A DNA stretch of 63,709 nt, filler included, from Collodictyon triciliatum (taxonomy: Eukaryota): the NCBI GenBank assembly GCA_043381765.1. It is 13 parts of 13 records of this genome, joined end to end, with 100 filler letters (N's around TTAATTAATTAA, not from the genome) between each part and the next. Parts side by side here need not be neighbours in the genome. Positions count along the whole stretch, not along the records: positions 30,220 to 35,149 come from JBHJMP010005636.1; 12 more parts are not named here. One strand, 5' to 3'. Below the pieces are notes generated by a model. It was not told the origin of the DNA. It made no database searches and was given only the letters and a program-made list of their open reading frames with translations. Position 1 is the first letter of the stretch. Each line of letters starts with the position of its first letter. Below are positions 1-63,709 of this stretch, piece after piece. The translations under genes and the position numbers were made by a program.

Positions 1-25398: not shown

Positions 25399-28219
25399 CA
25401 GTTCATCCTTAATTGATTTTAAAGTAGTCGGGGGAACAGTGAGTTTTTCGAGACGGTCATTAAACTTTCTGATGAGCACTTCTTTCTCATCCTGCTCCAA
25501 TCCTAGTTCTTTTTTAATCATTTTCAGCTACATTTAAGAAATATTGTTGGATTAGTCGCTGTAAAATATTTCGTATTTTTTTTTTTTTTGCATAGTTGAA
25601 AATTAAAGGCACTTGTTCATTCAGGTAATATTTCCTTTGATTTATAGCAATCTTCTCTTCTAACTCCCTAAAGTATTGTTGACATTGTTTAGTGTCCCAT
25701 TGAATGATTATACCTGGCAATAGTTTCAAGGTAGTAAAAACCGCAGCTACTTCATAGAATAATTTCATTACTATCACTATTATTACAGGAACAAAGAAAA
25801 ACAAAACAGATAAATACTTGTGAATTTTATTTTGAAGCTTGTTCACTTCTAGCTCTCCCAAAAGAACAGTAAGGGCAACTTGAAGTTTTTGCTCGACTGA
25901 AGTCATTTCAAGAATTTCCTACATTTTATGAATACCGGGGGGTCACGTAAAGGTTTTTGACACGGAGGGGAGAAAGGGAAGACTAAGTTAGATTTGAATT
26001 TTTTTCTTCTTTCCAAATATACAAATTGATATACTTGGAGCTTTAATGGATCAGCATTACTGAGATACACAGCCAAATCGGCAATCTCGCTTGGATTAGA
26101 TAGATTGACCTGTCCACATATGAAAAGATGAGAATGCTAACATAACAACCAGCTTGTTTACATTACTGAAAAGGAGAAAAAAAAAGTCTTTTCCAGAACA
26201 CAATCTAGTATTGAGTGATACCTGGTCTGCAAAGTGTTGTATCTGCTCCTTAAAGAACGGGTTTAAGCCCAGGATTTCTCTGATAGTGGATGCAATTTCA
26301 GCGACATATGCACGAATGGTTGGATTATTTGCTTGGAATGGTTGGTCCTGATGCGTTTCATCGGGTTGAGACAAAGAGGGCATAATTAGAAATGCAGACT
26401 GTTCCTCCGTTAACATTAACATATCGATTTAGAATGTGCTCGTATAGAACGTGTAAATATCAAACCTTGACGTGAGTAACATTTACAATTGCATGCGGTT
26501 GCGTCTCCGTTATTGTTTCTGCTTTCACACGGCGAAGGCTGTGGACAATAATCTATTTGTTTTAATCATTAATGAAGCGTCATTTTATCTTCATCAAGAA
26601 TCCCTCATCCATCTTGCACAGATCGAAAGAGAGGCGTTTTATTTTATTTCTTTGTTTAAAAACACATCATCAATTCCCTTGAATCGAGTAAATGGAAAAA
26701 GAACATCATCACCATTTATTAATAGCAAGAAAAAGCCATTTATAATGATGATGCAATTTGAGTACTGATACAGCTTGTGCAATACCTCAGTCAGACCAGG
26801 AGTTCTCGACGGGGTTACCTTCAAGATTCGTCCAAGAACACCTTTATTGTGATGGTAAATGATAGGCAAATGTGTGAATAATTAATTTTTTTTCAAAAAA
26901 AAAAAAGAAAGCTAAGGGATAGCAACAACTTTGGATATATGCGAAAGATAAAGGAAACATTCAACCTATCGTATGAATTTGATTCAGGCTAGTCAGAGAC
27001 TTTGCCACATCCTTCTTGCTGTTCTCCTTGACCAAAAATAGACCGATATATGGATTGGCATCACGCTTGGACAAATATTGTGCAAAGCTGTCTGGGATGA
27101 TGACAGGTGACAGAATTGCAGGGAAAGTCGGTCTCCGATACAATGGGAAAACCGGCACAGTCGATGGGAATGTCGGCTCGCTGATTGCACTTGTGGTTGC
27201 ACCCTACGACACAAAAAAAAAANNNNNNNNNNNNNNNNNNNNNNNNNNNNNNNNNNNNNNNNNNNNNNNNNNNNNNNNNNNNNNNNNNNNNNNNNNNNNN
27301 NNNNNNNNNNNNNNNNNNNNNNNNNNNNNNNNNNNNNNNNNNNNNNNNNNNNNNNNNNNNNNNNNNNNNNNNNNNNNNNNNNNNNNNNNNNNNNNNNNNN
27401 NNNNNNNNNNNNNNNNNNNNNNNNNNNNNNNNNNNNNNNNNNNNNNNNNNNNNNNNNNNNNNNNNNNNNNNNNNNNNNNNNNNNNNNNNNNNNNNNNNNN
27501 NNNNNNNNNNNNNNNNNNNNNNNNNNNNNNNNNNNNNNNNNNNNNNNNNNNNNNNNNNNNNNNNNNNNNNNNNNNNNNNNNNNNNNNNNNNNNNNNNNNN
27601 NNNNNNNNNNNNNNNNNNNNNNNNNNNNNNNNNNNNNNNNNNNNNNNNNNNNNNNNNNNNNNNNNNNNNNNNNNNNNNNNNNNNNNNNNNNNNNNNNNNN
27701 NNNNNNNNNNNNNNNNNNNNNNNNNNNNNNNNNNNNNNNNNNNNNNNNNNNNNNNNNNNNNNNNNNNNNNNNNNNNNNNNNNNNNNNNNNNNNNNNNNNN
27801 NNNATGTGCAATGTATTTATTTATAGGTTGTGTTTTTCAAGATATGTTTACTCTGTATAGGTTGGCTTGCTTCCTTGTAAAGCGTGGGTGATTCAGAGAG
27901 CAAGAAAGCCTCGTGCCCTGCGGTTGATTCACAGATGATTAGGAATATGAGCCTTTAGTGCATCACTCCAAATTTTTCTTTTCTCTTTTGGTTCCTTCTT
28001 TTCTCTATTTTATTTTTATTATTTGATAATTCCTTCTTTTCTTTTCTTTTTTTTTTTTAATAGTCAAGAGATGAGAAGGGTTCTGCGAATGAAATCCACC
28101 GTGGCAAGCGGGCGGCTGAAAGGGACGATCGTTGGGTGGCGTGGCAGTGAGGCTGGAAGAAACTGTGCAGCCCTGGAGAAAATCTGCAGAGATCGCGCAA
28201 AGTCTGGCCAGCCCGCCAT
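25399..28219 (-). CDS. LONP1: Mitochondrial-type Lon protease: putative presequence + LAN domain (3' end missing; N gap at 27223-27803)
   Basis: Spliced exons give PVFPLYRRPTFPAIL...PYIGLFLVKE...IHTIG|VLGRI...|IIVHSLRRV...|EIASTIREILGLNPFFKEQ|...|LQVALTVLLGELEVNKLQNKIHK|ELEEKIAINQRKYYLNEQ|LKMIKKELGLEQDEKEVLIRKF. The probable first exons MAGWPDFARSLQIFSRAAQFL...RPLAT|GTRLSCSLNHPRFTRK are Arg/Ser-rich and acid-poor, like a targeting peptide; their link across the gap is inferred. Confidence 0.9.
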
Positions 28220-29006
28220 AATCTTGGCTGTGGAGCTGGCTTGTGTGAGCAATTGATTGGCGCGGTACTTGTTTACACGCAGGTAAGGAAGGAAAGTGTG
28301 CTCGCATCTTTGCTTTCGCGAGTGTGTGTGTATGCTTGAGTTTGTGTTTCTGTTTGCTGCTTGGCTGGAGAGCGGTCAAGTTCAGCCAATACTTGAAAAA
28401 GAATGTTCCATGTGTAGAATTACATTGCACACTGATTATTACACAATTATGTGTGATATTTTGTAATGAAAGGTACATATTATTGATCTGTTGGGAGAAG
28501 AAACATAATTACAATTAAATTCCAGATCTGCAGTTGCAAATTTTCGTGCGACCAAACAGGAAAGGGCCAAACACAGCCGCGGTTAATCAGGACTTCGAGA
28601 TGGGGGAAAGATGGGGTGGCTTTGTGTGGCGGGTTGTTGGCCTTCGGTTCTGGCACTTTGGGCGAGAGCTTAAAAAGACGATGCTGAATAATTTAGATGG
28701 GTTAATAAAGGTTCATTTAGGTAAATATCTCCATTCTGTGAGCAGCACGCCAAGATCAATAAAAAGAAGATGTGACTACAACGGATACCAAATCGCATTC
28801 GTTGTCTCTTTGAACACAAGCTTTTATGTTGGGCGGTAGTAAGCTGACCGAATATTAGACAGAGATTTAAAAATGATGGATGGAATCAAAAGTTATAGTA
28901 ACCGTCACTTTTTCTGATGTTTTGTGTAAAAATAAATGAGTCCACTGAATTTTTGTCCTTTGTGACCAGGAAAGGTGTGGATAATTACCTCTAGAGTGAC
29001 AGGGAG

Positions 29007-29978
29007 ATGGTAGATTATGTCACCCATAAAAACAATACATTTGATTCGTCATTACCGAGAGACGTAAGAATCAATTTTTCGGTCTCTGTTCCAGTAGACC
29101 AAACCCAAATACATAGTGAAACAGACGAAACAAAGGTCAGCTTTATTTCACAAAAATTATACGAAAGTGACTCAGAGACCGAGTGCCGCATCTGTCGGGA
29201 TTCTTCCAGCGTCGAAGACCCCCTCATCCACCCCTGCAAGTGCCGAGGCAGTCTCGGGCTTATACACACATCATGCTTAGGAAAATGGTTAGAGATGAGA
29301 CCTGGTGTTGATGTTGCATCGATGGAAGCTGGTGACCAGCAGAGTGGTACTGGAGGGATGAGTGGCTTGGCATGTGAAGTTTGTCACGAGCCATATCATG
29401 TGGTCTTTAAAAGAAAACTCCGCTGTAACCCAGTACTTGCATGCTCAAGTCAGTCATGGAAGATCTACATGGAAGGGTTCTTTGTTTGCTCATCCATTCC
29501 TATGTTGTTGGTAGAGGCGCTCTGGATAGATGAATCCGACCCCATGCAACTGCCGACCAGACTATTACTTGGCCTACTGAACTTCACAGTCTTCTTGTTG
29601 TTTCCGTTGACGATGATTCGGCTTTACCAGCGCTGGGTTTTCGAAAATTCATCCTTGATTCTGCTTCCATTGCCGGCTTCACAGACAATCACTGTGACTC
29701 CCGATTCATGCGGCAATACGGCGCAGTCAGCAGAAGTACACAGTGCAGCCACTCAGAGACCTTTACATACGCAGAGAATGTCTAATCTTGAAGTGTTCGT
29801 CTGGGGTCTAACGATGCTTTCCATTCTTGCAAGTCTGGTATCTTTCTGGGTGCTGATGGAGCAATCTGCATCTCGTGGCGCGTTTATTATCATCATCAGC
29901 TCTGGCCTTGGTGGGTCATTGTTCTCCATGGTAGTGCTGAAGTTCAGTGAGCGTGTCGGTGAGTATGAACACCGCTGA
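29007..29978 (+). CDS. MARCH-type RING-CH (RINGv) membrane E3 ubiquitin ligase, intronless, ~4 TM segments
   Basis: CRIC...PLIHPCKCRGSLGLIHTSCLGKWL...CEVC is a C4HC3 RING-CH, followed by hydrophobic helices. Complete 323-aa ORF. Confidence 0.92.
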   Translation: MVDYVTHKNNTFDSSLPRDVRINFSVSVPVDQTQIHSETDETKVSFISQKLYESDSETECRICRDSSSVEDPLIHPCKCRGSLGLIHTSCLGKWLEMRPGVDVASMEAGDQQSGTGGMSGLACEVCHEPYHVVFKRKLRCNPVLACSSQSWKIYMEGFFVCSSIPMLLVEALWIDESDPMQLPTRLLLGLLNFTVFLLFPLTMIRLYQRWVFENSSLILLPLPASQTITVTPDSCGNTAQSAEVHSAATQRPLHTQRMSNLEVFVWGLTMLSILASLVSFWVLMEQSASRGAFIIIISSGLGGSLFSMVVLKFSERVGEYEHR

Positions 29979-30042
29979 CTTGTTGCGGGGCCGTGATTAT
30001 CAGACGCCCTGGCGATGTAGACATACAAAAAAAAAAACAGCA

Positions 30043-30437
30043 GAAATAAAACGAAATAAAACGAAATAAAACGAAATAAAACGAAATAAAACGAAATAAA
30101 ACGAAATAAAACGAAATAANNNNNNNNNNNNNNNNNNNNNNNNNNNNNNNNNNNNNNNNNNNNTTAATTAATTAANNNNNNNNNNNNNNNNNNNNNNNNN
30201 NNNNNNNNNNNNNNNNNNNATAAAAAACATAAAAAACATAAAAAAACATAAAAAACATAAAAAAACATAAAAAAACATAAAAAACATAAAAAACATAAAA
30301 AACATAAAAAGCATAAAAAAACATAAAAAACATAAAAAACATAAAAAAACATAAAAACATAAAAAAACATAAAAAACATAAAAAAACATAAAAAAACATA
30401 AAAAAACATAAAAAAACATAAAAAAACATAAAAAAAC
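30043..30437. repeat. (AAATAAAACG)n and (AAAAAACAT)n microsatellites either side of a spacer
   Basis: Seen directly; two separate contig ends. Confidence 0.9.
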
Positions 30438-30504
30438 AACTTCATCCATTTGCATTTTCACTTCATTCTTTTTCGTTAAATGTACGACCTTTGAAATACG
30501 AAGA

Positions 30505-33500
30505 GATATTTGGTGGAGTGAAACTCTCACAGCAACAACCTGCCTTATGTCCAAAAAACACTGTAATCGCAAACGGGCGAGTTCCCATATCAGATGACGC
30601 ACCATTTATTTACCGCTTTCTCCGGTCTTTTATGTCAGTAAGGAATACATCATTCTATTTTCTCGACTCAATCCGAAAAAGCTGGAAACTAAATCCTTCA
30701 CTGAGTCAATGTCACCCAATGATTTCCCTTTTAGACTTTTGTTTTTAAGATATTAATTCTTCGAGAAAGCCGATGCAACTACTTATGTAAATTTGAGAAG
30801 TTGTGTTTTTTTTTCTAACACCGTATATGAAAAGATGATTCTGAACACATTCTTCCGCGACATCGAAGTTGTTGGATTGGAAAACGTACCTCTCACTGGG
30901 GGAGTTATCATCGCGGGAAATCATTTCAATCAATTCGTAGATGGGTTGCTTCTAGTGACGTGTTGTCCTCGGTAACCACGCTTCATTACTTTCAACGGAG
31001 GATATAAAATGAACGCAGACCAACTATGATAGCCCCTACATGAACAAAAGAAAAAAGACATCACAAACACAAATCATATCGCACGCAAATCTTGAAAATT
31101 ATTTATCATCATTAAACCACTGTTTCCCTCTAGGCTCTGAAAATTTGATTCGTAAACTTTCTCTAAATTACTGTTACAATTGATAGTGTCATCAGCTTCC
31201 TAATGGCAGCAAAATCATTTTCTCGCCCTGTTGTTGGGTGGTTCGCAAAGAAATTTCAAGCCATCCCAGTCGTTCGCCCGCAAGACAGTGCAATACAGGG
31301 CAAAGGTACCTTTTCGTAATCTAGTACCTCATATGAGCAGTAATGTAACAATAAAAGAGTTAAAAAGAGTTTATGAGATTTAAAATAGAGATGTAAAANN
31401 NNNNNNNNNNNNNNNNNNNNNNNNNNNNNNNNNNNNNNNNNNNNNNNNNNNNNNNNNNNNNNNNNNNNNNNNNNNNNNNNNNNNNNNNNNNNNNNNNNNN
31501 NNNNNNNNNNNNNNNNNNNNNNNNNNNNNNNNNNNNNNNNNNNNNNNNNNNNNNNNNNNNNNNNNNNNNNNNNNNNNNNNNNNNNNNNNNNNNNNNNNNN
31601 NNNNNNNNNNNNNNNNNNNNNNNNNNNNNNNNNNNNNNNNNNNNNNNNNNNNNNNNNNNNNNNNNNNNNNNNNNNNNNNNNNNNNNNNNNNNNNNNNNNN
31701 NNNNNNNNNNNNNNNNNNNNNNNNNNNNNNNNNNNNNNNNNNNNNNNNNNNNNNNNNNNNNNNNNNNNNNNNNNNNNNNNAAAGAAAACCTTCCATCTCA
31801 TCAATATCCGTGTTGAATTTCTTCTTAGGTGAAAAACATAATATCAGATGCAGAAATGCTTATCGAGGAAGATATTGGAACTGTGGAGCCTACTATATAT
31901 AAGGTGTTAAAGAAAGTAGACCAAAAGCAACTTTACGACTCTGTTTATTCAAGCATATCAAATGGTGGATGCATTGGGATATTCCCAGAGGTAGGTTATC
32001 ATATTGTAATTAAGTACTGAGTAAATTATGTTCATTTTTAGACTAGGTACCTCAAAGTATAAATACACTCAAGATTGTGCTACATAACACATCAAATTTA
32101 CTGCTTTTCTAAGACCTGTCCGAAAATACGAGTCTCACTCCATTTATTTAATCTTTTATTAGGGAGGATCTCACGATAGAACGGTTTGTCTAATTTCTAT
32201 GAATTGAATCTTCGATTAACAGAAGTCATAAGTGACCTATAACAAATTTTGTATATTACAGAATTTATTGCCTCTTAAGGCTGGTATCGCAGTAATGTCC
32301 TTAGGTTATGTCGACAAGTATAAAACAGATGCAGTAATTGTCCCTTGTGGATTCACATATTTTGAAGGTCACCGTTTTCGGAGCCAAGTAATCACCATAC
32401 AAATTTTCATCGATAACACTTGTAGTCCTTAGATATCTAATATAAAACATAGCTGAAGTAAGCACACGCCCACACATTAGTGACCCAATAGTCCCGTGCC
32501 TATAAATAGGAAAAAAAAAATCTTTCACATATCGGAATGTAATCTACCTGCTCATATTAAAACGGCTAGGTTGTCATCGAGTTTGGTCTTCCAATTAAAA
32601 TCACACCTGATTCTGAATTCACAAAATCGTACGGAAACGATAGAAGGACAGCATACAAGTAATATTCACTCGAAATTTTTGACGGTTGTTGATGTCCAGT
32701 GTGATAAACTTTATTAGTGAAATTCAGGTTATGATGGAGCCATTCCATATGATTCTTCATGATTTTTTAACATAGCTTTGTTGTTTTCTGTTATTGTAAA
32801 TATGTTTTTTTTTTTTACATGAATATTTTTTTCTCATATCAAAGCCTTCTCCTGGAATCAACCCGTAAAGGACTCGAAGCAGTAACAATAACCGCATCCT
32901 CATACGAAGACCTCTCGGCTTTTCATCTTGCTCGTCGACTTTACCAGGTATGTAGACATAAGGAGTATTATACTTATTTTCAAGTTTTTTTTTGTAACAA
33001 TTGACCGTTTGCATTTTATTTCTTAAGAAATAATTAAAAGACATATACTAGTTTAATCTAATTTTTATGTCTTACAGTAAGCTTCCTGGATTCATGATTT
33101 GCCAAATTAAAACATCTCATTCTAATTTCATCATATATTCAATATAGAGTGCAACAAGTACTTATATGTCTCCATCTGAAAGAGCGCATGTGAGTAAATG
33201 CCCACTTCCTCGTTCATGCTAGATACCCTGACTATCCCTTGATTTGTACGATAAAAAAATAGTTCCTAAAACCAGATTCATCACCAATCTTCACTTTGTT
33301 TATACATCGGTTTAGTTGACTAGAATTTTTCTTAACGCTTACCGAAACGATGAAACACATGCTGAGTTAGACGAACTTAAGAAAAAGTACGTTATACAGT
33401 AAAAAAATACTACACCATCAAGATTGGATTGTAAACTACTACATAATATCAACTCTCTCACATTAACACCCATCTTCTTGCTCATTTGAATATACGTAAC

Positions 33501-35065
33501 TTCAAACACCCAGATTGCTTGAATTCAAAGTATACCTAAGCAGTCTTGGGTTTGATTTGCACCAAATCAAAGAATTCCATGACAGTCTTTTTGTTGTGTT
33601 CCTGTTGTTATTATTCAGGTAATTTGACAATTCTTTTTGCGCACTTGCTTGTGTATAAATATATATGGGTTTAATAGTTAATCAATACATCATTATTCCT
33701 TCCACTGAACTACATGATGCCTTCTGAAAAAATTATAATGAAAAGTGATAACTCACCAGTATCGTTTTTCACATTTCAACCCATTAGAATTGTTGCTTGC
33801 ATTATTCTCTTTATGGTCTCGTTCCCTGGCTTTATTATATCATGTCCAATTATATTACTCGCGCTGTACCTCTCACGTAATTTATTTTCTAAATTTACCT
33901 TTTTGTTTCTATTTAAATATTTATATCTACATGTGAAAAATATAATGAGTATCTAGAATCGAATAAAGGAAAAAAAATATGAGTATCTAAAATTAAGGAA
34001 AAAATAATTGATTGCTATTAGTTCAAGAGATGAAACATGCGAAAGCTACTTCAAATGTGAAAGTTAAAGGAAAAGACGTGGTAAGTTCGCCCTTCTGTTA
34101 TAAATGAGAATAGTTAACATAATCGTGGTGATAATGTAGTCAAAAATTGGTACGAATCCATTTTCCCCTTGTTGATTGGACCAACCACCGTAATATTGAT
34201 GTAAAAAAAAAACTTGTTCTTTATTTCTTCTTCAATAGCACAACTGTACTTATACAACTTAAAATCATTCGTAGATTGCGAGCTACAAAATTGTGGTGGC
34301 TTTTGTATTGACGCCTATTTTCTATCTGATTTATTTGGTTATCGGGTTTGTCCTGGTTGAATTCTTGGCGACGGGCTCCATTCGGTAATCGACGTAGTCC
34401 TATGCCAACCTTACATTTGATATAGAAAACCACCAAAGAAAAAATACATATCATATCGACTTAAATATCTTTGAATCGAATAAAGGAAAAAAAATATCGA
34501 CTTAAATATCACAGTTGGATTTGGCCAGTGGTTGGCCTTCTGTCTGCCCCATTTGTGATTTATGTCTCCATCAAAGCATCAGAGAAAGCTGTGTTCATGA
34601 TGCGTTCCATTCACCCCCTGGTACGATGTCTATTCCCTTATTGCAATAATCCACTTCAATCATTTATCATCCGACCAATCATTCTTGCCGAATATATACA
34701 CAGATATACATGGCCAATCCTTTTGTATCGTCGGAGAAGCAAAGTACATCAGTCCAACCAACTTGATTGGATACATCGCCCCAACCATCAATCCTTCTTA
34801 CACAACAGGATTTTTTTTGTACTTTTTCATCTCGCATACTCTGAAAACATGTGCTTTTGCGTCATCCGCAGGGTTGCTGGCCACTCGCAAGGAGCTTGAG
34901 GATCAAGTCGTGGCCCTCATTCGCAAGCTGCTTCCGTCGGCAATGGAGGAAGGGCTTACGTCCGTGTCTCCACCCGAGCCCCACTACGAGCGGAATGCAA
35001 CGGACCCACTGGCTTCTCATCTCGAGCCTTTTCGCCAACCCGAACATTCACAGCACCCGCAATAA
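30505..35065 (+). CDS. Glycerol-3-phosphate/DHAP acyltransferase, Gpt2/Sct1 type (about 15 exons visible; 5' end and N-gap exons missing)
   Basis: In-frame GT-AG exon chain with motif I GNHFNQFVD, IPVVRPQD, motif III IGIFPE|GGSHDRT, motif IV IVPCGFTYFEGHRFRSQ|VVIEFG, ARRLY, SNVKVKGKDV|IASYKIVV; stop TAA at 35063-35065. Confidence 0.93.
33945..33989 (+). mobile_element. ~23-bp micro-insertion with 11-bp target-site duplication, in a GPAT intron
   Basis: ATGAGTATCTA-[GAATCGAATAAAGGAAAAAAAAT]-ATGAGTATCTA. Confidence 0.8.
34453..34510 (+). mobile_element. 24-bp micro-insertion with perfect 17-bp target-site duplication, in a GPAT intron
   Basis: ATATCGACTTAAATATC-[TTTGAATCGAATAAAGGAAAAAAA]-ATATCGACTTAAATATC. 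Confidence 0.88.
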
Positions 35066-36097
35066 ATGGCCTCGCAGAGTGCGTCTTGTCGTCGTTTGAT
35101 GCCATGGCTGATGCTGACAGACAGACAGACAGACAGAAAAAAAAAAAAANNNNNNNNNNNNNNNNNNNNNNNNNNNNNNNNNNNNNNNNNNNNTTAATTA
35201 ATTAANNNNNNNNNNNNNNNNNNNNNNNNNNNNNNNNNNNNNNNNNNNNTTTGGAGTTGCCCAAGCCCCTCATTCCAGATGATTTTGATTTGGGTGTGCA
35301 GACCCGCCTTGTTTGAATTTTTTCTTTCCAGTATTTTGCGCACAAAATGGTATGAATCAGCAGATTTGCCGCACTTCACGAGGTGGCGTTGTAATCGCCA
35401 CGCTGAGCGATGGGATGATTTGGTCCACGAGAACATGCTCGTTTACAGAAATATGGAGGACTCATAGTTCATGTTCTCACGAAAGCCCATGAGTATTTAT
35501 GTCTCTTTATGTCTCTAATTAATCTTTCTTTCTTTTTTTATGCAATCAATTCGTAATTGTACTATTCCAAACCACAAAATCTGCAAGAAAGATAACAATT
35601 GGATAGCTTCGCAATCAATGCGCTCACATGGCATGTTATTGTATTCAATACAAACGAAATATTGAATGCTGAGACATATACGGAGCATGATAGATTCGGT
35701 ATGATTTTGTCGTAACATAGGGCGAGTGTTTTTTTTGTCTGAAAAAAAAAGGAAGAAGCATGATATAGACAACATAACACATCACATAGGTAGCTTCGAT
35801 GATTGATGTTGTTTTTTTTAAAAAAGTATCTCAGTGCAATCGGCGATTTAAAAAAATTATACTCAAGGAATTACATTTCTTCGAAATCATAATGACAGAA
35901 CTCGAAACCAACGTTCGTGATGTCATCAATAGATTTCGATTGCATTTAATTATTGGTATTGGGTCTACCTCACCAAATGACCTTTGCGTATGCAAATAAA
36001 CTACAGCCCATGATTTTTTATCGTCATTTAAATCCATGAAACGTGTAAGCATCTCGTTTTTTTTAGATACTGACTGTGGTACCCATGTTTCGCGTAG

Positions 36098-36217
36098 GAA
36101 AAGAAAAAGAAAAAGAAAAAGAAAAAGAAAAAGAAAAAGAAAAAGAAAAAGAAAAAGAAAAAGAAAAAGAAAAAGAAAAAGAAAAAGAAAAAGAAAAAGA
36201 AAAAGAAAAAGAAAAAA
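36098..36217. repeat. (AAAAAG)n microsatellite
   Basis: Seen directly. Confidence 0.95.
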
Positions 36218-38091
36218 CAAAACGATTAAATGAAGTAGACAATTAATACTGAGCACTATATTCATAATTCATTTAATCTCTGTGAGTTGATAGCCAGAAA
36301 TTAAAGTCTTTCAGCCCTTTCTTCAGGTGTCTCTTGTTTTCTTCGATTCCTTGCGCAGACCGCTTGGTCATGGGGCCTTTCTTCTCTTTGCTGGGGTGTC
36401 TCCCTTTGCTTTATTTGTTTATTGTAAACGCGCATCTTCGCTGGTCTGCCTTCCCTTTCTTCAGCCGACTCATTTTACCTCTTGACTTTTGCAAGACCGC
36501 TTTTTCTCCCACACACTTTTTTTTTCGCTTCATTTTGCTCCTCATTTTAAGGCTGCTTTTTATTTTTATTTTTTCTACCCAAATATTGAGAAACAACTGA
36601 AGCGTCGATCATGCCCAATTGGACGCGATGAAATGACCTTTTACTAATCTTTTTTGCCCCATCTAATCGATTTGAATAGCGAGGTATGTGATTCGATATT
36701 CAAACTTAACACATATTTCGTTAGCACAAAAAGCCGTCCATGGAATACCTCAATCCTTTCAAATGACATTAAACTTATTCACTCTTTTATACGCACTTGT
36801 TTCAAACCACTCCATTAATGTAATGTTTGATTTATTCGTCACCAGTCGTTGGTTGATTGATTCATACGTGCTTGTAGAGGGATTTGGTGATTATCACGGC
36901 CACTCCAACCCTGCCGATACGACCGGCGATTGAATTACAATATAGCGCATATGAAACAAGGAGGGCGGGGTGACCATGTAGTCCATAAATTAATAAATTA
37001 AACATCTATATCTATTGGCCCTGATTCTTGTGCTTCACAAATCCCAAAGAAGCCAACAAGTCAAATAGAACATCCTCTCGTCATCGATTCATTCATGCAG
37101 ACTATCCTTGCCGGGTTAGGAAGGGTAGGCGGGTGTTGAGCGCGGCGTTGTGGAGTTCATAGGATAGCTCCAGCGCTCCTCGTAGCGAATATCTTTCTCA
37201 TCTTGGGATGGCTGAGGCTTGCAGCGCTCCACAGTTGGAACCCGTCCCCGCTGAGAACTCAACCACAAAGGGAGTCACTACGCAAACTGGTGGGGTATTT
37301 TCCGAAGGTTATACGCGGTGCCGTATCCCGACTCGGTGGGGAGCAGCCCCGTGGCTTCAGCATGGCTCCTGACAGTAGTGTCTGCTGCGGGAAACAACGC
37401 ACCCAACAAGCATGTCCCATATACAAACTATACCCCCAAACTTCTTGTTCTTTTGTTTAATACACTTTCTGCATGTGGTTTGAGGAATTCCATCAAGAAC
37501 AACGAAATACATACACCAATCAAAAGATATAATCCAGTGATTTTTTTGTTGTGATTTACTGTTCCTTGTCATTTGCAATTACATCCCCTATTAAATTTGT
37601 AAATATGTCACGCCTACTCTATGAACCGTTTTTTCAATAACATCAATCCACAAATTAAACATCGAATCTATCCATCAAAACCAATCTAACCTGAATCCTT
37701 TTTCCATCCCCAACCCAGGCACTACTGCCAGGCAACCCTTACTGGGCCCACGGATTAACTGCTCCTCATTGGGGCAACGCCTTTGTACATAAAGAGTCGG
37801 GATAAAGCTGTATGTAAACCTCGGTAACGCGAAGCCTGTGCGGCCAGGGTTATCCGTTTATTCAAGTTTCGTACCCTTTTTTTCGTTCTTTTCAAGGCGG
37901 GCGGCTTCGGCAGCCGATCTTCTCACGTGTGCGACACTTTTTTTTATATTTTTTTTGCAGCAGCCGGTCGCCAACAAGTCCCGGGTCGACCCAGTCAGCA
38001 ATTGTCGCCTGCGACACGCAACCACCCGCACAAGCAAAGCAACGCAACGTTGACTCACAGGCATACCTGCACACACGAGATCCAAAGACTT

Positions 38092-38182
38092 GAGGGCTCT
38101 CCACTATGCTGGATAACGGCGAAGTCTGCTTCATTTTTTTTATTCTTCCTTTCAACTTTTGTGCACGCGAAGTCTGCTTCAC
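38092..38182 (+). repeat. Solo copy (plus a partial) of the contig-13 satellite subunit, in reverse orientation
   Basis: GAGGGCTCTCCACTATGCTGGATAACGGCGAAGTCTGCTTCA matches the reverse complement of units such as 59101-59140. A second CGAAGTCTGCTTCAC lies at 38168-38182. Confidence 0.8.
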
Positions 38183-38838
38183 GATAGAACATGGAATAAT
38201 ATGAGTTCATTACAGCAAAGATGAAAGATTCTCACCCCGCGCACAAGGCACGCAACACCCTCACTGCAAAAAAGGCTAAAAATAACATGAGCATTAATAG
38301 TATGAAGAATCAAAATGGTCATTAAAAAGGAAATCGTCAAAAAGTTCCATATCATTATTATCATAATATATCTATCTCTGGACTTTGAATCATTTTTACA
38401 TTAAGTTTCATCCCGAATACCGCCTCATTGAATTATCAAATTATTGCAGCAAAAATACATTTTGTGCATCGTATGCAGATATTACGCCAAGAACAAAGAT
38501 GTTATCCCCCAGTCACACGAGCCACACAACGCACACGAGCGACGCACAGCCCAACCCGTCCACCCATATATTAAGATGGCTGGATTGTCATCCAGACGTG
38601 AGATTAGCGGGTCTTTGTGGGATATTTGAGCTTCATCCTGTCGAAATCACAGCTACCTTTTGCTCTTCCTTCACGCCAAAGCACGCCACTTGTTCGCGAT
38701 GTGCGCTCTATTTGCTTATGTGACCTGTCAACTGCGGTCGCAAAGTAAGCAAACATCATGCAACACAGTAAGACATAACCGAATCCACTCGCCCACACAG
38801 CACACAGAACTCGCCCAAACCGCCCCACTTCTGTCGCG

Positions 38839-39800
38839 ATGGCTGACGAAGCTGTGCTTTTGGAAGAGGTCCGAAAAATGGCCAGGGAAGACGACGTCGC
38901 CTCTTTAAAAAGCTCTGAGAGTCTGTCACTCTATGGCAAAAAATTGACATCCGTGCCACTAGGTGTTTTCTTGTTGACTGGCCTTGGAGGAGTGGACCTT
39001 CAAGGCAATCAGTTGTCATCGCTTCACGCACAAATATCGTGTCTGACTGGCCTTACATCGCTTAATGTTGGTGGCAATAAGTTGTAATTGCTGCCTGCAC
39101 AAATATCGTGTCTGACTGGCCTTACAAGGCTTGGTGTCTATGGCAACCCGGTATGTTATATATATATATTTATTTATTTATATTCGTTTGCTATTCTAGT
39201 TTTATTTATGTTGAAGAGATACAGTGACTGACAGCAATACGTGCAGATGGAGGAGCTTCCGCCAGAAATCACAGCGCTCACAAATCTGAAGGCGCTCTAC
39301 ATAAAAAACAACTTTAGAAGTATTAATATAATGAGAGCGCCGAGTGGCCTCACAGCTCTTCCAGTGTGGAACAACACATCAAACTCAGACTACACTCACA
39401 TCCGCGCTCTGCAGCTGTACGACCCCGTAAGCAGACACCACCCCAGCCTTTCCCCAAATCCCCCGCTCAACAACAGGCTTTCACATGCCACGCCTGCTGT
39501 CACTTCAAGGAGAAATCTCACTATAAACCACCGCAGCTCCCAGCCGCCTGTCCCTCAGCAAGTACGCCGACCTGCTGAGACGGACTTTGAGAAGCGGGAG
39601 AACATCCTGGGCAGGGGCGGCTTCAGGTTGGTGATCAAGGTGTAGCTGAAGGCAGGTCTCTTCTCTGTGAAGCATGTTGCGATCGCATCTCATTGCTGCA
39701 ACACCCAAACATCCTGACGCTCTACGACTTTGAGTTCTGCGGCAACGACCTGTTCCTTGTCGTGGAGTTTGCGGACGGCGGGGAGCTCTTGTATATCAAA
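38839..39800 (+). pseudogene. LRR-protein kinase pseudogene
   Basis: LRRs (LxxLxLxGNQLSSL...), intron 39151-39246, kinase Gly-loop ILGRGGF and LQHPNILTLYDFE...LFLVVEFADGGEL. In-frame TAA at 39085 (TCA in the sister repeat), TAG at 39643, a frameshift/deletion across the alphaC region, and truncation after subdomain V. Confidence 0.85.
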
Positions 39801-39816
39801 AAGTATAAAGCACTAG

Positions 39817-39868
39817 GAACTGAACTGAACTGAACTGAACTGAACTGAACTGAATTGAACTGAACTGA
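39817..39868. repeat. (GAACT)n microsatellite
   Basis: Seen directly, between the pseudogene and the LINE fragment. Confidence 0.95.
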
Positions 39869-39879
39869 TCTGACCATCA

Positions 39880-40179
39880 GATACGTGATGCACATCATCT
39901 ACGGCCTTGTACGCACTCAGATACCTGGGTATAATGTTTGAGAGCAGCTGCACAGAAAAGTGGGATAAGCTGGTCAACAATATCAAGTCCATAATCGCCT
40001 CTTGGAAAAGATTCCATCTTTCAGACATCGGAAAAGCGAGGTTATGGAACCAACTCATGCTATCGACCCTCATCCACTACATGAAGGGCTCTCACCTACC
40101 TCAAAAGCATCTCGACACACTGGAGAGCATATGCCGCACCTTCATCACAACAAAGAGACAGCAATACAAAATCAAAACA
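39880..40179 (+). mobile_element. Non-LTR retrotransposon (L1/Tx1-like) fragment, RT end and thumb region
   Basis: RYLGIMF...WDKLVNNIKSIIASWKRFHLSDIGKARLWNQLMLSTLIHY...LP...LESICRTF follows the YLG...W...LS..G+..L...Y...P pattern of L1/Tx1 ORF2. Confidence 0.8.
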
Positions 40180-40279
40180 NNNNNNNNNNNNNNNNNNNNN
40201 NNNNNNNNNNNNNNNNNNNNNNNTTAATTAATTAANNNNNNNNNNNNNNNNNNNNNNNNNNNNNNNNNNNNNNNNNNNN

Positions 40280-40400
40280 AGAAAGAGAAAGAAAGAGAAA
40301 GAAAGAGAAAGAAAGAGAAAGAAAGAGAAAGAAAGAGAAAGAAAGAGAAAGAAAGAGAAAGAAAGAGAAAGAAAGAGAAAGAAAGAGAAAGTGAGAAAAA
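40280..40400. repeat. (GAAAGAGAAA)n repeat
   Basis: Seen directly. Confidence 0.9.
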
Positions 40401-40460
40401 GTGAGAAAAAGTGAGAAAAGAAAGAATATAATAATAGTTATGGTTCGCTTGAAGTGACAC

Positions 40461-45030
<4,570 letters not shown>

Positions 45031-45128
45031 TGATGAAAACCAGCATCGTCAGAGCAGAAGTAGAGTTCAATAGTGAGATAAAAGAACACAAGTTACAGGC
45101 AGGAAGGAAAAAAAGAAAAAAAGAAAAA

Positions 45129-45192
<64 letters not shown>

Positions 45193-45387
45193 AAAAAGAA
45201 AGAAAAANNNNNNNNNNNNNNNNNNNNNNNNNNNNNNNNNNNNNNNNNNNNTTAATTAATTAANNNNNNNNNNNNNNNNNNNNNNNNNNNNNNNNNNNNN
45301 NNNNNNNTTTGTTTTTTTTTTTTTTTTTTTTTTTTTTTGTTGTTGTTTCTTGCTAGCCTCTCCTTGCAACCCATTCCCGAGACATAT

Positions 45388-48009
45388 TTAGGGGTTCAAA
45401 AAGTAGACAGCCCCACGATTTTGTCCATTCACGCTATCGAAAGGAGCACCCACAATAATGCCTGCGTGATTAACAGCCACACTAGCCCCGAACGAGTCCA
45501 AACCATCGCTTGCTCCGAGCTTGTGCTTTGTTTGCTCCCAGTTGTTCCCGTCAGTATTGTGTAGAACATACACGGCAGAGGGTTCTAAGTGGCATTAATT
45601 ATAGACAGATAAATACCTCCTTTTTTTCTCTCTCAAACAAATACACTAATGACCACATATAGTTATAATCGACATTGGGAGGTTGTGAGTCATCCTCATT
45701 TACGATATAATTAAGGTTACCGTTGTCTGTGCACCAACCACAACTCCAGTTCGGGGTTGCTCCCACAACGAGATTCTTGTTCTTTGGGTCGTAGGCGAGA
45801 GACATCCCAAAGTACGGAACTGGATTGTCATCATTAGGAGTGATGCGATTCACTTGGTAAAATTGTTTATCTTCAAGGTTAAAGTGGTAGACCGCTCCTG
45901 TAGTGGATGGATAGGATACATCCAGGGACGTTGCAAATAGGGTTGTCCCTTCAAATATCATGTTGAATCCAAACAGAGTCGAACTCGAAAAGTTGTCCCT
46001 GATTGTTTGGATGAGCGTGGCTGATGTAATTCCATCGTAAGAGTACACAAAAAGTCTGCCATTAGTAGAGTCAGCTGATATAGCGATGATTCCTCTTCTG
46101 GCTGCTATGTACCTACCAAAACCGTATTCATCCCCATCCGTGGGGCACTTAATTTCCAAGTAGCGGTATCCGTTGACCTTGTCGATGGACTTTGGATAGT
46201 GAAGAATATAGACACGACCTTTATCGTACATATCGTCTACCATCGCAAACGGAGCAGAAATCATAGTGAAGTTTCCGTCCATAGCGAGGCCTTTTCCGAA
46301 TACTTGGTATGCCTGGTCCAAGGGAGGCGACAGAGAGAATTTGCGGACATATCTATTGTGGGCTGGTGAGTATCGAAATCCATACACAGCAGACTGTTCG
46401 ATACCTGATTCAGAGTCGTCCAAAGCCTCGGATGTAACAAGCAACCATCCGTTCTTGAGAAGGACATTCGTGCCGAAGTAAGCATATGGTACTCGTCCAA
46501 GATATTGGAAATACTGAACTAAGCTCCAGCCATTTTGTGATGTTTCTACCAAGTAAACCTTACCGCACGGTTTATTGTACTGGCTGTATTCGGAACATGA
46601 GGGTTGGGAAATAGCGGCCAAGTTGCGTTCTGCACTTATAGAAATCCCAAGATTGTTGGACTTTCCGTGTATGTTTCGGTAAACACGAGGATTTTGGGGT
46701 AGAATTGGCGTTGGGAGACTGGGACTAGGAAGTGCATCTGTACATGAGTAGGCTTGGTTTTTACATATGAAAGCGTTACAGACAATATAATAATAATAAT
46801 AATAAAAAAAATACGATGAGAATACTAAGTGAGGAATGAGTATGAACAAACCGAACCTTGGTCTATGTTGAAGGCAAAAACCACCCCTGAGACACCCCAA
46901 CTGTCGTATGGGGATGGGTCACCAACAAAGATCTCTGAGCCTTGAATCAGAAGGGCTCCTCCATATGATCCGTATAGGCTCACACCATCAGGTTTAGGTA
47001 CCTCGTAAGGAGCTGACCATTCGGAGCCGGAGAGAGAAAATACAACAGCAGCGTGGTTAATGGGATCACCAGCCAAGAGATGGTTGTTTGAAAATGATAA
47101 GGTCTTTCCGAACTGGCCTCCTGCCAATGGAGTAGTAAGAATATTTGTCTGACTCCATCCATAGCCGAAAGTATACGAGAATATGTAGATCGAAGAAATC
47201 CCCGAGCTCCCCAGGGCAACAACATTATCGGAGACAAAAGCAGCTGACTTTCCCAGGTATGAGTACCACTGAGGATTAACTGCACTCAGTCTTGTCATGG
47301 AGTTGGAGTCGATGTATGTCCCGCTTCGTGGCCACAGGTAGGCAGCTCCTTGACCGTCATTCTCTGCATAAGATGTAATCAGCGCCCAGTTGGCACTCAA
47401 AGCCACGGTGTTTCGATGCCATAAATTAGTGTAGGTTCCATAGAGTGTGAGGTAGTCTGACCAGTACCCATTCGACCAAGTGTAGGTGAACATCGTTCCG
47501 GTGGGATTGGACGTGCCCACCAACAAGAGATCACCATCCAAGGCGAGAGTCCCGCCCATGTAATTGCCAGAATACTTTGAAAAGCTGGTCTGATAAACCC
47601 ACTGTCCAGCCTGAAGCTCATATGCATAGACGGTTCCGCCGAAGATGTCATCTGGGGCACCAACAATCAAGCGGTCCTCCGAAACAGCCACGGCCACACC
47701 AAAGTGGGCATACGACGCATTAGGTGGCACAATCTTTGAGGCAAGGGCCCATTCCGAACCACTACGAGTAAAGACAGAGACCGAGCCCACCTCAGACACC
47801 CAGGCGACTGTGTCGAATGGTGCGCCTATGACAAGGAAGTTTGCATTTGGAGATAGTGCAATCGAGTACCCAAAGCCGGCGTTGTAGGAAACATCTGCGT
47901 CTGGGAAGAGCTTTTCATCGTACTGGAGGTACTGACTCGACACGGTGTATGAGCACGCGATAAAGGCCGCCAAAAGGGCGCGTAGAAGAGCCCCGTTTTT
48001 TCCGTGCAT
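45388..48009 (-). CDS. Secreted protein with two tandem FG-GAP (integrin-alpha-like) beta-propellers, 3 exons, ~793 aa
   Basis: Exons 48009-46857, 46752-45721 and 45584-45388 total 2382 nt in frame. Signal-peptide-like MHGKNGALLRALLAAFIACSYTVSS; repeats FGYSIAL...LVIGAP, FGVAVAV...LIVGAP and FGASVAV...IIVGAP; Pro-rich linker; no TM helix. Confidence 0.88.
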
Positions 48010-49214
48010 GTATCGGCTATTGAATCATAACTCGTAAGTTAGGCGGGGGAAAAACAGAGAGCGCTAGAGCTCGCGCAGGTTTGATGCTTTGTGTTTTAAA
48101 TTATAGGAAAAATATGGCAAGCGCAGAAGAACGTCAATGGATAGTTGTTTATCTTTCTGCGCACTTTGATGTGCCAGGAACACCGTCTTCCACAGCAAAT
48201 AGTGACGTGTGAGATAAAGCAGTACAAGGACAAAACTGGCTCGCGCTGTGGGTGAAGTTGTCGGCGTCATTGTTTCCTCGTTCTGTTTCGTAAAGGTATC
48301 GGGCTGACACACACTCGATCATTAACATTTCCTTTGACAGATGGAACGGAGGTAGTGTACGTAGTTTTATACTTATTTGTCTGGCCTGTAATGCTAACTG
48401 ACAGTAGATTGTGGGCCTCCTCGAATGTCAACTCAGCCTTAAAGAACATTTTTAATGTGGGCCCGTAACGGTTGTGGTCTGTAACGGTGCCCAAATTAGC
48501 TCATCTATATGTGGAATATATTGCCAACTCCCTGCATCGGTCTCTTCACAGGGCGGTTGTCTAGGCTGTTCTGGGACAAGTAGCAGATTGGCGGAAAGTT
48601 AAGCAGCTAGGTAAATGGAAAAGATGATAATCCAAGTCCAAATTTTAATCTAGTGACGAGGGAACACGCACAAAGCACAAGTGCTGCCCGCGTCAAGTGC
48701 GAGTTTGAAAGAAAAAGTAAAGCGCTCAACTGTTTGTAAAGAATGCTTCACACGCCACAAAGGGCACTGGTAAGAAAGAGGTTCATAAGGACGAAGGTGA
48801 TTGGGCGACTGGGACAGAAAAAAAGGAATAAATACCTTAATGAAATACCGATGATGCATGGTAGAAACAAACGTGTATGTGCTTTGTTATATGTATGGTA
48901 TTCCTTGAAATCGGTATGTAAATGATGACATTAGTTGTGTCCTGCCAATTAGAAGCATTCTTACCCCATCGCAACAGACCCTGACCTCAAGAAAGATTAT
49001 CATAAAATGCCTGCAGTTTTTTTCTTTCACATGTTATTTATTGTCCGAAATATTTGAATCGTTTTTTCTTTTTGATGTGAGATTCACTTCTTTTTTTTCT
49101 CAAGAGAGGCTGTGCAAACCTCACCAAAGAAAAATGTGGAGATAAAGAGGCGAAGAGACTCAGTAATGAGGAATGCAAGCCTGCTCTTTCTATGAGACAA
49201 ATGGCCTCAGTTTC

Positions 49215-50096
49215 TCATGAAAAGACGCGTGAAAGGACCAAACCGATGATAATCCCTGCGGCACATGTGATGATAACGGCCATCGTAGAATATCCTTGCT
49301 TTCGGCGGATGGTCGTCCCAGTGAGAGATTCAGCCGATGCCACAATTTTTTTTCGCTGAGTTAACCCTGAGAAAAGTGGATTATTACAAAAGAGTGAAGA
49401 TCAATACTAAGTTGGTATCTTTACGATTACTAGCGCATTTATGTTGGAATAATGCACTACGTATTATTTTAACAAAACGGAACGGAACGAGACGGAACGA
49501 GACAGAAGATAGTTAACGAAGTATTTTTCGAAATGTTACATTTCTATTTCACATCACCAAAGGTGAAAAACTTAACAAACCTGTTGAAGATGTCGAAAGC
49601 TGGTCGTACTCTTGAGTCAAGCGTTGCAGCTGAGCTTCGTAAGTGGCGATTACTTTGTCCATTTCGCTAGATTTAGTCTTGTAAGCGGAGTATTCTGCCT
49701 GCAAAGATTTAGGCTCTTCTTTTGATGTGTTGAGTCCTTGAGTTGATGTTGGTTTGGCAGAAGAGGAGTCTGAAACGCTCGAAGCTGATTGGAATAGTGA
49801 ATTTGTTGATTCTTGCATGGGCGAAGAGGACTGTTTCATTTACAAGGAGTATTCGATTAGCTAATCAATTTTCGAAGCAAATCGATTTCATATATCAATA
49901 GCTAAAAACTCAATTGAGGTGTCTTGTAAACATCAAACACAAAAATGACGCCAACATATAATATACTGCATTCATGAGTGGTTGCGTTTGATTGTCATCG
50001 CATCAGTCATTCATTTTCAAGACATACCTTTCCTTCATCAGCCAAGCGGCAGCGAAACTTGTTCTTTGTTATGCTGTCAGCAGGAACACTGCTCCA
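49215..50096 (-). CDS. VAP: VAMP-associated protein (VAP/Scs2 family), 3' exons
   Basis: End of the MSP domain WSSVPADSITKNKFRCRL (compare VAPA WKEAKPDELMDSKLRCVF, recalled), Ser-rich linker, coiled coil, GLTQRK, and a C-terminal tail anchor AVIITCAAGIIIGLVLSRVFS* with GxxxG. Confidence 0.75.
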
Positions 50097-50333
50097 CTGA
50101 ATTAGATGATTTTGAGTTATCCATCCATTGTTTTTGTTTGTTTTTATTTTCTAAAAAAAAAAAAAAAAAAAATTTTTTAAATAATATTTTTTTTTAAAAT
50201 AAAAAAAATAAAACAAAAAAAAATTTTTTTTTTNNNNNNNNNNNNNNNNNNNNNNNNNNNNNNNNNNNNNNNNNNNNTTAATTAATTAANNNNNNNNNNN
50301 NNNNNNNNNNNNNNNNNNNNNNNNNNNNNNNNN

Positions 50334-52650
50334 GCTGTAGCTTCCATCTGGACATGAAATGCATGATAATTGATTATTTGATCCAGTTTTGTTGTTGAAT
50401 GCGCCAGCTGGACATGATGTGCATGATGCTTGGCCATCTCTACCATTCCAAGTACCTTGTGGACATTCGATGCATGATGAGTTTCCATATGAGCCGGAGT
50501 TTGAGTTGAATGTACCTTTTGGACAAGCATGGCATGATTGCGAGTCTTTTGTGATGTCTTCTTTTTGATAGAATCCTGATGAGCATAAGCTGCATGATGA
50601 ACTTCTTTCTGAGCTGTAGCTTCCATCTGGACATGAAATGCATGATAATTGATTATTTGATCCAGTTTTGTTGTTGAATGCGCCAGCTGGACATGATGTG
50701 CATGATGCTTGACCATCTCTATCATTCCAAGTACCTTGTGGACATTCAATACATGATTTGTTTCCATATGAGCCGGATTTTGAGTTGAATGTGCCTTTTG
50801 GACAAGCACAGCATGATTTAGAGTCTTTTGTGATGTCTTCTTTTTGATAGAATCCTGATAAGCATAAACTGCATGATGCACTACCAGATAAGCTGTAGCT
50901 TCCATTTGAACATGAAATGCATGATGATTGGTTGAATGAGCCAGGTATATTATTAAATGTGCCAGCTGGACATGATGTGCATGATGCTTGACCATCTCTA
51001 TCATTCCAAGTACCTTGTGGACATTCAATGCACGATGATTCTCTATATGAGCCTGAGTTTGAGTTGAATGTGCCTTTTGGACAAGCGTAGCATGAGCTTG
51101 AGTCTTTTGTGATGTCTTCTTTTTGATAGAATCCTGATAAGCATAAACTGCATGATGCACTACCAGATAAGCTGTAGCTTCCATCTGGACATGAAATGCA
51201 TGATGATTGGTTGAATGAGCCAGGTATATTATTAAATGTACCAGCTGGACATGATGTGCATGATGCTTGACCATCCTTGTCATTCCAAGTGCCTTGTGGA
51301 CATTCGATACATGATTTGTTGCCATATGAGCCTGAGTTTGAGTTGAATGTGCCTTTTGGACATAAATGGCATGATTTCGAGTCTTTTGTGATTCCTTCCT
51401 TTTGATAGAATCCTGATAAGCATGGATTACAAGATGAGCTTCTCTCTGAGCTATAGCTTCCATCTGGACATGAAATGCATGATGACTGGTTGAATGAGCC
51501 AGTTTTATTGTTGAATGTGCCAGCTGGACATGATGTGCATGATGCTTGACCCTCTCTATCATTCCAAGTACCTTGTGGACATTCAATACATGATAGTTTT
51601 CCATATGAGCCGGAGTTTGAGTTGAATGTTCCTTTTGGACAAGCATAGCATGAGCTTGAGTCTTTTGTGATGCCTTCTTTTTGATAGAATCCTGATAAGC
51701 ATAGACTGCATGCCGAGCTTCTTTCTGAGCTGTAGCTTCCATTTGGACATGAAATGCATAATGATAATTCAAATGAGCCAGTTTTGTTGTTGAATGTGCC
51801 AGCTGGACAGGATGTGCATGATGCTTGACCATCTCTATCATTCCAAGTGCCTTGCGGACATTCGATGCATGAAGAGTTTCCATATGAGCCAGAATTTGAG
51901 TTGAATGTGCCTTTTGGACAAGCGTGGCATGATTTGGAGTCTTTTGTTATGCCTTCTTTTTGATAGAATCCTGATGAACATGAAATGCACGATGAGCTTC
52001 TTTCTAAGCTGTAGCTCCCATTTGGACATGAAATGCATGAAAATTGATTATCTGATCCAGTTTTATTGTTGAATGTACCGACTGGACATGATGTGCATGA
52101 TGCTTGACCATCTCTATCGCTCCAAGCACCCTGTGGACATTCGATGCATGATGAGTTTCCATATGAGCCGGATTTTGAGTTGAATGTGCCTTTTGGACAA
52201 GCATAGCATGATTGTGAGTCTTTCATGATGTCTTCTTTTTGATAGAATCCTGATGAGCATAAACTGCACGATGAGCTTCCAGCTGAGCTGTAGCTTCCAT
52301 TTGAACATGAAATGCATGATGATTGATTGCATGAGCCAGTTCTATTGTGAAATGTACCAGCTGGACATGATGTGCATGATGCTTGGCCATCTTTATCATT
52401 CCAAGTACCTTGTGGACATTCAATACACGATATATTTCCATATGAGCCGGAGTTTGAGTTGAATGTGCCTTTTGGACAAGCATAGCATGATTTTGAGTCT
52501 TTTGTGATGTCTTCTTTTTGATAGAATCCTGATGAGCATAGGATACACGATGCGCTTCTTTCTGAGCTGTAGCTTCCATTTGGACATGATATACATAAAG
52601 AATGATTGAATGAGCCAGTTTTATTGTTGAATGTGCCAGCTGGACATGAT
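50334..52650 (-). repeat. Coding tandem repeat, 279-bp (93-aa) unit, at least 8 copies
   Basis: The unit CPAGTFNNKTGS...CPNGSYS...CSSGFYQKEDITKDS...CPKGTFNSNSGSYG...CPQGTWNDRDGQASCTS recurs every 279 bp. Confidence 0.92.
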
Positions 52651-55257
52651 GTGCAGTCGTCTCTGTTACTGTTTCCAAAAGTTCCTACTGGGCATTCGAT
52701 ACATGATGCGTTGCTTGTTGAACTAAACTTTGGATTAAAAGTTCCTAAACGACATTCAAGACATGAAATCTGGCCGGTATGTGGATTGTATGAGCCAGGC
52801 TGGCATAGTTCACAAGTTGATTCGCCAGATTTTGATGAATATCTTCCTTGTGGACACGGTCGACAGCTGCTTATACTGGTTGATGCAACATTAGGATTGT
52901 AGAAACCAGCCGAGCATTTTTCACAGGTGATTGATTTCGTTTTGTTTGAGTAAGTGCCAGTCGGGCATGGATTACAAAATTGCTTTCCTATTTCATTCAT
53001 GGAGAATCCAGCAGGACAATCAAAGCAACTCGACTTCCCATCAACGCTATTGTAAGTTCCTGGTTCGCATAAAAGACATGATGAATTTCCAGCACCTCTG
53101 ATGCTTGGATTGAATGTTCCTGCAGGACACGGAGAACACAACTTATCTCCTGCATTGCTGTAAAATCCAGTAGTGCAATTGTTACATGAAGCTTGTCCTT
53201 TTTGATTATTGAATGTTCCAGCTTCGCATTTTTTGCAAATCGATTGGCCCAAAATATTATTAAATGTTCCTTCATCGCAAGGAAGACAATCTCTAATGCT
53301 TGTGGAGCCAGTTGATGGATTGTAAGTTCCAGTTGGACATAATAAACAAGAGGTGAGTTCATTTCCATTATTGTAAGAGCCAGTCGGACATCTTTCGCAT
53401 GAATTTGACAGTTGATTGAAAAAGTATCCTCCTTGGCATGGACTCCATACTTTGATAAATTTATCAGTGCTTGCTGAAATTATTTTTGAATCTGAAGTAG
53501 CGAAAACACTATTGACAGAATCTGTGTGACTCAAAAGTGTTCGAATTTCTCTTCCGTCTGATATTGTCCATATTTTGACTGAATTATCACTGCTTCCAGA
53601 ATACAGTTTTGTTCCATCATGTGATACTGAAATGCTATTTACTGAGCTTGTATGTCCTGTTATTGTTCTAATTAACGTGCCATCTGATATATTCCAAATC
53701 TTGATTGTGTTATCACTGCTTCCAGATATGATTCTTGTTCCGTCTGGAAATGTAATAACACATCTTACGGCATTTCCGTGGCCAGTAATTGTTCTAATTA
53801 ATGCTCCATCTGAGAGATTCCATATTTTTATCGAAAAATCGGCACTTCCAGATATAATTTTGGTGTTATCAGGAGAGATGAAAACAGAATTTACACTTTT
53901 CGAATGACCTGATAAGGTACGAGTTAAAATCCCATCTGAAACTCCCCAAACATTTATATTTGTATCGTCTCCTCCTGATACAATAAAAGAATTATCTGAT
54001 GACATTGCAACGCTTCGAACAGCTGCAGTATGGCCGCTAAATGTTCTCAATAATAAACCATCCGAGAAATTCCACATTTTAATTGTCTGGTCGCTGCTTC
54101 CTGAGACGATTTTGGTTCCATCAGCTGACACAACAATACTATTAATAGCACTTGTATGGGCATTTATCGAAAGCGCTTGGGAACCATCAGCATAATTCCA
54201 GATTCTAATTGTATTATCACTACTTCCTGACACAATTTTTGTTTTATCTGGGCTTAAAAAAACACTATTGGCTGAACTTGTGTGGCCTGAAACTGTCAAA
54301 CTCAAGCTGAAATCAGGAAAGTTCCACATCTTTATTGTAGTGTCATCACCTCCTGAGAGAAATTTTGAGCCATCAGAGAGAACTGAAATTCCATTAATTT
54401 GACCTATATGCTCATTCATGATATTCATTATGACTCCATTTGATTGACTCCAAATTCTGATGGTTTTGTCACTGCTTCCAGAAATAATCTTTGAGCCGTC
54501 TGGAGAAATCGAAACAGTTTTAACTATTCCAGTGTGCCCATTGAGAGTGCGAATTAAGCTTCCATCTAAAATGCTGGTTATTTTGATTGTTCTATCGCTG
54601 CTGCCAGAAACAATTTTCGTTCCATCTGGCGTAATTGAAATAGAGTTTACAGAATCTGTATGAAAATTTATAACTTGGACTAATGTTCCGTCAAAAAAAT
54701 TCCAAACTTTGATGGTTTTGTCAGCACTTCCAGAAACAATTTTTGAATTATCAGGAGTTAAATCAATGCTTGTTACAATTCCAGTGTGCCCAGTTAACGT
54801 ACGAATGATATTTCCGTCAGATATATTTGTAATTCTCAATGTTTTATCGGTACTTCCAGAAACAATTTTTGTTCCATCGGTTGTTATGGTAACACAATTC
54901 ACTGAATCAGTATGGACTTGTATTGATTGAATCAAAGCTCCATCATTTACATTCCAAATGTTTATTGTCTTATCTGAACCTCCGGAAACTATTTTTTGGT
55001 TATCTGGTGTAAAAGTCAATGTGTTAACGACATCAGTATGCCCAATAAATGACCTAATTAAATTGCCATTTGAAAGACTCCAAAATCTGATGATGTTGTC
55101 TGAATGCCCTGAAATAAAAATTGATTTTGACTGAGAAGATATCATGCTCATAACTTTGGAGCCTCTGGTGTAGATAAGACTTCCATCAGAGAAATTCAAA
55201 AGTCTTACAGTGTAGTCTGCACTTCCAGAAACAATTTTTGAGCCATCAGGAGTAACT
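50334..55257 (-). CDS. Paralogue of the contig-1 WD40 + Cys-rich-repeat surface protein (partial at both ends)
   Basis: One open frame across the whole contig (>1600 aa): 14+ WD40 repeats collinear with 1-2240, then Cys-rich CxxCPxG repeats. Confidence 0.92.
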
Positions 55258-55357
55258 NNNNNNNNNNNNNNNNNNNNNNNNNNNNNNNNNNNNNNNNNNN
55301 NTTAATTAATTAANNNNNNNNNNNNNNNNNNNNNNNNNNNNNNNNNNNNNNNNNNNN

Positions 55358-55690
55358 AAAAAAAAAAAAAAAATAAAAAAGAAAAAATAAAAAAGAAAAA
55401 ATAAAAAAAAGAAAAAAAGGAAAAAAGAAAAAAAGAAAAAAAAGAAAATGTAAAAAAAGGAAAAGAAAATGAAAAAAGAAAATGAAAAAAGAAAATGAAA
55501 AAAGAAAATGAAAAAAAGGAAATAAAAAAGAAAAAAGAAAAAATAAAAAAGAAAAAATAAAAAATAAAAAAGAAAAAAGAAAAAAGAAAAAAGAAAAAAG
55601 AAAAAAGAAAAAAGAAAAAATGAAAATGAAAAAAAGAAAAAAGAAAAAAGAAAAAAGAATAAAGAAAAAAAGAAAAGAAAATGAAAAAGG
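55358..55690. repeat. A-rich low-complexity tract
   Basis: Seen directly. Confidence 0.9.
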
Positions 55691-56515
55691 CATAGATAGA
55701 GTCAGACGTATAACGAGAGAGAGAAGGCCGTGGAGAAGTCCGGGAGCTGTAGATAGGCCATGAACATGGGAGGTGACGGACAAGACATGGTGTTGATAAA
55801 CACCGTTAGGCAGCCGCTGGCCGTGGCTTTGAGGGAACTACCATGCAAATGTGACATATAAGTGAAAATAAAAAAATAATACTTGCTGTCCTTGGTATTA
55901 CTTACAAGAAAACACCGAGACTGGCAGCGGACGGTCGCACCATGAGGGATAGGAGCTGGAGGGGGTTAGTGGGATGCTGACTGGGGAGCTAGCGAAAACA
56001 CGAATAATGGTATATTGCGAGATATATAGATACATGTCATCTCGACACACCGGTCTTCATTTAGTTAGAAATAGTAAATTACACAGCGGAGATATACATG
56101 TATATGGTACATATGAAACAATATTCGAATTAAATACTCAGCCTCAACCAGTTTTCGTGCGCCAGTGAGACAGGCTCGTAACTTCACCAGAGTACCGAAT
56201 GGGAGCCCAAACAGCAACCCGATTGATGCGTGAGACCTGAATCGCTCTTGCACAGCGACTCACCGAGGACTCGTCGACACAGCAAAGGGAAATCCCTTCG
56301 GCGTATATAAATCAAGTCTCTACAGTCCGTGGGTTGTTCGGAAGTTAGACAAGGCAATAGGTAGAATATCATTGACGTAATGCGTGGTGGGTGTTGCGGT
56401 GTCAGGGAGATGGGATGTGAGGCAACAAAGATAGTCAAAGATGCGTGATGGTGGCGATGGAAGGTGATGAGTACTAATGGAATAGACGATTGCTTACCAA
56501 GGAAAGGTCTGGTCT

Positions 56516-58247
56516 TCAGCGAAAGTTGACACCGCCCAGCAGCGAAGAAGACTCATCACATTTGGCCGACTTGGACTCAGGCGAGGCAAAGACCTGCCAC
56601 ATGCGAAGGGACTCATCAGCAGCAGCAGAGGCAACCGTTGTGCCGTCAGGGCTCAAGGCCATGTGCAAGACACGCGAGGTGTGGCCGGTCAGTTCAGCGA
56701 CTTTTGTCATGGTGGGGTACTTCCAGACAGTAAGCTGGTTCTGGGAGAATCCGTGGGAAGAGACGATTTCGCGGTACTCTTTGCTCCACTGGAGGGCACA
56801 GACCTGGAGACGGAGCGCGAGTTAGGAAACAGTCATTCCCCATTATCACTTGCTTTGGTTAAGCAGAGGAACGGAGGGCGAATGTGAAGAGGAAATTGGA
56901 GCAACAAACAAGGATGAGAAAGAGAGAGAGAGAGTGATTGAATGAAAGAAGGCTGCCCACCTGGGACTTTGTGTCGATGCTGTTGATGCAGGTGCCGTTG
57001 GAGGTGTTCCAGAAGCGGATGGTGCGGTCGGCAGTGCCTCCACCGGAGGCGAGGAGGTTCTTCTGCCTGCAGAGCGGGAGGCAAGGTGATGAGTGGACCG
57101 ACCGAGGGCGGGATTGGGCAGACAGAAAGGTAGAGTGGACCGACCGAGGGCAGGATTGGACAGACAGACAGACAGACAGTGATAGATGAATAGAGAGAGG
57201 GAGAGAGGGGAATGAGGCCGGGACGCACCAGGGGCACCACGCGAGAGCCTTGACGGCAGCCTGGTGGTCGGTGAGGGAGAAGGCGGGGGCGTCGCAGCGG
57301 CCGTGTGTCCAGACGTTGAGGAGGTTGTCGTTGCCGCCGGAGGCCAGCTGCAGGCCGTCGGGGGACCACTTGAGCCCGCAGACCTCCTGGGTGTGGCTGC
57401 GCATGGTGGCGGTGAGGTGGGCGGCGACGCGGACGTCGTGGTTGTGGATGAGGGTGTCGCGGCCGGCGCTGGTGAGGACGGGCCCGTTCCAGGCGAGGGC
57501 GCCGACGCGGGCGGTGTGGCCGGCCATGGTGCGGACCAGCTTGCCGCGCTCGACGTCGTAGATCTGGACGTGCGCGTCGCTGGTGCCCACGGCAAGGTAC
57601 GGCCCGTCGGCCACCCACGCGACGGAGGCCACGTGGCTGTCTGCGCCCGGCACGCTCATCAGCGGCGTGACGTCGCCCGTCCCGGCGTTCCACACGTAGA
57701 CGGCTGCGCCCAGCGCCACGGCCAGCAGGTTGTCCTTGCTCCAGTCCAGCAGGTTCAGGTAGTAGTCGTCCACAAGGTCCGGCGCGTCCAGCACGCGGAT
57801 CGGCGCAGACGGGATCACCCGCGTCGTGCGCCGTCCGCTGCCCACCGCTCCGGCCGATTGCGCGAACAGCACGCGCTGCTCGTTCTGGAACCCGGCCCGG
57901 GCGCTCGGGGCGCCGCCCTTGAAGCGCAGGATCTTGCTGCTGGCCTCGGCGTCGCCGCTGCTTGGCGTGGGGGCTGCCGGCGCCTCGAACATGGCGCCCA
58001 GCAGTGCGCTCTTGTACGCCTCTTTGCTGGGGCTCAGCAGGTGCTTGTTCGGCGGCGTGTTCTCGCGGCTCAGCAGCTGGTGCTGCGCGTGGTCAACGGC
58101 CTTGTGGCTGCGCTGAGCGACAAAACGGTCGCTGCTGTTGCTGCTGCTGGTGCTGTGGATGGTCTTGTTGCTGCGCGGGCGGCGCAACGGTGCGGTTTGG
58201 ATGTCGCCCGTGAAGGCGTGGTCGATGTCTTCGGCGAAGAAGGACAT
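56516..58247 (-). CDS. CDC20: APC/C co-activator CDC20/Fizzy, 3 exons
   Basis: Exons 58247-57229, 57066-56961 and 56803-56516. C-box-like DRFVAQR, Mad2-binding [86 protein letters not shown]; ends VNFR*. Confidence 0.96.
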
Positions 58248-58400
58248 TGTGCGTGGTTTGTGTGCGGGGATGATGGTCGTTGCTTTTTTCGAGCGAGTTT
58301 TCAAGGTCGTGTAGTTGGGTAGGATTCGTGGTGGAACATTGAAAAATAGCGTAGCAGCCTGAAGCAATGCTTCGACATAAGCGATTGCCCTTATACCGCG

Positions 58401-58435
58401 CGGTTGGTGCAGGTTTCTGCCCGTTGGTGTTTGAA
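58401..58435. promoter_or_regulatory. Candidate MYB/MSA sites plus an adjacent CHR-like TTTGAA upstream of CDC20
   Basis: On the minus strand, CCAACGG (58427-58421) and CCAACCG (58407-58401); TTTGAA at 58430-58435. These lie ~155-190 bp upstream of the ATG. The motifs are short and could arise by chance. Confidence 0.35.
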
Positions 58436-58596
58436 TTTTTGAGTTGAGTATGGGTTATACAATTGTGGAATAAACCGAATCTTCCGGCTGGAGAGGGAGG
58501 AAATTGGAGGCGCTGCTGCCTGCTCCTGTTTTTTTGGGTGATTTGTTCTCCGCGCTATGCTCATCCCAGTGGAACCAATGATGGTTGCATGTATGT

Positions 58597-58683
<87 letters not shown>

Positions 58684-58783
58684 NNNNNNNNNNNNNNNNN
58701 NNNNNNNNNNNNNNNNNNNNNNNNNNNTTAATTAATTAANNNNNNNNNNNNNNNNNNNNNNNNNNNNNNNNNNNNNNNNNNNN

Positions 58784-61700
58784 CAAAAAAACGTCAACGA
58801 AGTATGTGCTTGCGCAAAACAAAGTGCCAGTTGCAAAGCAAAAAAATATAATTTCTGGTTGTAGTTGACTTACAGTTACCGTATTCGGGCGTAGTGGAGA
58901 GCCTTCGAGGGTTGTGTGTGAGAAGCAGACTTCGTCGTAATCCGGCATAGTGGAGAGCCCTTGTGTGTCTTGTGTGTGTGAAGCAGACTTCGTCACATCC
59001 CGGCGTAGTGGAGAGCCTTCGAGGGTTGTGTGTGAGAAGCAGACTTCGTCGTAATCACGGCATAGTGGAGAGTCTTCGAGGGCGTGTCTTGTGTGTGTAA
59101 AGCAGACTTCGTCACATCCCAGCATAGTGGAGAGCCTCTGTGTGTCTTGTGTGTGTGAAGCAGACTGCGTCGTAATCACGGCATAGTGGAGAGTCTTCGA
59201 GGGTTGTGTCTTGTGTGTGAAGCAGACTTCGTCACATCCCGGCATAATTGAGAGCCTTCGGGATTGTGTCTTGTGTGTGAAGCAGACTTCGTCACATCCG
59301 GCATAGTGGAGAGCCTTCGAGGGTTGTGTGTGAGAAGCAGACTGCGTCGTATTCCGGCGTAGTGGAGAGCCTTCGAGGGTTGTGTCTGTGTGCCTTGTGA
59401 AGCAGACTGCGTCGTAATCTGGCATAGTGGAGAGCCTTCGAGGGCCTTTGCGTGTGTGAAGCAGATTTCGTTGTATTCCCGGCTTTGTTGGGCTTGTTAA
59501 ATTTTTCTTTATATAGGGCCGATGAGTGATTTAGCCATCTTCGCACCCATATGTTTTTTTTCTTTTTTTTTGCTTTCTTGCTTTTCTTTTTTTTTTCTTT
59601 TTTTTTCTTTTTTTTTTTCTTGGTAGTTGTGTAACTTGTGAGGCATGCGAGGCTTGCATGTGAGGCTTGCTTGTGAAGTTTGCGTGTGGGGTGGACATCT
59701 TGGTAATTTGATGCCATTTGGTATAATGCGATGCTTTTTTTTGTTTCCTCAAATTTTTGCGGGTCTAATTGTTCCTAGTATGGCTAGGAGTCGCGGGCAT
59801 GTCATCATGGGTACTTTAGGGTCTTGTGAGTCTTTGTGGGACTTCAGAGTCTAGTATGTGCCTCTGGGGGTTGTGAGTCTTGCGACACCTGTGGTGCCTG
59901 GGTTTCTCGTGGGAATTGTGCTATGTATCGACCTCGTGCTTCTATTTAAGTCGATTACTTTTTTTTTTTGAGGTCTTACGGGGTTGCTAGGAGGACTTCA
60001 TCGTATTCCAGCATAGTTTGATGTCTTTCTGCGTTTTGTGTGTGAAGCACATTTCGCCACATTCCAGTATAGTGTAGTATTCTTAGGTTCTTAGTGTGTG
60101 AAGCAGACATCGTCGTATTCGGGCATAGCGCAGAGCCTCTGCAGTCTTTGTGTGAGGCAGACTCCGTCGTTTGATAAACAGGTAATTGGGCTTCAAATGT
60201 TCCCATAGCCGGACACAGACCGTCCTATTTTTGACAGGAGAAATTCAATTTTTCTCCTTTATGGCAAAAATGCTTCCGTATAAATTAAAACCAAAACATC
60301 TAAATATGTGCTTGCACAAAACAAAGTGCTTGTTGCGAAGCTATAAATAGAATTTTTGATTTCACGAGACTTACAGTTTTCGTATCCGGGCATAACGCAC
60401 AACCTTTGCGGGTTGTGTGTGAAGCAGACTTCGTCACATTCCGGCATAGTGGTACCTTTGCGGGTCTTGTGTGAAGCAGACTTCGTCATATTCGGGGATA
60501 GCGCAGAGTCTTTGCGGATTGTGTGTGAAACGCTCCGTCGTATTCGGACATAGTGCAGAGCCTTTGCGGGTCTTGCGTGTGTGAAGCAGACTCCGTCGTT
60601 TGATAAACAGGGAATTGGGCTTCGAATGTTCCACATAACCGCACACAGATTGGACTATTTTCACAAGAGAAATTCAATTTTTCTCCTTTATGCATGTGTA
60701 AAATTCTTCCGTATGCATTATAAAAAAAATCTACTAAGCGTGTGCTAGCACAAAACAAAGTACTCGAATCAAAGCGAAGCGAAAAATAAAATTTCTGGTT
60801 GCAGAAAATCTTACGGTTTTCGTATTCTGGCATAGTGCAGAGCCTTTGCGGTTGTTGTGTGTGAAACGCTCCGTCGTATTCGGACACAGTGCAGAGCCTT
60901 TGCGGATTGTGTGGAGCAGACTCCGTCGTTTGATAAGCAGGGATTCGGGCCTCGAATGTTCCACATAGCCGGACACAATTTGCACTATTTTTAACAAGAG
61001 AAATTCAATTTTTCTCCTTTAAGGTAAAATTTCTTCCGTATAAATTATGACAAAAACATGTAAGTGTGTGCTTGCACTAAACAAAGTGCTTGTTGCGAAG
61101 CTAAAAATAGAATTTTTGGATTCGCGAGACTTACGGTTTTCGTATTCTGGCGTATATCGCAGAGCCTTTGCAGTTCTTTGTGTGTGTGAAACGCTCCGTT
61201 GCTCAATAATCAGGGAATAGGGCTTCGAATGTCCCCATAGCCGGATATAATTTGCACTATTTTGACAAAAAAAAATTCAATTTTTATGCTCTGTGCATAA
61301 ATAAACCTTTATGAATTATAATAAAAAAAAACATCGACTAAGCGTGTGCTGGCAAAAAACAAAACTCTTGAAGTGAGAGATGAGAAATATTATCTGATTG
61401 CACGAGACTTACGGTTTTCGTATTCCGGCATAGTGCAGAGCCTTGCGGTTCTTGGTGTGTGTATGACGCAGACTTACAGTTTTCGTNNNNNNNNNNNNNN
61501 NNNNNNNNNNNNNNNNNNNNNNNNNNNNNNNNNNNNNNNNNNNNNNNNNNNNNNNNNNNNNNNNNNNNNNNNNNNNNNNNNNNNNNNNNNNNNNNNNNNN
61601 NNNNNNNNNNNNNNNNNNNNNNNNNNNNNNNNNNNNNNNNNNNNNNNNNNNNNNNNNNNNNNNNNNNNNNNNNNNNNNNNNNNNNNNNNNNNNNNNNNNN

Positions 61701-63709
61701 NNNNNNNNNNNNNNNNNNNNNNNNNNNNNNNNNNNNNNNNNNNNNNNNNNNNNNNNNNNNNNNNNNNNNNNNNNNNNNNNNNNNNNNNNNNNNNNNNNNN
61801 NNNNNNNNNNNNNNNNNNNNNNNNNNNNNNNNNNNNNNNNNNNNNNNNNNNNNNNNNNNNNNNNNNNNNNNNNNNNNNNNNNNNNNNNNNNNNNNNNNNN
61901 NNNNNNNNNNNNNNNNNNNNNNNNNNNNNNNNNAGGGAATTGGGCTCCGAATGTTCCACATAACCGGACAGAATCTGCTCTATTTTCGGCAGGAGAAATT
62001 CGATTATTCTCCTTTATGGCAAAAATCCTTCCGTACAAATTAAAACCAAAACATCTAAATATGTGCTTGCACAAATCAAAGTGCTTGTTGCGAAGCTATA
62101 AATAGAATTTTTGATTTCACAAGACTTACAGTTTTCGTATCCGGGCATAACGCACAACCTTTGCGGGTCTTGTATGTGAAGCAGACTTCGTCACATTCCG
62201 GCATAGTGGAGCCTTTGCGGGTCTTGTGTGAAGCAGACTTCGTCATATTCCGGCATAGTGGAGCCTTTACGGGTCTTGTGTGAAGCAGACTTCGTCACAT
62301 TCCGGCATAGTGGAGCCTTTACGGGTCTTGTGTGAAGCAGACTTCGTCATATTCCGGCATGGTGCAGAGCCTTTGTGGTTCTTGCGTGTGAAACGCTCCG
62401 TCGTATTCGGACATAGTGGAGAGCTTTTGCGGTCTTTGTGTGAAGCAGACTTCGTCATATTCCGGCACAGTGCAGAGCCTTTGCAGTTCTCAAAGTGTGT
62501 GAAACGCTCCGTTGCTCGATAAACAGGGAATTGGGCTTCGAATGTTCCCATAGCCAGACACAATTTGCACTATTTTCACAGGAGAAATTCAATTTTTCTC
62601 CTTCATGCATGTATAAATTCTTCCGTATGAATTATAACAAAAACGTGGACTAAGTGATTGAAGTACAAAACATAGTTTTCAAAGTGAGGAGAGTAGAATA
62701 TCCGGTTGCACAAGACTTACGGTTTTCGTATTCTGGCATAGTGCAAAGCCTTTGCGGTTCTTGTGTGTATGATGCAGACATCGTCGTTCGATAATCAGGG
62801 TATTGGGCTTCGAATGTTCCACATAACCGCACACAGACTGTCCTATTTTCACAAGAGAAATTCAATTTTTCTCCGCTATGCATGCATAAAATTCTTCCGT
62901 ATGAATTATAACAAAAACATCGGCTAAGTGTGTGCTTGCACAAAACAAAGTGCTCGAAACGAAGTGAGAGATGAACATAATTTCTGGTAACACGAGACTT
63001 ACGATTTTCGGATTCCGGCACAGTGCAGAGCCTTTGAGGGTTGTGCGTGTGAAGCAGACTTCGTCATATTCCGGCATAGTGCAGAGCCTTTGCAGTTCTC
63101 AGCGCGTGTGAAACGCTCCGCTGCTCGATAAACAGGGAGTCGGGCTTCGAATGTTCCCATAGCCGGACACAGATTGCTCTATTTTTGGCAGGAGAAATTC
63201 AATTTTTCTCCTTTAAGCATGTATAAATTCTTCCGTATGAATGAAAACCAAAACATCTACTAAGTATGTGCTTGCACAAGTCAAAGTGCTCGATGCGAAG
63301 CTAAAAATAGAATTTCTGGTTGAACGAGACTTACAGTTTTCGTATTCCGGCACAATACAGAATCTTGCTTGTCTTTGTGTGTGAAGCAGACTTGCTCGTA
63401 TTCCGGCATAGTGGAGAGCCTTGGAGGGTTGTGTGTGAGAAGCAGACTGCGTCGTATTCCAGCATGGTGGAGGGCCTTGGAGGGTTGTGTGTGAAGCAGA
63501 CTGCGTCGTATTCGGACATAGTGGAGAGCCTTTGCAATCTTTGCGTGTGTGAGACAGACTCCGTCGTTTGATAAACAGGGAATTGACTTCGAATGTTCCA
63601 CATAGCCGGACACAATTTGCACTATTTTTAACAAGAGAAATTCAATTTTTCTCCTTTAAGGTAAAATTTCTTCCGTATAAATTATGACAAAAACATGTAA
63701 GTGTGTGCT
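58784..63709. repeat. Composite satellite: variable numbers of ~51-60 bp subunits alternating with a conserved head and a 150-160 bp AT-rich block
   Basis: Subunit consensus GTGTGAAGCAGACTTCGTCGTATTCCGGCATAGTGGAGAGCCTT. Higher-order units are ~270-590 bp. A non-repeat interruption lies at ~59480-59980 and an N gap at 61487-61933. Confidence 0.95.

Follow-up and report, generated by a model that had tools for sequence, protein, structure and literature searches.

Tail-only micro-insertions in Collodictyon triciliatum and their probable origin from the 3′ end of an APE-type LINE

Units of about 24 bp, each ending in a short A-run, recur between direct repeats in Collodictyon triciliatum. They probably arose when a poly(A)-ended APE-type LINE inserted abortively, leaving only its tail because target-primed reverse transcription (TPRT) was cut off 14–20 nt into the template. 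Each copy of the principal family (family 1) contains only the last 14–20 nt of the 3′UTR. What is new here is the apparent source of the 24-mer, which sequence comparison traces to a LINE tail through a metagenome locus, L008. The kind of event is ordinary for LINEs; the length class is extreme, and two families are narrowly truncated.

Insertions in the window

The window, meaning the whole stretch of DNA analysed, is 63,709 bases long and consists of 13 contigs of ~4.9 kb each with spacers of the form N44-TTAATTAATTAA-N44 between them, giving ~61 kb of sequence. Searching it for the 14-mer GAATCGAATAAAGG with up to two mismatches returned seven matches against 0.68 expected, with a maximum of three in shuffled sequence (0 of 100 shuffles reached seven). 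The seven comprise the four copies of TTTGAATCGAATAAAGG + A5–8 listed in the first-pass annotation, a decayed fifth copy and two minus-strand matches. Allowing up to five substitutions, a 22-mer search gave six matches, namely the five family-1 copies and one at 41707. Both searches thus recover the four original copies in place. All five lie on the plus strand and are spread over four contigs (contigs 3, 4, 7, 7 and 6 for copies 1, 2, 3, 4 and 5; Table 1). The minus-strand matches (12746–12759 and 23741–23754) have neither an A-tail nor a flanking repeat and were dropped as chance. The match at 41707, with five mismatches, and a candidate at 27822–27864, with a 9-bp repeat only, were set aside for the same reason.

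The A-rich 3′ end adjoins the downstream target copy in all five cases. The A-run is A8 in three copies and A5 in two (copy 4 is given as A7–8), compared with A10 in L008, and is exactly A8 in all three copies with the cleanest repeats. The 5′ starts of copies 2, 4, 3, 1 and 5 fall 17–20, 17–18, 14, 17–18 and ~16 nt before the A-run. The insert had been described as nearly constant in length, which holds insofar as four of the five copies start within 3–4 nt, but the 5′ ends are not strictly fixed and range from 14 to 20 nt from the A-run. A junction C, which is also present in the LINE, is found in 4/5 copies.

The flanking duplications are variable in length (17 bp, 11 bp, 15–18 bp, ~15 bp degenerate and 9–14 bp degenerate). 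They were assessed by shuffling the downstream flank 5000 times per copy and comparing the observed score; a null based on randomly chosen positions in the window proved unusable, being inflated by microsatellites and tandem repeats. Two of the five copies (2 and 4) beat all 5000 shuffles, with the other three at p ~0.02–0.06. The direct repeats first reported around four copies are borne out, the score being reached in 0, 168, 0 and 98 of 5000 shuffles for copies 4, 3, 2 and 1. The repeat of copy 5 is not significant by itself, since 322/5000 shuffles match its score. No clear TT/AAAA-type nick motif was seen by eye at the duplication starts. Given five copies in ~61 kb and the graded decay of their repeats, the very high genomic copy number and long period of activity proposed earlier are plausible.

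Table 1. Positions of the insertions, their duplications, host introns and other features along the window.
Feature	Position	Strand	Details
Copy 1 (older)	14575–14597	+	TTTGTATCGAATAAAGGG + A5; 22/24 vs L008
Copy 1 duplications, degenerate	14558–14573 / 14598–14612	+	16 vs 15 bp, 1 mismatch and 1 gap; 98/5000 shuffles
Copy 2	18636–18660	+	TTTGAATCGAATAAAGG + A8; preceding CAC (18633–18635) also matches the LINE; 28/28 vs L008 over 18633–18660
Copy 2 upstream duplication	18618–18635	+	15 bp perfect inside 18 bp with 1 mismatch; partner 18663–18680; 0/5000 shuffles
Copy 3	33956–33977	+	GAATCGAATAAAGG + A8; shortest tail, 14 nt; 22/22 vs L008; inside intron 33877–34021
Copy 3 upstream duplication	33945–33955	+	11 bp perfect; partner 33979–33989; 168/5000 shuffles
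Copy 4	34470–34493	+	TTTGAATCGAATAAAGG + A7–8, 24-bp insert; 26/26 vs L008 3′ terminus
Copy 4 upstream duplication	34453–34469	+	17 bp perfect; 0/5000 shuffles
Copy 4 downstream duplication	34494–34510	+	17 bp perfect; ends 3 nt before the 3′ AG of intron 34384–34513
Copy 5 (oldest; absent from the first-pass annotation)	26679–26700	+	TTGAATCGAGTAAATGG + A5; ~82% vs L008
Copy 5 flanking repeat	26664–26672 / 26703–26711	+	ACATCATCA; 9 bp perfect inside 14 bp with 2 mismatches; 322/5000 shuffles
Family-2 copy	38134–38166	-	GTG + CACAAAAGTTGAAAGGAAGAAT + A8
Family-2 copy duplication	38167–38181 / 38119–38133	-	TGAAGCAGACTTCGC; 15 bp perfect; 0/5000 shuffles
Family-2 copy	11194–11226	+	CACAAAAGTTGAAAGGAAGAAT + A11; CT-rich low-complexity flanks; 180/5000 shuffles
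Intron holding copy 3	33877–34021	+	GT..AG, 145 bp; joint 33876 to 34022 in X1 (depth 29.5) and X2 (depth 16)
Intron holding copy 4, same gene	34384–34513	+	GT..AG, 130 bp; joint 34383 to 34514 in X1 and X2
Host gene of copies 3 and 4	30563–35081	+	at least 14 GT..AG introns of 83–215 bp, confirmed by cDNA contigs
Tandem satellite, contig 13	58940–63070		52–60 bp unit with TGAAGCAGACTTCG and CATAGTGGAGAGCC; 11 exact copies of TGAAGCAGACTTCG
Satellite-related unit, contig 8	38090–38185		target of a family-2 insertion
A-rich 10-mer microsatellite	20153–20288		(AGAATAAAAA)13.7
A-rich 10-mer microsatellite	30043–30119		(GAAATAAAAC)7.7
A-rich 10-mer microsatellite	30222–30438		(AAAAAACATA)22.8
Open frame, contig 11	50334–55256	-	1641 aa, open throughout; WD40 propellers and 24 Ephrin_rec_like stretches
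Paralogous copy of the contig-11 frame, contig 1	1–2700		interrupted
CDC20/Fizzy-like frame, contig 12	56859–58454	-	531 aa, intron-free

Apart from the insertions, the window holds several long coding frames. Its WD40/Ephrin-receptor-like repeat proteins, its CDC20-like frame and its GT..AG introns mark the DNA as eukaryotic. Contig 12, which carries the CDC20-like frame bounded by long A and T runs, has a GC content of 0.52, above the rest. The best relative of this frame is a transcriptome protein at 52% identity, followed by haptophytes, animals, algae and others at ~40–50%, a pattern that points to no particular taxon. For a RINGv frame in contig 6 no relatives were found. Among the 27 long open frames scanned in the window there is no reverse transcriptase (RT) or endonuclease domain.

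A second family of the same build

A second family was found via 14-mers common to different contigs. Family 2 has the same build as family 1 (CACAAAAGTTGAAAGGAAGAAT + A8–11), with 22–25 nt before the A-run, and its two copies have an identical 5′ start. TTGAA...GAATAAA is common to both families. The flanking repeat is weak at 11194–11226, as 180/5000 shuffles match its score. That the family-2 tail behaves like that of family 1 suggests a property of the machinery and not of one sequence.

The window was also scanned for any insert of 8–120 bp that ends in at least A5 and is enclosed by exact repeats of 9 bp or more. This yielded family 1 (three cases), family 2 (one), one weak 9-bp case and five tandem-repeat matches, and the templates therefore appear to be specific and not random mRNAs. 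Beyond the window, neither tail had a match in a scan of viral contigs, and no parent element came to light for family 2; three matches in a scan of genome contigs were bacterial and without repeats, and were rejected as chance. A literature search with the motif and its reverse complement found nothing.

Tandem and simple repeats are also prominent in this DNA. Most contig ends consist of microsatellites, and the first 165 bases of contig 7 reach a word depth of 1000–2800 in both cDNA-type runs described below (X1 and X2). The family-2 tail ends in the AGAATAAAAA unit, and A-rich arrays may therefore be seeded by LINE tails.

A candidate parent LINE

The first-pass annotation had suggested a search for a longer element ending in the insert sequence, and a candidate was found. 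The 19-mer GAATCGAATAAAGGAAAAA was matched exactly at 35 loci in public metagenome contigs. In 34 of these the TTT prefix is absent, the preceding bases differ and the context looks unrelated, suggesting chance matches. In the remaining locus, L008, a non-LTR retrotransposon fragment (minus strand) has as its 3′ terminus the full 17 nt of TTTGAATCGAATAAAGG followed by A10. As ~0.5 of 35 matches would carry the TTT prefix by chance, the weight of L008 lies in the position of its tail at a LINE end. L008 is a lone metagenome contig of 1157 bp.

A 202-aa open frame in L008 matches the Pfam domain zf-RVT (E 1.5e-7, 32.4 bits, cut-off 27.5), the C-terminal zinc-binding domain of LINE ORF2 proteins. 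Relative to two related fragments, P0121 and P0122, there is a frameshift at 549–606 (minus strand), just past the zinc-binding motif, and this LINE copy is therefore defective. According to the same two fragments the frame continues beyond the frameshift, leaving a 3′UTR of ~95 nt that ends in the 17-mer. Beyond the A-run the GC content drops to 0.29 over 101 nt, from 0.52 upstream of the tail. The L008 tail is not flanked by a direct repeat, and the fold of the 3′UTR end just upstream of the tail shows no structure beyond that of shuffles (z -0.29).

A full HMMER scan with the L008 frame recovered 14 relatives, seven of them at E 1e-10 or better; a word-based search found no longer relatives. 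The frame is 97% identical (182/188) to fragment P0135 and 98% identical to P0121, both from other assemblies, and the element is therefore a multi-copy family. Four long relatives (1226–1275 aa, 29–38% identity) all carry Exo_endo_phos and RVT_1, with zf-RVT below cut-off in three of the four. RVT_1 and the endonuclease are seen only in these 29–38% relatives, as the family fragments P0121 and P0135 stop short of the RT domain. Judged from these similarities, L008 appears to represent the 3′ terminal part of an APE-type LINE that is young and multi-copy.

When L008 was compared with the window (blastn with word size 7, and tblastx), the tail alone matched and no longer LINE fragment was present in ~61 kb. 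Among public contigs a single family member was found, a long copy (L008), and no tail-only copies.

Host introns and an apparent empty site

Parts of contig 7 occur in two small cDNA-type runs (X1 and X2) and several freshwater metagenomes. The RNA nature of X1 and X2 was assigned as a guess; their contigs contain spliced joints, and the comparison covered contig 7 alone. The gene hosting copies 3 and 4 is acyltransferase-like, in that the Pfam Acyltransferase domain has a weak match in one exon (E 0.0024, below cut-off). Spliced joints in both runs show that these two copies lie in introns in the sense orientation. The transcript therefore carries the A-rich strand, and the earlier idea that the reverse complement resembles a polypyrimidine tract or a spliced-leader end is unsupported. 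An introner-type element was likewise rejected; the GT and AG of both introns lie outside the insert and duplications of copies 3 and 4.

The first-pass annotation also called for a search for empty-site alleles, and a contig lacking the insert and one repeat was found at copy 4. This X1 contig (depth 30.1, at least 50 nt per side) joins 34452 to 34494 and skips 41 bp, with 17 letters fitting both sides. The skipped stretch is exactly the 24-bp insert of copy 4 plus one 17-bp repeat. Since many substitutions separate X1 from the window, the skip looks like an empty-site allele from another strain, at one site, in one contig and in one run. The same product could also arise by slippage from one repeat to the other, whether in vivo or in the course of cDNA synthesis. 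With the empty allele, the copy-4 intron would shrink from 130 to 89 bp.

The bin containing copy 4 has a depth of 106.7 in X1 and 74.6 in X2, compared with mostly 10–40 in neighbouring bins. At 34460–34467 the contigs of X1 and X2 have loose ends; in all four of those listed (there are 31 further ones) the upstream sequences are mutually unrelated and unlike L008. These four have the look of additional tail-only copies from other sites, each with its own flanks. One loose end in X1/X2 is presumably a template-switch oligo.

Mechanism and competing explanations

On the established TPRT model, an abortive tail-only insertion would begin with the LINE endonuclease nicking the target, whereupon the reverse transcriptase would prime on the nick and copy a short A-run. 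The second target end would then be attached to the short cDNA, in many cases through a shared C, and filling in of the staggered break would create a duplication of 11–21 bp. The machinery may, for example, fail to go from initiation to processive synthesis after ~20 nt, in both families alike.

The oligo(A) end and the variable duplications of 11–21 bp support TPRT by non-LTR machinery, as originally proposed. Of the three origins then offered for the insert, the best fit is RT stalling at a fixed point in a LINE, as 17 nt + A10 form the 3′ terminus of L008. The point is not strictly fixed, with starts varying from 14 to 20 nt. Two features of the copies count against the tail-only LINE reading, namely the A8 run of the three young copies and the starts of four of the five copies within 3–4 nt, as these also fit a discrete template. 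Further points against it are that the RT and endonuclease domains come from 29–38% relatives, that the sole public family member is a long copy, and that the 3′UTR just upstream of the tail has no strong fold on which an RT might halt. In addition, a fragmented assembly breaks at repeats, and longer copies may therefore be under-represented.

Such a discrete template could be an RNA of ~25 nt ("nano-SINE"), consisting of the 17 nt and an encoded A8. It would carry a LINE 3′ recognition tail, be reverse-transcribed all the way to its 5′ end and be mobilised in trans by LINE proteins. This is unlikely, even though the two features just named, the shared 5′ start of the two family-2 copies, the lack of a longer LINE fragment in ~61 kb and the specificity of the templates in the any-insert scan all speak for it. 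The 17 nt leave no space for an internal promoter, the 5′ ends vary (14, ~16, 17–18, 17–18 and 17–20 nt) and Rfam has no match in the window. Moreover, the identical sequence is the LINE terminus in L008, which explains the origin without a separate gene. A SINE was rejected on related grounds; there are 14–20 nt before the A-run, with no internal RNA polymerase III promoter or small-RNA-derived head, and Rfam was negative in the window.

The copies could also be the visible end of ordinary 5′ truncation with smoothly distributed lengths, if longer fragments in high copy number are lost from the 4.9-kb contigs of a short-read assembly and the shortest alone remain. The contigs do end in microsatellites, the assembly is highly fragmented and the single public family member, L008, is a long copy. 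Strong 5′ truncation is also the rule for LINEs in the accessible text of two sources (PMC2887409, PMC11702581). Nevertheless, with lengths spread smoothly over kilobases, 61 kb that holds five copies shorter than 21 nt should hold hundreds of longer ones. Copies of 30–100 nt should assemble, because a 52–60 bp satellite was assembled through in contig 13, yet none is present in the window. All five window copies and the four listed loose ends instead fall in one narrow class, making ordinary truncation distinctly improbable.

An origin outside retrotransposition, by templated DNA-repair insertion (proposed earlier, with nothing found in its favour), the footprint of a DNA transposon or an artefact of assembly or library, is very improbable: the inserts are very short and template switching occurs in cDNA-type libraries such as X1 and X2, but the A-tail is at one end only, the duplications vary in length, there are no terminal inverted repeats, four contigs hold copies with graded decay, the same tail stands at a LINE end in an independent metagenome and no adapter-like sequence is involved. 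A DNA transposon, MITE or footprint was rejected on its structure, with no inverted termini and duplications of 11 to at least 18 bp.

Comparison with known systems

The tail-only insertions resemble 5′-truncated, poly(A)-ended APE-type LINEs (L1-like) in the retained 3′ terminus, the A-tail, the variable duplications and a microhomology of at least 1 nt (C) at the 5′ junction. In the accessible part of PMC11702581, junction microhomology is also described at truncated human L1 insertions, and de novo L1 insertions in a human cell model have a median length of 712 bp. By contrast, merely 14–20 nt are copied here, the A-tail is short and uniform (A8) and there is no clear TT/AAAA-type nick motif. 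The likeness extends to the candidate parent, with its zf-RVT C-terminal domain and with APE and RT in its relatives.

SINEs can borrow the 3′ tail of a LINE, forming LINE/SINE tail-sharing pairs. The units described here are similarly short and non-coding, end in the 3′ tail of a partner LINE and are inserted with duplications. They differ in having no promoter-bearing head (tRNA, 7SL or 5S) and a slightly variable 5′ end. To our knowledge, a unit of ~24 bp is several-fold shorter than any known SINE.

Class 1 templated sequence insertion polymorphisms in humans are, as far as the accessible text of PMC5110952 goes, short templated insertions with LINE-mediated features that are present or absent among individuals. 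They derive from many transcripts, whereas here the LINE's own terminus is reused. In Lepidoptera, truncated RTE elements seed microsatellite families, according to the accessible portion of PMC2887409. There, too, a LINE 3′ end alone lies between duplications and tails are linked to simple repeats, and the (AGAATAAAAA)n array of the window resembles the family-2 tail. As described in the same portion, the lepidopteran elements differ in retaining part of the RT coding region, in having SSR tails and not A-tails, and in their duplications of 6–12 bp.

Implications for genome evolution

If tail-only copies are the dominant output, the two families would leave about one scar per 9 kb (seven scars in ~61 kb), each of 20–30 bp. 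Scars this short escape repeat maskers and would be scored as ordinary indels. They bring AATAAA motifs and A-runs into introns and may seed the A-rich 10-mer microsatellites at contig ends. A sharp class of 14–25 nt would mark the point in TPRT where the reaction either turns to processive synthesis or is resolved by host repair. Should the length distribution prove smooth, the finding would be one of ordinary 5′ truncation.

A stronger form of the tail-only LINE reading is that a built-in stop after ~20 nt, or a processed tail RNA of ~25 nt, makes tail-only micro-insertions of 22–33 bp the main product of this LINE lineage. This is put forward tentatively, and the odds are on balance against it. 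If true, these would be the smallest retroposed units described. Hidden from standard repeat annotation, they would also supply, at high density, indels, A-rich microsatellites and AATAAA motifs within introns.
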